A stretch of DNA of 64,000 bases from Dehalococcoidia bacterium (GTDB lineage: Bacteria > Chloroflexota > Dehalococcoidia > Bin125), in NCBI GenBank assembly GCA_963555985.3, contig OY820591.1, positions 1,696,001-1,760,000 on the forward strand. The letters run 5' to 3'. Positions 1-64,000 of the stretch are shown in pieces (within the stretch, counting starts at the first letter, position 1; each line of letters begins with the position of its first letter). Position numbers and translations under genes: made by a program. The notes beneath the pieces are model-generated. The model saw nothing but the letters and a program-made list of their open reading frames with translations, did not search any database and was not told where the DNA came from.

Positions 1-1019
1 CGCTGCACCGGCGCTTTGGACGCCTGCGCCCGGCCGACGGCTGCGGTCACCCGGGCCAGAGCGGTCTGTTCGCCGATCTGGGTGGCGCGGTACTCAAGCG
101 CGCCGTCCAGGTTGAGCGTGCCGGCGAAAACCGGATCGCCCGGAGACTTCTCGACCGGCAGGCTTTCGCCCGTGAGCAACGCTTCGTCAATCGCAGAAGC
201 TCCCGCAACTACGATCCCGTCCACTGCAATCTGCTCTCCGGGACGCACGCGCAGCAGGTCGTCGACCTGGACGCGCTCCACCGGCAGCTCTCGTTCGAGT
301 CCGTCGCTCACGAGGCGAGCGGTCTGCGGGGCCAACTCCAGCAGGCGCGTCAACGCGCTCGCGGCGCGGCGGCGGACTCGCGCTTCCACCGCTCGTCCGA
401 GGCTGACAAAGCCGACGATGATCAAGGCAGTGTCGAAGAACACATCGCGGGAGGCTCCGGACTCGGAGAACGCGCCCGGCGCGACGGTCGCGGCGACGCT
501 GTAACTCCAAGCGGCCAACGCGCCCAGCGCGATCAGCGTGTCCATGTCGGCGCGTCTGAGCAGGGCGGCGCGCGCCGCGCGTTGGAAGATCGGCCAAGCG
601 GCCCAGAAGAGCGTCGGTGTGGTCACAGCCAGCAAGATCGGAAAGAGCAGGTCGGGGCTCCAGCCGAGCTCGGCCCAGCGATTCACCTGCATGGCGATGA
701 ACACGCCCCAACCGAAGATCAGAGCAGGCAGCGAGCGCTCCAACTGTCTGCGAAATTCGGCTGCGTCATCGGGCGAATCGAGCTCGTCGTCGGCCTCGCC
801 CAAGCCGCCGGTGAGCTGGTATCCGGCCTTCGAGATAGCAGCCTCGAGCGCGCCCGGCGGAGGCGGCCCATGTACCTCGATCACCGCGCGTCCGGCGAGA
901 AAGTCAGCCGACGCCTCAGCCACCCCGTCAACGCGAGTGAGGGCGCGTTCCACCCGCCGCACGCACGCCGCGCAGTGCATGCCTTCGATTTGCAGCGTCT
1001 GCGTCTCCATCGCCGTCAT
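1..1019 (-). CDS. copA: Heavy-metal (Cu+-type) P1B ATPase, N-terminal part; runs off the window's left edge
   Basis: Not in the ORF track. Hand translation from ATG at 1019 gives MTAMETQTLQIEGMHCAACVRRVE (HMA GMxCxxC motif), then TM helices and the actuator motif DEALLTGESLPVEK. Confidence 0.88.
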   Translation of the reverse strand, partial: MTAMETQTLQIEGMHCAACVRRVERALTRVDGVAEASADFLAGRAVIEVHGPPPPGALEAAISKAGYQLTGGLGEADDELDSPDDAAEFRRQLERSLPALIFGWGVFIAMQVNRWAELGWSPDLLFPILLAVTTPTLFWAAWPIFQRAARAALLRRADMDTLIALGALAAWSYSVAATVAPGAFSESGASRDVFFDTALIIVGFVSLGRAVEARVRRRAASALTRLLELAPQTARLVSDGLERELPVERVQVDDLLRVRPGEQIAVDGIVVAGASAIDEALLTGESLPVEKSPGDPVFAGTLNLDGALEYRATQIGEQTALARVTAAVGRAQASKAPVQ

Positions 1020-1087
1020 ACTGACTCTCAGGGTACGCCCAATACACTCGCAGCGATCCCTACCAGGGCGCGTTCAGGAGGTGCTCA

Positions 1088-2317
1088 ATGTCCCGCGTGA
1101 TGCTGCTGATCCCGACCGCCTCCTATCGAACGCCGGACTTCATGGCGGCAGCCTCGAAGATGGGCCTGGATGTGGTGGTCGCGTCGGACATCGATCAGCC
1201 GCTCGCGGACATGTATCCAGGACGCTGGTTGACGCTTCCGTATCACGATGTCGAGCAGGGCGCGCAGGTGGTGGCGCGGTATGCAGACCGCTTCCCGCTC
1301 GATGCGGTCGTGGCTGTCGACGATCCGGGCACGGTTCTGGCGGCGCGCGCCTCCACGGCACTCGAACTGGCCTGCAATCCACCGGCTGCGGTCTTGGGTA
1401 CGCGGGACAAGTCGATGCTTCGCGCCCGTCTCGATGCGGCGGGCGTGCTCTCCCCGCCGTGGCGCGTTGTGAGTTTCAGCGAGGACGCCGCGCAGATTGC
1501 CGCCGAGCTGGAGTATCCGCTCGTGGTCAAGCCGCTGGGACTGAACGGATCGCGTGGGGTAATGCGGGCAAACGACGCATCGTCGTTCGTGCGTGCAGTA
1601 GAGCGGTTGCGACGGCTGTTGGCTACCAAAGCGGCGGCCGAGGAGTGCGGCGAGCTCGCCGATCGCTACCTGATCGAGGGCTACATCCCCGGTACCGAGG
1701 TCGCGCTCGAAGGGTTGCTTCGAGACGGCGAACTGCACACGCTCGCGCTCTTCGACAAGCCGGATCCGCTTGAGGGGCCGTTCTTCGAGGAAACGATCTA
1801 CGTCACGCCCTCTCGACTGCCGGAAGAGCGCCAGCGCGAGGTCTCGGAAACGGCGCAAGCGGCGGCGGCGGCGTTGGGGTTGCGAGAAGGCCCGCTGCAC
1901 GCGGAGCTCCGCCTGAACGACGAGGGCGCCTGGCCCGTCGATGTCGCTGCCCGCACGATCGGCGGACTCTGCGCCCGCACGCTCCGCTTCGGAGCGGGGA
2001 TGTCGCTCGAAGAGATCGTCCTGCGGCACGCAGTCGGCGCGCCGTTGGAGACGCTCAATCGTGAAGGGCGCGCAGCCGGCGTGATGATGATGCCGATCGT
2101 CGGTCGGGGAAGGGTGCGCGAGATTCGAGGACTCGATCAGGCGGCGGCGGTGCCGCTGATTGAGAGCATCGAGATGGAAGCGCGAGTCGGCGACATGCTC
2201 GTGCCGCTGCCCGAGGGGGCGGACTATCCGGGCTTCATCTTCGCGCGCGGGGAAGAGCCAGAGTCGGTCGAGGCGGCCCTGCGGGAGGCATGGTCGCAGA
2301 TCGAGTTTGTGTTGTGA
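1088..2317 (+). CDS. ATP-grasp domain protein (L-amino-acid ligase-like)
   Basis: YPLVVKP...GSRGV, YLIEGYIPGTEVALEG and HAELRL motifs typical of ATP-grasp ligases. Confidence 0.85.
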   Translation: MSRVMLLIPTASYRTPDFMAAASKMGLDVVVASDIDQPLADMYPGRWLTLPYHDVEQGAQVVARYADRFPLDAVVAVDDPGTVLAARASTALELACNPPAAVLGTRDKSMLRARLDAAGVLSPPWRVVSFSEDAAQIAAELEYPLVVKPLGLNGSRGVMRANDASSFVRAVERLRRLLATKAAAEECGELADRYLIEGYIPGTEVALEGLLRDGELHTLALFDKPDPLEGPFFEETIYVTPSRLPEERQREVSETAQAAAAALGLREGPLHAELRLNDEGAWPVDVAARTIGGLCARTLRFGAGMSLEEIVLRHAVGAPLETLNREGRAAGVMMMPIVGRGRVREIRGLDQAAAVPLIESIEMEARVGDMLVPLPEGADYPGFIFARGEEPESVEAALREAWSQIEFVL

Positions 2318-2820
2318 ATGAAGACGAACTGATTCAGTGGGCAGACTCGTTGGGCGAGGCAGAATTGGAGTACCTCTTTGAGCTCGCATCGAAGGAGCAC
2401 GAGTCGACGATCCGCGAGGCATCGACGCAGGACGGGCGGATCGTCGCGCTGTTTGGGTGGTCCATTGTCGGGATTGGAACACTCGCACTCACGGATGCGT
2501 TGAGCCTGTCCGCCGATCTCCAAGGTGTCGCGTCAATGCTCGCCATTGCCGCCACAGTGATCGCTCTCGTCGCCGGGACGTATGCGATCTGGCCTCGCGA
2601 TCTCGCTCAAGGAATCGAAGTGAGTTGGTATGCGGACAAGGGATCAATGCCGAAGCGTCGAATGCAGATCCTTGCGCTTGCCGCGCTGATCTCTGCCACC
2701 AGCATGAATTACGACTTCTTCGACCTTCGTTCCGCCGCGATCCGATTCATGGCCGCTGCGTTGATGGTGCAGCTAGTGACCATCATTCTTGCTCTGATCG
2801 CTGATGCTGTGTCTCGTTAG
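2314..2820 (+). CDS. Hypothetical membrane protein (3-4 TM segments)
   Basis: In-frame GTG overlaps the upstream stop (GTGA). Several hydrophobic stretches; GC lower than neighbours. Confidence 0.6.
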   Translation: MNEDELIQWADSLGEAELEYLFELASKEHESTIREASTQDGRIVALFGWSIVGIGTLALTDALSLSADLQGVASMLAIAATVIALVAGTYAIWPRDLAQGIEVSWYADKGSMPKRRMQILALAALISATSMNYDFFDLRSAAIRFMAAALMVQLVTIILALIADAVSR

Positions 2821-2996
2821 AGACTTCGTTTCACAATCTTGATCGGGAGTTTCTTTGACTTTCTGTCAGAGGATGAACCTGTTGAGTTGGTGTCCGCTCG
2901 GCGGGGATCAGCGTTTTCGTTCTGGTTTGATGAATTCACTGGCATCGTACCGAGCCCAACATCCGCGTGTTTCTGTTCTGGTACGCCAAGCATACG

Positions 2997-4373
2997 TTAG
3001 CTGCCGCCGTTGTGCTGAGGCGAGTTTCGAGCAATCAGGCTCGGTCGAAGTGGAGTTCGAGTCCCTCGTATTGGCGGCCGCGCGAAGTAGATCGGTAAGA
3101 CCGCGGCAAAGGTCAGGATCGCGGTCACGGTGAGCGGCCAGGTGTAGGAGCCGCTGAGGTCGTAGAGGAAGCCGATCATCCAGGGTCCGACCCCCGAGGA
3201 GAGTTGCGTGGCCATCGCGATCAGTCCGTAGACGGCACCGAAGCTGACGTAGCCGAAGACATCGGACGTCAGCAGCGACTGGAGCATGTAGATGTTGCCG
3301 ATGGTGAAGCCGAAGACGAGGATGGCGACGAATGTGGAGGCGGCGTGATCGATGTGGATGACCATCAGCGCGGCTGCGCCCTGGACGACGAACATGATCG
3401 CGGTGAGGACGCGGAGATCAACCCGATCGGCGAAGAAGCGGCCCACGATCAGGCGGGCGACGATGCTGCCGAAGGCGGTCACGGAGAGTGTGGTGGTCGC
3501 AGCGGTGAGCGAGCCGAGCCGCTCTTCGAGGAACGCGGTCTGATGGAGGATGAATCCGGTTTGGGCGAGTAAGACGATCAGAAACGAGAGCAGAATCGCC
3601 CAGAACGCAGGCGTGCGGGTCGCGGCGCGGATAGACCAAGTTCGGGTCTGGTTGGCGAGGGAACGCGCTGCGCTGCTCGCCAGCGGACGGGCGTAGCTGC
3701 CGAATCCATCCTGCGGCAGCCCCATCTGTTTCGGGTCCCAGACCAGCACGAAGGCGACGATGGGCAAACCAACGACGACGATCAGCGCGCCCATGATCGG
3801 CGTTGCGACATCGAGGCCGAAGCCCTCGATCAGGAAGCCGTTGAGCGGGGAGAGCACGACTCCGCCAAGCGAGACGCCGGTGGAGGAGACGGCCATCGCC
3901 CAGGCTCGACGGTGCAGGAACCAGCGCGCCAGGGTTGCGTTGACCGCAACCCCGGCGCTCATGCCGGTGCCGATCGCGAGTCCCAGGTAGACGAGGTAGA
4001 GTTGCCAGAGCTGATCGACCTGACCGATGCCGAGCGACGAGAGGCCGATCAGGATCAGGCCGGGTCCCATCCAGCGGCGCGCTCCGTAACGGTCGATCAA
4101 GGGTCCGACGACGGCTCCGGCGAGTCCGGAGGCGGCGAAGTAGAGGCCGGTGGCGAGCGAGACCTGGCCGTTGCTCCAGCCGTGAAGCTCTTGCAACGGC
4201 CCTAGGTAGACAGCGAGTCCGTAGTAGCCGACGCCGACGGAGACGAAGAGGAGCGTGCTGCACGCAAAGACGATCGCCCAGCCGTAGTAGATATGGCTCG
4301 GAAGCAGGCGGGCAGCGAGCGGCCGCTGGGCGCGCAGCTCGGGCGGCGGGGTAAGGCTGGACGCGGTGGGCAA
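2997..4373 (-). CDS. MFS transporter (OFA/MCT-like)
   Basis: YYGW N-terminal motif, GPLIDRYGARR motif A, about 12 hydrophobic segments. Confidence 0.9.
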   Translation of the reverse strand: MPTASSLTPPPELRAQRPLAARLLPSHIYYGWAIVFACSTLLFVSVGVGYYGLAVYLGPLQELHGWSNGQVSLATGLYFAASGLAGAVVGPLIDRYGARRWMGPGLILIGLSSLGIGQVDQLWQLYLVYLGLAIGTGMSAGVAVNATLARWFLHRRAWAMAVSSTGVSLGGVVLSPLNGFLIEGFGLDVATPIMGALIVVVGLPIVAFVLVWDPKQMGLPQDGFGSYARPLASSAARSLANQTRTWSIRAATRTPAFWAILLSFLIVLLAQTGFILHQTAFLEERLGSLTAATTTLSVTAFGSIVARLIVGRFFADRVDLRVLTAIMFVVQGAAALMVIHIDHAASTFVAILVFGFTIGNIYMLQSLLTSDVFGYVSFGAVYGLIAMATQLSSGVGPWMIGFLYDLSGSYTWPLTVTAILTFAAVLPIYFARPPIRGTRTPLRPSLIARNSPQHNGGS

Positions 4374-4511
4374 GCGGCGTCGCGATCCGGTTTGCGTTGA
4401 TTGGGCGGGAGTGGGCTGAGCATATCGGGGGTCTGTCTCGCCGCCGGCGGTCTGGGCGACGCCTAGACTGCGCAGTGCCCGCAGACGAACTCAGAGAGAT
4501 GGGTGCGCGTC

Positions 4512-5639
4512 ATGGCCGAACGACAGACGGGTTGGGTGTTTCACGAGGCGTACATGTGGCACGACACCGGCCGCACGCGGGCGTTCGATCCCGTCTTGCG
4601 CAAGTGGATGCAAGCGTGGGAGCACTGGGAGAATCCCGACACCAAGCGGCGATTGCAGAATCTGCTGGACTTCAGCGAGTTCTCGGAGGAGCTCGTCCAG
4701 CTCAAGCCGCGTCCTGCGAACCTGGAGCAGATCCTGCGGTTCCATACACCGGAGTACGTCGACCGCGTGCGCGAGCTGAGCGAGGCCGAAGGCGGCGACG
4801 CCGGCGAGGGCGCGCATTTCTCGGCGGGCGGGTATGAGATTGCGCTACTGGCCGTTGGGGGGACGATTGCGGCGATCAACGCGGTGCTCGACGGGACGGT
4901 CGACAACGCCTACGCGCTCACGCGGCCGCCCGGCCATCACGCGGAGCGGGATCGGGGGCGGGGATTCTGCATCTTCGGCAACGCTGCGATCGGGGCGATG
5001 CACGCGCTGGCAGACCGCGGACTCGAGCGGATCGCGACGCTCGATTGGGATGTGCATCACGGGAACGGCACCGAGCAGGCTTTCTACGACCGCAACGACG
5101 GACTGACGATTTCAATCCACCAAGATCATCTCTACCCGCGCGGACGCGGGTTCATGGCCGACAACGGCGAGGGCGCGGGCGAGGGTTACAACATCAATAT
5201 CCCCTTGCCGCCCGGCTCGGGGCACGGCGCGTATGTCGCGGCTGTGGAGCAGGTCGTAGTTCCGGCTCTGCGCGCCTATCGACCGGACTTGATCATCGTG
5301 CCGTCGGGATTCGACGGGGGCATGTACGACCCGCTGGGCCGGATGATGGCCTACTCGGAGACGTTCCGCGAGATGACGCGCCTGCTGCTGGAGGCGGCGG
5401 ACGAGCTGTGCGGCGGGCGTCTGGTGCTGACGCATGAGGGCGGGTATTCGCCGACATACGTACCGTTCTGCGGTCTGGCGGTGGTGGAGGAGCTGCGGGG
5501 CAAGCGATCGGTAGCGGGCGATCCGTTTGCGGAGACGGCTGCGGGGGTCGGCGGGCAGGATTTGCAGCCGCATCAGCAGGCGGTGCTTGATGATGCGAAG
5601 CAGCTGGTTGAGCGGTTGCGTGGGCTTGAGGGGGTCTAG
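4512..5639 (+). CDS. Class II histone deacetylase-like amidohydrolase
   Basis: RPPGHHA, GFCIFGN, DWDVHHGNGT, SGFD and HEGGY motifs. Confidence 0.93.
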   Translation: MAERQTGWVFHEAYMWHDTGRTRAFDPVLRKWMQAWEHWENPDTKRRLQNLLDFSEFSEELVQLKPRPANLEQILRFHTPEYVDRVRELSEAEGGDAGEGAHFSAGGYEIALLAVGGTIAAINAVLDGTVDNAYALTRPPGHHAERDRGRGFCIFGNAAIGAMHALADRGLERIATLDWDVHHGNGTEQAFYDRNDGLTISIHQDHLYPRGRGFMADNGEGAGEGYNINIPLPPGSGHGAYVAAVEQVVVPALRAYRPDLIIVPSGFDGGMYDPLGRMMAYSETFREMTRLLLEAADELCGGRLVLTHEGGYSPTYVPFCGLAVVEELRGKRSVAGDPFAETAAGVGGQDLQPHQQAVLDDAKQLVERLRGLEGV

Positions 5640-6994
5640 AACTCGACCAGAGTGAGGGGAGCCAACTGCTCCCCGGTTGGCTCCGCTCAACAGAACCAGT
5701 CTTCGGTCAGGCCTGGGCGGTGTAGGTGGGGAGCGGGGATGTCGGGCCAGGGAGTGGTTTCGAGCGCAGTACAGGTGGCTTGCTTGATTTCGGCAAACGA
5801 CGCGCCGCGCTCGGCTAGGGCGGCGATCTGCGATTGGAGGCGATCCAGCCGTTCGTCGGGGTGCCGCCAGATCCAGGTCAGACCGTCGGCGTCGTATTCG
5901 GTCAGGGCGTTGAGCTCGCGCATGGGTTGCACCAGGGGTGAGTCCGACGGCGCGAGCAGACGCAGGCCGAGCTGCACCGGAGGGGTCACGTCGATGAGTT
6001 GGCGGGTTTCCACGAACTTGAGCAGATCGAGGTAGTCGGCGGCGGTTGTCCAGGGCGTGAAGGGGAGCCAGGTGGGGCGGATGGCGATTCCGGCGGACGC
6101 GGTCAGTTCCAGGGCAATATCCAAATCGGCTGCCGTGTGTCCTTTGTCGAGCAGCGCGAGCAGCGAATCGTCTACCGACTCGAACGCGGAGGTGACGAAC
6201 GTGACGCCGAGTGCGGCCATTTCGGGCAGCAACGCGCGGTGTTCGAGCAGATGCTCAACCTTGATCGTCACGTCGTAGGTCATGTTCGGGTGCCGCTGCC
6301 TGCTCTCGCGCAGCAGGCCGACTGCGAGTTGGGGAGCGTTGAGGAAGTCGGGGTCTCCGAAGGTGATGTGTTCAGCGCCGCTCGCGGCCTGCTGCTCGAT
6401 GTCCGCGAGCACGGTCGCTGCGCCGTTGAGTCGGAGCCGACCCGCGTAGACGGGCGTAATTGGGCAGTGGGTGCATTGGTGCGCGCAGCCGCGCGTCGCT
6501 TCGACGTAGCCGGCCAGATGGGAGTTTCCGTTCGCATCGCGGTAGCGGGCGTACTGATCAAGCGAAGGCAGAGCGGATCTGTCGGGCAACGGGCGGTCGC
6601 GGCGATCGAAGATCGGCACGGGCGCGGGAGTCTCGCCGTTCGCCAACGCCACGAGCTGATAGTCGGTGTCGCCGGAGATTGTGCGTCCAAGATCGAGGTC
6701 GCCGAGAGCGCTGGCAATGAGACCGTAGAAGACGATCTTGTCGGACATGCCTCCCAGCGAACGCGCGACACGGATACCGAGGCGCGCGGCGGTGTGCATC
6801 GGAGTTGAGATGCCGACGAGGTCGGCCTCCTCCGCAAGCGTGCGCAGGTCCTCTGCCGAGATGGACTGGACATCGAGGTCGACGACGGTGACCTCGTGGC
6901 CTGCGGAGATCAGCGCCGCTGCGGGCGCGGCGATGCCGAGCGGTTGATGGCCTTGTTCGTAGGTGGAGATCAGGAGGACGGACACCACTGACAA
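5636..6994 (-). CDS. B12-binding radical SAM protein with CUAEP tail (probable selenoprotein; the ORF track stops at the UGA at 5687-5689)
   Basis: N-terminal cobalamin-binding-like region (GHQPLG...GISTPMHT) and CxxxCxxC (CAHQCTHC). The frame reads WFC-TGA-AEPTGEQLAPLTLVEF-TAG. Confidence 0.85.
5658..5684 (-). promoter_or_regulatory. Candidate SECIS hairpin immediately 3' of the in-frame UGA
   Basis: Perfect 9-bp stem GGAGCCAAC/GTTGGCTCC with a G-rich loop, starting 2 nt after the UGA. Confidence 0.55.
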
Positions 6995-7021
6995 GCCACA
7001 ATCAGCCTAAGCGCACGGCTG

Positions 7022-7055
7022 CCCTCACCCTAACCCTCTCCCAGAGGGAGAGGGA
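7022..7055. repeat. REP-like palindrome / possible terminator
   Basis: CCCTCACCCTAACCCTCTCCC-AGA-GGGAGAGGG hairpin just downstream of nfuA. Confidence 0.65.
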
Positions 7056-7063
7056 ACAAGAGA

Positions 7064-7672
7064 CTACTTCTTGGAGGGCTTGTAATAGGGGTTGTCGCCG
7101 GAGGCGTGGTCGGTCACGTCGACCAACTCTTCGATCTCGGGGAGCTGCTCCTTGACCGCGACCTCGACACCCTGCTTGAGGGTCACGTTGGCCATGCCGC
7201 AGCCCTGGCAGCCGCCGCCCATTTCGATGTAGGCGCGGTTGCCCTGGACTTCGAGCAACTGGACGTAGCCGCCATGCGCCGCGATCTGCGGGTTGACCTG
7301 TTCGTCGAAGATGCGCTGGATTTGGGCGGCGAGCGGGTCGCGCCAGACGGGATTGGGGTTGTCGAACTCCAGGCCGGAGACGTTGGGGCCTTTGAACTCG
7401 TAGTGGATGGAGGTGCCGCGCAGGTCTTCGATATGGTCGCCGTCGACGAAGAGGAGGAAATCGGGGAACTGCACCTGCGCGTCGCCGTGCGGCTCGATGC
7501 CTCGCTCAACGATGGTGAGCACATGCTCGAAGCCGTATGAGCTGCGGCCCACGATCTTGAGGCGCAGTCCGGCGACGGGTTCCGGATATCCGTTCAAGAC
7601 CTCGAGCAGCTTTTCCCGCGCGATTTCGGAGAACGTGATCTTGAGGTCTTCGGCGTGTACATCGGTCGTCAT
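7064..7672 (-). CDS. nfuA: Fe-S cluster carrier NfuA (A-type domain + NifU-C domain)
   Basis: Degenerate HesB-like N-terminus; C-terminal NPQIAAHGG...MGGGCQGCGMANVTLKQGVE. Confidence 0.88.
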   Translation of the reverse strand: MTTDVHAEDLKITFSEIAREKLLEVLNGYPEPVAGLRLKIVGRSSYGFEHVLTIVERGIEPHGDAQVQFPDFLLFVDGDHIEDLRGTSIHYEFKGPNVSGLEFDNPNPVWRDPLAAQIQRIFDEQVNPQIAAHGGYVQLLEVQGNRAYIEMGGGCQGCGMANVTLKQGVEVAVKEQLPEIEELVDVTDHASGDNPYYKPSKK

Positions 7673-7760
7673 CGTTCGCTCCTGCTCGTCTGGCGTTATC
7701 TAGCATAGCGTCGCGCGCCGGAGTGTTTGGGCACGGCGCGGAAGAGATTGGGAGAGACGG

Positions 7761-9494
7761 ATGTCTGTTGATCGAGTAGTGGTCGAGAAGAACGTTGAGA
7801 TCCCGATGCGCGACGGGGTGATTCTGCGAGCGGACGTGTACCGGCCCGCCGACTCGCACGAACCGGGCCAGGCCGTGCCGGGAGTGGTGACGCGCACGCC
7901 CTACGACAAGGAGGTCTTCGGCGCGGCGGTGGTCGGGGTAATGCCGAATGCGCTCAAGCTGGCGGAACGCGGCTACGCCGTCGTGGTCTGCGACACGCGG
8001 GGGCGCTATGCCTCGGAGGGCGAGTTCAAGCCCTTCCACCAGGAGGGTCCGGACGGCTACGACACGCTGGAATGGGTGGCGGCGCAGGACTGGTGCGACG
8101 GCGGTACGGCGATCTACGGGGCGTCGTACGTGGGCGCGACCACCTTGCTCGCCGCGCGCGAGCGACCGCCCTCGCTGCGCTGCGCGATCCCGATCATCAC
8201 GGCAGACGATTACTACGACGGCTGGACCTACCAGGGCGGCGCGTTTCAGCTGGGATTTATCGGTCTGTGGGGCAGCGGTCTCGCGGCGACGGGGTATCTG
8301 CAACAGAATCACGGCCGTCCGGCTGAGGCGGCGGGGGAGATGACGGACGCGGTGACGGGGAATTCGTTCCGGTTATTGGGCAGCCGTCCGCTGTCCTCGA
8401 TGCCGGGCATTTCGCAGGAGGGCGTCGCGCCGTACTGGCACGAGTGGCTCTCGCATGAGACGCGCGACGAGTACTGGGAGTCGGTGCGGCACTCCGCCGA
8501 CTACTCGCGCTACACCGTGCCGATGCTGCACATCGGCGGCTGGTTCGACATCTTCGGGATCGGTACCGTACGCAATTTCCGGGGGATGTCGGCGGCGGGC
8601 AATGCGCCCCAACACCTGATCATGGGCCCGTGGGCGCACACCAACTACGACCGCTGGTTGGGCGAGCTTGAGTTCGGTCCCAGCGGCCCGGCCGCCGGCG
8701 CGAATGTGCTGGCCGACCTCAACGCTTTCCTCGATCGGCACCTGAAGGGGAGAGGGCAGGAACTGCCGAGCGTGCGCTGGTTCCTGATGGGAGCGAACGA
8801 GTGGCGCACGGCCGAGTCGTGGCCGCCGCCGAACGCCGAAGAGCGGACACTGTATCTCGCCTCCAACGGGGGCGCGACCATGCATTACGGCGACGGCCGG
8901 CTGTTGGACGAATGCCCGGCCGAGGATCAGCGCTGGGACGAGTACATGTTCAGCGGCTACAAGCCGGTGATCACCGAAGGCGGCTCACTCCTTCAGATCG
9001 CGATTGGGATGCCGGGCCCGCGCGATCAGACCCGCGTGGAGAGCCGCGACGACGTGCTCTGCTACACCAGCGAGCCGCTGACCGCGCCGCTTGTTGCGGC
9101 GGGGCCGGTTGAAGTGGACATCTGGTTCTCCAGCGACCGGCCGGACACGGACATCACGGCCAAGCTGGTGGATGTGCATCCCGACGGCAAACCGGTCTCG
9201 CTGACGGACGGGATCATGCGGGCGCGCTTCCGTGAGGGCTTCGACCGGGAGGTGGCGCTGACGCCGGGTGAAGTGGCCAAGGTGACCGTCGATCTCGCCT
9301 CGATCGGTCACCGGTTTGAGGCTGGACACCGGATTCGGCTGGAAGTCTCCAGCAGCAACTACCCTCGCTTCATGGTGAACTCGAACGATGGCGGTTCGGT
9401 CAACTCGTCTACGGAGTGCCTGACCGCCATCAACCAGATTCGCCGCGGCGGAGAGTATCCGTCGGCGCTGAGATTGCACGTCCTGAGCGACTAG
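7761..9494 (+). CDS. CocE/NonD family hydrolase
   Basis: IPMRDGVILRADVYRP, RTPYDK, GASYVG nucleophile motif, GGWFD, GPWAH, EVSSSNYPRF. Confidence 0.93.
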   Translation: MSVDRVVVEKNVEIPMRDGVILRADVYRPADSHEPGQAVPGVVTRTPYDKEVFGAAVVGVMPNALKLAERGYAVVVCDTRGRYASEGEFKPFHQEGPDGYDTLEWVAAQDWCDGGTAIYGASYVGATTLLAARERPPSLRCAIPIITADDYYDGWTYQGGAFQLGFIGLWGSGLAATGYLQQNHGRPAEAAGEMTDAVTGNSFRLLGSRPLSSMPGISQEGVAPYWHEWLSHETRDEYWESVRHSADYSRYTVPMLHIGGWFDIFGIGTVRNFRGMSAAGNAPQHLIMGPWAHTNYDRWLGELEFGPSGPAAGANVLADLNAFLDRHLKGRGQELPSVRWFLMGANEWRTAESWPPPNAEERTLYLASNGGATMHYGDGRLLDECPAEDQRWDEYMFSGYKPVITEGGSLLQIAIGMPGPRDQTRVESRDDVLCYTSEPLTAPLVAAGPVEVDIWFSSDRPDTDITAKLVDVHPDGKPVSLTDGIMRARFREGFDREVALTPGEVAKVTVDLASIGHRFEAGHRIRLEVSSSNYPRFMVNSNDGGSVNSSTECLTAINQIRRGGEYPSALRLHVLSD

Positions 9495-9512
9495 CACAGA
9501 GAGGAACGACTG

Positions 9513-9839
9513 ATGATCTACGAACTGCGGATTTACACGGCGCATCCGGGCAAGATGGGGCCGCTGCTGGCGCGCTTCCGCGATCACACGATGGAGCTGT
9601 TCGAGCGCCATGGGATCAAGAACATCGGCTATTGGCTCAACGGCGTCGGCGGGCGCTCGGACGAGCTCTGGTACATCGTGGCGTTCGAGGACGCGGGTCA
9701 GCGCGACCGCGCCTGGGCGGCGTTCGGCGCCGATCCCGAGTGGCAGGCGGCGCGGGCCGCGTCGGAGGCGGACGGTCCGCTGGTGCACCACATCGAGAAT
9801 CGGATTCTGAATCCGTTGGAATGGTCGCCGCTGAACTAG
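9513..9839 (+). CDS. NIPSNAP family protein
   Basis: MIYELRIY...RFRDHT..LFERHGI...DPEW motif pattern. Confidence 0.9.
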   Translation: MIYELRIYTAHPGKMGPLLARFRDHTMELFERHGIKNIGYWLNGVGGRSDELWYIVAFEDAGQRDRAWAAFGADPEWQAARAASEADGPLVHHIENRILNPLEWSPLN

Positions 9840-9893
9840 GCCATGCCTGATACTCTCGTTAGCCCGCCATCTGGCAGCTGACGGAGTTCGACC

Positions 9894-11498
9894 ATGCGCA
9901 TCATCACCTCGTACGCCTGCACGCTTGACGTGGAGACCAGTGAGGAAGCTGTCTGGCGATTCAACCTCTACCGAGGCGTGATGGATGATTGGCTGCGCGA
10001 TCAGGGAATCGGCGATCCGAGGGTAGACTCGCCAGCCGACACCTTCATCCAGCTGACGCGACGGGATGTATCGCACGAAGGAGCGGAAATCAACGGGTTC
10101 CTGCTCAAGGAGCCCATCCTCGAATCGAGCCATATCCTGCACACGCGATTCGATCTCGCATTCAGCGACCGGTCGCTCGCATTGTTCCTCCAATTCAGCG
10201 TCGAGCGCCTGACGAGCCGGATCGCGCCAGTCAGTTACCAGGTCAGCTGTCCGCGAGCCTTGCAGACCATTCTCGACGCAGGCAACTGGAAGTCAGGTCA
10301 GGCCCGCGTGCGGCCCCACTGCCGCCGGGCTTTTGGAACGGAGGCAGGGCACCAACTCAAAAATGAGATCTGGGATCCAAACCGTGCGCTGCCAATAGTC
10401 TTGATAGCCAATCTCGAAGCACCTGAATGGGCACCCGAATTTAACCATCCAGAGCCTTATCCAGAAGCCGAATGGCAGGTGTTTGCAGACGCTCTCGAAG
10501 CAGACATCGGCGCAGTCGCCCAAATCGTCGAAGTTGACTCCTTAGCCTCCCAATCGCTGGACCCAGACATGGAAGGGATACTCCTGTGGGTAGTCTGGCC
10601 TTTCGGCAGCGAGGGGTTCTTGCCCAACCGGCATCCTGCGTGGGCGCCGTTCGACTATTACTACGAAGTCGAAGAGGGCGACTACAACTACGACATCCAC
10701 TATGGCGGCTCAGGAATGACTCACCGCGAGTGGACCACCCTCTTCCGTCGGCATGAGTTGATGGGGCTGAGACCAACGATACGGAACACGATTTACGAAC
10801 AGGCAGCCTTACAGCCCATTCCTGGGCTGATCGAGGATATTCGAAGAGCCTACGAACAGGCGGAACGCAAACGCCTTGCCGACACTGGTGATTGGGAACA
10901 GATGGCTCAAAGCTATGAGCGTGACGTGGCTCGCGAACGGGAACGAGCCGACTATGCGGAAGAAAGAAGAGACGAGCTCGAACGAAAGTTGGACGAAGAG
11001 AGGCGCAGGAACGGCGAATTGCAACGCACGCTCGACCGGCGGGGCGCGCGTTCGGCATCATCCGCCGCGACTCTCACTCCTACAGCAACCACCGAACCTG
11101 ATACGGTCGTTAGCGCTTTGCACCGTGCAACGCAAACGTGTCAACACTTGGTATTCGGCAAGGACGTTTGGAATTCTGCGAACGAGATCGAGTCCGAACC
11201 GGCGTTGGCAAAGAAGGTGCTCACGGCTCTCCAAGCGTTGAACGAAGGAACTGAATCGGCTGCGCAGGGAACGCTCGGCACCGCGCTAGCGAGCTGGATC
11301 TACGAACGGCACGCGATCGAATCCTCCTCCGAGCACGAGCCTCAGACATTCAAAGATGAACAGGGCAAAGCGCGGAAGTTCTCCATGCATCTCAAACTCA
11401 AAGAGGCTACCGCCGCCAACAAAGCAGCGCGGATCTACTATGACCACCTGTCCGACGAAGGGAAGACGCTTGTCGGATACATCGGTCCACATCTCTAG
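9894..11498 (+). CDS. Hypothetical protein with coiled coil and C-terminal RelE-like domain
   Basis: Long ORF of lower GC; charged heptad region; ends HLKL...RIYYDH...LVGYIGPHL. Confidence 0.65.
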   Translation: MRIITSYACTLDVETSEEAVWRFNLYRGVMDDWLRDQGIGDPRVDSPADTFIQLTRRDVSHEGAEINGFLLKEPILESSHILHTRFDLAFSDRSLALFLQFSVERLTSRIAPVSYQVSCPRALQTILDAGNWKSGQARVRPHCRRAFGTEAGHQLKNEIWDPNRALPIVLIANLEAPEWAPEFNHPEPYPEAEWQVFADALEADIGAVAQIVEVDSLASQSLDPDMEGILLWVVWPFGSEGFLPNRHPAWAPFDYYYEVEEGDYNYDIHYGGSGMTHREWTTLFRRHELMGLRPTIRNTIYEQAALQPIPGLIEDIRRAYEQAERKRLADTGDWEQMAQSYERDVARERERADYAEERRDELERKLDEERRRNGELQRTLDRRGARSASSAATLTPTATTEPDTVVSALHRATQTCQHLVFGKDVWNSANEIESEPALAKKVLTALQALNEGTESAAQGTLGTALASWIYERHAIESSSEHEPQTFKDEQGKARKFSMHLKLKEATAANKAARIYYDHLSDEGKTLVGYIGPHL

Positions 11499-12081
11499 CC
11501 GTGAGCTCAATCCATTGCCCTGGACTGAGACCGGAGAACAGACATGGCGTTCAGGAAGACTCACGACGAACCGAGCCTCACGCTCAAGGCCGAAGAATGG
11601 CGCGTCCGTCATTCCAGGCTCAGCCTGGAATCTCGCCCCATGTCCCCGGCTTGCCCTCCGACGGACAACGAAGTACACTTGTGCTTATCCATCGCCAGAG
11701 CCGGATCAATCCCATGCTCGCGCACCCTGTCCCGCCCGCCAACGACCACTCCCGACACCAACGAACCAGGCCCGAACGACGCCGACCAGACCTGTACGGT
11801 ACCGAACAAAATCGACCAAATCCGAACGAAATCGAACACCCAAACTTTCCAGGACTAACCACCGCCTACCACCCGGATCTCACGATCTCCCGTAAAACAC
11901 TGGGTTTCCTCCACCAACTCGCTCGGAAAAAAATTCGGCCTCCACTCAGCGCGCGCCGAAACATCTCCCCTCCGAACAACGCCCTCCGACAAGCTCGACA
12001 CATCTGCGACGACAGCCTAGAACGCGGCGAGATACTCGCGACAAGCGCGAGTATGACGGAGTGGGTGTGAGTGAGTCCGGC

Positions 12082-12888
12082 CTAACTACGATGCCTTAGC
12101 CGCGCAACGAGCACTGGTGGAATGTGGGGGATGTCGGCCCACTGTAGGCGGGGCTTCCGGTCTGGGTCTGGCCCGTCGGCCATTGACGGCTCACGAATGC
12201 CGTCAATGGCCCAGCCGTGTTCGAATGCGGCGCTGAACAGTTCGGACAGGGTGCGGTCGAAGTAGGGCTGCTGTTGGGGTTGCCCGACCACGGCCACGCC
12301 GTAGTTGACGCCCAGGTTGAGGTAGCGCGAGATCCGCACGCCCGACTCTTCGATGAAGTCGCCGTCGGGCGTCTCGATCCGCTCGCGGAAGAGTCTGACG
12401 TTGGTTCCCGGAGCCCAGGCGGGGTGGAGCACGGAGAAGACGAACGGCGCATCGGGCGTGAGCAGTCGCGGCAGGGTGGCGAAGAGCGGTGAGAGTTCGG
12501 CGATGTCCATCAGCGCCATGTTGCAGACGGCCGCATCGAACGGCGCGCCCGGAATTGCGGTCAGCTGAGCGGAGTCGGTCACGTCCACCTGGCGCCAGGT
12601 GATCTGGTCTGCGTGCGAGCGTCGTTGCGCGAGTTCGAGCAGCTCGGGGGCGGCGTCGGTTGCGGTGACGCTCATTCCCAGCGCAGCGGCTGCGCGGGCG
12701 AAGTTGCCGTTGCCGCAGGCCAGTTCGAGCAGCTTCGCAGGGCGCGGCTCGAGCAGCTCGAGCGTGGACGGAAACACCAGCGTGCGCTGCCAGTGGTTGC
12801 CGTGATCGCCCTGGACCTCGTCCCAGAATTCGGCGTTGGTTCGCCAAGCGTGGATCGAGTCGGCGTTGTGCTCGGGGAAATCGCTCAT
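12082..12888 (-). CDS. Class I SAM-dependent methyltransferase
   Basis: LLELACGNG motif I; FDAAVCNMALMDI. Confidence 0.9.
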   Translation of the reverse strand: MSDFPEHNADSIHAWRTNAEFWDEVQGDHGNHWQRTLVFPSTLELLEPRPAKLLELACGNGNFARAAAALGMSVTATDAAPELLELAQRRSHADQITWRQVDVTDSAQLTAIPGAPFDAAVCNMALMDIAELSPLFATLPRLLTPDAPFVFSVLHPAWAPGTNVRLFRERIETPDGDFIEESGVRISRYLNLGVNYGVAVVGQPQQQPYFDRTLSELFSAAFEHGWAIDGIREPSMADGPDPDRKPRLQWADIPHIPPVLVARLRHRS

Positions 12889-12946
12889 GTCGTTTGTCGC
12901 ATCTTTCGTAGGGGGAAGGGCTGTGGCCGGGCGGACTGTTTAGCGT

Positions 12947-15847
12947 ATGCCGGTGGAGTTGCCCATGACAGCCAATGACTTGGGAGCGGACTATCGAAAC
13001 GCTGCCGCCTCGGTTGCGGGGGTGCGCCGTTGGCTCAACCGACTCGGTGGCGGGTTCACGCGGGTCGCCGTGAGCGGTGAGACGGTGCGGTTCGAGAGTG
13101 GGATCGAGGGAGTGTCTGAGGTCGAGCTTGGGAGCATTGATGCAGTGGGACAGGAGCGCGGATGGTTGGGGACGCGATTTTGGATCGACGTTGCCGGCGG
13201 GCGGACGATTTCGGTTGGCGGTCTTGGGGCCGATGAGGTTGCGGAACTGATTGAGGCGATCGAGGGCAATGTTGCAGTGTCGGCGCGGCGGTTCGAGGCT
13301 TGGATTGGTGAACAGACTGCCGAAGTTGAGGGTTGGTTTCCTCAGGATGCCTATCTGCGGTACTCGGCGACGGAACCGCTGCGGGCAGGTTTGGAGTCTG
13401 TCGCCTCTCGCTTGTCCCGATATTCGGGGGCGCTGGTGTTGAGGAAGCTGTCGCCAGCGGCGCGGAACGCGCGTGAGCGGCTGGCTGATTTGTGCTCGGA
13501 CGACGGTTTCGAGCGAGCGCGGACATCGGCGAACGACCGTTATGTGAGCAGGGTGTCCGAGCGTGCCGCTGCGTCGATGCAGGCCGTGAGCGGCTTCGCG
13601 CCAATCGCCGAACAGGCAGAGGCTGTCGCCACGGACGAGGATGCGACGCTGGTGCTGGCGGGCGCGGGTACCGGCAAGACAGCGGTGATCACGGGCAAAG
13701 TTGCGCATCTTGTGGACGATCTTGGGGTTCCTGCCGAGGAGATCCTGGTGCTCGCGTTCAACCGCAAGGCGGCGAACGAGATTCGAGTGCGCCTCGGGGG
13801 GCGCTTGGCGGGCGTGGATGTGGCGACGTTTCATGCCTTCGGGCGGCACATTGTGGCAACGAGCGAAGTCGCCCCGTCGCTCTCGCGCTTTGCGGAGGAC
13901 GAAGCCCAATTGCGACTGGAGATCGATCGCATCCTCGTCGATCTAGTCAACGATCCGGAACAGGGCATGGAGTTGCGGACGTTCGTGCTCTACAACCTCG
14001 GCCAATACCGCGCTCCGCATGACTTCGATTCGCCGTCGGACTACTTCGAGTATCTGCATCAAGTCGAGCTGCGCACGCTGAACGGCGAACTGGTCAAGAG
14101 TCTGGAGGAACTCAAGCTCGCGAACTTCCTGGCAGTGAGCGGCATTCCCTACGAATACGAAGCCACATATCCGGTTGCGACCGCTACGCGCGCGCATCGG
14201 CAGTACAAACCGGATTTCTATCTGCCTGATCACGATCTCTACATCGAGCACTTCGGGGTGAATCGGCAAGGCGAGCCGCCGCCGCAGTGGAGCGATGCAG
14301 AGCGATCCGAGTATCGGCGCGGGATCGAGTGGAAGCGGGAGCTTCACGCCGAATACGGGACGCGCTTGATCGAGACCTACAGCTGGCAGCATCGGGAAGG
14401 GGTCTGGCAGCACACGCTGAAAGCGCGGCTTGAGCACGAAGGGGTCGGCATGTCTCAGCAGACCCCGAGGCAACTGACTCAGCGCCTACAAGAACTGATG
14501 ACAACCTCGCAATTGAGCCGGTTGCTGGTCTCGTTTCTGCGCCACGTCAAGTCGGGGGATCAGCAGCTGCCGGAGCTGCGCGCTCGCGCCGCGAAGTCGC
14601 CTGATCCGGAACGCAGCGCCGCATTTCTGGACGTGTTTGAGCAGATCAAGCGCGAGTATGAAGACACGCTCGCAGGGGAGTCCGACTTCGACGATCTGAT
14701 CAACCGCGCCGCTGAGCACGTTCGCGCCGGGCGTTGGAGCGTTCCCTATCGCTATGCGCTCGTGGATGAATTTCAGGACATCTCGCGTGGACGGATGCAA
14801 CTGCTAGCCGCGTTGCGGCGGCCGGGACTCGCGTACTTCCTGGTCGGCGACGACTGGCAGTCGATCTATCGGTTTGCGGGCAGCGATGTCTGGCTCTTGC
14901 GAGAGTGCCAGGAGTGGTTGGGGCACGTGCGCGAACGCTCGCTGAGCCAGACGTTTCGCTTCGGGCGCGGGATCTTGCAACCATCGAGCGCGTTCGTGCA
15001 GCGCAATCCGGCGCAGACGGCGCGCAGCTTGCGACCCGCCGAGCGAACGCCGGATTATGGCATCACCGTGATCTGGGCGACTGATGCGCGTGCCGGGATG
15101 GCGCAGTCGCTGGCCGATCTTGATGCGATTGGAGCCGAGACCGAGGCAACAGTAATGGCATTGACGCGGTATCGGAGGCGCGGACAGGCCGACGCTGCTG
15201 GCCGGCGCAAGGTTGAATTCAGCACGGTTCATGCGGCGAAAGGCCGCGAAGCGGACTATGTGCTGGTGTTCGATCTGGTTGACGTCCGGCGCGGCTTTCC
15301 TTCGCAGATGGAGGACGACCCACTATTGGATCTCGTCGCCCCGCCGGACGAGCCGTTCGCGTTCGCGGAGGAGCGGCGGCTCTTCTATGTAGCGCTCACG
15401 CGGGCGCGGCACGGGGTATATCTGATCGCGGATCCAACCCATCCGTCGCGATTCGTCACCGAGCTTCTTGAACAATCCGGCAATGCGATCCGGGTGATTG
15501 GGGACGCTGAGGCGATCGCGTCGGTTGAGGCTCCGCAGTGTCCCCGCTGCGGCGGGGGGCGCATGATCCGTTCGCAGAGCGGGCGCACTCTGCGCTGTAC
15601 GAACTATCCGCAGTGCGACCAGTTGGCTCCCTCCTGCGCGTGCGGAAACGGATATCTGATCGTGAATTCCGACGGCAACACGCGATGCACTGAAGCCGAT
15701 TGCAACCGGCGGCCGCGAAACTGTCCGGGATGCGGCTTTGGGGTGCTGCTGGAACGCGACGGGATCTACGGGCCGTTCTGGGGATGTTCGCGCTTTACCT
15801 CCGATCCGCCGTGCGGCTATACGCAAAACCGCTCTCCCCGCTCGTGA
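12947..15847 (+). CDS. UvrD/Rep superfamily helicase (DNA helicase IV-like) with internal nuclease-like domain and C-terminal Zn ribbons
   Basis: LAGAGTGKT (Walker A), LVDEFQD, VGDDWQSIYRFAGS, STVHAAKGREAD, EERRLFYVALTRAR; C-terminal CPRC...C and CPGC...GPFWGCS. Confidence 0.9.
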   Translation: MPVELPMTANDLGADYRNAAASVAGVRRWLNRLGGGFTRVAVSGETVRFESGIEGVSEVELGSIDAVGQERGWLGTRFWIDVAGGRTISVGGLGADEVAELIEAIEGNVAVSARRFEAWIGEQTAEVEGWFPQDAYLRYSATEPLRAGLESVASRLSRYSGALVLRKLSPAARNARERLADLCSDDGFERARTSANDRYVSRVSERAAASMQAVSGFAPIAEQAEAVATDEDATLVLAGAGTGKTAVITGKVAHLVDDLGVPAEEILVLAFNRKAANEIRVRLGGRLAGVDVATFHAFGRHIVATSEVAPSLSRFAEDEAQLRLEIDRILVDLVNDPEQGMELRTFVLYNLGQYRAPHDFDSPSDYFEYLHQVELRTLNGELVKSLEELKLANFLAVSGIPYEYEATYPVATATRAHRQYKPDFYLPDHDLYIEHFGVNRQGEPPPQWSDAERSEYRRGIEWKRELHAEYGTRLIETYSWQHREGVWQHTLKARLEHEGVGMSQQTPRQLTQRLQELMTTSQLSRLLVSFLRHVKSGDQQLPELRARAAKSPDPERSAAFLDVFEQIKREYEDTLAGESDFDDLINRAAEHVRAGRWSVPYRYALVDEFQDISRGRMQLLAALRRPGLAYFLVGDDWQSIYRFAGSDVWLLRECQEWLGHVRERSLSQTFRFGRGILQPSSAFVQRNPAQTARSLRPAERTPDYGITVIWATDARAGMAQSLADLDAIGAETEATVMALTRYRRRGQADAAGRRKVEFSTVHAAKGREADYVLVFDLVDVRRGFPSQMEDDPLLDLVAPPDEPFAFAEERRLFYVALTRARHGVYLIADPTHPSRFVTELLEQSGNAIRVIGDAEAIASVEAPQCPRCGGGRMIRSQSGRTLRCTNYPQCDQLAPSCACGNGYLIVNSDGNTRCTEADCNRRPRNCPGCGFGVLLERDGIYGPFWGCSRFTSDPPCGYTQNRSPRS

Positions 15848-15898
15848 CTGGCTCGCATACCCTGAACGGCGTGCGACGGAGATGCAGGGAGAGATTTG

Positions 15899-16861
15899 AT
15901 GACTGCTCCACTTCCGGTGATCGTGCAGGGACTTGGCCCGATCGGACTGCGGATTGCGAAGGCGGCGCTTGGCGACTCCTTCCTTGAATTGGTAGGCGCG
16001 GTCGAGATCAACCCAGAGATGGCGGGTGAACCGCTGAGCAAGTTTGTCGATGGCGCCCCGGACGAGATCGTGATTCGGCGTTCGCTGGCGCAGGCTCGAG
16101 TGGACGCGCTGGCCGAAGGCGGCATTCTGCTGCATTGCACAGGGTCGTATCTCGACAGGGTGTCAACGCAGATCGAGGAGGCGCTACGCCAGGAGCTCCA
16201 CGTAGTGTCCACCTGCGAGGAGCTCTCGTTCGCGCACGCGCGGCACCCGGAGATCGCGGCGGGGCTTGACGTGCTCGCACGCCGGGCGGATCGGACCGTG
16301 GTCGGAACCGGCGTCAATCCGGGTTTCTTGATGGATGCGCTGCCGGCCTCGCTGTCGTCGATCAGCTATGGGATTCGCTCGGTCTCGGTGAAGCGGGTGC
16401 AGGATCCGAGCCGCCGGCGCGTGCCGTTTCAGGAGAAGGTGGGGCTGGGGTTGTCGGTAGCTCAGTGGGAGGAGAAGCGAGACGCGGGCGGGTTCGGGCA
16501 TGTGGGGCTTGAGGAGAGCGCGCGGCTGCTGGCGTATGCGCTGGGTTGGAAACTGGTTGACTGGCGTCACGAGATGGTTCCCTGCGAAGCGCCCGGTCAG
16601 GAACTGGTGCAGGGAACGCTGGAGACGCTTGAGGGAAGCACGTTCGACGGGCAGACAGTGCGGCTCCACTTCGAGGCGAACGCGGCCGCAGGTGAGGAGT
16701 ACGACGAGATCGCGGTGGAGGGGACGCCGCCGTTGCGATTGCGGTTTGAGGGCGGGGTCTTCGGCGACGACGCAACTGCGGCGTCGGTGTTGCGCGCAGC
16801 GCGGGTGATTCCACACACGCGCCGGGGGTTGGCGACCGTGCTGGATCTGCCGTTGCGGTAG
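15899..16861 (+). CDS. Dihydrodipicolinate reductase-like / 2,4-diaminopentanoate dehydrogenase-like oxidoreductase
   Basis: GLGPIG Rossmann motif, VVSTCEEL, GTGVNPGFLMD. Confidence 0.8.
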   Translation: MTAPLPVIVQGLGPIGLRIAKAALGDSFLELVGAVEINPEMAGEPLSKFVDGAPDEIVIRRSLAQARVDALAEGGILLHCTGSYLDRVSTQIEEALRQELHVVSTCEELSFAHARHPEIAAGLDVLARRADRTVVGTGVNPGFLMDALPASLSSISYGIRSVSVKRVQDPSRRRVPFQEKVGLGLSVAQWEEKRDAGGFGHVGLEESARLLAYALGWKLVDWRHEMVPCEAPGQELVQGTLETLEGSTFDGQTVRLHFEANAAAGEEYDEIAVEGTPPLRLRFEGGVFGDDATAASVLRAARVIPHTRRGLATVLDLPLR

Positions 16862-16887
16862 ACGCGGGCGCGGGAGCGGAGTTTGCC

Positions 16888-16939
16888 GGACCCCCCTCTG
16901 TCACTTCGTGACATCTCCCCCCGCGGTGCGGGGGGAGAG
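16888..16939. repeat. REP-like intergenic repeat, copy 1
   Basis: GGACCCCCCTCTGTCACTTCGTGACATCTCCCCCCGC...GCGGGGGGAG double hairpin; near-identical to 37868-37918. Confidence 0.85.
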
Positions 16940-17034
16940 AGTATCAGCGAGCTTCCGAAGAGAGGGGTGAACAACGCTTGTATCATGCAGGCCGCAGGCA
17001 GACGATTCCGCATCGCGGAGTGGAGGATGCGATC

Positions 17035-17547
17035 ATGGAGTTTGACGACCGAGAGTTCCGCGACATGCTGGGGCAGTTCCCCAGCGGCGTGACCGTGATC
17101 ACGACGGGTACCGAACCGAATTTCGTGGGCATGACGGCGCAGTCGTTTTCTTCGCTCTCACTCGATCCGCCCCTGGTGCTCGTCTGTGTCGACAAGAGCG
17201 CGAGTGTGCTGCCGCTGCTCAAGGAGACGGGCGCGTACACGGTGAACATCCTGCCCGACACGGAGATGAACACCTCCAACTTCTTCGCATCGAGCAAGCG
17301 CCCGGCGCCGCCGCATCAGTTCGATGACCACCCGCACGAACTCGGCGAGACCGGACAACCGCGTCTGGCTTGCGCGACGACCGTGTTCGACTGCGACATC
17401 TACGCAGTGCTGGACGGCGGCGATCACGAGATCATCGTGGGCGAGGTGAAGGCGTTCGCGCAGCAGAGCGAGGATGCGGAACCGATCATCTTCTACGGCG
17501 GCCAGTACCGAAAGCTTGGCCCGCCCGATCCGTCGATGAGCTGGTAG
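17035..17547 (+). CDS. Flavin reductase family protein
   Basis: FRDMLGQFPSGVTVIT, SLSLDPPLVLVC, GGDHEIIVGEV; GGAGG RBS upstream. Confidence 0.92.
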   Translation: MEFDDREFRDMLGQFPSGVTVITTGTEPNFVGMTAQSFSSLSLDPPLVLVCVDKSASVLPLLKETGAYTVNILPDTEMNTSNFFASSKRPAPPHQFDDHPHELGETGQPRLACATTVFDCDIYAVLDGGDHEIIVGEVKAFAQQSEDAEPIIFYGGQYRKLGPPDPSMSW

Positions 17548-17552
17548 GAGCG

Positions 17553-18095
17553 ATGGACGAAGGTTCGCTGCTGGCGACGGAGCCACCGCTTCCGGCAGAC
17601 GATTTCGCGCCGGCGATCTGGGTGCCGTTGACGCGAGCGCTGCGCGCGCGCCGACGCCTGGTGACGATGGTGGACGCACTCCCAACGGATCTGTGGTCTA
17701 CGCCCAGCCGCGCGCCGGGCTGGTTGCGGCGGGATGTATTGGCGCACCTCGCCGCCTGTGATCGGCGCTATCACGACGTGTTGATCGCCGCGCTGAACGG
17801 ATCACCATTGCGGGAATGGTCGCCCGATCCGTCGTGGCCGAGCCCGGAGTTGGATCGAGCGAACACGCTTGGGCTGGAACGCTACGGCGACTTTTCGGCG
17901 GCGGAGCTCGCGGCGGAATTGCAAGCCGGAGCGGACAAGACCGTCAAGTTCCTCTCCGGCATGAGCGAAGAGCAAGTGTTGATGCGGATGGGTTTCGCGG
18001 CGAACGGGCTAGCGCTGCTGGAAGCCTGGACGACTCACGATCATCAGCACGCAGACGACGTGATCAACGGTCCGACGATGATGCGGGACTTCTGA
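17553..18095 (+). CDS. DinB / mycothiol maleylpyruvate isomerase N-terminal family protein
   Basis: PSRAPGW..RDVLAHLA and HDHQH metal-binding residues; AGGAG RBS. Confidence 0.75.
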   Translation: MDEGSLLATEPPLPADDFAPAIWVPLTRALRARRRLVTMVDALPTDLWSTPSRAPGWLRRDVLAHLAACDRRYHDVLIAALNGSPLREWSPDPSWPSPELDRANTLGLERYGDFSAAELAAELQAGADKTVKFLSGMSEEQVLMRMGFAANGLALLEAWTTHDHQHADDVINGPTMMRDF

Positions 18096-18104
18096 GCCGG
18101 GTGA

Positions 18105-18923
18105 CTACACCCGAGGCGCCCGGAGCAGCCGCTCGGTCGGTTCGGCTTCGACGCGGGCGATCATGGCGTCGACCAGTGCGTTGGCGAGCGAGTCCGCTCC
18201 TTGTTGCATGAGCATTTGCAAGAACGGCCGGCGAGAGCGGATCAGCGTCGTCCGCTTGGGGATACCGGCTTCTTCGGCTGCCCAGGCGACGGCGTCGTTG
18301 AGGTCGCCGAGTTCGTCGACCAGACCGAGTTCGTGCGCCTCTGCCCCAGTGTGGATTTCGCCTGAGGCGAGCTCGGCGACCTGGCCGCGATCGAGTTTGG
18401 GCCGGCCTTCTGCGACGATGTCGATGAAGCGTTGGTAGACCGAGTTGAGCAGCGCGTCAAGCTTGGCGTCCTCGGCGGGGGTGGCGTCGCGGAAGAGCGA
18501 GCCCATGTCTTTATGTTCACCGAGTGCGCGGGTTCGCATTTTGAGGCCGACTCGCTCAAGCAGCTCGGCGACCATCGGGGCCATCCAGATCACGCCAATT
18601 GAGCCGACGATCGAGGTGGGCAAGGCGTAGATGGGGTTGGCGGCGCAGGCGATCATGTAACCGCCCGACGCGCCCACGCCGCGAATGGCGGCGGCGACTG
18701 GCTTACGTTCGGCGAGTCGCTTGACGGTGAGATAGAGCGACTCCGAGGCGGCTGCGCCGCCGCCCGGAGAATCAATGTCGAGCACGACCGCGGGATAGCG
18801 GGGATTGTTGCGCAAACTGTTGAGCGTGCGGGCGAGGTCGCGCGGGTTGATCCGCGCGCCGATCTGTCCGGAGACTTCGACGACAGCGACGCGGGGCGGA
18901 AACAGATACTGATCGAGTTCCAT
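18105..18923 (-). CDS. sppA: Signal peptide peptidase SppA (S49)
   Basis: IDSPGG, ASGGYMIA, VGSIGV, GEHKD motifs. Confidence 0.9.
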   Translation of the reverse strand: MELDQYLFPPRVAVVEVSGQIGARINPRDLARTLNSLRNNPRYPAVVLDIDSPGGGAAASESLYLTVKRLAERKPVAAAIRGVGASGGYMIACAANPIYALPTSIVGSIGVIWMAPMVAELLERVGLKMRTRALGEHKDMGSLFRDATPAEDAKLDALLNSVYQRFIDIVAEGRPKLDRGQVAELASGEIHTGAEAHELGLVDELGDLNDAVAWAAEEAGIPKRTTLIRSRRPFLQMLMQQGADSLANALVDAMIARVEAEPTERLLRAPRV

Positions 18924-19106
18924 GAGTGCAGTCCTTCAAACATGGCGGAGACACGGCGGCACTCTGGTCAGTGTATGGGCGCAGCTCGTATCGGATGGCC
19001 AATTCACTCCGGTCTTGCGTTGACTCTGGGCGGATGCGGCGCGATGATCTGTCGCGGGGAATGCACGATCGCCCCGCCCAGCGAGCAGGATCGCGAGGAG
19101 GCCGCC

Positions 19107-19484
19107 GTGAGTGAGACCACTGTTTGCCCGCTGAGCGAGCTACCGCCGGGTTCGGTCACTGCGGCGGAGGTGGACGGCGTGCGGGTCTGTGTAGCGAACG
19201 TGCACGGCGAGGTGTTTGCGGTGCAGGACAAGTGCCCGCACCTGTTCGCGCCGCTCTCGGTGGGCGACCTGAAGGGCGCGCACATCGTCTGTCCCTGGCA
19301 CGACTCCGAGTTCGACATGCGCACGGGCAAGACGAAGAGCTGGCTGCCGACGGGTATGTGGAACGTGATTCACAAACTGTTGCCGACGCCGCCGCCGTTC
19401 ATCAAGAACAAGATCGAGCCCGAGTACATCCAGACGTACAAGACCCGCGTAGCCGACGGGACGGTCTACGTCTCGGACGAGTGA
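19107..19484 (+). CDS. Rieske [2Fe-2S] ferredoxin
   Basis: CPH...CPWH ligands; GAGGAGG RBS before the GTG. Confidence 0.9.
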   Translation: MSETTVCPLSELPPGSVTAAEVDGVRVCVANVHGEVFAVQDKCPHLFAPLSVGDLKGAHIVCPWHDSEFDMRTGKTKSWLPTGMWNVIHKLLPTPPPFIKNKIEPEYIQTYKTRVADGTVYVSDE

Positions 19485-19496
19485 GCGTTTGGACGA

Positions 19497-20318
19497 TCAG
19501 TCAGCGCGCGGTTGCTGGTAGATCCACCCGTTGACGGCGGTCATGCCTCCGTCGGCGACGATGCACTGTCCGGTGATGAAGGACGAGTCGTCGCAGGCGA
19601 GGAAGAGGGCGAGGCTGGCAATCTCTTCTGCCTCACCGCCGCGGCCCATTGGGGCCAGGTTCGCTTGACGTTCGCGCGTGGCTCGGAGATCTGCTTCGGT
19701 CTGCTCGGCATCACTGGGCAGTCCGAAGCGAGTGACGACCGCGCCCGGCACGATCACGTTGGCGCGAATGTTCAGGTGTGAGAGCTCGGCGGCAGCGGTG
19801 CGGGCGAGGGCATGGGCTCCGGCTTTGCCTGCGCAGTAGGCGGCAGCCCCGGGGACGCCGCTGATGCCGCCAATCGACGATGTGGAGATGATCGAACCGC
19901 CGCCGGCGCGCTCCATCAGGGGGATCGCGTACTTCATGCCCAGGAAGACGGCGCGCAGGTTGACGGCGATGAAGTCGTCGAAGATGTCGGCCGTCATATC
20001 GGCAATCGTGTGCGAGCCGCCGTCGCCTGGTCCTGCATTGTTGAACACGACGTGGAGTTCGCCCCACCGTTCTTCTGCGATATCGAAGGCGGCCTTGAGC
20101 TGTGATGCGTCTCGGACATCAGCGACAACGGGAACTGCCTGGTCGCCGATCTGGTCGGCAGCTTCCTGTAGGCGTTGCTGGTTGCGTCCAACCATGATGA
20201 CGTTGGCACCGTGTTCGGCGAAGAGTCGGGCTGACGCCATTCCCATGCCGGCGCTGGCTCCGACGATGATGGCGGTCTTGCCGTCGAGTTTGGGTTCGGC
20301 TGCGTGAGTGATTGGCAC
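19497..20318 (-). CDS. SDR family oxidoreductase
   Basis: GASAGMG, NNAG, YCAGK. Confidence 0.92.
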   Translation of the reverse strand: MPITHAAEPKLDGKTAIIVGASAGMGMASARLFAEHGANVIMVGRNQQRLQEAADQIGDQAVPVVADVRDASQLKAAFDIAEERWGELHVVFNNAGPGDGGSHTIADMTADIFDDFIAVNLRAVFLGMKYAIPLMERAGGGSIISTSSIGGISGVPGAAAYCAGKAGAHALARTAAAELSHLNIRANVIVPGAVVTRFGLPSDAEQTEADLRATRERQANLAPMGRGGEAEEIASLALFLACDDSSFITGQCIVADGGMTAVNGWIYQQPRAD

Positions 20319-20348
20319 CTGTGGTGAAGTCCTCTCAGAACTGTGCGA

Positions 20349-21155
20349 TTAGAAGCCCTGGAAGTTCGGTTCGCGCTTCTCGGCGAAGGCTCGCGGGCCT
20401 TCCTTGGCGTCCTCGGTTGAGCGGGCGATGACCATGGCGTGGTCGGCCATTTCGAGCGATTCGTGCAGGCCGGTTTCGGCGGAGCGATAGGCGAGACGCT
20501 TGATCATCTGGACCGAGACAGCGGGCATCTTAGCGATCTGCTCAGCCAAGTCAAGCGTGGCGGGCATCAGCTCGTCGTGTTCGACGACTTTGCTGACGTA
20601 GCCCATCTCCAGTGCTTCCTGAGCGTTGAACAGCTTGCCCGTCCACATCAGTTCGAGCGCCTTGGACATGCCGACGATACGGGGCAGGTAGTAGGCGCCG
20701 CCGTCGCCGGGGATCAGCGCCATGCGCACGTAGGCCATGCCGAACTTGGCCCGGTCGGAGGCGATCCGCAGATCAGCCATCGAGGCCATGTCCATGCCCG
20801 CGCCGACAGCCGCGCCATTGACGGCGGCGATGTAGGGCTTCTCGCAGTTGAACAACGCTCGCGGAACCCGCTGGACGGAGTTGCGCAGCGAATTGCGGTT
20901 GGCGGCGGGCGCATTGGGGTCGCCGCCGAGCACGTCTGCGCCGGCGCGTTCGCGGCTGACATCTGCGCCGGAGCAGAAGCCGCGGCCCTCACCGGTGACG
21001 ATGATCACGCGGACATTCTGGTCGACCGAGGCGCGAGTGATCGACTCCTGCCAGGCGTCGAGCATCTCGTTGGAGAAGGCGTTGAGCTTCTCCGGGCGGT
21101 TGAGGGTGATCACGGCGATGTGATCCTGGACGTCGTAGAGCAGTTCGTCGGTCAT
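20349..21155 (-). CDS. Enoyl-CoA hydratase/isomerase family protein
   Basis: ITLNRPEKLNAF, FCSGAD, AAVNGAAVGAG, AFAEKREPNF. Confidence 0.93.
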   Translation of the reverse strand: MTDELLYDVQDHIAVITLNRPEKLNAFSNEMLDAWQESITRASVDQNVRVIIVTGEGRGFCSGADVSRERAGADVLGGDPNAPAANRNSLRNSVQRVPRALFNCEKPYIAAVNGAAVGAGMDMASMADLRIASDRAKFGMAYVRMALIPGDGGAYYLPRIVGMSKALELMWTGKLFNAQEALEMGYVSKVVEHDELMPATLDLAEQIAKMPAVSVQMIKRLAYRSAETGLHESLEMADHAMVIARSTEDAKEGPRAFAEKREPNFQGF

Positions 21156-21193
21156 GGTTCTTCTCCTGTTGAGCGGTCTGAGCTGATGGCGAC

Positions 21194-21985
21194 CTAGTTC
21201 ATCCGCATCCCGCCGTCGACGTTGAGCGACTGGCCGGTGATGTTCTTGGCATCATCGGAGGCGAAGAAGACGGCGGCCTTGCCGATGTCCTCGGGCGTCT
21301 GCTCGCGCGCGAGCGGCATGTTGGCGGCGATCACCGCTTCGAAGCGCTCGCGCCGGTCGACGACTTCCTCGGTGTGGTCGCCGGCGAACATGCCTTCGAT
21401 CTGACGCCAGAGATCGGTCCAGAGCAGGCCAGGGCAGATCGCGTTGACGTTGATGTTGAAGCGTCCGAGCTCGGCGGCCTGGGATTGGGTAATGCTGATC
21501 GCGCCGGCTTTGGAAGCCGAGTATGAGGCCATGCCGCCGCCGAGACGACCGGCAATCGAGGCAATGTTGACGATCTTGCCGCCGCCCTGCTCTCGGAAAT
21601 GCGGAGCGACAGCCGACGTGACTTTCCAGATGCCCTTGAGGTTGACCTCGTAGCAGCGATCCCAGTCGGCCTCGGTTTCGTCGGCCCCGAAGTTGTCGGG
21701 CGGGACGCCGGCGTTGTTGACGAGGATGTCGATCCGGCCCATCTGATTGATTGCCTCAGCGACCTGCGAGGCGATCGAGTCTTCGCTGGTGACATCCATC
21801 TCCAACGCGATCGCAGTGACGTCGTGACCATCCTGCAACTCGCCGGCGGTGCGAACGGCCTCGTCGCTCAGGAGGTCGCAGATCACGACGTTGGCGCCCT
21901 CCCTGGCCAGTTCGGTGGCGATGCCTTTGCCGATCCCGCGCGCTGCGCCGGTGACCAGCGCGACTTTCCCGTTCAATCGTCCCAT
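21194..21985 (-). CDS. SDR family oxidoreductase (tandem paralog A)
   Basis: TGAARGIG, NNAG, YSASK. Confidence 0.93.
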   Translation of the reverse strand: MGRLNGKVALVTGAARGIGKGIATELAREGANVVICDLLSDEAVRTAGELQDGHDVTAIALEMDVTSEDSIASQVAEAINQMGRIDILVNNAGVPPDNFGADETEADWDRCYEVNLKGIWKVTSAVAPHFREQGGGKIVNIASIAGRLGGGMASYSASKAGAISITQSQAAELGRFNINVNAICPGLLWTDLWRQIEGMFAGDHTEEVVDRRERFEAVIAANMPLAREQTPEDIGKAAVFFASDDAKNITGQSLNVDGGMRMN

Positions 21986-22091
21986 GAATTGACTCCAGTT
22001 CTAGCTAGCGATCAGCCTAACGGCCGTCTGCGTACGCGAGTCAGCAGGAGCAGAAGTGGTCGGATTTGTTCGGTCCTGTTCGGGTTCCGGC

Positions 22092-22883
22092 TCAGTTCAT
22101 GCGGATGCCGCCGTCAACGTTCAGCGCCTGCCCGGTGATGTTCCTGGCGTCGTCGGAGACCAGGAACGCGACCGCCTTGCCGATATCTTCGGGCGTCTGT
22201 TCACGACCCAACGGACAGGCGGCGGCGAGCGCAGCCTCAAAGCGGGCGCGGCGGTCGACCACCTCGTCGGCGTCATCACCGACCAGCATCCCCTCGAGCT
22301 TGCGCCACATATCGGTCCAGAGCAAGCCGGGGCAGATCGCGTTGACGTTGATGTTGAAGCGGCCAAGCTGGGAGGCCTGCGATTGGGTGATGCTAATCGC
22401 GCCGGATTTGGACGCGGAATAGGCCGCGATATTGCCGCTGCCGCCGCGACCGGCGATCGAGGCGATGTTGACGATCTTGCCCCCTCCCTGTTCTTTGAGA
22501 TGAGGAACGAGCGCGCTGCTGACCTTCCAGATCGCCTTCAAGTTGACCTCGAAGCAGCGATCCCAGTCCGACTCGACCTCGTTCTGGCTGAGATGGTCGG
22601 GAGCGACACCGGCGTTGTTGACCAAGATCTGAATGTCGCCCAGTTCGGCGCGAGCGCGTTCCACAGCGGACTCGATCGAGTCCTCGCTGGTGACATCCAT
22701 CTCGACCGCCATCGCTCGGCGTCCCAGAGCTCGGATCTCGCCGGCCGTAGCTTCGGCGGTCTCGAACAACAAGTCGCCGATGATCACGTCTGCGCCTTCT
22801 TTGGCGAGTTCCAGTGCGATCCCGCGTCCAATGCCGCGCGCGCCGCCGGTGACGAGGGCGGTGCGATCATCGAGTCGGCCCAT
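22092..22883 (-). CDS. SDR family oxidoreductase (tandem paralog B)
   Basis: TGGARGIG, NNAG, YSASK; closely similar to 21194-21985. Confidence 0.93.
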   Translation of the reverse strand: MGRLDDRTALVTGGARGIGRGIALELAKEGADVIIGDLLFETAEATAGEIRALGRRAMAVEMDVTSEDSIESAVERARAELGDIQILVNNAGVAPDHLSQNEVESDWDRCFEVNLKAIWKVSSALVPHLKEQGGGKIVNIASIAGRGGSGNIAAYSASKSGAISITQSQASQLGRFNINVNAICPGLLWTDMWRKLEGMLVGDDADEVVDRRARFEAALAAACPLGREQTPEDIGKAVAFLVSDDARNITGQALNVDGGIRMN

Positions 22884-22913
22884 CCGATCATCCCTGTCCA
22901 AGTCCAAGCGCGT

Positions 22914-24230
22914 TCAGAGGCGCTCAGGGCGCTGTTTCGCCCGTTTCTGCGGTGCGTATCGGCTGCCGATCAGGCTAGCGGCCAGTTGGGTCAGAGGTTT
23001 GCGATGCATCTTCGCCATCAGGATCAGCAGCGCCAGTGTGAGCGCGTTCACCGCGGCGATCACGACCAGCACCGGTCGGTAGTTGTCGTCCACCGCATCC
23101 AGCAGCACACCGGCGGCGAACGGCCCGATCGCGAGCGCGACATTGCCCATCGCGGTCTGCAAGGCCATCAGCGTGCCCAAGCGACGCAGCCCGAACACGT
23201 CGGACGCGATCAATCCTTGTAAGGGCATCGTCTGTCCCCAGACCAGCCCGGCGATGATCGCGGAGAGATAGATCCAGAAGATCGGACCCGCCGCCAGCAA
23301 CGCTAGCGTGCCCAGCAGCATCACCGCGTAGCCCACGCCGAGCGCGGGACGCAAACCGAGCAACGAAGCCATCGGACCGATCAGAGCACGCCCAGGGATC
23401 GAAAGAAAGCCCCGCAGACCAGTCAGCGCAGCGGCCGCGGTGATCGACATACCCGCCGCCGTAGACGCCGGCACAAAGTGATTGAGCAGCGCGCCCAGAC
23501 CGAAGGAACTGGCGATCACCATCGCCAGCATCACTTGCACCTCGCGCGACCGCAGCGCCTCCCGTACGCCGCCGAACCCATGCTGATCCGCTGGACGACC
23601 GGCGCCCGCCGCTGTTGGCTCCGGCGGCGGGATCGGCGGCAGGCGACGAACGCTCAGCGCGGCCGGCAACGAGATGGCGGCCGCCACGATCAAGAGGATT
23701 CGCACCGCCCAGCGCCAGCCGAATTCGTCGGTAAAGAGCCCGGTCAGCGGCATGAAGATCACCGAGGAAAAGCCGCCCGTCGTGACCAGCACCGTCATCG
23801 CGGCAGTCTGGCGCTGGGGGAAGAGCCGCGCCGCGATCGGCATGGTGACGTTGTAAAACAGCCCCGCGATCGTGACCGCGCCGCCGAGCGTCCAGAGCAC
23901 GATGAACAGCCAGATATTCCCGGAAAACGAGGCGGCCATCAGGAAGACGGTGCCGGCGATCAGTCCGCTCCAGAGCACCGGTCGCGGACCGAATGCGTCG
24001 AGGATGCGTCCTGAGACCAGTGATGCGGCCGCGCCGAGCAGGTACGAGCCCATGAAGGCAGCGTTCACTGCCGCCGACGACCAGCCTTCGTCTTCCTGGA
24101 TCGGACCGGCGATGATCCCAAAGCCATAGAGCACCAGTCCGTAAGCGCCGCATGTCAAGATGCCGAGATAGATGATCTGCCGCCACGCCAAGAGCCAACT
24201 GGCGACCTCGCGCGGCGGTGGCAGCTTCAT
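22914..24230 (-). CDS. MFS transporter
   Basis: GRILDAFGPR motif A; about 12 hydrophobic segments. Confidence 0.88.
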   Translation of the reverse strand: MKLPPPREVASWLLAWRQIIYLGILTCGAYGLVLYGFGIIAGPIQEDEGWSSAAVNAAFMGSYLLGAAASLVSGRILDAFGPRPVLWSGLIAGTVFLMAASFSGNIWLFIVLWTLGGAVTIAGLFYNVTMPIAARLFPQRQTAAMTVLVTTGGFSSVIFMPLTGLFTDEFGWRWAVRILLIVAAAISLPAALSVRRLPPIPPPEPTAAGAGRPADQHGFGGVREALRSREVQVMLAMVIASSFGLGALLNHFVPASTAAGMSITAAAALTGLRGFLSIPGRALIGPMASLLGLRPALGVGYAVMLLGTLALLAAGPIFWIYLSAIIAGLVWGQTMPLQGLIASDVFGLRRLGTLMALQTAMGNVALAIGPFAAGVLLDAVDDNYRPVLVVIAAVNALTLALLILMAKMHRKPLTQLAASLIGSRYAPQKRAKQRPERL

Positions 24231-24252
24231 GGGCGCAGGGTACGCTGCGCCT

Positions 24253-24750
24253 ATGCAAGATCGGTCCTCAAGCCACAGCGTCACGGTCGAACGCCAGCGA
24301 CTGCGTTTCGCTGCCGGACACTTCGCCACCTTCGCCGACGAACTCGAACCGATTCACGGGCACAACTACGACGTCTTCGTCGAGGTGATCGGCCCGCTTA
24401 CCGAAGAGTCGTGGGTGATCGACTTCTCCCTGCTCAAGCGCCTCACGCGCGAGGTCTGCGAGACGCTCGATCACAAGTTTCTGCTGCAAATGGACTCGCG
24501 CACGCTCACGATCACCGACGACCACACCCACTACCTCATCCAGTACCGCGACGAACTCTCCTACCGCCTGCCCAAGCACGATGTGGCCGCGCTGCCCATC
24601 GACAACAGCACGGCGGAGCGCCTGGCCCAGTACATCGCGGGCCAGCTGATGGCCTCGCTGGAGGCCGCCGGGCCGCCTGGTCTCGCCCGCCTGCGCGTGG
24701 GCGTGGAGGAGATGCCCGGTCAGGCGGCCTGGTTCGAGACGGAGCTCTGA
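24253..24750 (+). CDS. 6-pyruvoyl-tetrahydropterin synthase (QueD/PTPS) family, ExxHGH type
   Basis: FAAGHF, EPIHGHNY, VIDF..LK, LDHKFL, NSTAERLA. Confidence 0.88.
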   Translation: MQDRSSSHSVTVERQRLRFAAGHFATFADELEPIHGHNYDVFVEVIGPLTEESWVIDFSLLKRLTREVCETLDHKFLLQMDSRTLTITDDHTHYLIQYRDELSYRLPKHDVAALPIDNSTAERLAQYIAGQLMASLEAAGPPGLARLRVGVEEMPGQAAWFETEL

Positions 24751-25301
24751 TGCCGGACAGCAACGGCAAGACTATCGTCCTGGTGCTCTACGACTCGCAA
24801 GGCCTGGTGGCGGAACTGGCCAAGTCGATCGTGGCGGGCGCGGCCTCGGTCGAAGGCGTGGAAGTCTGGGATCGACCGCTCGACAGCGCCGACAAAGACG
24901 AGTTGGTCAAATGCGACGCGCTGATTCTGGGCAGCCCCAACTGGACGGGCATCACCGGGCGGCTTAAGCACTGGTGGGACTACACGGGCGACCTCTGGGA
25001 GTCGGGCGAGCTCGCGGGCAAACCCGCCGCCGCCTTCAGCGCCGGCTGGAGTCCCTCTGGCGGCCTCGAGGCGACGCTGCTACAGCTGGTGCATCTGCTT
25101 ATCGGTCACGGGATGCTCATCGTCGGTCTGCCCTGGACCTCAACGATGAACCACAGCGGCAGCTACTACGGAGCAACAGCCGTCCGCAAAGTGACCGATC
25201 TGGATCGGGAGCAGGCCCGGAACCTAGGCGCGCGAGTATCCGAGTACGCGCTGCGATTGCGTGAGGAGGAAGCGAGTGGAGCCAAACAGGCAGATCTTTA
25301 G
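24750..25301 (+). CDS. Flavodoxin-fold WrbA-like NAD(P)H:quinone oxidoreductase
   Basis: TGATG coupling; DALILGSP, LAGKPAAAFS, GGLEATL, HGMLIVG, YGAT. Confidence 0.85.
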   Translation: MPDSNGKTIVLVLYDSQGLVAELAKSIVAGAASVEGVEVWDRPLDSADKDELVKCDALILGSPNWTGITGRLKHWWDYTGDLWESGELAGKPAAAFSAGWSPSGGLEATLLQLVHLLIGHGMLIVGLPWTSTMNHSGSYYGATAVRKVTDLDREQARNLGARVSEYALRLREEEASGAKQADL

Positions 25302-25352
25302 AGCTCTCACTCGCGCTCCATCGCAACAACATCGAGGGCGTTCACCAGGACA

Positions 25353-25928
25353 TCAGTCGGAACGATGTTCTCTGATTGCGGAAACAATCGCCTCTCTCGA
25401 CTCATCTCGATCCCGAAGGTGCTCAGCGAATTCCCTGCCCGGATGCAAAGTGTCCCACTGGGATCGCCTCTGATTCCGGCGTCCTCTGCCGGGGTCCTTG
25501 ACGCCGAACCCGTCCACCGCAACATTCCAAAGCGGCTGGTAGCGGGCGATCAGCACTTGCTCAGTCAGCCCTATCCATACCGGGTCGAGGACCAGCCAGC
25601 GGCAAGTGAAATCATCCAGGTCCAGATTCCTCGCAGCCGCAATCGAGCGGGCGTGTTGCGTGAGCCGTTGGTAGAGCGTGGAGGCTCGTCGCGCTGTAGC
25701 GGCTACGCGCCCCTGTCGGCGTCCGGGCGGGGCGGCCTTGCCTACGTAGATCGGCTCATTGGGATCCATGTCGGCGTAGGCGTGGAACGAGCCAGCGCAA
25801 TGCAGCGTGTAGACCCCAGGGCCGAAAAACGACTCGGGCGGCGGCAGTGTCGCCGGCGGATACTCCATCAACGCCAGAGCCGCATTGCGCCCAATCTCGT
25901 CAACGCTGAGCGGGTTGTACTCCCGCAT
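25353..25928 (-). CDS. Eco29kI-family GIY-YIG restriction endonuclease
   Basis: GVYTL...PIYVGKA, L..RL..H..SI, PLWN..VDGFG..DPGRGR..Q.RS.WDTLHPGR, characteristic of Eco29kI/Cfr42I. Confidence 0.85.
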   Translation of the reverse strand: MREYNPLSVDEIGRNAALALMEYPPATLPPPESFFGPGVYTLHCAGSFHAYADMDPNEPIYVGKAAPPGRRQGRVAATARRASTLYQRLTQHARSIAAARNLDLDDFTCRWLVLDPVWIGLTEQVLIARYQPLWNVAVDGFGVKDPGRGRRNQRRSQWDTLHPGREFAEHLRDRDESREAIVSAIREHRSD

Positions 25929-25931
25929 ACG

Positions 25932-26627
25932 CTATCTCTCGCAACTACGGTCGTTGCGGCAGACGATCCAGAAGCAGTGGCGCTTGCGGGCGTGATGGGC
26001 TGTCTTCCACTTCGTTGAGACCATCGGTCCGGTACGCACCTTGACGATCAGGTCGCAGACGGTGAATCCGGCCTCCTCGGCCATGCGCATAAAGTCCACG
26101 TGCGCCCACTGGGAGCGGTGAGAGTTCACCATGTCCGTGATCTTCGCCAGCAGCAGACCTCGAGGTTTGAGCACCCGCCTCGATTGCTCGAGGAACGGCG
26201 GATAGAGGTAGCTCAGCGTCCAGCCGTGCTCCTTACCGCATTCGACGGTCGCCCCAAAGTCCTCGTCGAACCGCTTGCTGCTCTTGCCGCGCCCCTGCGG
26301 GCCGACGTGGGGCGGGTCATAGACGACGACCCCATAGGCATCGTCAGGAACGCCGATCATTTTGCGGTTGTCGCCGACAATCATCGGCTTGAACTTGGGA
26401 TCGATGTCCATCGACACCACATCGCGAGTGGACCCCTTCCAGAACCGGCCTCGGTTGTAGGTCGCGTCCAGGATCGGCTCTGGCGGGATCGACGAATAGA
26501 AGTTCAGCATCTGCTCGATCAGGTCGCCATCATTTCCCTCCCACACGCTGCTCAGAGGCCGGTACTGCTCTGTCTCAGTCGGAAGCTGCGGCTCGACGCC
26601 TTGTCTGAGAAGACCACTCATGATCAC
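25932..26627 (-). CDS. Putative DNA amino-methyltransferase
   Basis: ILDATYNRGRFW (motif I variant), YDPPH (motif IV variant), RVLKPRGLL; 3 nt upstream of the nuclease gene. Confidence 0.65.
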   Translation of the reverse strand: MIMSGLLRQGVEPQLPTETEQYRPLSSVWEGNDGDLIEQMLNFYSSIPPEPILDATYNRGRFWKGSTRDVVSMDIDPKFKPMIVGDNRKMIGVPDDAYGVVVYDPPHVGPQGRGKSSKRFDEDFGATVECGKEHGWTLSYLYPPFLEQSRRVLKPRGLLLAKITDMVNSHRSQWAHVDFMRMAEEAGFTVCDLIVKVRTGPMVSTKWKTAHHARKRHCFWIVCRNDRSCER

Positions 26628-26867
26628 TCTCCCGCAGTCATTCTAGCTATTGCGTTCCGTCTGGCAAGAACAGCAGAGCAGAGCGTTCTCAGCCCCGAGT
26701 TGCCCCCGGAACATCATCATCCTACACCCCATATGAGGAAGGTGCATAAGCCGTATCTCATTCTATGGGCAACGAGAGACGCCGTAAGATTCGCAGGAGT
26801 GGATATGAACCAAGGAATCGACTAAGACTTATCTCGGACAGCTCTGCTGTCGAGCGAGGATTGTTGA

Positions 26868-27311
26868 ATGCCCGACGCCTACGATCCGCACCAACTGCTC
26901 GGCGTCTCCCCAAGCGCATCGGAAGCGGAGATTCGCAGCGCCTACCGGCGCAAGGCCAAGTCCGTGCATCCGGACGTGAACGACGCGCCCGACGCGGCTG
27001 CCCAGTTCGTGGCCCTGCAAGCCGCCTTCGACCTGCTGCTGGAGCGCACCCGCCATCCGCAGGGAGCAGGATCGCCGCAGCCGCCGCTAGACCCGGAGGC
27101 CGAAGCGGAACGGCGCGAGCGCGTGCTGCGCACAAACCAGCGCAAGCGCGAGCGCGACCGCCGCAGACGAACCTCGAGAGGCGGACGAGCCCGCGCAGAG
27201 GCCCACCGCGCGCAGTCCGAGAACGAGCGCCTGCGCCAGGAAGTCGAACGCCGCCGCGCCGCCCGCCGGCAGGCAAGAGGGCAATCCGCAGAACGGGAAC
27301 GCGACCTGTAA
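26868..27311 (+). CDS. J-domain (DnaJ-like) protein
   Basis: DPHQLLGV...EIRSAYRRKAKSVHPDVN...F..LQAAFDLL, followed by a charged tail. Confidence 0.85.
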   Translation: MPDAYDPHQLLGVSPSASEAEIRSAYRRKAKSVHPDVNDAPDAAAQFVALQAAFDLLLERTRHPQGAGSPQPPLDPEAEAERRERVLRTNQRKRERDRRRRTSRGGRARAEAHRAQSENERLRQEVERRRAARRQARGQSAERERDL

Positions 27312-27696
27312 CAGCCGCGACAAACGCCCGCTCCCGCTCAGATCCGGATCCGTCGCAGAACGCTCGTACGCATATAATCGGCCAAGCTCAGCCCCTCCCT
27401 ACCGCCAACGAGACCCGGCATGACCACTCCAACCAGTCTGGACAAACCGAGACAAACCCGGACACACAGCCTAATTTCACTCAAAAACACCGACCAAATC
27501 TATACAGATCTGGACAAATCTGGACTTTTCCGGACTACCTACCGCCCAATTTCCCGCCCACAACGGCAAATTCGCTCTATCCGCTCAGAAATTCCCTCAT
27601 ACCCCAGCCAAACCTGCGATCCCCGTGCTTCGTCCATCTGCACAGACCCTAGAATCCCAAGCCAAGCGTCCGTTGAGCGACAGCGAGGAAACGCAT

Positions 27697-28581
27697 ATGG
27701 CTGATTACGCGAACCTCCTCGTTGATGTTGACGGGCCGGTGGCCACGATCACGCTCAACCGGCCCGAAAAGCTGAATGCCCTCTCGGAGGCGCTGCGCGG
27801 CGATCTCGCGGCGGCGTTGCGCGAGTTGAATCCAGGCGACGCCGTGCGCGTAATTCGGATCAAAGGCGCGGGGCGGGCGTTCTGCGCCGGCTACGACATC
27901 ACGCCCAGCGACAACGATTTCCAGTTCATTCCCAGCCGACGCACGGGCGACCAGGCCTGGGAGCTGGGCGAGTCAATGGCGGCGATGAACCGCGAGCATC
28001 TGCGCGATTCCATCGAACGCTGGCTCTGGATCTGGTCCTACCGCAAACCGATCATCGCCCAAGTCCACGGCTGGTGTCTGGCCGGCGGCAACGACCTGGT
28101 CGGCACCTGCGACCTCATCTTCGCCGCCGAAACCGCTCGCTTCGGTCACCCCGCCGGCCGGGCGTTAGGCCAACCGCCCACCCTCGGCATGTGGCCCCTC
28201 AAGATCGGCCTGCTCAAGGCGAAGGAACTGCTCTTCAGCGGCGACACGATCGACGGCCTCGAAGCCGAGCGGATCGGCATGATCAACCGCGCCTATCCGC
28301 AAGCAGACCTCGATCGGGAAGCCATGGCCTACTGCCAGCGCATCGCCCAAGTGCCGATGGACGGCCTCACCGTCCACAAGCACTCCACCAACCGCTGGGC
28401 CGAGCTGATGGGCGTGCGCATGTCGGCGATCGAGGGAGCGGAATTCAACGCCATCTTCGCCGAAGCCCCCACCATCGCCGAATTCGGCAAGATCTCTCGC
28501 TCGAAAGGCCTCAAAGCAGCCCTGGAGTGGCGCGACAATCCCTTCGGCGATGGCCGCGGGGCGGTTCAGCGTTCGGAGTAG
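27697..28581 (+). CDS. Crotonase/enoyl-CoA hydratase family protein (tandem paralog A)
   Basis: ITLNRPEKLNAL, FCAGYD, IAQVHGWCLAGG. Confidence 0.92.
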   Translation: MADYANLLVDVDGPVATITLNRPEKLNALSEALRGDLAAALRELNPGDAVRVIRIKGAGRAFCAGYDITPSDNDFQFIPSRRTGDQAWELGESMAAMNREHLRDSIERWLWIWSYRKPIIAQVHGWCLAGGNDLVGTCDLIFAAETARFGHPAGRALGQPPTLGMWPLKIGLLKAKELLFSGDTIDGLEAERIGMINRAYPQADLDREAMAYCQRIAQVPMDGLTVHKHSTNRWAELMGVRMSAIEGAEFNAIFAEAPTIAEFGKISRSKGLKAALEWRDNPFGDGRGAVQRSE

Positions 28582-28594
28582 CGATATCGGATCT

Positions 28595-28664
28595 CGTCAT
28601 GCCCGCGAAGGGAGACCTTTGCGTAAATCAAAGATCGTCATACCCGCGCCTGTCGCGGGTATCT
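28595..28664. repeat. Pair of GTCAT(N)CCCGCG REP-like palindromes
   Basis: CGTCATGCCCGCGAAGGG and CGTCATACCCGCG...CGCGGGTATC; same family as 63969-63993 in the opposite orientation. Confidence 0.6.
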
Positions 28665-28779
28665 CACCATGATCTGCACCGTCGTCGCGAACACGGCGAG
28701 ATTGCCGCGGCGGAGCGCGGCAATGACGGAAGCAGGCTGCCCAGTACCATTCGATCGATTCCCATTGAAGGAGCGCGGC

Positions 28780-29664
28780 ATGGCTGAATACGAAAACGTC
28801 CTCATCGACATCGACGGACCGGTGGCGACGATCACGCTGAACCGGCCCGAAAAGCTGAACGCGATCTCGGGCGAACTGCGCGACGATCTCGAAGCGGCGC
28901 TGCGTGAGCTCAATCCGGGCGACGCCGTGCGCGTGATCCGGCTCAAGGGCGCCGGACGCGCATTCTGTGCCGGCTACGACCTCTCGCCGGAACGCGGCGC
29001 GCTTGGTTGGCGTCCGAACGATCGCACGGGCGATCAGGCCTGGGAGCTGGGCGAGTCGCGGATCGCGCTCGACCGCGAGGGTCTGCGCGCGAGCGTTGAC
29101 CGCTGGCTCTGGATGTGGTCCTACCGCAAACCGATCATCGCCCAAGTTCACGGCTGGTGTCTGGCCGGCGGCGGCGAGATGATCGGCGCTTGCGATCTGG
29201 TCTTCGCCACCGAGACGGCGCGGTTTGGTCACCCCGCCGGGCGTGCACTCGGCATCCCGCCCACACTCGGCATGTGGCCGATCAAGATCGGGCTGCTGAA
29301 AACGAAGGAACTGCTCTTCAGCGGCGACACGGTCGACGGTCTGGAGGCGGAGCGGATCGGCATGATCAACCGCGCCTATCCCGAAGATCGTCTGGACGAA
29401 GAGACGATGGCCTACTGCCAGCGGATCGCGCAGGTGCCGCTGGACGGTCTGACCGTGCATAAGCACTCGGCCAACCGCTGGTTCGAGCTGATGGGACTGC
29501 GCACCGCCGCCGCCGAGGGCGCAGAGTTCGACGCGATCTGGCACGAAGCGCCGACGATCAACGAGTTCGTCCAGATTTCGCGCGAAAAGGGCCTCAAAGT
29601 CGCCTTGGAGTGGCGCGACGACCCGTTCGGCGACGGCCGCGGCGCACTCCGCCGGCGGACGTAG
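28780..29664 (+). CDS. Crotonase/enoyl-CoA hydratase family protein (tandem paralog B)
   Basis: Same motifs as, and closely similar to, 27697-28581; AAGGAG RBS. Confidence 0.92.
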   Translation: MAEYENVLIDIDGPVATITLNRPEKLNAISGELRDDLEAALRELNPGDAVRVIRLKGAGRAFCAGYDLSPERGALGWRPNDRTGDQAWELGESRIALDREGLRASVDRWLWMWSYRKPIIAQVHGWCLAGGGEMIGACDLVFATETARFGHPAGRALGIPPTLGMWPIKIGLLKTKELLFSGDTVDGLEAERIGMINRAYPEDRLDEETMAYCQRIAQVPLDGLTVHKHSANRWFELMGLRTAAAEGAEFDAIWHEAPTINEFVQISREKGLKVALEWRDDPFGDGRGALRRRT

Positions 29665-29670
29665 CGTCCG

Positions 29671-30552
29671 ATGCGAGCGTTACCGACAGCCTCAACCGCT
29701 CAAGTCCGCGGCTACGCGCTGCGGGTCTGGGAGTGGTCCGCAATGGGCGCTCCCGCACGGACAGCGGTGCTCGTCCACGCGACCGGGTTTCATGCTCGCA
29801 CTTGGGATGCGGTCGTCCGCCTGCTGCCCGATGATTGGCGCGTCTTCGCGCTCGACATGCGCGGACACGGCGCGTCGCAGTCGCCACCCGACAAAGCGGG
29901 CGCAGACTGGCGCGAAATGGCCGCAGATCTGAACGAATGGCTAGCCCAGCGAGAGTTGACGGATGTAGTCGCCGCCGGACACTCAATGGGCGGCTGCATC
30001 TGCACGATCGCGGCGGCGAACAGCGAGCGGATCGAGTCCCTAGCGCTGATCGATCCGGTGCTGGTCAATCCGCGCGGCCCGATGCCGCCGACTCCGCCGG
30101 ACGGTCTAGCCATCGCCGCTCGCAAGCGGCGGCGGATCTGGGGCAGTCCGCAGGAGATGTCGGAGTCGCTCACCGGTCGGGGCGCGTTCACGCATTGGCC
30201 GCGAGAGGCGGTCGAGAGTTATGTCCGCTACGCCCTCAAGCCGACAAGTCGCTTGGGCGAGTGGGAGTTGGCTTGCGATCCCGAGGTTGAGGCCTGGTGC
30301 TTCGAGTACGCGCCGACGGTCGATCCCTGGCCGGAGATGGCGCAAGTGTCGCAGCCGACGCTGATCCTGCGCGCGGGTGAGGCGTTCGGGCACGGCTCGC
30401 CGACTGGCCAAAACGCGGTGGACGTGTTCCCCAACGCCTTCGAGACCCTGATCGAGGACTCGGATCACTTCATCCCGATGCGCCGCCCCGACGCCGTCGC
30501 AGAGGCGATGATCACGGTGGCGCGGGACTGCTCAGTAGAAACTCAGGCCTGA
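29671..30552 (+). CDS. Alpha/beta hydrolase
   Basis: HATGF, DMRGHG, GHSMGG, C-terminal HFIP. Confidence 0.9.
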   Translation: MRALPTASTAQVRGYALRVWEWSAMGAPARTAVLVHATGFHARTWDAVVRLLPDDWRVFALDMRGHGASQSPPDKAGADWREMAADLNEWLAQRELTDVVAAGHSMGGCICTIAAANSERIESLALIDPVLVNPRGPMPPTPPDGLAIAARKRRRIWGSPQEMSESLTGRGAFTHWPREAVESYVRYALKPTSRLGEWELACDPEVEAWCFEYAPTVDPWPEMAQVSQPTLILRAGEAFGHGSPTGQNAVDVFPNAFETLIEDSDHFIPMRRPDAVAEAMITVARDCSVETQA

Positions 30553-31333
30553 AGCCGGCCTCGCCCTCTCGGATGTTCGGAGCAAGTCGCCCCAGGAGCA
30601 GATCACGCGCTGAGACGTAGGCGTTGTCGTCCCAGCCGAACTCCCTGGATAACTCACGCGCTTGGCCGCCCGTTCCAGCGCGGAAATGGCTTGTGGACGG
30701 CGTGAAGGATTCGGTGACGAAGCGGCGCGCGCCGGTCGCTTGCACGCGATCCGCAAATCCAGCCGCGTCCTCAAGCGGCAGCAACGGCGTCATCGTGATC
30801 GCCACGGGTATGCCTGCATCGGCGAGCTGGCGAGCCGCCGCCAACCGATCCGGAATGGGCGGATTGCGCGGCTCGAACGCTCGCCGGACTGCCTCGCTGT
30901 CGGTCGTGATGCTGAGGTTGACGCAGACCTGTTCGAACCGCCGCAAGAGATCGATGTCGCGTGTGGCAAGCGGGCTGCGAGTCTGTACCACCAACTGCGC
31001 GCCCTTCGCGGCGAGGATGGGCAGGATCGCACGAGTGAGCTGCAATCGCCGCTCGATTGGCTGATAGGGGTCCGTGGCGCTGCTGAGGTAGATCGTTCGC
31101 CCGCGCAGCTCGCGCCTGAGCCGTTGCAGCTTCTTGGCTGTGTTCTGCTTGACTCGCAACCAATTGCCCCATTCCGCCTGCTGCTGTGGCGGGGCGAAGA
31201 AGGCGGCGTAGCAGTAGCTGCATCCGAAGGCGCAGCCGACATAGGGGTTGAGCGTGTAGTCGTAGCAAGAGAGATAGCCCGCGCCCGGAGTCAAGATTTG
31301 ATGGGCGTCGTAGAACTCGACCGATACCGTCAT
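30512..31333 (-). CDS. Radical SAM protein (SplB/Rv2578c-like)
   Basis: LNPYVGCAFGCSYCYA, SATDPYQPIE, VQTRSPL..RDID. Confidence 0.88.
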   Translation of the reverse strand: MTVSVEFYDAHQILTPGAGYLSCYDYTLNPYVGCAFGCSYCYAAFFAPPQQQAEWGNWLRVKQNTAKKLQRLRRELRGRTIYLSSATDPYQPIERRLQLTRAILPILAAKGAQLVVQTRSPLATRDIDLLRRFEQVCVNLSITTDSEAVRRAFEPRNPPIPDRLAAARQLADAGIPVAITMTPLLPLEDAAGFADRVQATGARRFVTESFTPSTSHFRAGTGGQARELSREFGWDDNAYVSARDLLLGRLAPNIREGEAGFRPEFLLSSPAPP

Positions 31334-31351
31334 CGTCCGCGGCCGGCCGAT

Positions 31352-32599
31352 CTAGTTGAGCACGCCGCTGACCAGATGCTCAATGTACTCCTCGTCAGAC
31401 ATGCCGACGATGTCCTTGTAGACGTACTCGTTGTCTTCGCCCAGCAGCGGCGCGGCCTTGTGCAGATTGGCCGGCGTCTCGGACAGGCGGAAGGAGGGAC
31501 CGTCGTAGGCGCGATGTCCCATCGTGGGGTGATCGAGCATCCAGAAGTGGCCGCGATGGTCGAGCTGTGGGTCGTTGCGGAGATCTTCTGGCGTCTGCAC
31601 GACTCCAGCGGGAATGCCCACTTGCTGGAGCGTTCGCATCAGCGCTTCCGCGGGCTGAGCGCGAGTCCACTGCCCGATCAACGCATCGAGTTCGTCTTGG
31701 CGCTTCAGCCGTTCAACAGCCGTGGCAAAGCGTGGATCATCCGCCCATTCGGGATGTCCGGCGATCTGCGCGAGGCTGCGCCATTCATCCTCGGAAGTAC
31801 AGACGATCGCGATCCAACGATCATCGTCATTCTCACCGCGTGCGGCGCACTGATAGGTGCCGTGCGGCGCGTGATCGAGGTGGCGCGTGCCGAGGGCATC
31901 CTGTTCGCGGCCGTTGACGGTGTAGTCGAGGACCATTGACTCGGTCGCGTGGATTGCGGCCTCCAGTTGGCCGAAGTCGATGTTCTGGCCTTCGCCAGTG
32001 CGCTCGCGATGATCGAGCGCGGCTATGAGTGCGATAGCCGCAAAGTGCGGAACGAGGAAATCGGTATACGCGACACCAGTGCCGATTGGCTCTTCGCCCG
32101 GGTAGTGGGTGAGGTGCGAGATACTGGCGGCGGCCTGGAGCACGTGTCCGTAGCCCTGCCACATCGACCACGGACCGGTGGAGCCGTACATCGGCATCGA
32201 GATCATGATTACGTCGGGTCTGACCTGGCGCAGATCTTCGTAGGTCATGCCCCAGGCGCGCATGGCTTTGGGGGTGAACGACTCGGTCACGATGTCGCAT
32301 TCGGCGACGATTCGCTTGGCCAGCGCGACGCCGTCGGGGTGTTGGAGATTGAGCGAGCAACAGAACTTCGAGGAGTTGAAGTCGGCGTAGTAGCCGCTGT
32401 TATCGAGTCCGGGCTGATCGTTGACGAAAGGAGGGGCGCGGCGCAGGGGCTCAGGGCGGACACTGCTCTCGATCCGGATCACCTCTGCGCCGTGGTCGGC
32501 GAGGTACTTCGAGACGAGCGGCCCGACCCCGACCCAGGCGAAGTCGGCGATGCGGATGCCCTCGAACACGTTGGCGGGGAGAGAGCCGTTGCTGGTCAT
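31352..32599 (-). CDS. Family III CoA-transferase (CaiB/BaiF), BbsF-like subunit
   Basis: GIRIADF, LADHGAEVIRIES, APLLGEDN. Confidence 0.9.
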   Translation of the reverse strand: MTSNGSLPANVFEGIRIADFAWVGVGPLVSKYLADHGAEVIRIESSVRPEPLRRAPPFVNDQPGLDNSGYYADFNSSKFCCSLNLQHPDGVALAKRIVAECDIVTESFTPKAMRAWGMTYEDLRQVRPDVIMISMPMYGSTGPWSMWQGYGHVLQAAASISHLTHYPGEEPIGTGVAYTDFLVPHFAAIALIAALDHRERTGEGQNIDFGQLEAAIHATESMVLDYTVNGREQDALGTRHLDHAPHGTYQCAARGENDDDRWIAIVCTSEDEWRSLAQIAGHPEWADDPRFATAVERLKRQDELDALIGQWTRAQPAEALMRTLQQVGIPAGVVQTPEDLRNDPQLDHRGHFWMLDHPTMGHRAYDGPSFRLSETPANLHKAAPLLGEDNEYVYKDIVGMSDEEYIEHLVSGVLN

Positions 32600-32608
32600 G
32601 GTCGCGTC

Positions 32609-33880
32609 CTAGATCACACCGTCGGCGGCAAGTTGGTCAATTTCGTCGTTGGAGAGGCCGAGCAGGTCGCCGTAGACCTCACGGTTATGTTCGCCAAGCT
32701 GCGGCGCTCGGCGGCGCACAGCCAGCGGCGTGGCGCTGAGCTTTGCCCACGGTCCGGGATAGGTGATCTGCTCGCCGATCTCCTCGTGTTCAAGTTCGGT
32801 CCAATAGTCGCGCGCGGCGAGGTGCTCATTCTCGAGCAGGTCGGCTGGGGTGTGGACGACGCCCCAGCCGTTGCGGATCTGCTGGGCCTCGGAGACAAGT
32901 TGAGCACGGGTGAAGCCCTTGCAGAAGCGGACCAGCACATCGTTGAGATGATCCGCGTCCTCGCCAGCAGGCGGAATCAGCACGCCTTGGGTCGCGTCCA
33001 GCTTCTCCATCCACTCGTCGGAGGTGAGGTCTTCAGCCATCCCGTGATAGTCGAGCCACTCGATCGTCTGACGCGCCGTAAGGCCGAACAGACCGCCGTA
33101 GGAGAGCGCAGCGATGTGTCCATCGGCGGCCTCGTAGACGTACTGACCCATCTTGAATCCGCCGATGTTGCGTCCGTTACCGGGGCGCTCGATATTGACC
33201 CTGCGGATGTCCCAGGTAGGCATGGCGTTGTCGTGGGTGAAGGTGACCGCTTCCTGCATCGACTGGTCGACATGCTGACCCTGACCGGTGCGGGTGCGGT
33301 GGAAGTGCGCGATCATCGTGCCGACGACGGCCTGAGCGGACGCCTGCGTGTAGCCCTGCGCGGCGGAAGGGCGGATCGGAGGGCGATCGGGCGATCCACA
33401 GAGCGAGGCAAGGCCGCCCATTGCGACGCCGATCAGGTCAGTGGCCTTCCATTGCGCGTAGGGACCGTCCTGTCCGAACGGCGTGATCGAAGTCATCACC
33501 AGACGAGGGTTGCGCTCGTGGATTGTGTCCCAGCCGAGGTCGACCGTCTCCATCGCACCGGGCGGCGTGGATTCGACGATGAAGTCGGCCAGAGCGACCA
33601 GTTGCAGGAACAGATCGCGTCCGCGCGGCTGGCTGAGGTCGATGGTGATCCCGCGCTTGGAGTGGTTGAACGTCCACCAGAAAAGGGAGCGCTCCGGATG
33701 CGGTTCGTCGCGGTAGAAGGGTCGGTTCCAACGGGCGGGATCGCCTTCGGGAGGCTCGAACTTGATCACGTCCGCGCCGAGTTCAGCCAGCATCCGTCCG
33801 GCCAGATGTCCGAGTTCGTTGGTGAGATCGAGCACGCGGAAGGGGGCGAGCGGTCCGTTGGATGGAGGTGGGTTGGTCAT
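32609..33880 (-). CDS. Family III CoA-transferase (CaiB/BaiF), BbsE-like subunit
   Basis: RVLDLT, LAELGADVIKFEPPEGD, TPFGQDGPY, APQLGEHN. Confidence 0.9.
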   Translation of the reverse strand: MTNPPPSNGPLAPFRVLDLTNELGHLAGRMLAELGADVIKFEPPEGDPARWNRPFYRDEPHPERSLFWWTFNHSKRGITIDLSQPRGRDLFLQLVALADFIVESTPPGAMETVDLGWDTIHERNPRLVMTSITPFGQDGPYAQWKATDLIGVAMGGLASLCGSPDRPPIRPSAAQGYTQASAQAVVGTMIAHFHRTRTGQGQHVDQSMQEAVTFTHDNAMPTWDIRRVNIERPGNGRNIGGFKMGQYVYEAADGHIAALSYGGLFGLTARQTIEWLDYHGMAEDLTSDEWMEKLDATQGVLIPPAGEDADHLNDVLVRFCKGFTRAQLVSEAQQIRNGWGVVHTPADLLENEHLAARDYWTELEHEEIGEQITYPGPWAKLSATPLAVRRRAPQLGEHNREVYGDLLGLSNDEIDQLAADGVI

Positions 33881-33906
33881 GGGGCGCATGGTAGCTGTAG
33901 GTTCGA

Positions 33907-34917
33907 GTGGCGAGGGAGTTCATGCAGCGTTGGCTGGCGGAAGCGATCGATGCGGCGGCGCTGCGCTTGCAGGCGCGCTCGGCGCAGCTGCGCCGGCGCA
34001 CGCTCTGGCCCGATCCGAACGAGCTGAGAGCGTTGCAGGAAGGCACTTGGCAGCCGCCGTCTCTGGATGATCCCGGCGCACCGAGCGAAGTAGCTCGAAT
34101 CCCATTGGCGTTGGAAGCGAACGGTGCTGACGAGGGATTCTGGTTTTCGTCCTCGCCGCCGTACGCGCAGGAGCATGACCGCGCCGCGCAGGGACTGCTA
34201 TATCTGCCCCCAACCCCGACACGTGGTGTCGTGATCCTCGCGCCTGGGGCCTTTGCCGGGGCGGGCGGGCGCATCTCCGAGCGGATCTACCCGCAGATCG
34301 CGCGAACGTTTGGCAAGGCAGGCTTTGCAGCGGCGCAGTTGATGCTGCCCTTGCATGAGCGACGGTCGCCGCCCGGCGAGATTTCGGGTCACAACCTCTT
34401 GCACGGGGACATCTTCAGCTATGTGCGCGGACTTTGCCAAAGCGTCCGCGATGTTCGAGCGATGATCGGTTGGCTCGCGCCGGAATTCGGGGCGGTCGGC
34501 TATTGGGGCCTCAGCCTCGGCGCCGGGATTGGCTCGCTGGTCGCCGCGCACGACTCGCGGCTCGCGTTTGCGGTGCTGTTGGAGCCGCCGCTGCGGACGG
34601 ATGCTGCATTCCGTTCGCCCTTGACACGCATTTGGCGCGACCAGCTCAGCGAGAGCGGGGTACGCGACGACGACATCCGCACTGTGCTACGCGCTGTCGA
34701 GCCGGACGGCCCGCCTGCCGTCGCGCCGGAACGCATCCTCCTCCAGGGAGGCAGGTGGGACAAGCTGGCGCCGCCGGACGGGATCGAGCGGTTGGCTGAG
34801 CGCTGGCCCGGGTCGCATGTGCGCTGGTACTCGGACGGGCACATCTCGATGCTGATGGGACGCCGCAGCTGGCTGCGCGACGCAGTGGCGTTCGCGTCGG
34901 AAGCGATGGGCGGCTAA
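33907..34917 (+). CDS. Alpha/beta hydrolase fold protein
   Basis: GLSLG nucleophile elbow, WD and GH motifs for the catalytic Asp and His. Confidence 0.75.
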   Translation: MAREFMQRWLAEAIDAAALRLQARSAQLRRRTLWPDPNELRALQEGTWQPPSLDDPGAPSEVARIPLALEANGADEGFWFSSSPPYAQEHDRAAQGLLYLPPTPTRGVVILAPGAFAGAGGRISERIYPQIARTFGKAGFAAAQLMLPLHERRSPPGEISGHNLLHGDIFSYVRGLCQSVRDVRAMIGWLAPEFGAVGYWGLSLGAGIGSLVAAHDSRLAFAVLLEPPLRTDAAFRSPLTRIWRDQLSESGVRDDDIRTVLRAVEPDGPPAVAPERILLQGGRWDKLAPPDGIERLAERWPGSHVRWYSDGHISMLMGRRSWLRDAVAFASEAMGG

Positions 34918-36089
34918 CTCGGCGCGACGGGCTGGCGAGTGATGATGTGTACTCCGTCGAGGGTCGGCAAGAGGGTCTCGATTGCTTGGCGAAGGTCGTC
35001 GAGGTGGTCTCGTTCCAGCGCCGACACCGCGACGGTACCGTCGCCAAAGTGCTCGAGCACGTCTGAGAGCGGGATCTCAAGAGCGTCGATCTTGTTGAGC
35101 ACGGTCAGCGTGGGGCGCTGATCGACGCCCAACTCGTGGAGCGTGTTCTCGACGCTGGCAGCCTGTTCGGCGGCGTCGGGGTGGGTGGCGTCGACGACGT
35201 GAAGGAGCAGGTCGGCCTCTTCCAGTTCTTCGAGCGTGGCGCGGAATGCCGCCACGAGTTGGGTCGGAAGCTTCTGGATGAAGCCGACGGTGTCGCTCAG
35301 GAGCACGGTGTGTTCCTCCGAGAGGCGGCAACGGCGGGTGGTTGGATCGAGGGTCTCGAAGAGCCGATCGCGAGCGGTGACCTTCGCATTGGTGAGCGCG
35401 TTCATCAGCGTGGACTTGCCCGCGTTGGTGTAGCCCACGAGCGCGACCAGCGGGATGCCGGCGCGGTCGCGGCGGCGGCGGTGCTGCTGGCGGTGGGTGC
35501 GGACACGATCGAGGTCTTGCTTGAGGCGCTTGATCTGGATGCGGATCAGGCGGCGGTCGGTTTCGAGCTGGGTCTCGCCCGGACCACGCGAGCCGATTGC
35601 GCCTTCCATGCGCTCAAGGTGCTCCCACTGTCCAGTCAGGCGGGGCAGCAGGTATTCGTGCTGGGCGAGGGCAACCTGGACGACGCCTTCGCGGGTGCGG
35701 GCTCGCTGGCTGAAAATGTCGAGAATCAATGCCGTCCGATCGATGATCTTGATCTCCAGCCGCTGTTCGAGGTTGCGCTGTTGGGCTGGAGTCAGTTCAT
35801 CGTCGAAGATGGCGACTGTGGCCTTGAGATCGTCGCGCAGCGCGGCGATCTCTTCCAATTTGCCCTTGCCCACGTAGGAACGCCGGTCGGGATGGCGCAG
35901 TCGTTGCGTGACCCGAGCCATCGGCATCGCGCCGGCGGTCTCGGCGAGTTGCGCGAGCTCTTCAACAGAAGCGTGAATGTTCCAGTGGGCGGAGCGGCGC
36001 GAGTCGACGCCGACAAGGATGGCGCGTTCGCGGGGAGGGCGAGTGGGGTGGTGTTTGCGGCGTCCGCCGCGGTTGCGAATGCGTGGGAT
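34914..36089 (-). CDS. hflX: GTPase HflX (start codon uncertain, probably ATC 36089 or ATT 36080)
   Basis: GPGETQLETDRR, VGYTNAGKSTL, DTVGFI, NKID. The conserved N-terminus ERAILVGV...EELAQLAETAG lies in frame upstream of the ORF-track ATG. Confidence 0.92.
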   Translation of the reverse strand: MPRIRNRGGRRKHHPTRPPRERAILVGVDSRRSAHWNIHASVEELAQLAETAGAMPMARVTQRLRHPDRRSYVGKGKLEEIAALRDDLKATVAIFDDELTPAQQRNLEQRLEIKIIDRTALILDIFSQRARTREGVVQVALAQHEYLLPRLTGQWEHLERMEGAIGSRGPGETQLETDRRLIRIQIKRLKQDLDRVRTHRQQHRRRRDRAGIPLVALVGYTNAGKSTLMNALTNAKVTARDRLFETLDPTTRRCRLSEEHTVLLSDTVGFIQKLPTQLVAAFRATLEELEEADLLLHVVDATHPDAAEQAASVENTLHELGVDQRPTLTVLNKIDALEIPLSDVLEHFGDGTVAVSALERDHLDDLRQAIETLLPTLDGVHIITRQPVAPS

Positions 36090-36582
36090 GGGAGTCTCCG
36101 TCGCTACGCCCGACCCGCAGATCGGGCGCGAATCAGTCTAGTCAGTGTGTGACGACGGAAACTAGATGCGCATCTCGCCACTTCTTTCTCGCTTGGTAAG
36201 GCTCTATCGAATTCTAGCGCCTGTACAGGCTCGCGGTTCTTGTGATTGCCATAGAAGCGAAGCGCGCCTCTGCTTCCAATCGAACAGGGAGTGGAGACGA
36301 AACAGAATTTCGCGGGGCGGTCCGGGAAAAACGGCGGGCGGTGTTCAGGGAGAATTTTTTTCTGGCAGGGTGGATCGCGGATCTCCTGTGCTGGCTGGGC
36401 TGAACGCTGTTCAGGGCGTTCAGCTTTGTTCAGGTTCGGTTGGGGAGGAGGGAGGCGAGCAATGCTCGTTGCCGAATATGAGTTCTGTTCAGGGTAGACG
36501 GTTTGAGCGAGATGGCGGATGGTTGAATGTAATGTGCGTAACAGTGGTGAGCGGTCGCTGTGAAGCGGATGCTCTCTGCCTA

Positions 36583-36617
36583 CCTTCCTCTCCTTCGCAG
36601 AGCGGGAGAGAGGAAGG
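36583..36617 (-). terminator. Hairpin downstream of dapL
   Basis: CCTTCCTCTC...GAGAGGAAGG inverted repeat about 20 nt after the stop; no strong U tract. Confidence 0.45.
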
Positions 36618-36638
36618 GATGCGCAGTGTGAATCGACC

Positions 36639-37802
36639 TTAGCCTGACGTGAAGGCCGCGATCCGTTCGACGCCTTCGTCGACTTCTTCGTCGGGCAAGG
36701 TCAGGGAGAGGCGGATGTAGCCCTCGCCGGCGGGGCCGTAGCCGTTGCCGGGGGTGACGACGACTCCCTGCTCCTCGATCAGGCGGGCGGCGAAGTCGGC
36801 GGAGGTGTCGCCTTCGGGGATTTTGGCCCAGATGTAGAGGGATGCCTTGGGGTTGGTGACTTCGAGGCCGATGGAGCGGAGGGCGTCGACGACTTTGTCT
36901 CGACGACCCTGGATGATGGCGTTGTTGGCCTCGATCACCGACTGATCGCCGTCGAGGGCGGCGATGGCCATTTGCTGGATTGCCTGGGGGATGCCGGAGT
37001 CGATGTTGGACTTGACGCGGAGGAGCGGATCGACCAGTTCGGCGTTGCCGCAGGCCCAGCCGAGCCGCCAGCCGGTCATGTTGAAGGTCTTGGAGAGGGA
37101 GAAGTACTCCATGCCGGAGGCCATGCCCGAGGGGGCTTGGAGGAAGGCGGGAGCTTCGTAACCGTCGAAGGTGACGTCGCAGTAGGCGTTGTCGTGGAGG
37201 ACGGCGATCTCGTTGTCGAGGCCGAACTGGGCGGCGCGCTCGAAGAAGTCGAGGTCGGCCAGTGCTCCAGTTGGGTTGTTGGGATAGTTGATCCAGAGGA
37301 CGCGGGCGCGTTCGCTCACGTCAGCTGGGATCGCATCCAGGTCGGGGAGGAAGTCGTTGTCTGCGGTCAAGGGCATGTAGTGAGATTCGCCGCCGGCGAA
37401 CATCGTGCCGATTGCGTAGACGGGATAGGCGGGGTCGGGGACAAGAGCGATATCGCCCGGGTCGATGAAGCAGAGGGCGGAGTTGGCGATGCCTTCCTTT
37501 GCCCCGATCAGGGGGACGATCTCGGTGGCCGGATCGAGCGCGACCTCGAAGCGCTGCGCCATCCAGCGGGCGATGCACTCGCGCAATTCGGGCAGGCCCT
37601 CGGTCTCCGGGTAGCGATGGTTGGCGGGCACGTCGGCGTGTTCGTGGAGGGCTTCGAGGATGTGCGGGTGTGTGGGTAGGTCGGGATCGCCGATACCAAA
37701 GGAGATCACGCGCACGCCTTTTTCGCGCTGCTCGGCGATTTTGCGGGAGATTTCGACGAAGAGGTAGGGCGGGAGGGATTGGACACGCTTGGCAGTGCGC
37801 AT
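36639..37802 (-). CDS. dapL: LL-diaminopimelate aminotransferase (class I/II PLP)
   Basis: LPPYLF, GIGDPD, NYPNNPTG, SLSKTFNMTGWRLG; close to dapF. Confidence 0.85.
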   Translation of the reverse strand: MRTAKRVQSLPPYLFVEISRKIAEQREKGVRVISFGIGDPDLPTHPHILEALHEHADVPANHRYPETEGLPELRECIARWMAQRFEVALDPATEIVPLIGAKEGIANSALCFIDPGDIALVPDPAYPVYAIGTMFAGGESHYMPLTADNDFLPDLDAIPADVSERARVLWINYPNNPTGALADLDFFERAAQFGLDNEIAVLHDNAYCDVTFDGYEAPAFLQAPSGMASGMEYFSLSKTFNMTGWRLGWACGNAELVDPLLRVKSNIDSGIPQAIQQMAIAALDGDQSVIEANNAIIQGRRDKVVDALRSIGLEVTNPKASLYIWAKIPEGDTSADFAARLIEEQGVVVTPGNGYGPAGEGYIRLSLTLPDEEVDEGVERIAAFTSG

Positions 37803-37867
37803 GGGGAGACCTCTGAACGATTTGCGGCGAGTGGTTGCTCGGTTCGGGAGCATCCCGGTATCTGACG

Positions 37868-37918
37868 GGACCCCCTCTGTCACTTCGTGACATCTCCCCC
37901 CGCAGCGCGGGGGGAGGG
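37868..37918. repeat. REP-like intergenic repeat, copy 2
   Basis: Near-identical to 16888-16939. Confidence 0.85.
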
Positions 37919-37933
37919 ATTTTCAGAACTTCC

Positions 37934-38869
37934 TTAGAACCGTCCCCAGATTTTGCCGACTTTGACGTAGGTGGTGATCTTGTCGTCGTGGCGGCGCTGG
38001 ACCTCGGCCGGGTCGGCGGGGCGCTGGTAGGTGAGTTCGTTGGTGACGTGGCGGAAACCGAACTCGCGCAGGAGCGGGTCGCCGACATTGTCCATGCCGA
38101 CGCGGAGCGTGAGCGCGCGGCGGTTTTGCTCGGCACCCCAACTCATCGCGGCTGAGAGTAGAGCGCGAGAGACCTCGGCGTGGTCGGCGTCGGGGTGGAT
38201 GATCAGCTCTTCGGCGCTGAGACCTCGCTTCTCGGCCTCTGCGAGGTGGATGTAGCCGACGGGCGTCTCGTCGACTTCCGCGAGGCCTACCCAGGCGGCT
38301 TGGGGAAAGAATTGGTCGGCGAGCGGCGGCGCGTGCGCGGCTTCGCCGGCGGCTGCTTGCTCGACCTCGACAATGGCGTCGGAGTCGGCGTCGGGCAGTG
38401 CTTCCCGCACTGAGATTGCGTCGTCGGTCTCGGGCAGCTTCTGGGAGCGCATGTCGCGGCAACGGACGATTGAGACCTCTGCCGGGGAAGGGAACTCAGC
38501 GCCGATCAACATCGGTTCGACGTAGTGGCGATGGGGGAAGTCGTTGTAGTCGAGCACCATCAGTTCGGCGTCGGAGTACTCGTTGGCGAGTTCACCCATT
38601 TCGTTGAGCAGATTGGTGAGGTGGAGACGAATGTGGTTGATCGTGTCGAACTCGTAGAAGAGGCGCAGATGGCGTCCGTAGGGGACGCCGATCACGTGGC
38701 CGTCGTCGCACTGCGTGGAGAGGATTCGCGGCAAGCGAACCAGTTGGTCGTAGTCGAACTCAGGCTGATTGCGGTAGACGAGGGGTTTGGTGGCGAGGGT
38801 TTCGTGCAGTTCGCGGACGTAGCCCGGGGCGCGATCTTGGTCGAAGCGGGTGTAGTCGGGGGTGACCAT
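37934..38869 (-). CDS. Hypothetical protein, C-terminal GNAT-like fold
   Basis: Coding-like ORF in the operon; PVGYI...IIHPDA...RALL...FGF pattern with a degenerate acetyl-CoA motif. Confidence 0.6.
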   Translation of the reverse strand: MVTPDYTRFDQDRAPGYVRELHETLATKPLVYRNQPEFDYDQLVRLPRILSTQCDDGHVIGVPYGRHLRLFYEFDTINHIRLHLTNLLNEMGELANEYSDAELMVLDYNDFPHRHYVEPMLIGAEFPSPAEVSIVRCRDMRSQKLPETDDAISVREALPDADSDAIVEVEQAAAGEAAHAPPLADQFFPQAAWVGLAEVDETPVGYIHLAEAEKRGLSAEELIIHPDADHAEVSRALLSAAMSWGAEQNRRALTLRVGMDNVGDPLLREFGFRHVTNELTYQRPADPAEVQRRHDDKITTYVKVGKIWGRF

Positions 38870-38888
38870 ATGGGGTCCGTTCGGTCGC

Positions 38889-39773
38889 TCAGCTGATGGC
38901 GGGTTCGGGGAGGATGCCCTCGAAGGAGAATTGGGCGGGGCCGGTCATGTAGACGGAGGCTGCGGGATCGTCGAGGCCGTTCCAGGCGATCTCGAGGTCT
39001 CCGCCTGGAAGGGAAACAGTGGCCTGCTCGTCGGCCAGTCCGCGCAGCCGGGCGGCGACCAGCACGGCGCAAGCGCCCGAGCCACAGGCGAGGGTAATGC
39101 CGACGCCGCGTTCCCAGACTCGCATCTTGAGGTGATCGGGCGCGAGCACGTTGACGATCTCGAAGTTGGTCTTCTTGGGGAAATCCGGATGCGTCTCGAT
39201 CAGAGGACCAATCTCAGTGAGAGGGAAGTCATCGACCGGCGTATCCGTAAACCAGACCGCGTGGGGGTTGCCCATGCTGACGCAGGTGAGGTCGTAGGTC
39301 TCAGCGTTGACGGTGATCCGGTGATGCAGCACTGGGGCGGGTCCGTCGTTCAGTACCGGCACCTCGTGCGGTTCGAGCCAAGCTGGGCCCATGGCGACGC
39401 GGACCCGGTCGACGGTTGGACCAACCTCGCCGAGTTCGGCGTGGAGGACGCCCGCGCCGGTTTCGATGGCGAGGCGCCCACCGTTGGGCGTGAAGCCTGC
39501 TCGCTCGACCAGATACTTGGTGAAGCAGCGAAAGCCGTTGCCGCACATCTCGCCGTCGGAGCCGTCGGCGTTGACGATCACCATGCGGGCGTCGGCGCGG
39601 TCGGTGTCGCGGGCGATCAGGATGCCGTCTGCGCCGACGCCGAAGTGGCGGTCGCAGACCTGCGGGGCGACAGCGGCCCAGTCGACGTCCAGGCGGTGGG
39701 CATTCGAGCCGAGGGCGTCGATCAGAACGAAGTCGTTGCCGGCACCTTGGACTTTGAGAAACGGAATAGCCAT
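38889..39773 (-). CDS. dapF: Diaminopimelate epimerase
   Basis: GAGNDF, EMCGNG, SMGNPH, WERGVGITLACGSG. Confidence 0.97.
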   Translation of the reverse strand: MAIPFLKVQGAGNDFVLIDALGSNAHRLDVDWAAVAPQVCDRHFGVGADGILIARDTDRADARMVIVNADGSDGEMCGNGFRCFTKYLVERAGFTPNGGRLAIETGAGVLHAELGEVGPTVDRVRVAMGPAWLEPHEVPVLNDGPAPVLHHRITVNAETYDLTCVSMGNPHAVWFTDTPVDDFPLTEIGPLIETHPDFPKKTNFEIVNVLAPDHLKMRVWERGVGITLACGSGACAVLVAARLRGLADEQATVSLPGGDLEIAWNGLDDPAASVYMTGPAQFSFEGILPEPAIS

Positions 39774-39782
39774 GCGCTCATC

Positions 39783-40712
39783 TTACTCAAGCAGGGCGAA
39801 CGGGATAGTTGCGGCCCAGTGAATGTTGGGATCGTCGCGGCGGAACCAGGCGTATTGCCGACGGGCGAGGCGGCGGGTCTGTTGGGTGACGCTCTCAATG
39901 GCGGTGGGAAGATCAAACTCGCCGCGAATGTGGGCGAGCACTTCCCGATAGCCAATCGAGTCGAATCCGGGGGCAGATTCAGGAACGCCTTCAGCGAGAA
40001 GTGCTGTGACTTCCTCAACGAACCCATTGTCGAACATCGCCTGGGTTCGCTCAGCGATGCGCTGATCGAGTGTCTCTTGCTCCAGAGCGGGTGCGACGGC
40101 GGTGTAGGAGACGGGCTCGCGGCGGCGCTGCCACTCGGAGATGGTGATACCGGTGAATTCGTGTACTTCCAGGGCTCGGCTGACTCGGCGGATGTTGTTG
40201 GCTGGAATTCGGGATGCGGCCACGGGATCGATTTCGAGCAGGCGACGGTGCAGCGCCTCAGCGCCGTGCAGCTCAGCGAAGCGTTCATAATCGGCGCGAA
40301 GTGTCCGGTCGGGTTCTACCGGCGGCGTCTGCCAGCCTTCGAGTAGGGCGCGCATGTGCTGTCCGGCGCCGCCGGCGAGCACGACCCGCCGCCCGCGCTC
40401 GTGAATGTCGGCGATGGCGGCGCGCGCGGCGATCAGGTATTGGCCGAGCGAGAAGGTTTCGGGCGGTTCTATGAGATCGAGGCACCAATGCGGTACTGTC
40501 TCGCGCATTTCGGCGGTGGGTTTGGCTGTGCCGATGTCGAGGCGGCGATAGATTTGGCGGCTGTCGATGTTGACGATCTCAGCGTTGAGGCAAGCGGCGA
40601 TTTCGAGCGCCCAAGCGGACTTACCGCTGGCCGTGGGGCCGACGACTGCAATCAGGTGCGGCGCAATCGTCTCAGGCGTTGGCGATTGCGCGGGTGATGG
40701 CGAGGAAGGCAT
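39783..40712 (-). CDS. miaA: tRNA dimethylallyltransferase (start uncertain: ATG 40712 overlapping tpiA, or ATT 40667)
   Basis: GPTASGKS, DSRQIY..LDIGTAKP, IGYRE, TRRLARRQ..WFR. Confidence 0.93.
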   Translation of the reverse strand: MPSSPSPAQSPTPETIAPHLIAVVGPTASGKSAWALEIAACLNAEIVNIDSRQIYRRLDIGTAKPTAEMRETVPHWCLDLIEPPETFSLGQYLIAARAAIADIHERGRRVVLAGGAGQHMRALLEGWQTPPVEPDRTLRADYERFAELHGAEALHRRLLEIDPVAASRIPANNIRRVSRALEVHEFTGITISEWQRRREPVSYTAVAPALEQETLDQRIAERTQAMFDNGFVEEVTALLAEGVPESAPGFDSIGYREVLAHIRGEFDLPTAIESVTQQTRRLARRQYAWFRRDDPNIHWAATIPFALLE

Positions 40713-41424
40713 CGGGATCGAGTGAGGCTCCGCCAACGAGCGCGCCGTCGACGTCGGGTTGGGCGGCGAAGTCGGCGACGTTTTCAGGCTTGACGGAGCC
40801 GCCGTAGAGGATTCGGGTCGCGTCGGCGACGGCGGAGCCGAGTTTGTCGGCGACGATTGAGCGGATGTGAGCGGCGGCCTGCTCGGCTTCGCCGGGGGTT
40901 GCGGCCTTGCCGGTACCGATCGCCCAGACGGGTTCGTACGCGATGACGAGGCCCGGCGGGGCCGGGTTATCGCCGAGGGCGATTGAGACCTGGCGGGTGA
41001 GGACGGTGTTGGTGCGTCGGTTTTCGCGTTCAGCTTCGGTTTCGCCAACGCAGAGGATTGGCGTGAGGCCGTGTTCCACGGCTGCGAGCAGCTTGAGTTC
41101 GAGGGCTTGGTCATCCTCGCAGAAGAATTGTCTCCGCTCCGAGTGTCCGAGGATGACGGTGTCGGCGATTTCGGCGAGCTGTCGCGGTGAGACTTCGCCG
41201 GTGAAAGCCCCCGAGGGCTTGGTGTGCATGTTTTGGCCAGCGATGTGGACGCTGGTCTGGGCAAAGTGCCGCGAGACGATCGGCAGCTGTAAGAACGAGG
41301 GCGAGAGCACGACCTCAACGTTGGGAATCTGATCGATCCCGGCGAGGCCGGCGCAGAGTGCGTCGGCTTCCGCGTTGGTGCCGTTCATTTTCCAATTACC
41401 GGCGCTAATCGGAATGCGTGCCAT
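40672..41424 (-). CDS. tpiA: Triosephosphate isomerase
   Basis: AGNWKMN, GHSERR, AYEPVWAIGTG, YGGSV, LVGGASL. Confidence 0.97.
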   Translation of the reverse strand: MARIPISAGNWKMNGTNAEADALCAGLAGIDQIPNVEVVLSPSFLQLPIVSRHFAQTSVHIAGQNMHTKPSGAFTGEVSPRQLAEIADTVILGHSERRQFFCEDDQALELKLLAAVEHGLTPILCVGETEAERENRRTNTVLTRQVSIALGDNPAPPGLVIAYEPVWAIGTGKAATPGEAEQAAAHIRSIVADKLGSAVADATRILYGGSVKPENVADFAAQPDVDGALVGGASLDPDAFLAITRAIANA

Positions 41425-41465
41425 GGACTGCCTATCCGCTGGGAGGTCGGGGATCCGCTTCGAGC

Positions 41466-42659
41466 TTAGTTGTCGCGGTCGGGGAGTGCGGCAATGCCCG
41501 GGAGTTCGATGCCCTGGAGGTATTCGAGCGCCGCACCGCCGCCGGTGCTGACATGGGTCATCTTGCGGGTGAGGTGGTATTGCGCGACGGCGGCCGCGGT
41601 TTCGCCGCCGCAGATGATGGTGTTGGCTTCGAGTTTGCTGAGCGCCTCGGCCATTGCGCGAGTACCGCCCGAGAACGCCTCTCGCTCGAACAGACCGAGC
41701 GGCCCGTTCCAGACGATGGTGTCGCAATCGCTGATCGCTTTGACGAAGTTCTCAATCGTCTGCGGCCCGACATCGAGGATTTGCCAATCGTCGGGCAGCG
41801 CTTCTTCTGTGAAGACCAGCGGTCTGGCGCGGGGAGGCTGATCGGCGCCGCGAGCGATCACGCAGTCAACCGGAATCACGAGTTGGCAGTCCTCGACCTC
41901 GGCGGTTGCGGCGATGTCGTTGGCGGCGTCGACCATCTCCGGTTCGAGCAGGGAGGCCCCGGTAGGTAGTCCCTGAGCGAGGAGGAAGGTGTTGGCCATG
42001 GCGCCGCCGATCGCGAGCGCGGAGGCGCGCTGCGCGAGTCGTTCGAGGAGCGCGAGTTTGTCCGAGATCTTGGCGCCGCCGCAGATGAATCCGAGCTTGC
42101 CAGTTTCGCCTCGCGCGATGGGCTCGAGGGCGGCGATTTCGCGTTCGAGTAGGAGCCCGGCGGCGGAGGGCAGCAGCTCTGCGACAGCGGCGGTGGAGGC
42201 ATGGGCGCGGTGAGCGGCGCCGAAGGCGTCGTTGACGTAGATATCGGCGAGGTCGGCCAACTGCGCGGCGAAGTCCGGATCGTTTGCTTCCTCTTCTTCA
42301 TGGAAGCGGAGGTTTTGCAGGACCAGGACTTCTCCGGGCTTGAGCGCGCTCGCCATCTCGGTAGCGACAGGGCCGATGCAATCCGGAGCCATGCCGATGT
42401 TCATCTTGAGCGTGCGCGCGAGCCGGACAGCCGCCGGGGTCAGATCGTAGGCAGGGTCTCGGCGGCCGCGGGGACGGCCGAGATGCGAGCAGCAGATGAC
42501 GGACGCGCCGCGGTCGAGGAGGTACTTGACGGTGGGTGCGGCGGCGGCGATGCGAGTGTCGTCGAGTACGCGCCCGCCGTCCAGAGGGACGTTGAGATCG
42601 AGGCGGAGGAGGACGCGCCGGCCATCAAGGTCGAGGTCGCGAACAGAGCGTTTCTGCAT
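41466..42659 (-). CDS. pgk: Phosphoglycerate kinase
   Basis: DLNVP, SHLGRP, NDAFGAAHRAHAS, HVSTGGGA. Confidence 0.97.
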   Translation of the reverse strand: MQKRSVRDLDLDGRRVLLRLDLNVPLDGGRVLDDTRIAAAAPTVKYLLDRGASVICCSHLGRPRGRRDPAYDLTPAAVRLARTLKMNIGMAPDCIGPVATEMASALKPGEVLVLQNLRFHEEEEANDPDFAAQLADLADIYVNDAFGAAHRAHASTAAVAELLPSAAGLLLEREIAALEPIARGETGKLGFICGGAKISDKLALLERLAQRASALAIGGAMANTFLLAQGLPTGASLLEPEMVDAANDIAATAEVEDCQLVIPVDCVIARGADQPPRARPLVFTEEALPDDWQILDVGPQTIENFVKAISDCDTIVWNGPLGLFEREAFSGGTRAMAEALSKLEANTIICGGETAAAVAQYHLTRKMTHVSTGGGAALEYLQGIELPGIAALPDRDN

Positions 42660-42701
42660 CGGTCGGCTTCCGAACCGGGGATTGTCGGGCGGTGAGAATG
42701 A

Positions 42702-43202
42702 TCAGCGTGGGGTTTGCGCCGGTTCGGTCGATTCCTGTGGTGTGGAGATGCGGTCGGGGTCGTACTCGTGCTCAATCGCGGCGAGCTTGGCCAGCCGCCG
42801 GACATGCCGTCCGCCCTCGAATGTCGCATTCACAAAGGCGTCGACGATTTCTTGGGCAACAGCCGGCCCGACGGCGTAGGAGCCGAGCGCGAGGATGTTG
42901 CAGTCGGTGTGTTCGCGCGCACGTCGCGCAGTCCAAGAGTCTGCGCAGAGCGCTGCACGGGCACCGCGTACCTTGTTGGCCGCGATGCTGACGCCGACAC
43001 CGTTGGAGCAGACGAGAATGCCCAACTGACGGCGGCCGGCGACGACCGCTTCCGCCAACGGCGCGGCAACATCCGGATAGTCGATCGGCGCGTCGGAGTC
43101 AGGCCCGAAGTCTGCGACCTCATGGCCACTGGCGATCAGATGGTCGCGGAGACGCTGCTTGAGTTGGAAGCCGGCGTGGTCGCTGCCGATGGCGATGCGC
43201 AC
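42702..43202 (-). CDS. rpiB: Ribose-5-phosphate isomerase B
   Basis: GSDHAGF.LK, DYPD, AANKV.G.RAA, FEGGRH.RR. Confidence 0.95.
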   Translation of the reverse strand: MRIAIGSDHAGFQLKQRLRDHLIASGHEVADFGPDSDAPIDYPDVAAPLAEAVVAGRRQLGILVCSNGVGVSIAANKVRGARAALCADSWTARRAREHTDCNILALGSYAVGPAVAQEIVDAFVNATFEGGRHVRRLAKLAAIEHEYDPDRISTPQESTEPAQTPR

Positions 43203-43230
43203 GTGTCTAAGACTCCTTCACTGACGCGAA

Positions 43231-43887
43231 CTAGCTCACGGTGTCGGATTCTGAAAGGCCCCAGTGCTGCATCAGCAACTCCCCGACCTTGGGCGCAAGT
43301 TCGGCTCCGCGCCGCAGCACGCGCGGCACGTGCCCCGTACATTCCAAGATAGTAGAGGGCGCACCCGCAGGCGCTACCGCTCCAGGCCGAACGATGTGAA
43401 CTGCGTTGCCTAACTGATCGCGAATGTCTTGGGGAAGTAGCGCGGCAGGCTGTCCATGCAGGTTGGCGCTCGTTCCCGTGAGCGGCTCATCGACTATGTC
43501 TAGCAAGGCAAGGGCGATGGGGTGGTCGGGGATGCGCAGGGCGACAGTGCCGCCGCTGACAGCGCTCGAACGCCAGTCGCTGCGCCGATTGACGATCAGG
43601 GTGAGAGCTCCGGGCCAGGCTTGTTCGGCCAGTGCCAGGACACGAGAGTCGAGGGGCTCGGCGATGGCGTGAAGATGTTCGCGCCAGCGGGCGGGCGGGA
43701 GAAAGACCGGCAAGTTCTCGCCGCTGGGGCGCTGCTTGAGGCGGAAGATCTCGTCAATCGCGCGATCGTCGTTTGCGATTCCGCTGAGCGCGTACTGCGT
43801 GTCGGTCGGCAGCGCGATCACACCGCCTTGCAGGAGAATCTCAGCTGCTCGCCGGAGCTGGTCGTTGCTTGGCGCTTCTTCGGTCAT
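43231..43887 (-). CDS. tsaC: L-threonylcarbamoyladenylate synthase (Sua5/YrdC)
   Basis: PTDTQYAL, K.RP, WPGALT, RIPDHP, TSANLHG. Confidence 0.9.
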   Translation of the reverse strand: MTEEAPSNDQLRRAAEILLQGGVIALPTDTQYALSGIANDDRAIDEIFRLKQRPSGENLPVFLPPARWREHLHAIAEPLDSRVLALAEQAWPGALTLIVNRRSDWRSSAVSGGTVALRIPDHPIALALLDIVDEPLTGTSANLHGQPAALLPQDIRDQLGNAVHIVRPGAVAPAGAPSTILECTGHVPRVLRRGAELAPKVGELLMQHWGLSESDTVS

Positions 43888-43936
43888 GCTCGCATCGCCA
43901 ACCTGATCCGTGGCACGCTAGGGATAGCATGGCTGA

Positions 43937-45526
43937 ATGACGGAGTTTGCGACAGCACCGGATGTGAGAGATTCGCCACATGAGTCGATCGTGATTGTTG
44001 ATCTCGGCTCGCAGACAGCGATGTTGATTGCGCGGCGGGTTCGGGAACTGAATGTGTATTGCGAGCTCGCACCGCCGACGGCGAGTTGGGCGGAGGTGGA
44101 ACGGCTGCGACCGCGCGGCATCATTCTCTCCGGCGGTCCGGCCTCGGTGCATGACGCCGGCGCTCCAGTGGCGCCCGATTGGGCGCTTGACGGGCGGCTG
44201 CCCGTGCTCGGCATTTGCTACGGGATGCAGACGATGGCACAGCAGTTGGGGGGGCATGTGGAAGCGGGCCGGGAACGGGAGTTTGGCGCCGCTTCGATCT
44301 ACTCATCGGACGACTCGCCGTTGCTAGAGGGACTGCCGCGACCGATGCCGGTCTGGATGTCTCACGGAGATCGGGTCGATCAACTGCCGCCGGGCTTCCA
44401 ACCGTTGGCGACTACTGACTCGATTCCGGTCGCGGCGATGGGCGACGGTGAAGGGCGGTATGGCATCCAGTTTCACCCGGAGGTCGTGCATACGCCGCAG
44501 GGTGTGGAGCTGCTGCGCAATTTTGTGCGCGGGATTTGCCGCTGTTCCGGCGATTGGGACGCGGCGCATTTCATCACGGAGACCGTCGAAGCAGTACGCC
44601 GCCAAGTCGGATCGGGGCGCGTGATCTGCGGTTTGAGCGGGGGTGTGGACTCAGCCGTGGCAGCGGCGCTCGTGCATCGCGCCGTGGGCGATCAGTTGAC
44701 CTGCATTTATGTAGACAACGGACTGATGCGCTTGGGCGAGACGGAACAGGTCGCGGATACGTTCGAGCGGCATATGGGGATGAACCTTCACGTGGAGCGC
44801 GCCGGTGATCGTTTCCTCGAAGAGCTTGCCGGCGTGATCGATCCGGAGACCAAGCGCAAACGGGTGGGCGAGACCTTCATTTCGATCTTCGAGGAGGCGG
44901 CGATTGAGATCGCGCACGACGATCATGGCGTGGACTACCTCGTGCAGGGCACGACGTATCCCGATGTCGTGGAATCGGCTGGCTCCGGGCACGGATCGGC
45001 GACAGCGGTGATCAAATCGCACCACAACGTGGGCGGGCTGCCGGACGATCTGCGCTTTGAGCTGGTTGAGCCGCTGCGATATCTGTTTAAGGATGAGGTG
45101 CGCGAGGTCGGGCGGGAGCTTGGGTTGGCGGAAGAGATCGTGGGGCGGCAGCCGTATCCGGGACCCGGTTTGTCGATTCGGATTATTGGCGAGGTCACGC
45201 CCTCGAAGGTGCGAGTCTTGCAGCGCGCCGACGCAGTGGTGATGGAGGAAGTTCGGGCTGCCGGTCTCTACGACGAGTTATGGCAATCGTTCGCGATCCT
45301 GACCGATACGCGCTCGGTGGGAGTGCAAGGGGACGCGCGGACGTACGGCTGGGTCGTGGCGCTGCGAGCGGTGACGGCAGATGATGCGATGACCGCCGAC
45401 TGGGCGCGTTTGCCCTATGAGGTGCTGGGGCGAATTGCGAACCGGATCGTGAATGAGATCCCCGAGGTCAACCGGGTGGTCTACGACATCACGTCGAAGC
45501 CGCCGGGCACGATTGAGTGGGAGTGA
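43937..45526 (+). CDS. guaA: GMP synthase (glutamine-hydrolysing)
   Basis: [36 protein letters not shown]. Confidence 0.98.
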
Positions 45527-45532
45527 TGCTCC

Positions 45533-45949
45533 GTGGTGATCACGATCTGCATGAGCATGTCGCTGCGGCATCGGCTGCCGGAGATCTGCCGTGAGCTGGA
45601 GCGGGCGGGCCACGTGGTGCTGACGCCGGTCGATACGAAAGAGTTCGACTACGAGGGCGCCAACGACCTCGAGCGGGCGGACTTGAAACGCGACCGCGAC
45701 CTGATTCGGACACACTACGAGAAGATCAAGGTCTCGGATGCGATTTTCGTGCTCAACGAAGACCTGCCGGGCAGACCCAACTACATCGGCGGCAACAGCT
45801 TCCTGGAGATGGGCTTCGCCCATGTGCTGCACATCCCAATCTACCTGATGCAAGACGTGCCGGAGTCGCCGTATCGCTCCGAAATGCTGGCGATGGATCC
45901 GATTGTGATTGGCGGTGATCTGTCACGGGTTGGGGAAGCGGCGATCTGA
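45533..45949 (+). CDS. Hypothetical protein, nucleoside 2-deoxyribosyltransferase-like fold
   Basis: SDAIFVLN...YIGGNSFLEMGFA...PIY pattern. Confidence 0.6.
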   Translation: MVITICMSMSLRHRLPEICRELERAGHVVLTPVDTKEFDYEGANDLERADLKRDRDLIRTHYEKIKVSDAIFVLNEDLPGRPNYIGGNSFLEMGFAHVLHIPIYLMQDVPESPYRSEMLAMDPIVIGGDLSRVGEAAI

Positions 45950-45977
45950 GTGGGATAGCTGCGAGTAGGATCGCGCT

Positions 45978-47246
45978 ATGCGCATCCTGATCGTCGGCGG
46001 CGGAGGACGCGAGCACGCTCTCGCTTGGAAACTTGCCCAGTCTCCCCGCTGCGAGGCGATCTTCGCGGCCCCGGGCAATGCCGGCACGGCTGCGCTTGGC
46101 GAGAATCTGCCTGTCTCAGACTCGGACACTGACGGCATTTGCGACTCCGCCGAGCAGCGCCGGATCGACCTGGTTGTGGTCGGTCCGGAAGCGCCTCTCG
46201 CAGCCGGACTCGTGGACGCCCTCGGCCGGCGCGGCATTCTCAGTTTTGGTCCGACGCAGCAGGCGGCGCGGCTCGAATCATCCAAGTGGTACGCCAAATC
46301 AGTGATGCGCGACGCCGGCGTCCCGCACGCTCAGGGCGAACTCTTCACCTCTGCCGGAGCAGCCCACAAGTGGCTCGAAATGTTGGGGCCCGACGAGCTC
46401 CCGGTACTCAAGGCCGACGGACTTGCGGCGGGCAAGGGCGTGATCGTGCCTGATCACATTGACGACGCTCACGCTGCGATTGATGATCTCTTCGGGGGTA
46501 GGTTCGGGTCGGCGGGGGAACAGGTCGTGATCGAGGATCGGCTCGCGGGCATGGAAGCGTCGGCGATGGCGATCGTCTCCGGCGCGGACATTCTGCCCTT
46601 GCCCCTGAGCTGCGACTACAAGCGCATCCTGGACGGAGATCAGGGGCCAAACACCGGCGGCATGGGCGTCTATGCACCGCCGGGCTTTGTCGGCAATGCG
46701 GAGGATGTGTACGCCCAAATCCACCAGCCGGTCGCTGAGCAGATGGCCGCCGGCGGTCACGAATTCCGCGGTCTGCTCTACGCAGGACTGATGATTGAGG
46801 GCGATGAGACCAACGTGCTCGAGTTCAACGTGCGCTTCGGAGATCCCGAAACTCAGGCGGTGCTGCCTCTGCTTGAGGGCGACCTGCTGCCCGTTCTCGA
46901 AGCAGCTGCGCGCGGCGAGTCGCTGCCTCGTGACGCGATCAGTCATTCAGGGCGAGCGTCGGTCAGCGTAGCGATCGTCAGCGGCGGGTATCCAGGCTCT
47001 TACGAGACCGGCAAACCGATCCACGGGTTGGACGCCGTTGACGAAGCTGTGGATGTGTTCCACGCCGGAACGCAACTCGGCGACGATGGGCGGGTACTCA
47101 CGTCGGGCGGGCGCGTTGTGGCAGTAACAGCGGTGGCGGATACGCTCGAAGAAGCCAGAGGGATCGCTTACGACAATGTTCGCCGGATCAGCTTTGATGG
47201 GGCCTACCATCGCACCGACATCGCACTGAGGGAGATGCAGGCATGA
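45978..47246 (+). CDS. purD: Phosphoribosylamine-glycine ligase
   Basis: GGGGREHALAW, KADGLAAGKGV, GPNTGGMG, EFNVRFGDPE. Confidence 0.98.
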   Translation: MRILIVGGGGREHALAWKLAQSPRCEAIFAAPGNAGTAALGENLPVSDSDTDGICDSAEQRRIDLVVVGPEAPLAAGLVDALGRRGILSFGPTQQAARLESSKWYAKSVMRDAGVPHAQGELFTSAGAAHKWLEMLGPDELPVLKADGLAAGKGVIVPDHIDDAHAAIDDLFGGRFGSAGEQVVIEDRLAGMEASAMAIVSGADILPLPLSCDYKRILDGDQGPNTGGMGVYAPPGFVGNAEDVYAQIHQPVAEQMAAGGHEFRGLLYAGLMIEGDETNVLEFNVRFGDPETQAVLPLLEGDLLPVLEAAARGESLPRDAISHSGRASVSVAIVSGGYPGSYETGKPIHGLDAVDEAVDVFHAGTQLGDDGRVLTSGGRVVAVTAVADTLEEARGIAYDNVRRISFDGAYHRTDIALREMQA

Positions 47247-47590
47247 CGACTCGCACGGTTCGACCGAATCTACAGGCGCACGACGATGCGCTGCGGGTAG
47301 AGATGTTCCCCGGCGTGGCGCGGCGCACCCTCAACGCCGGCGAGCAGACCTCGATTCACGAGATCGAGATCGCGGCGGGATGCGTCGTGCCCATGCACAC
47401 ACATCCGCACGAGCAGATCGGCTACCTGGTCTGCGGGCGCGTGAAGTTTGAGCTCGGGGATGAGATCAAGGAACTGAGCGCGGGTGACTCCTGGGTGATT
47501 CCTTCCGAGATTCCGCACGAGGTCACCGCGCTTGAGGATGCCGTCGCGATTGACATCTTCTCTCCGGCGCGCGAGGAGTACATCCCCTAA
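47243..47590 (+). CDS. Cupin domain protein
   Basis: HTHPHEQ...PH cupin motifs; DIFSPAREEY. Confidence 0.9.
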   Translation: MTTRTVRPNLQAHDDALRVEMFPGVARRTLNAGEQTSIHEIEIAAGCVVPMHTHPHEQIGYLVCGRVKFELGDEIKELSAGDSWVIPSEIPHEVTALEDAVAIDIFSPAREEYIP

Positions 47591-48882
47591 TGATCCCCCG
47601 CTATCAACGCGCGGAGATGGCCGCGCTCTGGACCGACGACGCCAAGTGGCGGCGCTGGCTCGATGTCGAGATCGCCGTCGTGAACGCCTGGGCCGACGAA
47701 GGGGTCGTGCCGCGTGAAGACGCCGAACTGGTCGCGGCCAACGCGGGCTACAACGTCGCCGATATCGACCGCTATCAGGCGGCGGTGCATCACGACACGC
47801 TGGCGTTCCTGCGCTCGGTCGCGGACACGCTGGGGCCGGAGTCGCGCTGGGTGCATCACGGCCTGACCACTTCCGATGTTTGGGACACTGCCTCAGCGCT
47901 CCAGATCCGCGATGCGGCGCGGATCATCGAAGACGACCTCGAGCGGCTGGAGGCCTCGATCACGAAGCGCGCAGTCGAGCATAAGCACACGCTCTGCGTG
48001 GGTCGCACGCACGGGATTCATGGCGAGCCGACGACATTCGGGCTGAAACTGGCCAGTTGGATTGACGAAACGCGCCGCAACCGGCGCAGGCTGGCGGATG
48101 CGATCGAATCCGTGGCAGTGGGCAAGATCTCGGGCACGGTGGGTACCCACGCGACAGTGCCGCCGCATATCGAGGAGCGGGTTTGCCGCGAGTTGGGACT
48201 TGGGGTGGAGGCGATTTCGACGCAGGTGGTCCAGCGCGATCGTCACGCTCAGTTCCTCTCCACGCTTGCGCTGATCGCTGCATCTCTGGAGCGCTTCGCC
48301 ACCGAAATTCGCCATTTGCAACGCACCGAGGTGCGGGAGGTACGCGAGCCGTTTGCCGAAGGTCAGGCCGGTTCGTCGGCGATGCCGCACAAGCGCAACC
48401 CGGAGAAGGCGGAGCGCGTTTGTGGTCTGGCGCGGACGATTCGCGCGAACGCAATGACCGCGATCGAAAACGTCGCGCTCTGGCACGAACGCGACATCTC
48501 GCACACATCCGCCGAACGGATTGCGATCCCCGACGCCTGCTTCGCGCTCGACTACATCACCGACATGATGGCTTGGATCATCGACGGCCTAGTGATCGAC
48601 GCGGAGCGAATGCGCGCGAACCTGGACTCGTCGTACGGGCTGATCTACAGCCAGCGGGTGATGCTCGCGCTGACCGAAGCGGGCGTCGGCCGCGACGACG
48701 CCTACAAGCGGGTGCAGCGTTACGCGATGCAGGCGTGGGACGAGGGGATGCAGTTCCGCGGACTGATCGAGGGTGACGCGGTGATCACATCGGCGCTGGA
48801 TCAGGCAGCAATGGATGATGTCTTCGATCCCGGCTATTTCACGCGCTACGTGGACGAGTCGTTTGCGCGGCTGGGGCTGTAA
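47590..48882 (+). CDS. purB: Adenylosuccinate lyase
   Basis: MIPRY, GRTHGIH.EPTTFG, SSAMPHKRNP. Confidence 0.98.
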   Translation: MIPRYQRAEMAALWTDDAKWRRWLDVEIAVVNAWADEGVVPREDAELVAANAGYNVADIDRYQAAVHHDTLAFLRSVADTLGPESRWVHHGLTTSDVWDTASALQIRDAARIIEDDLERLEASITKRAVEHKHTLCVGRTHGIHGEPTTFGLKLASWIDETRRNRRRLADAIESVAVGKISGTVGTHATVPPHIEERVCRELGLGVEAISTQVVQRDRHAQFLSTLALIAASLERFATEIRHLQRTEVREVREPFAEGQAGSSAMPHKRNPEKAERVCGLARTIRANAMTAIENVALWHERDISHTSAERIAIPDACFALDYITDMMAWIIDGLVIDAERMRANLDSSYGLIYSQRVMLALTEAGVGRDDAYKRVQRYAMQAWDEGMQFRGLIEGDAVITSALDQAAMDDVFDPGYFTRYVDESFARLGL

Positions 48883-49071
48883 GGAGACGGCGGCGCCGCA
48901 CCCGGCGGGCGGGATTTGCCGGTACTAGGGAATCTCGAACTCGCTGCTGAGCCAGTCAATCGGATTCCGGCCGGCAGGGAACTTGCGGGTCGTGGGCAAG
49001 ATGCGCTCACCGTCGTCGTTGACGAAGTGATCCCTCCGCAGTGACCGCGACATCGCCGCCCACCGACCATG

Positions 49072-51726
49072 TCATTCGCCGCCCATCGCGGAGTCGTCGT
49101 CGCCTGCGGTAGGTTCTCCGCATCTGCCCGTGTTCGAGTCGATCTTCTTGACGTCGTATTCGACAGCGGCCCATTGCATGAGGCAGTCCTTCATTTCGTG
49201 TTGATCCACTCCAAACTGCCGCTCCAAGGCACCCTCGGTGAACCACCAGGACCACCAGACCAACGTCTGGTGGTCAGCGAACTGACGATAATACGAAAGC
49301 AGCGACCGTTCACCACCCATGTGAACGAGCAATTCGGTCGCAATCGCGCCCAAGTCGTATGCGAAGTTCTCCAGATACTCTTCCAACTGTTCCACATCTG
49401 CGAGATCGCAATCAAATGTCTTCTCTGCCTTACGGCACAGCTTTTTCTTCGCCTCGACCCGGAAGCTGCTCCACCGCTCTGTCTGGAGCCGGGCATAGTC
49501 GACGTACTTTCGATCGAAGTATCGAGCATTTCCTTCGTACAGCCACTCCGGGGCAAGGGAAGCTTTATCGTATCCAGCATCAAAGGCATGCAGAAATCCC
49601 TCGTAGTCCGCCGAGGCCAACTGAAGAAGGTGGAAGTACTCGTGGGCTACGACTCTCTTCGTAACCTCGAGTCCAGGTTCGTTGTACATGTCATAACGAA
49701 ATCGGATGGCTGCGTGACCCGTGCGGGCCTGGGGAGGTGCAAGTGGGTTAACACTGTTTGGAGTACTTCTTGCCGCCCGTCCCGCTGCGTTCTTCTTCTC
49801 CGTCTCCAGGTCCAACACGTCGAAGGGGATCTCGTAGTGGTACTGCTCCATCAGCTGAGCGAAATCTTCAACGAAATACGGACCGACGTACAGGAAAGCG
49901 TCCTCCGACAGAGTTCCGCCGAATCGCGCTTCGGCGAAGTGCTCGATCGGCTTGATCGACGCCGCCAACTCGGCGATGGCATAGTGATCGTCCAGGAGGA
50001 AGTTCGCCTGCGCGCGCGTTTGATCGCCGGGCACGATCGCCAGGGCGTACTTGCCCTCGGCGAGCCGGTTGATGGAAGTGACGTCGATATAGTAGGTCCC
50101 GGGTTTGAGGACGAAGGTCGCGCCGGCGCCATAGGGTCCGAACCGACCGGCCCCGCTATCGCTGTAGTCATCGCCGCGCGACAGGCGGAACTCCACTGGC
50201 AGTTCGCTCGAGATTAAGTCGACTCGAACTTCGCGCTCCCCGTCCACCGTAAACGCGTATCGGTCAACCCGGCGCGACGGCGATGGATTGAGACTGAGGC
50301 AATCGCCCGATTCCAGGTGGCCATGCCCGACCAAACTATGCCGAACGTCCGTGGTGTCGATCGTGCCGAGTTCGATCGAGCCGCAGTCCCCGCCTGTTCC
50401 CGTCCGGCCATCGGAACCAAGTGAGACGCTGAGCTCATAGTTCCCAAGGCCGTCATAAGTTTGAGCGGCGACGATCTGGTAGTCGCCTGGGGCGAGGGAC
50501 TGGGTGATCTGGGAGCGCAACCCAGTTTCATCATCACCCGGAACAATTTCCCGTCCAGACCCATCCAGCAGGCGGACATACTCCGAGAAATCGCCGGAAC
50601 TCATCTTGATCGTCACCTCGGCGCTTTGCTCAAGCTTGAATGAGTAGAGGTCTGCGCGCTGTTCGGAGTCCAGCGGATCGCGGCAGTCGTCCCAGTAAGA
50701 GAGCAAGCCGGAGCGGTACGCGCCGAGCGAGCGCAACGTTCCCAGATCGTGGGCCGCGCAAGCGGCGACGCCGCCCTGCGTCACGCGCAGGCCGGCCGGC
50801 GGACTCGACTGACCATTGTCGTCGTCGCCCCAGCAATGGACCGCGCCTGACGCCGTCAGCCCGCAGGTGTAACCCCAGCCCGCGCTGACCTGCGTGAAAC
50901 GCCCGGCCGGCGGACTCGACTGGCCGGATTCGTCGTCGCCCCAGCACTGGACTGCGCCCGACGCCGTCAGCCCGCAGCTGTGTGTCCCGCCCGCGCTGAC
51001 CTGCGTGAAACGCCCGGCCGGCGGACTCCACTCGGTCGGCGGACTCCACTGGTCAAAGTTCACGTAGCCCCAGCACTGGACTTCCTTCGACGCCGTTAGC
51101 CCGCAGGTGTGCAACGAGCCCGCGCTGACCTGCGTGAAACGCCCGGCCGGCGGACTCGACTGGCCCGCCCAGTCGTCGCCCCAGCACTGGACCGCGCCCG
51201 AGGTCGTCAGCCCGCAGGTGTGCAACGCGCCCGCGCTGACCTGCGTGAAACGCCCGGCCGGCGGACTCGACTGGCCGAATTTGTCGTTGCCCCAGCACTG
51301 GACCGCGCTCGACGCCGTCACCCCGCAGCTGTGAAAAAAGCCTGCGCTGACTTGGGTGAAGCGACCCGCCGGCGGACTCGACTGGCCGTAGTCGTTCCGG
51401 CCCCAGCACTGCGCCGCGCCCGACGCCGTCACGCCGCAGCTGTGATGTACGTCCGCGCTGACCTGCGTGAAGCGCCCGGCCGGCGGACTCGACTGACCTT
51501 CGTCGTCCCCGCCCCAACACTGCACAGCGCCGGACTCCGTCACTACGCAGGTGTGATCCCCGCCCGCGCTGAGGGTTTCGACTAAACTCGATCCGCCCGA
51601 CTGCGCCTCTGCCGACCCGGCCTCAAGCCCCCAAACCGCAGCCGCAGCGACGACCGCGATGACCGCGAGCGCGGCCAGCCGCAGTTGCAATCTGAACCCA
51701 CCGTCTCCCATTTGCCGGAATGTCAT
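49072..51726 (-). CDS. Secreted multidomain protein: signal peptide, 7 RCC1/BLIP-II repeats, two PPC-like domains, zincin-like HExxH domain
   Basis: Hydrophobic N-terminus ending AEA-Q; 37-aa repeats QVSAG..H.CG....G.VQCWG....GQ; D.Y.F...PG.Y.I beta-sandwich patterns; VAHEYFHLLQ. Confidence 0.82.
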   Translation of the reverse strand: MTFRQMGDGGFRLQLRLAALAVIAVVAAAAVWGLEAGSAEAQSGGSSLVETLSAGGDHTCVVTESGAVQCWGGDDEGQSSPPAGRFTQVSADVHHSCGVTASGAAQCWGRNDYGQSSPPAGRFTQVSAGFFHSCGVTASSAVQCWGNDKFGQSSPPAGRFTQVSAGALHTCGLTTSGAVQCWGDDWAGQSSPPAGRFTQVSAGSLHTCGLTASKEVQCWGYVNFDQWSPPTEWSPPAGRFTQVSAGGTHSCGLTASGAVQCWGDDESGQSSPPAGRFTQVSAGWGYTCGLTASGAVHCWGDDDNGQSSPPAGLRVTQGGVAACAAHDLGTLRSLGAYRSGLLSYWDDCRDPLDSEQRADLYSFKLEQSAEVTIKMSSGDFSEYVRLLDGSGREIVPGDDETGLRSQITQSLAPGDYQIVAAQTYDGLGNYELSVSLGSDGRTGTGGDCGSIELGTIDTTDVRHSLVGHGHLESGDCLSLNPSPSRRVDRYAFTVDGEREVRVDLISSELPVEFRLSRGDDYSDSGAGRFGPYGAGATFVLKPGTYYIDVTSINRLAEGKYALAIVPGDQTRAQANFLLDDHYAIAELAASIKPIEHFAEARFGGTLSEDAFLYVGPYFVEDFAQLMEQYHYEIPFDVLDLETEKKNAAGRAARSTPNSVNPLAPPQARTGHAAIRFRYDMYNEPGLEVTKRVVAHEYFHLLQLASADYEGFLHAFDAGYDKASLAPEWLYEGNARYFDRKYVDYARLQTERWSSFRVEAKKKLCRKAEKTFDCDLADVEQLEEYLENFAYDLGAIATELLVHMGGERSLLSYYRQFADHQTLVWWSWWFTEGALERQFGVDQHEMKDCLMQWAAVEYDVKKIDSNTGRCGEPTAGDDDSAMGGE
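50795..51575 (-). repeat. Seven ~111-bp intragenic tandem repeats (RCC1 blades)
   Basis: Recurrent CCGCGCTGACCTGCGTGAAACGCCCGGCCGGCGGACTC at ~111-bp spacing; one unit carries an extra 18 bp. Confidence 0.9.
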
Positions 51727-52171
51727 GAATGAGCAGCCTCTCCGCGCGAGAGGCTACAGGCATGACGGGTGTGCGTCCAATATCGGTGTGAGATTGGCAG
51801 TAGCGCTATGTATCCGAATGATGTGTGTCATGCTGGCGCGTGTATGTGAAGCTGCGACCATCCCTCATGCACGACATTCGGCTACACGCCCACTTGATAA
51901 GCTGGCAATCAGGTTTTTGTCTCCGCATATCGCCTCGCAAAGCGTCCTCAACGCGGTCACGTCGTCCATGTTCTCATCCATTCCTCGCTATGCGCCGTCT
52001 CAACTTGAGGGCTCTGACCGGACCGGACGAGTTCGACGCGGTCGTAGTCCGGGCTGGTCATGGGAAACTGCTCGGGGCGGGTCGGCAGGCGACCAAGGCG
52101 GCGACGCTCGTTATCCACAGAGGCCGATCATTCCCTCAACCTGACCTAAGATCGCCCCAAAGGAGTCTGCG

Positions 52172-53083
52172 ATGAGCGTGATGATGGAATCCAACCTGGA
52201 CCTGCCCAAGCACTCGGGCAAGGTGCGGGATATTTACGACCTGGGCGACCGGCTACTGCTGGTCACGACCGACCGCGTGTCGGCCTTTGATGTGGTGTTG
52301 CCCACAGGCATTCCCGACAAGGGCTGCGTACTCACCCAGATGTCGGCCTTCTGGTTCGAGACGACCGAATCGGTGGTGCCCAACCACATGATTCGGGTGA
52401 TCGATTCGACCGACAATCCCGACATTCCGGTACCGCTCGGCCCCGAGTACATCGGGCGCACGATGCTCGTGCGCAAGTGCGCGCCGGTCAAGCTGGAGGC
52501 GATCGTGCGCGGCTATCTGGCCGGTTCGGGTTGGGCCGAGTACCAGCGCGACGGCACCGTCTGCGGGATTCCCCTGCCGCCCGGTCTCTCGGAGTCCGAG
52601 CCGCTGCCCAATCCGATCTTTACGCCCTCGACCAAGGGCGAGATCGGCGAGCACGACGAGAACATCACCTACGAGCGCGCCTGCGAGATCGTGGGCGAGG
52701 ATGTCGCCAACACGGTGCGCGTGCGCTCGATGGCGCTCTACACCTACGGCCTCTCGCGGGCGCAGGAGGCGGGTTTCTACCTCGCCGACACCAAGTTTGA
52801 GTTCGGCGCCACTGAGAACGAGCAGGGCGAGGACGAGATCATCCTGATCGACGAGGCGCTGACGCCGGATTCGTCGCGCTTCTGGGATGCGGAGATCTAC
52901 AAGCCCGGCCGCTCGCAGCCGTCGTATGACAAGCAGCCCTTGCGCGACTGGCTCTCGGCGACAGGCTGGGACAAGGAACCGCCCGGCCCCGCCTTGCCGG
53001 ATGAGGTGGTGGACAACATTCGCGGCCGCTATCGCACTGCGTTTGAGCGCGTCACCGGGCGCGAGTTGATCACGGCGGGCTAG
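52172..53083 (+). CDS. purC: SAICAR synthetase
   Basis: GKVRDIY, TDRVSAFD, ADTKFEFG, DEALTPDSSRFW. Confidence 0.97.
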   Translation: MSVMMESNLDLPKHSGKVRDIYDLGDRLLLVTTDRVSAFDVVLPTGIPDKGCVLTQMSAFWFETTESVVPNHMIRVIDSTDNPDIPVPLGPEYIGRTMLVRKCAPVKLEAIVRGYLAGSGWAEYQRDGTVCGIPLPPGLSESEPLPNPIFTPSTKGEIGEHDENITYERACEIVGEDVANTVRVRSMALYTYGLSRAQEAGFYLADTKFEFGATENEQGEDEIILIDEALTPDSSRFWDAEIYKPGRSQPSYDKQPLRDWLSATGWDKEPPGPALPDEVVDNIRGRYRTAFERVTGRELITAG

Positions 53084-53091
53084 GGGTTGGC

Positions 53092-53355
53092 GTGCGCTAC
53101 AAGGCGGAGATTCACGTCACGCTGAAGCGGACCGTGAACGACCCGCAGGGGTTGGCCATTCGCGGCGGCCTGCACTCGTTGGGCTATGAGGGAGTAGAAG
53201 CAGTGCGGGCGGGCAAGTTCATTGAGGTCTGGCTGGAGGCCGAATCAGCAGAAGAAGCCCAGCGGCAAGCGGATGAGATGTCCGACCAACTGCTGGCGAA
53301 TCCGGTGATCGAGGATTACGTGATCTCGGTGGCGGAGGCCGTCGCTACGAGCTGA
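53092..53355 (+). CDS. purS: FGAM synthase subunit PurS
   Basis: DPQG, VRAGK, LLANPVIEDY. Confidence 0.95.
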   Translation: MRYKAEIHVTLKRTVNDPQGLAIRGGLHSLGYEGVEAVRAGKFIEVWLEAESAEEAQRQADEMSDQLLANPVIEDYVISVAEAVATS

Positions 53356-53932
53356 GCGTGCCCTTGGTGCTCGGAGCCCCTGATTCGTCCACGACCCGCA
53401 CGGCGTCGCGCAGGCAGCGCGCGAGCGCTTTGAAGGTCGCCTCGATGATGTGGTGCTCGTTCTCGCCGGCGAGTTGGCGGATGTGCAGCGCGAAACGACC
53501 CTCAAACGCGATCGTCTCCAAGATGTGCTTGGCCATTGACGAGGGCAGTTCGCCGATCATCGGCGCGGGGAAGCGCAGATCGATCACCGCATAGGGCCGC
53601 CCACTCAGATCGAGTGCGACCTGGATCAGCGACTCGTCCAGCGGGACGGTGCGATCGGCGAAGCGGGCGATGCCGGCGCGGTCGCCCAGGGCGTCATTCA
53701 ATGCTCGTCCGACCGCGATGGCGACGTCTTCCGAGGTGTGATGCGCGTCCACTTCGAGGTCGCCGGACGCACGCACGGTCAAGTCCAACCCGCCGTGCCG
53801 CGCCAGTTGGTGCAGCATGTGATCGAGCATTCCGACGCCTGTGGCGACGGACGCCTTGCCGGAGCCGTCGAGATTGAGCTCGACGCTGATCGAGGTTTCG
53901 CCGGTTTCGCGGAGAACTGTGGCGGTGCGCAT
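53345..53932 (-). CDS. hisB: Imidazoleglycerol-phosphate dehydratase
   Basis: DHML, DAHHTSED, N.HHIIEATFK, PSTKG. Confidence 0.97.
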   Translation of the reverse strand: MRTATVLRETGETSISVELNLDGSGKASVATGVGMLDHMLHQLARHGGLDLTVRASGDLEVDAHHTSEDVAIAVGRALNDALGDRAGIARFADRTVPLDESLIQVALDLSGRPYAVIDLRFPAPMIGELPSSMAKHILETIAFEGRFALHIRQLAGENEHHIIEATFKALARCLRDAVRVVDESGAPSTKGTLSS

Positions 53933-53976
53933 AGGTACACGTTGCCCGAATGGGTTACGCCTGTCTAGTGACGGCG

Positions 53977-54834
53977 TTACGTCGGACGCTCGGTCGTGCG
54001 CTCCTCGATCGCGTAGAGCTCGTCCATGCCTGCCATGTGCTGGACTTCTCGGTAGAGCGACATCAGCTCGTCCACCTCACGCCCCGACCCGCCGCTGGCG
54101 GCGATGCTGCGGTAGGCGTCGCGCATCGCGCCGTAGGCGGCGACCTGGCCGGTGAAGGGGTCGATCAGGACGTTGAAACCGTGTCCAGCCAGCGTCTCGC
54201 GGTCGAGCCGATCGGCGGGAGCCATGATCGAGAGCGGCCCGCCCAGCACTCTGCCCGCCTCGGCGATCTGCTCAGGATCGTTGGTGAACAGCATCAGCAC
54301 GTCCGCGCCGGCCTCGCGGTAGGCGGCCGACCGCTCCAGCGCCCGCTCGAACGATTCGTTTCGCACCGCGCCGGTGCGGGCGATGATGATGAAATCTGGA
54401 TCCGTGCGGGCGGCGACTGCCTCGCGCACCTTGTCCACCATCATCTCCAGCGAGACCAGATGCTCGACGCCCTTGTGATGATGCGCGCGCTTGGGCGCAA
54501 CCTGGTCCTCGATCTCAATCGCCGCCGCGCCCGCCGCCTCAATCTCACGCACGGCGCGAGTCGTATGCAGCGCGTCGCCGAAGCCAACGCCGCCGTCAAC
54601 GATCAGGGGCACGTTGGAGCGAGCGGTGATCTGGCGGGTCAGCCCCGCGACCTCGGTAATCGTGAGCAGCGCTTCGGAGACGGAGAGCTGAAAGCCGAAA
54701 CCGCCGCCGGAGAGATAGGCGGCCTCAAAGCCAAGCGACTCCACGAGCCGCGCAGAGAGCGGATCAAGCGCGACCGGCGCGAGGATCGGCTGTCCGCTGC
54801 GGACGAGGTTGGCGAATGCGGTGCGATCTGCCAT
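53977..54834 (-). CDS. Isocitrate lyase/PEP mutase superfamily protein
   Basis: DPLSARLVE..GF...YLSG, IVDGGVGFG, IEDQVAPKR, IIARTGA. Confidence 0.88.
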   Translation of the reverse strand: MADRTAFANLVRSGQPILAPVALDPLSARLVESLGFEAAYLSGGGFGFQLSVSEALLTITEVAGLTRQITARSNVPLIVDGGVGFGDALHTTRAVREIEAAGAAAIEIEDQVAPKRAHHHKGVEHLVSLEMMVDKVREAVAARTDPDFIIIARTGAVRNESFERALERSAAYREAGADVLMLFTNDPEQIAEAGRVLGGPLSIMAPADRLDRETLAGHGFNVLIDPFTGQVAAYGAMRDAYRSIAASGGSGREVDELMSLYREVQHMAGMDELYAIEERTTERPT

Positions 54835-56045
54835 TACTGATCTCCTTCGTCAAGAGACACGACGCCGCCCTCGACCAGACGCTCAATTTCTGCCGCCGAG
54901 CGGCCGATCAGCGCAAGCGCTTCGCGGGTGTGCTCGCCGATGGCGGAGGCTCCGCGCTTGAGTTTGATTGGCGTTCGGGAGAGGTGGACGGGGGAGCCGG
55001 AGACCTTGATCGTCTTCTGAGACTTGGCGACGGGGAGTTCGGCGATCATGCCCCGGGCTGCGATGTGGGGATCGTTGATGATCTGGGGGACGGTGTTCAT
55101 GGGAGCGGCGATGCAGACGCCTTCAAGCTCGGCTTCCCACTCGGCGGTGGTGCGACGCTTGAAGGCCTCGAAGAGGATCGGTTCCAGGTCGGCGTGGTGC
55201 TCGGTGCGGTCGGGGTTGGTCTGGAAACGGTCGTCGTGGAGCAGGTCGTCGCGCTCGATCTTGACGCAGAAGAGTTGCCAGTCCTTGACCCCGGCGATCA
55301 CCATCCAACCGTCGGCGGTGGGCAGCGCCTGGAAGGGCGTCACAAGCGGGTGGCGGGTGCCGATTGGCCCGGGCGCCTCATCGGTGTTGGCGGCGCGAAC
55401 GACGGCGTTCTCCAGCAGCGCCACCTGTGCGTCCAACATGGCGACGTCGACGTGCTGACCCAGACCGGAGGACTCGCGCTCGTGCATGGCGGCGAGCACG
55501 CCGATCGCGGTGTACATGCCGCCGGCCATGTCGCCGATGCTGTAGCCCGGTCGCGCGGGCGGGCCGCCGGGGTGTCCGGTGATGCTCATCACGCCGCCCA
55601 TGCCCTGCACGATCACGTCCACGGCCGGTCTGTGTTGGTAGGGGCCGGTGTGCCCGAAGCCCGAGGTGGAGGCGTAAATCAGGCGCGGGTTGACGGCCGA
55701 CAGATCGTCGTAGCCGAGACCCAGCCGTCCCATCGCGCCGGGGCGGAAGTTCTCGGTGAGCACGTCGATGCCGCCGCCGCTGGGGTCGATCAGGTCTTTG
55801 ACGATCTGGACGGCTTCGGGCTGCTTGAGGTCCAGCGTGAGCGACTTCTTGCCGCGATTGACGCTGAAGAAGTAGGTCGAGACGCCGTGCACGTAGGGGC
55901 CGGCACCGCGATGGCGCTCGTTGGTCTCGACGTGTTCGACCTTGTAGACATCGGCGCCGAGGTCGGTGAGGATCATCGAGCCGTAAGGCCCGGCGAGAGC
56001 CCAGGTGAAGTCGAGGATGCGGAGGCCTTCAAGTGGTCCGGGCAT
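54834..56045 (-). CDS. Family III CoA-transferase
   Basis: GLRILDFT.ALAGPY, NRGKKS, ENFRPG, SIGDMAGG. Confidence 0.92.
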   Translation of the reverse strand: MPGPLEGLRILDFTWALAGPYGSMILTDLGADVYKVEHVETNERHRGAGPYVHGVSTYFFSVNRGKKSLTLDLKQPEAVQIVKDLIDPSGGGIDVLTENFRPGAMGRLGLGYDDLSAVNPRLIYASTSGFGHTGPYQHRPAVDVIVQGMGGVMSITGHPGGPPARPGYSIGDMAGGMYTAIGVLAAMHERESSGLGQHVDVAMLDAQVALLENAVVRAANTDEAPGPIGTRHPLVTPFQALPTADGWMVIAGVKDWQLFCVKIERDDLLHDDRFQTNPDRTEHHADLEPILFEAFKRRTTAEWEAELEGVCIAAPMNTVPQIINDPHIAARGMIAELPVAKSQKTIKVSGSPVHLSRTPIKLKRGASAIGEHTREALALIGRSAAEIERLVEGGVVSLDEGDQ

Positions 56046-56061
56046 GATTCGGCCTCTCCAG

Positions 56062-56622
56062 CTATTCGAGTTCGAGTCCCGGCGTACCCGGTTCGAGCTG
56101 GACGCCGAGTGTGTTCAGCGCCATTGAGACGAGGTTGTACTGTCCGGCGGCGAAGACGACGTCCATTAGCTGTTTGGTGTCGTAGGTCTTGGCCAAGGTG
56201 TCCCAGGTCTCGTCGCTCACGAATGCGTCGGCGTGGAGTTCGTCCGCCGCTCGCAGGAGCGCCGCTTCATGCTCGCTCCAGGCGGCGTGATCGGGGCCTG
56301 CCTTGGTGCGTTCGACCTCTTCGAGTGAGAGTCCCGCTTGCTGCCCGATCCGCCGGTGCTGGCCAAACTCGTAGCCGGATTGGCAGTTCCAGCCCATGCG
56401 CAGGATCACCAATTCACGCTCGCGCTCGGGCAGCGACGATCCGGCGAGGACGTGCCGGGCGAAGTAACCCCACGCCGAGGAGAGTTCGGGGTAGTGCGCG
56501 AGCGTGCGGGTGATGTTCAGCACCGGTCCGCCGCGAGCCTCGGCGCGCTCCAGTTGGGCGCGTGATTCGCCTTCGGCGGTTTCGATGGTGAGCGGTTGCA
56601 AACGTGGTTCGGAGAGTCGCAT
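56062..56622 (-). CDS. Carboxymuconolactone decarboxylase/AhpD-like protein
   Basis: LAHYPEL, RERELVILR.GW.CQS.YEF.QH. Confidence 0.85.
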   Translation of the reverse strand: MRLSEPRLQPLTIETAEGESRAQLERAEARGGPVLNITRTLAHYPELSSAWGYFARHVLAGSSLPERERELVILRMGWNCQSGYEFGQHRRIGQQAGLSLEEVERTKAGPDHAAWSEHEAALLRAADELHADAFVSDETWDTLAKTYDTKQLMDVVFAAGQYNLVSMALNTLGVQLEPGTPGLELE

Positions 56623-56682
56623 CCGAGCAGCCTTTCGTGTTGGCCGCTGGCAGGATACGGCCTGGCGGCGCGAGCGCGAGAG

Positions 56683-57804
56683 TCAGTCTGCGAGCAACGC
56701 GGTCTGTAGGCGTTGGGCGAGCGACTCCAGCTGATCGGGCCGGGGAACGCTGATCCGCAGGCAATGTTCCAGGCGTGGATCGCTGTAGGTGCGAGTGAAG
56801 ACACCGAGCGAGGCGAGGCGGTCGTGCAAGTCTCTGCCGGAGCCGCGCTCGACCTCGACCAGGATGAAGTTGGCTTGGGATGGGATCGGGGAGAGGCCGT
56901 CCAAGCCGTTGATGATCTCGAAGAGCCGGTCGCGGCATGAGCGGATCTCTGCGATCTGCTTGTGCAGTTCGTTTGCGTGTTGCAATGCGGCCAGCGCGGC
57001 GACTTCCGCCGCCTGATTGATGTTGTAGGGCTGTTTGACCTTGATCAGCGCTTCGACCAGCTCTGCATTGGCCATTGCGTAGCCCACTCGCAGACCGGCG
57101 ATGCCGGCCCATTTGCTGAAGGTGCGGAGGATGAGCAGACGCGGGTACTGATCGAGCAACGGCACCGCGGACGCCTCTTCGCCGGCGAACTCAATGTAGG
57201 CCTCATCCAGCATCACGGTTGCGCCGGTGTCGAGGAGCTCGTGGATTGTGTCGCGCGCAATCAGATCGCCGCTGGGATTGTTGGGGGAAGTGAGCATCAC
57301 GACCCCGCGATGCTCCTGCGCAGCCTCAAGCAGTGGTTTGCGGGGGAGATCGAACCGTTCTCCACGCGGGATCTCAATCAGGCGAAGCTGGTTAACGTCG
57401 GCCAGGAACGGGTACATGCCAAACGAGGGAGGCGCGGTGATCACAGCCTCGCCAGGCTTCAGCAGCGCCCGGAAGGTGAGATCCAGGAGCTCGTCCGCGC
57501 CCGCGCCCGCGATGATTCGTTCCGCCTCCACGCCGGTGTAGCCGGCTAGCGCTGAGCGCAGCGCCGCCTGATTCGGATCGGGATAGATCGAGCCAAAATG
57601 CGGATCGGCGAGTGCGGATCGGAGCGCGGCGCGTACTCGCGGGTGCATCCCAAAGGGGTTCTCGTTGGCGTCGAGTTTGAGCGCATCGGCGGGATCGATT
57701 CCGGCGGCTCGGGCGCGCTCCGCGAGTGGAACTACGGGTGCGTAGCCCGGGAGTTTGGCCAGGTGCGGCAAAACCTGCGGGGGTTGGCTGCGCCAGTCGC
57801 TCAT
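56683..57804 (-). CDS. hisC: Histidinol-phosphate aminotransferase
   Basis: LDANENP, GADE, SPNNPSG, DEAYIEF, RTFSKWAGIAGLRVGY. Confidence 0.96.
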   Translation of the reverse strand: MSDWRSQPPQVLPHLAKLPGYAPVVPLAERARAAGIDPADALKLDANENPFGMHPRVRAALRSALADPHFGSIYPDPNQAALRSALAGYTGVEAERIIAGAGADELLDLTFRALLKPGEAVITAPPSFGMYPFLADVNQLRLIEIPRGERFDLPRKPLLEAAQEHRGVVMLTSPNNPSGDLIARDTIHELLDTGATVMLDEAYIEFAGEEASAVPLLDQYPRLLILRTFSKWAGIAGLRVGYAMANAELVEALIKVKQPYNINQAAEVAALAALQHANELHKQIAEIRSCRDRLFEIINGLDGLSPIPSQANFILVEVERGSGRDLHDRLASLGVFTRTYSDPRLEHCLRISVPRPDQLESLAQRLQTALLAD

Positions 57805-59159
57805 TGGTCGAGTCGGCGCCGCTCGAGTGAGCGCGCGTGTGCGTCGAGCAGCTCGGCATGGGCGATCAGCTCGGCGTCGGGCGCGATCTGGTCAAGCAGG
57901 TCGTCGGTGACTTGTACGACCGTGGTGATTTTCATGAACTCACCCACGTTGAGGGCGGAGGCGAAGCGCGCAGAGCCTCCGGTCGGCATCACGTGGGAAG
58001 GGCCGGCCACGTAGTCGCCGAGCGCCTCCGGGGAGGCTTCGCCGACGAACAGGCCGCCGGCGTTTCGCACCTGATCGATGCGCTGATGCGCGTCGGCCGT
58101 GACCAGCGCCAGGTGTTCGGGGGCGTATTGGTTTGCGAGCGCGAGCGCATCGTCGAGGTTGGGCACGTAGGCCAGGCCGCCGCGATTGCGGACGGCGTTG
58201 AGGGCGATCTCGCGGCGGGGCAGATCGGCGGCCTGGACGGTGAGTTGGGCGGCGACTCGCTCGGCCAGTTCTGCGCTGGTGCTGATCAGGATCGGGGCGG
58301 CGAAGTTGTCGTGTTCCGCTTGGGCGAGCAGGTCTGCGGCGACCAGCTCGGGATTGGCGGAGTCGTCGGCGATGATCAGCGTTTCGGTGGGTCCGTAGAT
58401 GGCGTCGATCCCGACGACTCCGTAGAGGCGGCGCTTGGCGGCGGTGACGAAGCGGTTGCCGGGGCCGAAGATCTTGTCGACGGGCGGGATTGACTCCGTA
58501 CCGTAGGCCAGCGCGGCGATCGCTTGAGCGCCGCCAATTTTGTAGACCGTGCTCACGCCCGCGATTTCGGCTGCGACCAGCTTGAGCGGATTGACTTGGG
58601 CGCGCCCGTCGGAGCCGGGCGTCGCCGGGCTTGCGATCACGACATCCTCGACTCCGGCGACGCGGGCCGGGATCGCGGTGTGCAGCACGGTTGAGGGATA
58701 TACGGCTGCGGTGCCGGGGACGTACAAGCCAACGCGTGCAAGCGGGCGCACGATTTGGCCGAGACCTTCGTGTGAAAATGATTGCGCGGCGTGTTTGAGT
58801 TGTAATTCGTGGTAGCGGCGCACGCGGTCGGCGGCGTTCTGGAGGGCGGTGAGCAGTTCGGGTGCGACCGTTGCGCGAGCCTCGGCGAATTCCTGCTCCA
58901 TTACTAGCAGATTGTCGGGCGCGGCGCCGTCGATCGCTTCTGCGAGCTCGCGCAGCGCGGTGTCGCCGCCTTCGCGGACTTGCTGGATGATCCGGCGAAC
59001 GGCCTCTTCGAAGCCGGGATCGTCAGCGAAGAGTCTGCGCAAGATGACGCGCTCCGGTTCGGTGAGCGCATCGTCGTCGGGACGGCGGCGCGCCAGGAGT
59101 TGGGCGCGCACCTCGTTCAGGCCGCGCCAGATCGGAATGGGATCGGAGGCGATAGTCAT
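57801..59159 (-). CDS. hisD: Histidinol dehydrogenase
   Basis: GLYVPG, GGAQAIAALAYGT, GPGN, QAEHD, APEHL, GPSHVMPT. Confidence 0.97.
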   Translation of the reverse strand: MTIASDPIPIWRGLNEVRAQLLARRRPDDDALTEPERVILRRLFADDPGFEEAVRRIIQQVREGGDTALRELAEAIDGAAPDNLLVMEQEFAEARATVAPELLTALQNAADRVRRYHELQLKHAAQSFSHEGLGQIVRPLARVGLYVPGTAAVYPSTVLHTAIPARVAGVEDVVIASPATPGSDGRAQVNPLKLVAAEIAGVSTVYKIGGAQAIAALAYGTESIPPVDKIFGPGNRFVTAAKRRLYGVVGIDAIYGPTETLIIADDSANPELVAADLLAQAEHDNFAAPILISTSAELAERVAAQLTVQAADLPRREIALNAVRNRGGLAYVPNLDDALALANQYAPEHLALVTADAHQRIDQVRNAGGLFVGEASPEALGDYVAGPSHVMPTGGSARFASALNVGEFMKITTVVQVTDDLLDQIAPDAELIAHAELLDAHARSLERRRLDQ

Positions 59160-59920
59160 CGGGCGCGGCCCAGGTAGTCGCTCAGGATGTCGGCGGTTCG
59201 TTGCGCGGTGGACTCGAAAAATCCGTCCAGCACATGCTGATCGACGTGACTCAAGGTGTCGTCGAGCAGTTGCGGGATCGTTTCCATGAACTCGCGCAGG
59301 CCGGATTCGCCGGTGATGCCGGCTCCGCGCAAGTGACGGGAGGCGATGAAGCTGAAGCGCTCCCAGTCAGGCGGGTGCTCGGTCATGGCGGCGGTAGTGT
59401 CGCGCCATTGCTCCAGCAAAGAGCGATCGACGAAGCCTGCGTCGATTTCGACGGCGGAGGTGAAGAGGGCGCGGCGAATGCCTTGCATCTCCCCTCCATG
59501 TTCGCGTTCGCGGCGATCGAGCTCGTATTGGAGGATGCGATCGAGGAGGTTGGCGTGGGAGTCGCCGCCCAGGACCGAGCGGTTGCCGAAGAAGGGCCGA
59601 TAGATCTGCATCACGTATTCCTGATCCATGATCAGGTGGGTGAGATAGCCGCAAACCCAGTAGCGGGTCTCGTTGGAGAGGTGCTCCGGATCGCGGAAGC
59701 TGCGATGGGCGGCGAAGAAGTTCTCGACGCAGTCCTGGTGGCCGTCGTCGTAGATGTCGAAGAAGTGGGTACGTTCTCGATCCCAGCGGGTGAGCACGCG
59801 GATATCGGGCGTGGTCGCGCCGAGCAGGAATTCGCCGTTGCGAAGGGTGAGGCCGGCATCGCCAGCGACGCGCTCGCCGGCGCGGCAGGCGGCGATCATG
59901 TGGGAGACCAGGGGCGGCAT
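59156..59920 (-). CDS. Zn-dependent phospholipase C-like / putative metal-dependent hydrolase
   Basis: MP...SH, LGATTPD, THF, GYLTHLIMD. Confidence 0.65.
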   Translation of the reverse strand: MPPLVSHMIAACRAGERVAGDAGLTLRNGEFLLGATTPDIRVLTRWDRERTHFFDIYDDGHQDCVENFFAAHRSFRDPEHLSNETRYWVCGYLTHLIMDQEYVMQIYRPFFGNRSVLGGDSHANLLDRILQYELDRREREHGGEMQGIRRALFTSAVEIDAGFVDRSLLEQWRDTTAAMTEHPPDWERFSFIASRHLRGAGITGESGLREFMETIPQLLDDTLSHVDQHVLDGFFESTAQRTADILSDYLGRAR

Positions 59921-59996
59921 GGAGGCAGATTATCGCGCGAGCGAACGCCGCGCCAATCGCGCTCAGGCTGCAATTTGCCGATCTACACTCGTTGAT

Positions 59997-61313
59997 ATGA
60001 CCCGCTACATCGCGTTGATGCTGATCGCCGCCGGGATAGTGCTGGCTGCCTGTTCGCCCGATCTGCCGCGGGGCGCGGTGCATGTCTCGACTCTGGCCGA
60101 TGACATTGGCCCGGTCTCGGCCAACTTCATCAAGCGGGCTCTGGATCGGGCTGAAGAGGCGGGTGCGGTTGCCTGGATCCTCGAGCTAGACACGCCAGGC
60201 GGGTTGATCTCGTCGACCGACGACATCGTGCAGCGGATTCTGGCGGCTGAGGTTCCGGTGGTGATCTTCGTCAGTCCGGCGGGGGCGCGGGCGGCTTCGG
60301 CGGGGACGTTCATCACGCTGGCGGGCAATATCGCGGCGATGGCTCCGAACACCCAGATTGGGGCGGCGCATCCGGTGGCGGGGGGCGGGGAGGACATTGA
60401 CGGCGACCTGGGCGACAAGGTGACCAACGACGCCGCGGCGGACATTCGCGGGATTGCGGAGCATCGAGGGCGAAACGCGGAATGGGCAGAACAGGCCGTG
60501 CGCGAGTCGGTCTCGATCACCGGCAGTGAAGCGGTTGAGCTTGGCGTCGTTGATCTCGTAGCTGACGACCTGGACGATCTCCTGGAGCAACTCGACGGGA
60601 TGGTGGTGGACGGATTCGGCGCGCTTGCGGTGTCGGGCGCGCCGATGGTGGAGACGGACTACACGTTTGCCGAGAACGTGCTTGACGTGATCGCCGATCC
60701 GAACATCGCCTTCATTCTGATCAACATCGGCGGACTGCTCTTGATCGTGGAGGCGTTCTCGCCGGGGCTGGTCGGTCCGGGCGTCTTCGGCGTGATCATG
60801 CTGATCGTGGGCTTCTTCGCCCTGGGCCCGCTGGACACGAATCCGGCGGGGATTGCGCTGCTGGTGCTGGGCTTGATCTTGCTCGTGGCCGAGGTCTTTG
60901 TGGCCGGCTTCGGCTTTCTCGGCATCGGCGGGATCATTGCGTTGGTGATCGGGGGGCTGATCCTGATTGGGGATGCGTCGGTGGATGCGGAGAAGGTGTC
61001 GGTCTGGGCGTTGATCGTTGGCGCGGGCTTGATCGGAGCGGTGGTGTTGGGGATCGGCATGTTGGTCGGGATTGACCGGCGGCGGCCGAAGTGGCGGCCT
61101 CGGCTCACGAGCCAGGATTCGGACGGGATCGTGGGCAAGGCGGGGGTGGCGCACAACCTGCTCTCGCCGCAGGGCACGGTCGTGGTCGATGCGGAGTTGT
61201 GGTCGGCGCGGGCGGCGGCGGGGGTGGAGATCGCGCAGGGAGCGTCTGTGCGCGTGATTGGGATGGACGGTCTGACGGCGATTGTGGAGGCGGAAGAGAG
61301 CGAGCCTCAGTAG
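59997..61313 (+). CDS. nfeD: NfeD family membrane-bound serine protease
   Basis: LDTPGG, AASAG, IGAAHPV, membrane domain and C-terminal OB-fold (ELWSAR). Confidence 0.92.
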
Positions 61314-61675
61314 GAGTGGATGGCGCGTTTGGCGTTGCGGGGGCGCTGGGGGATGCGTGCGGCGCGGCCGGTGCGTCCGCGGAGGTAGTAGAGGCGGCTG
61401 CGGCGGACGCGGCCGCGGCGGACGACTTCGACTTTGAGCACGCGCGGGGAGTGGTAGAGGAAGGTGCGCTCGACGCCGATGCCCTGGGTGACGCGGCGGA
61501 CGGTGAAGTTGGAGGAGGAGCCCTTCTTCTTGCGCCGGATGACGACGCCTTCGAAGACCTGGGTGCGCTCGCGGTCGCCTTCGACGATGAGAGCATGGAC
61601 GCGCACGGTGTCGCCGGGTTGAAACGGTTGGATTTCCTCGTTGCGTTCAAGGGTGAGCAGGTCGCTGCGGTCCAT
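61307..61675 (-). CDS. rplS: 50S ribosomal protein L19
   Basis: [39 protein letters not shown]. Confidence 0.98.
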
Positions 61676-62009
61676 CGTTCGTTCTCTCGGCGTGTTGGGC
61701 GGGAACTGCCAGTGTACGCGGGGGGTTGGCTTTGGCCTAGCGCCCGATCGGGGTGACCCTCAGGCGGAGCGTGACGCGGGATACATCCACAAGGGGATTG
61801 TTCGGCTTGGGGGTGTTCAGGGAGAAATTTATTTTGGCGTGCGGGGATGCTGATCTCCTGTGTTTTCTGGGGTTTTGGCGTTTGGGGTGTTCAGTCTTGT
61901 TCAGGTTTGGGTGTTCGATTGCGTTCGATTGCGTTCGATTTTGGACGGATTTGTGCGGACTTGGACGGGGGCGTTCGGGTGGTGTTTGGGATGTGCGCGT
62001 GGTGTCACC

Positions 62010-62243
62010 CGTTGCGTCACCGGCCATTTCGGAGGCTCCTCAACGCAAGGAGCGCGGCACCTATTCGATGATCCACGTTGCGTCACCGGCCATTTCGGAG
62101 GCTCCTCAACGGTCCTCTACCCCAACCCGCACGGCTACTACCGTTGCGTCACCGGCCATTTCGGAGGCTCCTCAACGAGCGTTGCGCGTTGCGTATCCGT
62201 TCGCCATCGTTGCGTCACCGGCCATTTCGGAGGCTCCTCAACG
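62010..62243 (-). CRISPR. CRISPR array: 4 identical 36-nt repeats, 3 unique 30-nt spacers
   Basis: Repeat CGTTGCGTCACCGGCCATTTCGGAGGCTCCTCAACG (+ strand) at 62010-62045, 62076-62111, 62142-62177 and 62208-62243; exact 66-nt period. Strand inferred from the adjacent gene and scaffold pairing. Confidence 0.93.
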
Positions 62244-63872
62244 AGATAGCAGCCGGAAGCCGGGCAGCGACGCCTGCGTTGAGTGACCTCCTCCATGATG
62301 GGCGAATTCTGGGCGGCTCCCCCGTTCCAGGTGGTTCGGGATCACAGCGGCCGGGGCGGGAACGCAACACCCGCCCTCTGTCAGAGACAGTTGTAAGACG
62401 TTACGCGCCGCGTTCACGTCGGCGTTGGCGGCGTAGCCGCAGGCGGGGCAGTCGAACGTCTCGCCCTGCCGCGCACCCGGCTCGATCGCGCCACACGCTG
62501 AACATGCTCGGGACGTGTAGGGGGCCGGGACCCTGACTAGATGCCCGCCGTGCTTCTCGGCTTTTTCTCCCACGAGCGTCAGGAATTGGCCCCACGTCTG
62601 TTCGCTGATGCTTCGGTTCAGTCCTCGTTTCTGTTTGACGTTCCGCCCCGGCTCCTCCACGGTGCCGGCAGCGCTCTTGGTCATGTTCGGAATCCGCAAG
62701 TCCTCGGCGGCGATGTGGTCGTAACGCCGCACCAGAGCCTGTGCGATGCGGTGATCCTGCTGGCGACGGCGGATGCGGTTCTTGCGCTTGAGCTTGGCGA
62801 GTCGGCGTTTTCGCCGCTCCAGGGTCTTGCTGCCTTTCCGCGACGGCCGGCGGCGGCTGCGCTTCTTGGTCTTGGTTGCGGTCAGCCGCTGCAAGCGCTT
62901 TTCTTCGCTGTCGTCGGGTTCGCGCTTCGGAATCATGATCCCGTCTGAGAGCGCGACGCGAGTGTTGACACCCAGGTCGAGACCGACCATTTTGCCGGCC
63001 TTGGGCAGCGGTTCACGCTCCACCTCACAGACCAGATCGACGTAGAGGCCGTTTGGAGTGAGGTTGAAGCGCACCTCTTTGGGCTTGCAATCGGGCAAGG
63101 TTCCGGGTGACTTCAGCTTGATCCGCAGGTAGTGCTTTCCCTTATGCTGCTGCGCCTTGTGAAACACCACCTCCGCGCGATGCCCGCAGGCCGAGCGCTT
63201 GACATTGCCAGCCTTGATCATCTTGGAGCCGATGCAGCGCCAGCGCTCGCGCTTCTGGTACTTCGGCATCCCGCGAATTCCACTGAGGTGCGCCTGGATG
63301 CTGTTCTGAGCCTTTGCAATCGCCCAGGCCAGCAATCCAAAGTCGAAATCCCGAAGCTCTGGGAACTCGGCGCGCAGAGGCTTGAGGTCGTAGGTCATGG
63401 AGTTGTAGCCGCGGAAGGCCGGCACGCCCGCTTTGGTTCTGCGGTAGTTGTTGGTCTCGGGCAGTTGACGGCGCTCGCGCTCGGCGTCGGTTCGCTCGCC
63501 TACCACCTCCCACCACTTTTGCCCGGTCTCCTCCTCATCTTCCTTCGTCCACCAGGGCGGCTTGTAGACCTTGCGGTAGACCGGCTCGCCGTTTTCGAGG
63601 ACTGGCTTGCCGTTCTTCATTCTCGGCACGATCCAGTACTGTCCCTGCGGGCCGATGCCCTGCTCCCGCATTCGGCGATAGTCGCGGAAGGCGCGGTATT
63701 CCTCGACGACGGCGTTGTAGATGGCGCACTGGACTCCGGCGATGCGGTGGAGCTTGTCGTAGTCGCTGCGGCGGGCGCGGACGGCGCGTCGCTGGAGGGT
63801 TCGGACGAGAGGTTTGGGGGTGTCGGGCATCTGTTGGTTTGCCTCGTTTGGGGGATACTCATATGTTCGCAT
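62238..63872 (-). CDS. tnpB: CRISPR-associated TnpB-family RNA-guided RuvC nuclease (Cas12f/type V-U-like)
   Basis: RuvC-I VGLDLGV (D299), RuvC-II IAAEDL (E390), Zn finger CSAC/CPAC, RuvC-III NADVNAARN (D485); IS605-type SAAGTVEEPGRNVKQKRGLNRSI segment. Alternative start at ATG 63830. Confidence 0.92.
   Translation of the reverse strand: MRTYEYPPNEANQQMPDTPKPLVRTLQRRAVRARRSDYDKLHRIAGVQCAIYNAVVEEYRAFRDYRRMREQGIGPQGQYWIVPRMKNGKPVLENGEPVYRKVYKPPWWTKEDEEETGQKWWEVVGERTDAERERRQLPETNNYRRTKAGVPAFRGYNSMTYDLKPLRAEFPELRDFDFGLLAWAIAKAQNSIQAHLSGIRGMPKYQKRERWRCIGSKMIKAGNVKRSACGHRAEVVFHKAQQHKGKHYLRIKLKSPGTLPDCKPKEVRFNLTPNGLYVDLVCEVEREPLPKAGKMVGLDLGVNTRVALSDGIMIPKREPDDSEEKRLQRLTATKTKKRSRRRPSRKGSKTLERRKRRLAKLKRKNRIRRRQQDHRIAQALVRRYDHIAAEDLRIPNMTKSAAGTVEEPGRNVKQKRGLNRSISEQTWGQFLTLVGEKAEKHGGHLVRVPAPYTSRACSACGAIEPGARQGETFDCPACGYAANADVNAARNVLQLSLTEGGCCVPAPAAVIPNHLERGSRPEFAHHGGGHSTQASLPGFRLLSR
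62244..62380 (-). ncRNA. Putative omegaRNA/tracrRNA-like scaffold overlapping the 3' end of the nuclease gene
   Basis: Anti-repeat at 62277-62291 and hairpin at 62354-62376 whose loop is complementary to the repeat 3' end; boundaries approximate. Confidence 0.7.
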
Positions 63873-63968
63873 AGTTTGGGCTGAATGGCAAATGGGGGGT
63901 GCTGCGAGGTTGCTGGATTTGTCGTTCAGGAGCAGGCGATGATCCGCGCTCTAGTCGACACGCCGCAT

Positions 63969-63993
63969 GGATTCCCGCGTTCGCGGGAATGAC
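63969..63993. repeat. REP-like palindrome GGATTCCCGCG-TT-CGCGGGAATGAC
   Basis: Perfect 9-bp stem; related to 28595-28664. Confidence 0.7.
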
Positions 63994-64000
63994 GGAAACA

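Follow-up and report, generated by a model that had tools for sequence, protein, structure and literature searches.

Among the closest described systems is Cas12n (V-N, formerly V-U4), a group of miniature, monomer-sized effectors (400-700 aa) exemplified by RdCas12n (PDB 9J09), with an A-rich 5'-AAN PAM and monomeric cleavage of double-stranded DNA. Cas12n proteins have a REC region enlarged relative to TnpB, and their loci carry a short array directly downstream with no adaptation genes. According to two reports (PMC12216341; bioRxiv 10.64898/2026.03.27.714800), the C-terminal tail is disordered and the tracrRNA overlaps the ORF; the latter source gives a mean Cas12n size of 544 aa. In RdCas12n, nucleotides -170 to -168 pair with repeat positions -4 to -2 to form a pseudoknot.

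Many similar systems have been catalogued. PMC10691335 lists TnpB-to-Cas12 captures that arose independently, about 50 in number, whose loci have downstream arrays but lack adaptation genes, and it places conserved Cas12 arrays downstream of the gene, where they mimic omegaRNA. TranC and V-U6 to V-U45 are described as TnpB-nested effectors that gained small arrays independently (median 4.5-5 repeats in clades with several arrays), again with no adaptation genes, by a route in which omegaRNA was split into tracrRNA and crRNA; repeats of the TranC clades measure 32-38 nt (bioRxiv 10.64898/2026.03.27.714800). The architecture considered below has already been published for Cas12n (V-N/V-U4), V-U6 to V-U45 and TranC.

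Here we describe a locus in a 64 kb window, by which we mean the whole 64,000-nucleotide stretch of DNA that was analysed, from an uncultured member of the Chloroflexota (Table 1). We consider it probable, at roughly 70%, that the locus is a miniature type V CRISPR-Cas system, chromosomal and derived from TnpB, that works like Cas12n (V-N) or TranC.

Table 1. Positions of the features discussed, numbered from the first nucleotide of the window
Feature	Position	Strand	Basis or remark
Effector ORF, 544 aa	62238..63872	minus	TnpB-like RuvC/TNB nuclease, REC insertion, disordered tail
REC helical-region insertion, ~95 aa, residues ~71-165	63378..63662	minus	alignment A1
RuvC/Zn-finger block overall	62418..62978	minus	A1 columns and Pfam
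RuvC-I D299	62976-62978	minus	invariant column, A1
RuvC-II E390	62703-62705	minus	invariant column, A1
Zn-finger cysteines C457-C478	62439-62504	minus	invariant columns, A1
RuvC-III D485	62418-62420	minus	invariant column, A1
Disordered C-terminal tail codons, residues 500-544	62241..62375	minus	pLDDT <30; proposed tracrRNA/omegaRNA-like scaffold
Predicted hairpin, 7-bp G/C stem, 9-nt loop	62354..62376	minus	pseudoknot candidate
Anti-repeat candidate (a)	62277..62291	minus	pairs with first 15 nt of repeat: 12 Watson-Crick, 1 G-U, 2 mismatches
Anti-repeat candidate (c)	62261..62273	minus	pairs with repeat positions 20-32; encodes part of conserved SLPG block
CRISPR mini array, 4 repeats and 3 spacers	62010..62243	minus (strand inferred)	repeat search
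Identical repeats, 36 nt	62208-62243, 62142-62177, 62076-62111, 62010-62045	minus (inferred)	sequence
Spacers, 30 nt	62178-62207, 62112-62141, 62046-62075	minus (inferred)	sequence
Non-coding tract between array and rplS	61775..62000	minus	composition
rplS	61307-61675	minus	Ribosomal_L19

Results

The effector belongs to the TnpB family

The effector gene translates without a stop through its 544 codons and has a GC3 of 0.79, resembling host genes. The protein is also present in a public protein set as P0002, which begins at M15 and has 530 aa. A GAGG motif lies ~11 nt 5' of the M15 ATG (63830), and none precedes the first ATG. M15 is the likely start, giving a protein of 530 aa.

Members of the TnpB/Cas12 superfamily were recognised by a split RuvC domain with a D-E-D triad, a Zn-finger TNB insertion and a match to a family HMM, and the effector has each of these. 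The residues D299, E390 and D485, as well as C457, C460, C475 and C478, are invariant in a 15-sequence alignment (A1). Pfam matches are OrfB_IS605 and Cas12f1-like_TNB, with PF01385 and PF07282 both above their cutoffs, and the NCBIfam model guided_TnpB (NF040570) reaches 177 bits (cutoff 100) over residues 143-494. The top Foldseek match is ISDra2 TnpB (8h1j; TM 0.72 on the target, E 8.5e-17), and the best sequence match among solved structures is RdCas12n (9J09; E 2e-24). These findings, from sequence and from a predicted structure, support the assignment of the effector to the TnpB family of RNA-guided nucleases, and the protein is presumably active.

Models of narrower groups match less well. 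Cas12u4 is the best PADLOC model, with 157.8 bits over residues 291-496 only. The V-U2 (C2c8) model NF038192 scores 125.7 bits against a cutoff of 350 and covers residues 261-462 only, the Cas12f2 model NF049972 (V-F) scores 70.2 against 450, and the PADLOC models for Cas12f align chiefly to the C-terminal part of the protein. Likewise, NF038281 (106.6 against 425) and NF038280 (87.1 against 350) are both below cutoff. We also considered Cas-delta (PMC12721324), which was rejected on account of its greater size (under 1000 aa) and its lack of a tracrRNA.

The helical REC region carries an insertion of ~95 aa that, in alignment A1, the effector shares with P0003 alone. Among the 150 representatives listed, its own cluster excepted, no best-matching stretch begins before query residue 142. 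The AF2 model gives the insertion partial order (block-mean pLDDT of 35-77), and Pfam yields zero matches to it. An Atlas feature search with residues 60-170 scored 0.92 with ~100 of 256 features common, and is uninformative.

The stop codon lies within the first repeat of a CRISPR array

For the purposes of this study, a CRISPR array was defined as at least three direct repeats of 23-55 nt, nearly identical to one another, with unique spacers of similar, constant length between them. The effector gene is followed by four identical repeats of 36 nt with three unique spacers of 30 nt. A search of the window for the 34-nt repeat core gave exactly four sites, without mismatches (at 62011, 62077, 62143 and 62209), whereas a match of any kind arose in 0 of 100 shuffled sequences. 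Repeat boundaries are sharp because the flanking bases vary among the copies. The spacers share no similarity with each other, and each is single-copy in the window at up to three mismatches. When the whole array was compared by blastn with 50,697 phage records and 72,556 plasmid records, only chance-level matches were obtained (best E of 0.8 and 0.2, respectively), and the array translated as a spurious 129-aa ORF matched none of 1044 candidates.

On the gene strand, the TGA stop (62240..62238) and the Arg codon that precedes it make up 6 nt at the start of the gene-proximal repeat, which is the full extent of the overlap. None of the repeats is degenerate, so the array itself carries no internal polarity signal.

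The locus stands among housekeeping genes

The effector is single-copy in the window and sits among housekeeping genes. Genes for cas1, cas2, cas4 and tnpA are absent from the 53 ORFs scanned (PADLOC E<=1e-8, Pfam E<=1e-12). The window stops 128 bp upstream of the first ATG of the effector, and the most plausible side for tnpA or an adaptation module therefore lies outside it. A mobile TnpB (OMEGA) would be expected to come with TnpA, or with transposon ends and a single right-end guide, and in multiple copies; the 53 ORFs include no Y1 or serine TnpA, and an array takes the place of the single guide.

The non-coding tract that separates the array from rplS has a GC content of 52-54%, is C/A-rich and G-poor on the gene strand, and contains GTTCGATTGC in 2.8 tandem copies. 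It could be a Rho-dependent termination zone or the promoter region of rplS. A scan of 61600-64000 found 0 promoter-like sites and 2 terminator-like sites, compared with 4.3 expected.

What the initial annotation had described is borne out by these results: a 544-aa TnpB-like protein with a RuvC triad and a CxxC/CxxC finger, four identical repeats with three distinct spacers, a stop inside the gene-proximal repeat, rplS (Ribosomal_L19 by Pfam) as the next gene downstream and, for the 53 ORFs of a window that ends so near the gene, no cas1, cas2, cas4 or tnpA.

The 3' end of the ORF carries candidate scaffold elements

Residues 500-544 form a tail with an AF2 pLDDT <30. This disorder matches the unstructured tail that published descriptions of Cas12n report to hold the tracrRNA. 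Three islands of the tail (GGCC.PA, PEFA and TQ.SLPGF) are kept in both P0003 and P0122, whose C termini fall at the corresponding point of the tail. In the comparison of P0003 with P0122, the tail (45/46) is more conserved than the core (147/170), whereas between P0001 and P0003 it is less conserved (23/46 versus 134/169).

The coding sequence of the tail and its border contains a predicted hairpin whose loop (62362-62368, from position -161) is perfectly complementary to repeat positions -8 to -2. A loop/repeat 7-mer of this kind arises in 259 of 5000 shuffles, and folding of a 41-nt excerpt alone gives a minimum-energy structure other than this stem. Two anti-repeat candidates lie closer to the array and are mutually exclusive within one duplex. 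Candidate (a) is not significant alone, its best ungapped score being reached by 72 of 500 shuffles, and neither is candidate (c). RNAduplex energies for the repeat against its flanks, on both strands, fall inside the range of shuffled sequences, and the fold of a 243-nt segment has a z-score of only -0.93. Rfam gave 0 matches at gathering score across the window, and three far below it in 61700-62800, each with E >3.

Taken together, the sequence supports the view that the 3' end of the ORF, just upstream of the array, carries candidates for the elements expected of an omegaRNA or tracrRNA scaffold. The tail would accordingly specify a putative tracrRNA that forms the pairings given above.

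A second array-bearing locus and the position of the effector lineage

The lineage is very rare, comprising in the public protein set the effector, one relative at 71% identity and one fragment. A scan of genome contigs returned at least 80 related loci, and the genome of the window is not among the loci listed; of those listed, none exceeds 43% identity apart from a short fragment (L078) with 53% over 135 residues. By tblastn, 2024 plasmid records matched, all at <60% identity, and the matches listed with annotation are all named transposase or TnpB-family protein.

Among the 80 related loci listed, L051 (Proteobacteria MAG JAFAFA010000073.1) is a second array-bearing case. Its TnpB-like effector has 454 aa, and the TGA directly adjoins the first in a row of five repeats, each 36 nt long, with a period of 66. 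Its distal repeat is degenerate, which fits a reading of the array in the sense of the gene. L051 also has a loop complement at -189 (about 185 nt upstream) that pairs with repeat positions -7 to -1, a match found in 114 of 5000 shuffles, and a 10-nt anti-repeat. The two loci thus share 36-nt repeats, a stop at the first repeat, a loop complementary to the 3' end of the repeat and an in-register CGGTGAC heptamer within the repeats. However, L051 matches the whole Cas12u4 model (281 bits), belongs to the other major clade of the tree and has no REC insertion. Locus L001 has a related tnpB-like gene immediately next to an unrelated array with 28-nt repeats, an adjacency that is evidently accidental.

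A phylogeny, which the initial annotation had proposed as a means of placing the protein, was built with 96 rows. The effector falls within a 29-row clade (SH-aLRT of 99), and a branch with a support of 98 parts this clade from another in which the four Cas12u4-like rows all fall; these references are labelled by HMM only, and no verified Cas12n sequence is in the tree. The stem branch of the effector lineage is long (1.03). Forcing the effector and the Cas12u4-like rows together costs 101.8 lnL (p-AU 3.6e-5) in an AU test that used a 35-row subset with LG+G4 and a group named after the first tree had been seen. The effector is thereby set outside the Cas12u4-like clade, as defined by HMM-labelled references, and its lineage is possibly one without a name.

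Discussion

Comparison with described systems and proposed mechanism

The locus resembles Cas12n in its miniature effector, the directly downstream short array, the lack of adaptation genes in the window and an enlarged REC region. It also has a disordered tail whose coding sequence may hold a tracrRNA, and a candidate pseudoknot that would join a 5' stem loop to the 3' end of the repeat, at about the position known from RdCas12n. The two differ in that they are alignable over the RuvC/TNB half only, the REC insertion is without a detectable relative, the clade is separate from that of Cas12u4-like proteins, and the host is one of the Chloroflexota, whereas the paper's four named Cas12n are from actinobacterial genera. 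The novel TranC subtypes are reported to be without a Cas12n-like unstructured tail (bioRxiv 10.64898/2026.03.27.714800), whereas the effector has one. ISDra2 TnpB (PDB 8H1J) and other TnpB proteins of IS200/IS605/IS607 share with the effector their fold, the guided_TnpB match above cutoff and, if the candidate holds, a guide scaffold that overlaps the 3' end of the ORF. In contrast to these elements, the locus has four repeat-spacer units rather than one guide at a transposon end, a 95-aa REC insertion, a long branch and no TnpA in the window.

Under our preferred reading, the effector (~485 structured residues and a 45-residue disordered tail) would be transcribed together with the array from the minus strand. 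The last ~135-170 nt of the ORF would also encode a scaffold RNA, either a tracrRNA or an omegaRNA-like RNA acting in cis with the first repeat. The hairpin loop near -160 would form a pseudoknot with the final nucleotides of each repeat, while an anti-repeat would pair with another part of the repeat. Each repeat-spacer unit would then provide a guide 3' of the repeat, and the RuvC centre would cleave PAM-flanked double-stranded DNA of invaders, presumably in defence. New spacers, if they are still added, would come from adaptation proteins encoded elsewhere.

The initial annotation had read the 3' end of an omegaRNA as having become a CRISPR repeat and had seen in the locus a candidate TnpB-to-Cas12 intermediate. 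This reading is supported in part, by the gapless joining of the gene to a canonical-looking array and by the candidate scaffold elements. The anatomy itself is not new: it is described for Cas12n, ~50 captures with downstream arrays are catalogued, the stop of L051 meets its first repeat in a like manner, and the overlap is only 6 nt.

Alternative readings

The effector might simply be a divergent member of Cas12n, in which case its lineage is not new. Its best PDB match is RdCas12n and its best PADLOC model is Cas12u4, its 544 aa equal the mean size quoted in the preprint, its tail is disordered, and its REC expansion is similar in size to the RdCas12n REC domain (residues 21-181). Moreover, P0208 and P0223, which match the whole Cas12u4 model, also align to RdCas12n over the C-terminal half only, so the missing N-terminal match does not exclude membership. 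However, Cas12u4 stops at residues 291-496 in the effector but covers L051, P0208, P0223 and P0253 at full length with 243-281 bits. The separate, well-supported clade and the cost of a joint one argue in the same direction, within the limits of HMM-labelled references and a post hoc group. A Cas12n tail is disordered and dispensable, with the tracrRNA in its coding sequence; the tail of the effector is disordered, and the pseudoknot loop and anti-repeat candidates, whose statistics are weak alone, lie in its coding sequence. At the level of sequence, the effector is not demonstrably a Cas12n member, and we regard this alternative as unlikely.

Less likely still is that transcription of the array runs on the plus strand, convergently with that of the gene, with 61775-62000 as its leader; crRNA polarity would then be reversed and a tracrRNA optional. 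The adjoining lower-GC non-coding tract would suit a leader, 62277-62291 on the plus strand complements the spacer-proximal 15 nt of the repeat, and undegenerated repeats leave polarity unfixed by the array. However, the plus-strand duplex energy is reached by 71 of 200 shuffles, no sigma-70-like promoter was found in 61600-64000, and the pseudoknot-type complement and its L051 twin are sensible only on the gene strand. The published conserved Cas12 arrays lie downstream of the gene and are modelled on omegaRNA (PMC10691335).

Slightly less probable again is that a solo, domesticated or decaying tnpB lies beside the orphan array of another CRISPR-Cas system with no joint function. In its favour, the 53 window ORFs include no cas genes, the window ends 128 bp from the gene, and L001 offers an accidental neighbour of this kind. 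Against it, the ORF reaches exactly 6 nt into the first repeat; P0003 and P0122 terminate at the corresponding point of the tail; the complement of the 3' end of the repeat has the spacing expected of a TnpB or Cas12n scaffold; the long stem branch and REC insertion fit functional change; and 36-nt repeats fall within the range reported for TranC clades.

Implications

More tentatively, and at somewhat less than even odds, P0001, P0003 and P0122 may represent an unnamed type V lineage of the Chloroflexota that arose independently, from a clade of solo tnpB genes other than the one that led to Cas12n, and converged on the Cas12n solution. That same joint reading, no more firmly held, takes the shared solution to comprise a scaffold RNA in a disordered tail and a stop that overlaps the first repeat, along with a lineage-specific REC insertion of ~95 aa.

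The locus represents no new kind of biology, as its concept and architecture, along with many parallel lineages, are already in the literature. Should the lineage prove independent of Cas12n, it would be a further replicate of the TnpB-to-Cas12 transition with the same anatomy, by the omegaRNA-splitting route, and such a replicate would make a stronger case that this route is predictable. It would also add to the editor pool a new compact nuclease of about 485-530 structured residues.

A TnpB-like gene that ends within a CRISPR repeat

The initial annotation described a TnpB-like nuclease gene running into a mini CRISPR array, and this feature is real. Four identical 36-nt repeats, three distinct and mutually unrelated 30-nt spacers, and a TGA inside the gene-proximal repeat were all read directly in the window. 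The repeat core occurs four times in the 64 kb window, whereas 0 of 100 shuffles gave any match, and the repeat boundaries are exact because the bases flanking each copy differ. On the gene strand, the first repeat opens with CGT TGA (Arg544 plus stop), and therefore gene and repeat overlap by 6 nt. A 7-nt motif found at one end of the repeat occurs twice in the gene-proximal spacer, and a segment just past the distal repeat matches the terminal 12 nt of the repeat at 10 of 12 positions. These resemblances could be traces of array growth or could be due to chance.

Features of the effector locus, its protein and the surrounding window
Feature	Position	Details
Effector ORF	63872..62238, minus strand	544 residues on translation
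CRISPR repeats	62208-62243, 62142-62177, 62076-62111, 62010-62045	directly 3' of effector gene
Gene-proximal spacer	62178-62207	two copies of 7-nt motif
Near-match to repeat end	61998-62009	
7-nt complement	starts -76	pairs with first 7 nt of repeat
Anti-repeat candidate, 15 nt	62277-62291	12 Watson-Crick, 1 G-U, 2 mismatches
7-nt complement	starts -161, 62362-62368	pairs with repeat positions -8..-2
Predicted hairpin	62354-62376	7-bp G/C stem, 9-nt loop
Third pairing candidate	62261-62273	pairs with repeat positions 20-32
Non-coding tract, array to rplS	61775-62000	GC 52-54%
10-nt unit, x2.8	61913-61940	within non-coding tract
Upstream hairpin	63971-63990	near-perfect, 8-9 bp
RCC1-repeat protein gene	49072-51726	884 aa
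Tandem repeats, 111 nt + 129 nt	50792-51572	80-88% matches; in RCC1-repeat gene
Pfam OrfB_IS605	residues 281-400	
Pfam Cas12f1-like TNB	residues 427-492	
NCBIfam guided_TnpB	residues 143-494	177 bits, cutoff 100; model positions 37-388/389
NCBIfam C2c8 / V-U2		125.7 bits, below cutoff 350
NCBIfam IS200 TnpB		106.6 bits, below cutoff 425
NCBIfam IS607 TnpB		87.1 bits, below cutoff 350
NCBIfam Cas12f2		70.2 bits, below cutoff 450
PADLOC Cas12u4	residues 291-496 only	157.8 bits
PADLOC Cas12u2		149.8 bits
PDB sequence search, RdCas12n 9J09	residues 291-493	E 2e-24
PDB sequence search, ISDra2 TnpB		E 9e-18

Genomic surroundings

The effector gene has a GC3 of 0.79, like its neighbours, in a window of 64.4% GC; the surroundings consist of housekeeping genes such as his, pur and rplS, the rplS product matching Ribosomal_L19 (Pfam). 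HisD shares 78-82% identity with proteins labelled as Chloroflexota or Chloroflexi MAGs and up to 89% with further database proteins, which places the host among uncultured Chloroflexota. The claim that cas1, cas2, cas4 and tnpA are absent from the window holds for the 53 ORFs scanned, with the window stopping 128 bp upstream of the first effector ATG. Among these ORFs, PADLOC (E <= 1e-8) yielded no Cas protein match, its only hits being a UvrD-type helicase and a methyltransferase, and Pfam (E <= 1e-12) yielded no Cas1, Cas2, Cas4, Y1 transposase or resolvase, at thresholds that a small Cas2 could slip through.

The non-coding tract separating the array from rplS has a GC skew of +0.44 to +0.46 and an AT skew down to -0.68. 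Several GGGTGTTC-like motifs occur in it, and its gene-strand sequence is rich in C and A but poor in G, resembling a Rho utilisation site. The upstream hairpin lies at the window edge, ~100 nt before the first effector ATG.

The effector protein

An identical protein in the public set (P0002, 530 aa) starts at M15. This shorter form is the likelier product, since a GAGG lies ~11 nt 5' of the M15 ATG, whereas the first ATG lacks one; residue numbers here refer to the 544-aa form. As initially annotated, the RuvC triad (D299, E390 and D485) and the zinc-finger cysteines (C457, C460, C475 and C478) are present, and all occupy invariant columns in a 15-sequence alignment of the effector and its relatives.

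An AlphaFold2 model built on this alignment has a mean pLDDT of 70.7, with values below 50 for the N-terminal 18 residues and residues 125-149, and below 30 for the tail (residues 500-544). The top Foldseek match in the PDB is ISDra2 TnpB (8h1j; E 8.5e-17, TM 0.72 on target), followed by AsCas12f entries. Compared with its nearest relatives in the alignment, the effector carries a ~95-residue insertion at about residues 71-165, between the first REC helix and those that come after it. Owing to this insertion, its REC region is similar in size to the REC domain of RdCas12n, described as residues 21-181 (PMC12216341). The insertion has no Pfam match, and an Atlas search gave no informative neighbour.

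A rare lineage and its related loci

Among 8000 candidates scored in a word-indexed search of 5.8 billion proteins, 218 matched at E <= 0.001, and above 41% identity these comprise only the effector itself and P0003 (71%, 530 aa). At E <= 0.001, exhaustive phmmer against 1.84 billion cluster representatives found 15,376 matches, 397 of them at E <= 1e-30. Among the best 150, the only close relatives are the effector's own cluster and P0122, a 217-aa fragment at 72%; the next match, P0004, is at 41%, and outside the effector's own cluster none has a best stretch that starts before query residue 142. Both searches together indicate that the insertion-bearing lineage is known from three sequences among the matches listed.

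A scan of genome contigs matched at least 579 stretches; 488 of them passed confirmation, and the top 80 serve as the loci compared here, a set from which the window's own genome is absent. Most show 29-49% identity over the best segment, and three short fragments reach higher values, the maximum being 57% across about 96 residues. Repeats spaced 48-90 nt apart were sought in the region running from 200 nt upstream to 900 nt downstream of each stop, and 3 of the 80 loci were flagged. L012 has a single weak repeat pair, and the 27/54-nt tandem in L022 does not resemble CRISPR. The third, L051 (5455-7122, Proteobacteria MAG JAFAFA010000073.1), encodes a protein of 454 aa, and its TGA (6817-6819) directly adjoins an array of five 36-nt repeats (36/30, period 66) in which the distal repeat is degenerate. 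Against PADLOC Cas12u4 this protein scores 281.5 bits, a whole-model match (residues 6-427, model positions 21-469). Because L051 shares it, the gene-abutting mini array is a recurring architecture not peculiar to the window.

A whole-locus k-mer scan found arrays in L001, L003 and L070, none of them downstream of the gene. The nearest genomic relative in the effector's clade among the best 80 loci, L001 (3384-6714, Dehalococcoidia MAG OZ253670.1), is broken: past an N-terminal fragment (3384-3848) come two ORFs of 211 aa and 156 aa in the opposite orientation, which we read as transposase-like. The array that comes next (5264-5886) has 11 repeats of about 28 nt with 32-nt spacers, and its degenerate last repeat adjoins the other two-thirds of the tnpB-like gene. 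L074 (4861-7720, Rhodothermales MAG OZ244993.1), of the same clade, is a solo tnpB-like gene flanked by AbiEi antitoxin-like and AbiEii toxin-like ORFs.

Phylogenetic placement

A quick IQ-TREE phylogeny was built from 96 rows (the effector, 29 database proteins and 66 locus ORFs of 360-480 aa) and 407 columns, after exclusion of 14 locus ORFs that were fragments or over-long reads. The effector and P0003 group together (SH-aLRT 100, stem 1.03 changes per site) inside a 29-row clade (support 99) whose members include P0004-P0012, L001 (Dehalococcoidia), L002, L003 (Caldilineaceae), L069 and L074. The four intact loci of this clade have neither a downstream array nor a neighbouring TnpA. The effector's clade belongs to a 39-row side of the tree, which a branch of support 98 divides from a 57-row clade containing L051 and three whole-model Cas12u4 matches (P0208, P0223 and P0253). 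In an AU test (35-row subset, LG+G4), joining the effector and P0003 with these four, a group named only after the first tree was seen, costs 101.8 lnL (p-AU 3.6e-5).

The effector stands apart from Cas12u4 proteins whose labels are HMM-based, in a set of rows without verified Cas12n (type V-N, formerly V-U4) sequences. P0208 and P0223 are alignable with RdCas12n only from about residue 190-217 onward. The effector's TnpB branch is apparently a separate one.

Candidate RNA elements in the ORF tail

Read on the gene strand, two 7-nt segments within the 260 nt preceding the first repeat are perfectly complementary to the repeat. The complement at -76 is the core of the 15-nt anti-repeat candidate, and that at -161 falls in the loop of the hairpin predicted in 243-nt and 226-nt folds; in a 41-nt excerpt folded alone, the stem is not the minimum-energy structure. 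In the RdCas12n structure, positions -4..-2 are described as pairing with -170..-168 in a pseudoknot that is conserved in the guide RNAs of TnpB, Cas12f and Cas12n (PMC12216341). At the effector locus, 259 of 5000 shuffles contain a 7-mer complementary to the final 9 nt of the repeat. At L051, the equivalent complement at -189 pairs with repeat positions -7..-1 (114 of 5000 shuffles) and lies in the loop region of a predicted 8-bp hairpin; a perfect 10-nt anti-repeat from -103, inside the ORF tail, pairs with repeat positions -19..-10. Because these two unrelated loci have the same geometry, gene-strand transcription with an ORF-embedded scaffold RNA is favoured, the likeness lending this candidate arrangement covariation-like support at the level of sequence.

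Other measures count against it. The best ungapped complementarity between the repeat and upstream sequence was reached in 72 of 500 shuffles, RNAduplex energies of the repeat against its flanks are unremarkable, the overall fold z-score is only -0.93, and the third pairing candidate competes with the other two.

The predicted hairpin begins at residue 499, exactly at the end of the structured protein, and the conserved tail islands GGCC.PA, PEFA and TQ.SLPGF map onto this hairpin, a small CCGG hairpin and the anti-repeat candidates. Between P0003 and P0122, 45 of 46 tail positions are identical, against 147 of 170 positions in the core ahead of the tail; between the effector and P0003, the tail has only 23 of 46 identical positions, against 134 of 169 in the core.

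Discussion

One survey describes ~50 TnpB origins of type V effectors and defines forty candidate branches (V-U6 to V-U45), with type V arrays nearly always downstream of the gene and adaptation genes missing from most V-U variants (PMC10691335). A recent preprint places the tracrRNA within the Cas12n tail, gives a mean Cas12n size of 544 aa (485 without the tail), and reports 32-38-nt repeats for clades of transposon-CRISPR intermediates (TranC), with a median of 4.5-5 repeats in those with several arrays (bioRxiv 10.64898/2026.03.27.714800). Splitting of the omegaRNA is attributed to Jin et al., Cell 2025 (as cited in PMC13565253).

The core of the proposal that this locus represents a TnpB-to-Cas12 intermediate holds, but the gene-plus-array architecture has already been published, is well described, and recurs in L051. 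That the effector lineage constitutes an unnamed, independently evolved subtype is a tentative suggestion, which we rate at somewhat below an even chance. The best reading of the locus is a miniature type V system, Cas12n-like or TranC-like, belonging to a rare and apparently distinct TnpB branch in Chloroflexota.

Follow-up and report, generated by a model that had tools for sequence, protein, structure and literature searches.

A probable guide-RNA scaffold in the coding tail of a TnpB-derived type V effector gene beside a short CRISPR array in a Chloroflexota bacterium

Placement of a guide-RNA scaffold within the coding tail of a compact nuclease gene is already in print for Cas12n and TranC (PMC12216341; bioRxiv 2026.03.27.714800). 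According to PMC12216341, the tracrRNA of Cas12n shares sequence with the part of the ORF that encodes a disordered tail, and a pseudoknot is formed between bases -4 to -2 and the stem-1 loop at -168 to -170. Cas12n (type V-N, formerly V-U4) is characterised by an A-rich 5' PAM and RNA-guided dsDNA cleavage as a monomer. The locus described here is part of a 64-kb stretch of DNA (the window). TranC (transposon-CRISPR intermediates; Jin et al., Cell 2025), as presented in PMC13565253 and bioRxiv 2026.03.27.714800, combines a TnpB-like protein with a short CRISPR array lacking Cas1/Cas2, as found here; its guide is taken there to derive from division of an omegaRNA into tracrRNA and crRNA, a description that the pairings predicted for the present locus would also fit.

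The omegaRNA (reRNA) of ISDra2 TnpB (PDB 8H1J/8EXA) lies over the 3' end of the gene and has a pseudoknot adjoining the guide, both as predicted here, and the first unit of the present locus would resemble it in being continuous scaffold plus guide. Unlike ISDra2 TnpB, the locus has four guides in an array, a putative extra repeat:anti-repeat helix, and no TnpA in the genome. Cas12f differs in having its tracrRNA encoded between genes and in working as a protein dimer. Pseudoknot and repeat:anti-repeat stems are features of Cas12f and, by prediction, of this locus, and a similar L-shaped core is reported in PMC12216341.

All coordinates are positions within the window, and gene, scaffold and repeats are all read on the minus strand. 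The gene and array comprise the following.

62238-63872, minus strand: TnpB-derived type V effector gene, 544 aa (P0001), identified by profile matches and intact catalytic residues
62240-62238, minus strand: stop codon TGA, within repeat 1; the gene overlaps repeat 1 by 6 nt
62208-62243, minus strand: repeat 1, 36 nt; bases 28-36 (62216-62208) are the putative pseudoknot 3' strand, adjoining the guide
62178-62207, minus strand: spacer 1, 30 nt, in which the 8-nt motif from the end of the repeat occurs twice
62142-62177, minus strand: repeat 2
62112-62141, minus strand: spacer 2, 30 nt, no match found
62076-62111, minus strand: repeat 3
62046-62075, minus strand: spacer 3, 30 nt, self-match in own chromosome
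62010-62045, minus strand: repeat 4, the last

The RuvC triad (D299/E390/D485) and CxxC...CxxC zinc finger of P0001 are intact, and its Pfam matches are OrfB_IS605 and Cas12f1-like_TNB. On the NCBIfam model guided_TnpB (NF040570) it scores 177.1 bits over residues 143-494, above the curated cut-off of 100; scores fall under the curated cut-offs for the IS200/IS605 and IS607 TnpB models (106.6 and 87.1 bits; cut-offs 425 and 350) and for type V-U2 (c2c8) NF038192 (125.7 bits, residues 261-462 only; cut-off 350). The best PADLOC model is Cas12u4 at 157.8 bits, with Cas12f (156.0) and Cas12u2 (149.8) nearly equal. The Cas12u4 alignment matches profile positions 239-439 (out of 488) to residues 291-496 and thereby covers the RuvC/TNB half only, and an array-bearing relative of 400 aa (L007) scores above P0001 on that model, at 169.8 bits.

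Cas12n (RdCas12n, PDB 9J09) is the best solved-structure sequence match of P0001 (E 2e-24), but the likeness is confined to the RuvC/TNB half; the WED/REC half of P0001, including an insert of ~90 aa, is without match. The average Cas12n given in bioRxiv 2026.03.27.714800 is 544 aa, as is P0001, and the hosts differ, being Actinomycetota for Cas12n and Chloroflexota here. Judged against PMC12216341, Cas12n and this locus have in common a disordered C-terminal tail holding tracrRNA codons (predicted here), a short array and no adaptation genes, and also, by prediction here, a pseudoknot spanning ~160-170 nt with a repeat:anti-repeat helix adjoining it; the loop lies at -162 to -154 in this locus and at -168 to -170 in Cas12n. 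Foldseek comparison places Cas12f structures at the head of the list for P0001, at a low sequence similarity (14-18%), and finds the same fold in ISDra2 TnpB (TM 0.77 normalised to target). LaTranC matches only distantly (E 1.5e-7; Foldseek rank 23). The 36-nt repeats are within the range of 32-38 reported for TranC; according to bioRxiv 2026.03.27.714800, the TranC clades studied there lack an unstructured tracrRNA-holding tail, whereas this locus, as Cas12n, has one, by prediction.

The effector gene is single-copy in the genome and sits between trmD and rplS. With homing in mind, the sequence past the last repeat was compared with the empty site, but relatives differ too much between trmD and rplS for insertion ends to be placed. 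A palindrome at 63971-63990 was considered as a transposon end and dropped, as it is a dispersed repeat found genome-wide.

The elements proposed for the scaffold lie at the 3' end of the gene.

62378-62390, minus strand: 5-bp hairpin just 5' of stem 1, possibly the region of the scaffold 5' end; minimum-free-energy fold only
62354-62376, minus strand: stem 1, 7-bp hairpin GGGCGGG/CCCGCCC, with a homologous hairpin in relatives
62369-62361, minus strand: stem 1 loop, 9 nt, putative pseudoknot 5' strand, complementary to repeat bases 28-36
62313-62348, minus strand: stem 2, imperfect stem-loop lying 3' of stem 1 and 5' of the anti-repeat; minimum-free-energy fold
62277-62291, minus strand: putative anti-repeat, pairing with repeat bases 1-15
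62244-62276, minus strand: linker of 33 nt with a small hairpin, from anti-repeat to repeat 1; by fold
62241-62372, minus strand: codons 501-544, the C-terminal tail over the RNA scaffold, predicted disordered

The segment 62396-62244 of the minus strand is probably a tracrRNA- or omegaRNA-like scaffold of a TnpB-derived miniature type V effector, overlapping the last 44 codons of the gene. The loop of stem 1 would pair with the last 7-9 nt of a repeat to form a pseudoknot adjoining the guide, the anti-repeat at 62291-62277 would pair with the first 15 nt of the repeat, and the spacer 3' of the repeat would serve as guide. Given such pairings of the scaffold with both repeat ends, the repeat would combine two pieces, the 3' arm from the last stem of an omegaRNA and the pseudoknot 3' strand. 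The effector's own mRNA may be the scaffold precursor, as reported for TnpB and Cas12n. Since the 33-nt linker joins the anti-repeat to repeat 1, the first unit would form one continuous omegaRNA-like guide, and scaffold, repeat 1 and spacer 1 could be usable as a fused guide in cis; repeats 2-4 would pair in trans with scaffold that has been cut free, and the complex would presumably cleave DNA.

The minimum-free-energy fold recovers the anti-repeat pairing, the stem 1 hairpin and stem 2. Much of this had been anticipated by a sequence-only reading of the locus: the hairpin at 62376-62354 does have a loop complementary to the last 9 nt of the repeat, through 7 Watson-Crick and 2 flanking G-U pairs, and the further imperfect stem between hairpin and anti-repeat is present in the fold at 62348-62313. 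For the anti-repeat, pairing with the 5' part of the repeat and the position 33 nt upstream of repeat 1 stand, but the 14 bp with one bulge per strand that had been drawn do not; the pairing is ungapped, with 12 Watson-Crick pairs and 1 G-U (13 pairs) around a 2x2 internal loop. Rfam families gave no matches at E <= 1 in 61500-64000.

An unlikely alternative is that the locus is what remains of a TnpB/omegaRNA unit in decay, with a duplicated right-end module; the complementarities would then be inherited from an omegaRNA that once worked, and nothing would be made or used now. The array is small, with four repeats, 36 nt each, and three unique 30-nt spacers, an arrangement that qualifies as a CRISPR array, and the repeat has no further copies elsewhere in the genome. 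Neither Cas1, Cas2 nor a Y1 transposase (TnpA) was found in the host genome, which is 96% complete. Spacer 3 is 29/30 identical to a site inside an APH-family phosphotransferase gene of its own chromosome, a target that an active nuclease should not tolerate; this is the sole protospacer found, its 5' flank ending GGCG, and 22-nt seeds of all three spacers gave no exact matches in viral contigs. Decay is visible in the array of one relative (L192), and homologues of P0001 at E <= 1e-40 were found in 0/64 other genomes of the same order. Against decay, no stop interrupts the 544 codons of the gene, alignments show invariant catalytic and zinc residues, and the four repeats are 100% identical. 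In a set of about 15 billion proteins P0001 has only three close homologues (P0003, P0122, P0123); they are 72-73% identical to it, are of full length and retain the tail motifs. The tail codons of these homologues call for A in place of U at loop position 8, and for C in place of U at the anti-repeat base that faces repeat position 6. In run X5 of another study, a contig of 96 nt has the same repeats flanking a different spacer, although this is a single low-depth record, and contigs of three further runs overlap parts of the scaffold with no difference listed. None of the runs listed as containing the locus is an RNA run, and the four examined consist of DNA-type contigs.

P0001 represents a rare, undescribed lineage of TnpB-derived small CRISPR nuclease. 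The DNA of its close homologues was not found in genome contigs, JGI metagenome contigs or viral contigs, no CRISPR arrays were found in 80 JGI metagenome loci, and homologues at E <= 1e-35 occur in 5/400 other genomes of the class, none of them close.

Of the two pairings, the pseudoknot is the better supported. One hairpin per locus was picked regardless of downstream sequence, and 13 of the closest 15 loci had such a hairpin. A downstream Watson-Crick complement of the loop of at least 7 nt was present in 6/13 cognate loci compared with 8/174 non-cognate pairs. On the opposing side, power was lost under a relaxed hairpin definition (9/15 cognate, 47/210 non-cognate), whose background was too high and which was replaced by the one pre-chosen hairpin per locus, and over all loci the figures were 10/84 cognate and 345/10,970 non-cognate. 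Array-less TnpB relatives have the same hairpin directly after the RuvC-III Asp codon, and the 7-mer in its loop can pair with the bases that immediately precede the guide, in about ten different sequence pairs. A stem immediately 3' of stem 1 is likewise present in relatives. The complement is at the guide border in array-less L020, L022, L028, L029, L031, L044 and L071 (by eye also in L019 and L021), and at repeat bases 29-35 of 36 in the window and in L007. In a comparison of six array-bearing loci, the repeat end had a partner of 6 nt or more in the scaffold of the same locus in 4/6 cases, compared with 3/30 foreign scaffolds, and L194 has 9 loop-repeat pairs, one of them G-U. In the genome itself, 9-mers pairing as well as the loop with the repeat end number 136 in 6,668,214 positions on both strands, or ~2e-5 per loop. 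Covariation across homologues, on which the sequence-only reading had staked its proposal, is seen for the pseudoknot in diverged relatives; that the putative pseudoknot loop co-varies with the guide border or repeat 3' end across relatives of quite different sequence is well supported.

The anti-repeat, as a predicted pairing, is only moderately supported and statistically modest. In the same register, 15-mers as good as the anti-repeat number 50 in 6,668,082 positions (0.0015 expected per 200 nt), and the expectation rises to 0.049 per 200 nt over all 22 repeat registers. By duplex energy the pairing is weaker: 31/1000 dinucleotide shuffles and 39/3000 random genome windows were equally good, as were 27/500 and 18/300 shuffles in further tests by energy or compact complementarity. 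Of the six array loci, only L025 (9/300) and L194 (19/300) did about as well as the window in the 300-shuffle test, and L193 (120/300), L007 (94/300) and L048 (188/300) did not. L193 and L194 have repeats homologous to those of the window, L193 being identical at 24/36 positions as counted on the alignment, and folds of both loci pair repeat bases 1-15 with an upstream segment. Relative to the window, L193 has compensatory changes on both sides at repeat positions 1, 6, 11 and 13. In L193 and L194 the linker between anti-repeat and repeat is shorter than the 33 nt of the window, at 19 and 4 nt respectively. For L007 and L025 the prediction places the partner of the repeat immediately upstream of repeat 1, paired with the middle of the repeat instead of its 5' end, so the anti-repeat geometry is not uniform. 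MAFFT on four scaffolds aligned the repeats and did not align the hairpins.

The hairpin, stem 2 and anti-repeat are all within codons of the tail predicted to be disordered. AlphaFold2 gives residues 501-544 a pLDDT of 29-40 and no secondary structure, the last helix ending at residue 498. The distance of the stop codon from the RuvC-III Asp codon is +60 nt in L194, +102 in L193 and +180 in the window, while the RNA modules persist, and the entire scaffold of L194 is downstream of the stop codon. In relatives the stop codon precedes the RNA modules or falls within them, so that the tail appears to be coding only incidentally. The earlier suggestion that RNA rather than protein constrains the last ~45 codons agrees with the pLDDT of <50, the shifting stop codons and the Cas12n report (PMC12216341), and the last 44 codons very probably double as guide-RNA scaffold.

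Use of a crRNA alone, with the tail hairpin and 15-nt complement arising by chance or serving the protein or mRNA (e.g. as a stabilising or attenuating hairpin), seems quite improbable. Such an effector would agree with the modest single-sequence statistics of the anti-repeat and with the self-complementary repeat ends (1-5 and 32-36), which would be able to form the base of a hairpin in the crRNA. In relatives, nevertheless, the loop co-varies with its partner downstream, also where that partner is in non-coding DNA, and protein coding cannot account for this; the L194 scaffold is wholly past a stop codon, and all solved relatives of similar size (TnpB, Cas12f, Cas12n, TranC) use a long scaffold. 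Transcription of the array from the plus strand, in which spacers would precede repeats and the minus-strand pairings would be irrelevant, is very improbable, for although no promoter-like site was found on either strand, three G-U pairs become A-C mismatches on the opposite strand, the modules correspond in position to the omegaRNA that array-less relatives have at the gene 3' end on the gene's strand, and in 7/7 array-bearing relatives the array is 3' of the gene on the same strand. The scaffold-repeat-spacer order on the minus strand, as first proposed, is upheld by this comparison with relatives.

In the tree, the nearest relatives of P0001 are array-less Chloroflexota TnpBs, and members with and without arrays are mixed within a single clade. 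Such relatives would provide a natural progression between a single omegaRNA and a mini-array and bear on the origin of type V CRISPR systems from transposons. Work on TranC already addresses this origin, so the locus is supporting material and not a new principle. It would add a rare lineage of compact RNA-guided nuclease (about 500 aa without the tail) whose guide architecture is readable from its sequence, a prerequisite for testing the lineage as an editor.

A bolder and rather doubtful extension is that this Chloroflexota TnpB clade preserves stages of omegaRNA splitting. Array-less members would keep a continuous RNA, and mini-arrays would cut the last stem variously, in an apical linker (33, 19 or 4 nt) or at the stem base, with the first unit still a natural single guide; spacers would change without Cas1-Cas2, and one guide would be aimed at a host kinase-family gene. 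If true, the system may act on its own chromosome, in regulation or addiction, beyond invaders alone. The presence of a self-matching spacer alongside a lack of adaptation genes is the least expected feature of the locus.

The putative guide-RNA scaffold lies on the minus strand at 62396-62244 and overlaps the 3' end of an effector gene that is single-copy in the 3.33-Mb host genome. Four identical repeats, separated by three unique 30-nt spacers, abut this gene without a gap, and its TGA stop codon (62240-62238) falls within repeat 1. The repeat is found nowhere else in the genome. The principal features, together with stretches of two related loci that have homologous repeats, are as follows.

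63872-62238, minus strand, effector gene, a 544-codon open frame of the TnpB family
62243-62208, minus strand, repeat 1, 36 nt
62177-62142, minus strand, repeat 2, 36 nt
62111-62076, minus strand, repeat 3, 36 nt
62045-62010, minus strand, repeat 4, 36 nt
L002:3424-4359 (host region; window-equivalent 64164-65099), minus strand, D12-class N6-adenine DNA methyltransferase, 311 aa (Pfam PF02086, E 6e-19)
L194:2242-2467, relative with homologous repeats
L193:1354-1515, minus strand, relative with homologous repeats

The sequence-only reading held that an anti-repeat and a pseudoknot loop in the coding tail form a natural single guide. The elements it described are real, and for the most part its interpretation finds support. 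The 9-nt loop of a 7-bp hairpin (stem 1, 62376-62354) is, as had been read, complementary to the last nine repeat bases through seven Watson-Crick and two terminal G-U pairs; across 6.67 million genome positions there are 136 9-mers that pair equally well with the repeat end. Array-less relatives carry, 45-70 nt past the RuvC-III Asp codon, a G+C hairpin whose stem has 6-7 bp and whose loop has 9-10 nt. Seven consecutive nucleotides of that loop are the exact complement of a 7-mer lying 50-110 nt downstream, immediately ahead of the presumed guide. The sequences of loop and complement vary by locus (L020, L022/L028, L029, L031/L047, L044, L055, L071), and the same arrangement can be read by eye in L019 and L021. 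Among array-bearing loci, the loop complement falls within the 36-nt repeat, at bases 29-35 in the window and L007 and at the last six bases in L025; the repeat end forms six pairs with the loop in L193 and nine, one being G-U, in L194.

The predicted pseudoknot is strongly supported by co-variation of loop and partner across relatives. The closest 15 loci were tested with one hairpin per locus, picked beforehand; 13 have such a hairpin, and a complement of 7 nt or more is present in 6 of these 13 cognate loci versus 8 of 174 non-cognate pairs. A relaxed hairpin definition gives 9/15 versus 47/210. Over all 174 loci, 84 of them with a hairpin, the corresponding figures are 10/84 and 345/10,970, and loci at greater distance evidently differ. 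In four of six array loci the repeat end has a match of 6 nt or longer in the scaffold of its own locus, versus three of 30 foreign scaffolds. Since the loop partner is non-coding in many loci, protein coding does not explain the co-variation. The published RdCas12n account pairs bases -4 to -2 with a stem-1 loop at -168 to -170 (PMC12216341), a geometry matched by the window loop at -162 to -154.

The anti-repeat likely exists as a paired element and is moderately supported. Bases 62291-62277 pair gaplessly with repeat bases 1-15 (12 Watson-Crick pairs, one G-U, a 2x2 internal loop); the proposed position and 33-nt distance upstream of repeat 1 hold, with 13 pairs in place of the proposed 14. 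Only 50 15-mers in 6.67 million genome positions match this quality in the same register, with 0.0015 expected per 200 nt, or 0.049 over any repeat register. Energy-based tests are weaker in this G+C-rich DNA: among 1000 shuffles 31 are equally good, and among 3000 genome windows 39. Later chance tests gave 27/500 and 18/300. Compact complementarity singles out the window (18/300), L194 (19/300) and L025 (9/300), and not L193 (120/300), L007 (94/300) or L048 (188/300). In L007 and L025 the repeat partner adjoins repeat 1 and pairs with the repeat middle. Both-sided pair changes between L193 and the window at repeat positions 1, 6, 11 and 13 add compensatory support drawn from few sequences and single-sequence folds.

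The minimum-free-energy fold gives the hairpin, the anti-repeat pairing and, between them, the further imperfect stem that had been anticipated (stem 2, 62348-62313). Scaffolds folded one at a time, with the pseudoknot strand kept open, share a common plan at all folded loci, with stem 1 followed directly by stem 2 and then by a last stem, which only a few bases separate from the pseudoknot strand; in array loci the repeat serves as the 3' arm of this final stem. The distance from anti-repeat to repeat 1 among the three homologous repeats falls from 33 nt in the window to 19 nt in L193 and 4 nt in L194, the last being a 4-nt loop that makes a natural single-guide hairpin.

Effector residues 501-544 are modelled by AlphaFold2 at pLDDT 29-40 without secondary structure, and their codons (62372-62241) coincide exactly with the scaffold. 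Compared with the homologous protein P0003, the tail shows conserved islands and no conservation across stem 2; with codons mapped onto the fold by hand, the islands fall on the hairpin, a weak stem at 62312-62293, the anti-repeat and a linker hairpin. The stop codon lies 60 nt past the Asp codon in L194, leaving the entire scaffold intergenic, at +102 in L193, between stem 1 and anti-repeat, and at +180 in the window, in repeat 1. The RNA modules are thus retained from locus to locus and the reading frame across them is not, which makes the strongest case for RNA constraining the tail codons and fits the earlier suggestion for the last ~45 codons. Two accounts report the same of Cas12n (PMC12216341; bioRxiv 2026.03.27.714800).

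The scaffold would derive from the mRNA of the effector or from a transcript that reads through into the array. TnpB and Cas12n proteins are reported to process their own mRNA (bioRxiv 2026.03.27.714800), and by analogy the window effector may do likewise. Unit 1 would form a continuous scaffold-repeat-spacer RNA, the positional equivalent of the omegaRNA of array-less relatives, and repeats 2-4 would receive stem 1, stem 2 and anti-repeat only in trans. This proposed arrangement agrees, at the level of sequence, with the 'functional RNA splitting' of TranC as set out in a review (PMC13565253) and a preprint (bioRxiv 2026.03.27.714800). Since Cas12n and TranC already provide published examples of the principle, the locus is a rare new representative and not a new principle. 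It is useful in that its guide architecture can be read, its relatives stand at different stages and one of its spacers matches the host itself.

By sequence and predicted fold, the effector is a TnpB-family RNA-guided nuclease. It matches Pfam OrfB_IS605 and Cas12f1-like TNB and exceeds the NCBIfam guided_TnpB cut-off (177 bits); the NCBIfam c2c8, IS605-TnpB, IS607-TnpB and Cas12f2 models each score under their own cut-offs. The top PADLOC profile, Cas12u4 (157.8 bits), covers the RuvC half only and is nearly tied with Cas12f (156.0) and Cas12u2 (149.8 bits). The closest solved structure by sequence is 9J09 (E 2e-24, residues 291-493), identified as RdCas12n in PMC12216341. Alignments of 11 and of 53 relatives show no variation in the RuvC Asp/Glu/Asp residues or in the four zinc cysteines. 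An AlphaFold2 model from 53 sequences has a confident TnpB/Cas12f-like fold (mean pLDDT 78), for which Foldseek returns AsCas12f and ISDra2 TnpB with E values of about 4e-16.

An insertion of about 3.4 kb, made up of effector gene, array and methyltransferase gene, separates trmD from rplS; 10 of 11 relatives have these two genes at a spacing of 89-148 nt. The methyltransferase gene sits immediately upstream of the effector, just beyond the window end. None of 64 other genomes from the order has an effector homologue at E <= 1e-40, and Cas1, Cas2 and Y1 transposase have no match in the genome, which is 96% complete. Upstream of the effector gene, a perfect palindrome of 20 nt (63971-63990) was rejected as a transposon end, being a dispersed REP-like element with 32 genome copies; a looser pattern finds 97, and further copies lie close to the loci of relatives from other families of the class. 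Just past the array, about 61810-61980 recurs at no fewer than 12 other genomic places (70-98% identity) and includes a 10-nt tandem repeat (61913-61940); one sequencing run shows a 20-nt insertion at 61925.

Close homologues are restricted to three among about 15 billion proteins (72-73% identical, from three ENA contigs). The next relatives, about 40% identical and 390-520 aa long, come mostly from Dehalococcoidia and other Chloroflexota assemblies, and most lack a roughly 90-aa N-terminal insert. In a maximum-likelihood tree the window protein and P0003 form a long branch, whose sister group of 15 rows (13 Chloroflexota and two Terriglobia assemblies) interleaves array-bearing and array-less members in unresolved order. 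Most relatives have no array, and none was found in 80 metagenome loci; the seven that do have one (L007, L025, L048, L193, L194, L195 and the decayed L192) carry it immediately behind the gene and on its strand. Two of them, L193 and L194, have repeats homologous to those of the window, with 24 of 36 positions identical in L193 by hand count on the alignment. The L192 array is a decayed copy, and L192 and L193 belong to the same genus.

Spacer 3 (62046-62075) matches the host's own chromosome at 29 of 30 positions (G000:C1:139399-139428, region L179) in an APH-family phosphotransferase gene, with the mismatch at spacer position 24 and a 5' flank ending GGCG; orthologous sites in relatives match at 27/30 or fewer. 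Seeds of 22 nt from all three spacers have no exact match in viral contigs. A run from another study holds a 154-nt contig identical to part of the effector gene and a 96-nt contig with the same repeats around a different spacer, a single low-depth record that hints at spacer turnover. Spacer 1 (62178-62207), as read from the sequence, contains two overlapping copies of the repeat-terminal 8-nt motif, which could be alternative pairing sites for the pseudoknot loop. Elsewhere, tandem repeats of period 111-129 nt (about seven copies, 80-88% alike) occupy 50792-51572, and a crude k-mer scan of the host genome flagged two stretches of regularly spaced direct repeats (spacings 54, 66, 87) at G000:C1:425649-426072 and G000:C9:15997-16369.

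Follow-up and report, generated by a model that had tools for sequence, protein, structure and literature searches.

Locus

The window, meaning the whole 64,000-nucleotide stretch of Dehalococcoidia DNA analyzed here, encodes a TnpB-derived RNA-guided nuclease whose gene runs directly into a small CRISPR array. The features of the locus, in gene-sense order, are as follows.

62238..63872 (-), TnpB-derived RNA-guided nuclease gene (Pfam, NCBIfam, structure model)
63411..63671 (-), REC insertion of ~85 residues (alignment A1; lower model confidence)
62976..62978 (-), RuvC-I D299, nearly invariant in alignment A1
62703..62705 (-), RuvC-II E390 (alignment A1)
62439..62504 (-), CxxC/CxxC zinc finger (TNB), CxxC at 457 and 475
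62418..62420 (-), RuvC-III D485 (alignment A1)
62354..62376 (-), scaffold stem 1, which array-less relatives also have at this position
62313..62352 (-), predicted scaffold stem 2, within the sequence coding for the disordered C-tail (MFE only)
62277..62304 (-), anti-repeat to the 5' portion of the repeat (-23.3 kcal/mol; 9/1000 shuffles)
62244..62276 (-), 33-nt loop ending in GCTATCT (62244-62250), encodes the last protein residues
62208..62243 (-), repeat 1, contains the stop codon
62178..62207 (-), spacer 1, gene-proximal, probably the newest (target search without match)
62142..62177 (-), repeat 2
62112..62141 (-), spacer 2 (target search without match)
62076..62111 (-), repeat 3
62046..62075 (-), spacer 3, 29/30 match to the host chromosome
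62010..62045 (-), repeat 4, gene-distal, undegenerate
61307..61675 (-), rplS, right-hand neighbor

The open reading frame (63872..62238, minus strand) encodes 544 aa from the first ATG or 530 aa from the ATG at 63830, the start called in the protein collection. The four 36-nt repeats start at 62010, 62076, 62142 and 62208, are 100% identical and enclose three distinct 30-nt spacers, and the stop codon of the nuclease gene (TGA, 62238-62240) lies inside the gene-proximal repeat. The initial annotation had described the three catalytic residues and two CxxC motifs, the repeats and spacers with the stop codon in repeat 1, and rplS as the next gene downstream of the array, and all of these were confirmed in the sequence. 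A 10-nt tandem repeat lies downstream of the array (61905-61945), with a 20-nt longer form in one run.

The host genome is 3.33 Mb (96% complete, 7.5% contaminated) and holds a single tnpB copy and a single array of this kind. The initial annotation had reported no cas1, cas2, cas4 or tnpA in the window, and searches of the 3.33 Mb genome (96% complete) found no Cas1 and no Y1 TnpA. Inspection of the sequence beyond the window for tnpA or cas1 had been proposed; it holds a Dam-like methyltransferase gene (below the family cut-off) and then trmD. As trmD directly precedes rplS in 7 of 8 family relatives examined, the locus is read as an insertion at the trmD-rplS junction, with the tnpB-array locus and the Dam-like gene placed between the two. 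No homolog of the window protein was found in the 64 other family genomes, and no sigma-70 promoter or gene-sense terminator was found at the locus. An Rfam search gave no match, and no RNA data set was listed as containing the sequence, a result that does not bear on expression.

The Dam-like gene (L016:164-1408, past the window edge) lies directly upstream of tnpB. An IS1595 element (L328/L330) also carries a methyltransferase-like passenger, and with such genes at both places tnpB and the Dam-like gene may have arrived together. A REP-like palindrome (63960-63998) has 63 similar copies in the genome and also occurs near the genes of loci L005 and L218. Elsewhere in the window (49072-51726) is a gene for an 884-aa secreted-looking protein with about six 37-aa repeats, which we take to be RCC1-like.

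Contigs from runs X1 and X2 cover the gene, cross the gene-repeat junction and reach 28 nt into repeat 1, with no single contig covering the whole array, and repeat-spacer-repeat pieces identical to the window were present in runs X1, X2 and X3. These three runs belong to the same study, and the source sample may be among them. Run X5, from a different study, contains an exact 151-nt piece of the nuclease gene and one 96-nt repeat-spacer-repeat contig with 12 other letters and 4 gaps relative to the window. The listed differences all fall inside the spacer-3 interval, i.e. a different spacer lies between the same repeats. The initial annotation had suggested looking for the same repeat with different spacers in other material; this single 96-nt contig is one such case and hints at spacer turnover between populations.

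Nuclease and relatives

The window protein is above the Pfam cut-offs for OrfB_IS605 and TNB and scores 177 bits against the NCBIfam guided_TnpB model (cut-off 100). Its predicted structure (pLDDT 82.6) has the TnpB fold, and the protein combines the WED/REC region, the RuvC domain with DED triad and the TNB zinc finger of the TnpB superfamily. All NCBIfam Cas12 models were below cut-off, including C2c8 (V-U2; 125.7 vs 350) and Cas12f2 (70.2 vs 450), which by these models places the protein outside Cas12f and V-U2. The best PADLOC match is Cas12u4 (157.9 bits), among proteins of solved structure RdCas12n is nearest in sequence (89.5 bits, over the RuvC half only), followed by ISDra2 TnpB (67.6), and LaTranC is distant (E 1.6e-7). 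The closest homologs are P0002 (71%) and P0121 (72%), and in alignment A1 the REC insertion is common only to the window protein and P0002. The C-tail is disordered from residue 489 of 530 (pLDDT <50).

The C-terminal peptide Q..LPGF (62250-62276) is kept in P0002, P0121 and P0139 despite upstream frame changes, and its coding stretch overlaps the leader-like loop treated below. We take it to resemble a beta-clamp motif, and its conservation may reflect clamp binding rather than RNA conservation. A clamp-binding motif is reported for cyanobacterial OrfB in the accessible text of PMC3971601.

A class-wide search gave matches in 13 of 401 genomes; apart from the self-match, the five top-ranked loci have a small array directly after the gene and the remaining seven have none. 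Further scans added L145 and L218, bringing the relatives to seven distinct array-bearing and about 20 array-less loci. The initial annotation had allowed that homologs might never have arrays, and these seven relatives remove that objection. In a careful tree of 36 rows, built with long-branch L008 and near-duplicates left out, the window protein and its relatives group together as a clade (100/100) to the exclusion of IS605-type and IS607-type TnpBs. Rows with and without arrays are intermixed in this tree, and a single clade of array rows was rejected (AU p=0.009; the test was run after a quick tree had been viewed). The array character took 4-6 changes in bootstraps, at least two of them forced by starred branches; P0002 was scored as array-bearing without a view of its locus and, as the sister of the window, leaves this count unaffected. 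The array-less sister group of the window (L108/L109) has support of 94/94 only. Because the seven array-bearing relatives do not form one clade, the tree suggests that arrays were captured repeatedly within it.

The array starts 150-249 nt after RuvC-III in all seven array loci measured, and an array at that place was seen in none of the 30 IS607-type loci tested and in two of 78 TnpB loci from viruses. Single-protein locus scans of genome and viral contigs found no close relative, and the clade pattern had no viral match. Locus L006 keeps 16 repeats, and the gene-distal terminal repeats have decayed in L004, L005, L006 and L218. Among the genomes of array-bearing relatives, G610 has a Cas9 system, one has type I-C, and no cas1 was found in three. 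Arrays also lie within 400 nt of RuvC-III in three unrelated TnpB loci (L189, IS607-like, in G487; L034 and L072, viral), and a lone 23-nt piece of the L218 repeat (L252; G610:C1:380959-380981) lies 2.4 kb downstream of the L218 array, just before a gene start.

In array-less members of the clade, conserved motifs mark the end of the element 105-170 nt beyond RuvC-III. Nine of the 14 array-less relatives tested carry an inverted version of this end on their left side (12+/16 TIR), and six have flanking duplications of 7-9 nt. The same inverted ends flank an IS1595 transposase element present in two copies in G997, with 8-nt duplications; none of nine IS1595 loci had a TnpB inside, and none of five genomes with solo copies had Y1 TnpA. 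We infer that the solo elements are mobilized in trans by IS1595 transposases. The initial annotation likened the C-terminal half of the protein to an ordinary IS200/IS605 TnpB; the locus is no ordinary IS200/IS605 element, the nearest solo relatives having terminal inverted repeats and ~8-nt target duplications in common with IS1595 elements. Hallmarks of IS200/IS605/IS607 elements (a Y1 or serine TnpA, or asymmetric ends with the omegaRNA reaching the right end) were not found at the window locus (serine recombinase was checked by motif scan beside 14 solo relatives), and IS1595-type inverted ends and target duplication are absent there and in the host genome. By sequence, the window locus reads as a TnpB that has lost its transposon ends and is immobilized. 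No TAM consensus emerged from the left flanks of solo copies and two self-targets. One solo TnpB family (L205, L207, L214, L223, L328, L330) has IS1595-type inverted ends and 8-nt duplications; its right end doubles as an omegaRNA pseudoknot strand, and four copies occur in one genome.

DDE-linked TnpBs with inverted ends are known (PMC10691335). As portrayed in the accessible part of that paper, these branches resemble the nearest relatives of the window protein in their terminal inverted repeats, in solo copies mobilized in trans and in an omegaRNA that ends at the element end. The same part names IS630 rather than IS1595 and draws no CRISPR link, and the window locus further differs in having no ends.

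Guide RNA and origin of the repeat

In array-less loci a stem lies about 40 nt after RuvC-III and its loop is complementary to the last 6-7 nt of the element; this pairing, at +45 or +53, was found in 8 of 12 loci with base changes on both sides. In the window, the 9-nt loop of stem 1 (62361-62369) has its complement in the final 9 nt of the repeat, which gives a predicted pseudoknot. Such a helix (6-9 bp, 45-56 nt after RuvC-III) occurs in four of seven array loci with four different sequences: L004, L005 and L145 pair loop and repeat end like the window, with three other sequences. The other three of the seven are without it at the usual position, the pseudoknot being displaced in L218 and L006 and missing in L007. 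The cognate loop-repeat pairing was better than permuted pairings (37 of 5040).

The MFE structure of 62208-62382 contains stems 1 and 2 as well as a long helix of anti-repeat and repeat, capped by the 33-nt loop. Both pseudoknot strands stay unpaired in it, an arrangement that resembles the RdCas12n guide as described in the available portion of PMC12216341. Whole-scaffold folding is no better than shuffles (z -0.41 and -0.74), and duplex stability (-35.8 for the plus strand vs -37.1 gene-sense) does not fix the orientation. The 5' anti-repeat is significant only in the window locus; in the six other array loci 504-934 of 1000 shuffles pair as well as the actual sequence. The stretch 62277-62294 was considered as an IS605-type omegaRNA end with guide and dropped, since it behaves as anti-repeat and the bases after it agree with the II-C leader. 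On the predicted fold, the locus would share the dual-RNA organization of TranC, namely a TnpB-like effector, an array and a split omegaRNA-like RNA. The loop-repeat pairing and predicted fold also support the earlier view of a multi-guide TnpB-to-Cas12-type locus free of cas genes, where the repeat would stand in structurally for the omegaRNA 3' strand.

Type II-C cas1 is above cut-off in 5 of 64 family genomes, and the II-C arrays of the family have the 36+30 geometry of the window array. The window repeat aligns with all five family II-C repeats in the same gene-to-array orientation (score 18-20; 0-7 of 1000 dinucleotide shuffles), with about 50-55% identity and a match over its central 11 nt. 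CTATCT stands directly before repeat 1 in all five arrays and in the window, where the 7 nt before repeat 1 are GCTATCT (frequency 2.7e-5 per position). Type I repeats gave no alignment with the window repeat (309-1100 of 2000 shuffles as good), and for a II-C repeat taken from an unrelated genome, 263 of 1000 shuffles did equally well. The repeats of L004 and L006 are also II-C-like and those of L218, L145 and L007 are not; the leader motif is clear only in the window and partial in L005 and L006. L145 has 29-nt repeats with a 61-nt period, the other class being 36 nt with a 66-nt period. We take the L145 geometry to be type I-E-like and, if so, its array would be a separate capture.

The initial annotation proposed that the 3' end of the omegaRNA had become a CRISPR repeat. 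The array-less relatives end in an unrelated motif, and since the window repeat and the 7 nt before it match the II-C arrays of the host family, the locus seems instead to carry a captured II-C leader end with repeats that replaced the transposon end.

Spacers

No window spacer matched phages, plasmids or IMG/VR, the viruses of this host being probably unsampled. Spacer 3 matches the host chromosome at 29 of 30 positions (G000:C1:139399-139428; mismatch at position 24) within an APH-family phosphotransferase gene and is antisense to its mRNA. The target is a resident gene, since its orthologs in 11 family loci differ more from the spacer (3-5 mismatches). At this single self-target the protospacer flank is G/C-rich. 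Among 27 spacers of five arrays tested against their own genomes (L003, L007 and L145 left out) two are self-matches, the other being exact (spacer 8 of 15 of L006, at L242, G404:C1:2410496-2410527). Both are antisense to a metabolic gene and neither is leader-proximal, the window one being spacer 3 of 3. The C-terminus encoded by the L006 target gene is presumably cyclase-family-like. The APH-family gene (L015) adjoins a class III aminotransferase gene, and about 10 kb away is an ORF that we take to be IS30-like. Weak family-wide matches to spacer 2 were dropped, there being no 30-nt match within 6 mismatches. A chromosome-matching spacer is awkward for an active nuclease.

Interpretation

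We put at roughly two in three the probability that the window holds a cas-less, tracrRNA-type miniature type V-like nuclease, an immobilized TnpB that would have captured the leader end and repeats of a host II-C array. At that same level of confidence, the likeliest nature of the locus is a functional nuclease guided by a dual RNA or a natural single guide, with past reprogramming through II-C Cas1-Cas2 supplied in trans. It would operate in the manner of Cas12n and TranC. One transcript would run from the nuclease gene through the array, and the region coding for the C-tail would fold as the old omegaRNA scaffold. The stem-1 loop, whose partner in array-less relatives is the transposon end, would now pair with the 3' end of the repeat, and the anti-repeat with its 5' part. 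Scaffold, repeat 1 and spacer 1 would form a natural single guide, and spacers 2 and 3 would need pairing in trans and processing by host RNase. The complex would cut dsDNA carrying a 5' TAM. New spacers would enter at the gene-proximal end through type II-C Cas1-Cas2 acting in trans (acquisition in trans had been presumed in the initial annotation); no Cas1 was found in the host genome, so the array is probably frozen there. Tolerance of the self-matching spacer would most likely reflect a flank that does not serve as TAM or poor loading of distal guides. In the accessible text of 10.1101/2024.10.25.620265, Listeria II-C Cas1-2 needs leader and repeat, and integrates in trans into a foreign array with 54% repeat identity.

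The evidence on the repeat also bears on a de novo origin, in which a 3' segment of the omegaRNA was duplicated and came to resemble II-C repeats by convergence, under selection for service by II-C Cas1-Cas2. The repeat does occupy the omegaRNA 3' position, its identity to II-C is modest, and the accessible parts of PMC10691335 and PMC13565253 favor this route for type V and TranC. Against it, the end motif of array-less relatives is conserved and unlike any repeat, the leader motif and the central 11 nt match II-C, and the repeats of relatives belong to different classes, each with a matching loop, so that we regard this origin as quite improbable. Least probable is a chance neighbor or inert relic, a TnpB that landed by an orphan array with no joint function. 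The missing cas1 and foreign targets and the one self-match would suit such a relic; loop-repeat complementarity that tracks the repeat in four loci, the regular distance from RuvC-III to array start in seven of seven, and the rarity of arrays at that place in IS607-type and viral TnpB loci do not.

It is unlikely, if less so, that only scaffold, repeat 1 and spacer 1 work, in cis, with the array updating the guide and older spacers silent. Anti-repeat and repeat 1 would pair in cis across the 33-nt loop, both self-matching spacers lie away from the leader, and survival would be explained without a TAM argument, but repeats 2-4 are kept identical, L006 retains its long array, and Cas12n uses crRNA and tracrRNA in trans according to the available portion of PMC12216341. 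This proposal is compatible with the working nuclease that we favor and accounts for the self-matches. The locus could also belong to a group already catalogued among the TranC clades, the 40 V-U groups or the 12 variants of Tordoff 2025, which we consider possible though doubtful. Those surveys drew on public metagenomes, and in size, in the length of the repeat and in its short arrays the locus agrees with TranC clades as given in the accessible part of bioRxiv 10.64898/2026.03.27.714800. However, the LaTranC match is weak, TranC is described as IS605- or IS607-derived, clades 11/20 appear without a tail-encoded tracrRNA in that part of the preprint, and many genomes of the present clade are probably recent MAGs.

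Cas12n (V-N, V-U4; RdCas12n, PDB 9J09) is alike in many respects in the accessible text of PMC12216341: about 540 aa, a disordered tail, intact DED and a zinc finger, a tracrRNA inside the ORF end (predicted in the window), a stem-1 pseudoknot with the repeat end and a repeat:anti-repeat stem. Cas12n recognizes a 5'-AAN PAM and cleaves dsDNA as a monomer; its sequence match to the window protein covers the RuvC half only. The best loci for the Cas12u4 model are array-less, IS607-ended TnpBs (up to 387 bits vs 158 for the window protein) that fall outside its 100/100 clade. That search found no array-bearing Cas12n, and the IS607-type lineage served as proxy for it in the tree. By this proxy, in a tree without a true Cas12n sequence, the window protein would lie outside the Cas12n clade. 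The clade motif LYNAAL is absent from the 141-row protein table of PMC12216341 (first 400 letters per entry).

TranC (Jin et al. 2025), as portrayed in reviews and one preprint, shares the TnpB-sized effector, short cas-less array, repeated origins and an omegaRNA split into tracr-like and crRNA parts. It differs in being reported from IS605/IS607, whereas the nearest relatives of the window protein have IS1595-type ends, and in that the window repeat seems to come from a type II-C system by capture and not from a split omegaRNA. LaTranC is also distant from the window protein. In Cas12r of Thermus phages, as presented in the available part of 10.64898/2026.04.20.719267, a TnpB-like gene likewise leads directly into a short array, and its repeat is similar to that of a host CRISPR type from which spacers are proposed to come in trans. 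Cas12r differs in that it works without a tracrRNA, is carried by phages and has I-E-like repeats of 29 nt. PMC12669027 infers some 50 independent conversions of TnpB to type V. With Cas12n, TranC and these origins, the kind of system is already described. A literature search of titles and abstract openings found nothing on IS1595-ended TnpB or on capture of a II-C array by TnpB. We tentatively propose, at somewhat under even odds, an undescribed Dehalococcoidia-centered TnpB lineage, derived from IS1595-ended solo elements, that repeatedly became CRISPR-guided through captured host arrays (II-C here, a 29-nt-repeat type in L145), with one pseudoknot loop re-tuned to each repeat.

The accessible part of PMC10691335 leaves two routes to type V arrays undecided, duplication of omegaRNA segments and insertion of TnpB at arrays already present. 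If our proposal is true, the clade would directly document the second route. Ancestors and several independently formed products would then stand next to one another, and a Cas9-type array would be read from the strand on which the Cas9 PAM side becomes the TnpB TAM side. It has both solo ancestors and array forms with matched loop changes, so the conversion could be rebuilt in a few base swaps and is testable, and it supplies compact putative nucleases (400-530 aa) with a predicted natural single guide. The window locus appears to be a snapshot of how new CRISPR systems can arise, the end of a guide RNA having been swapped for an array of the Cas9 system of the host lineage.
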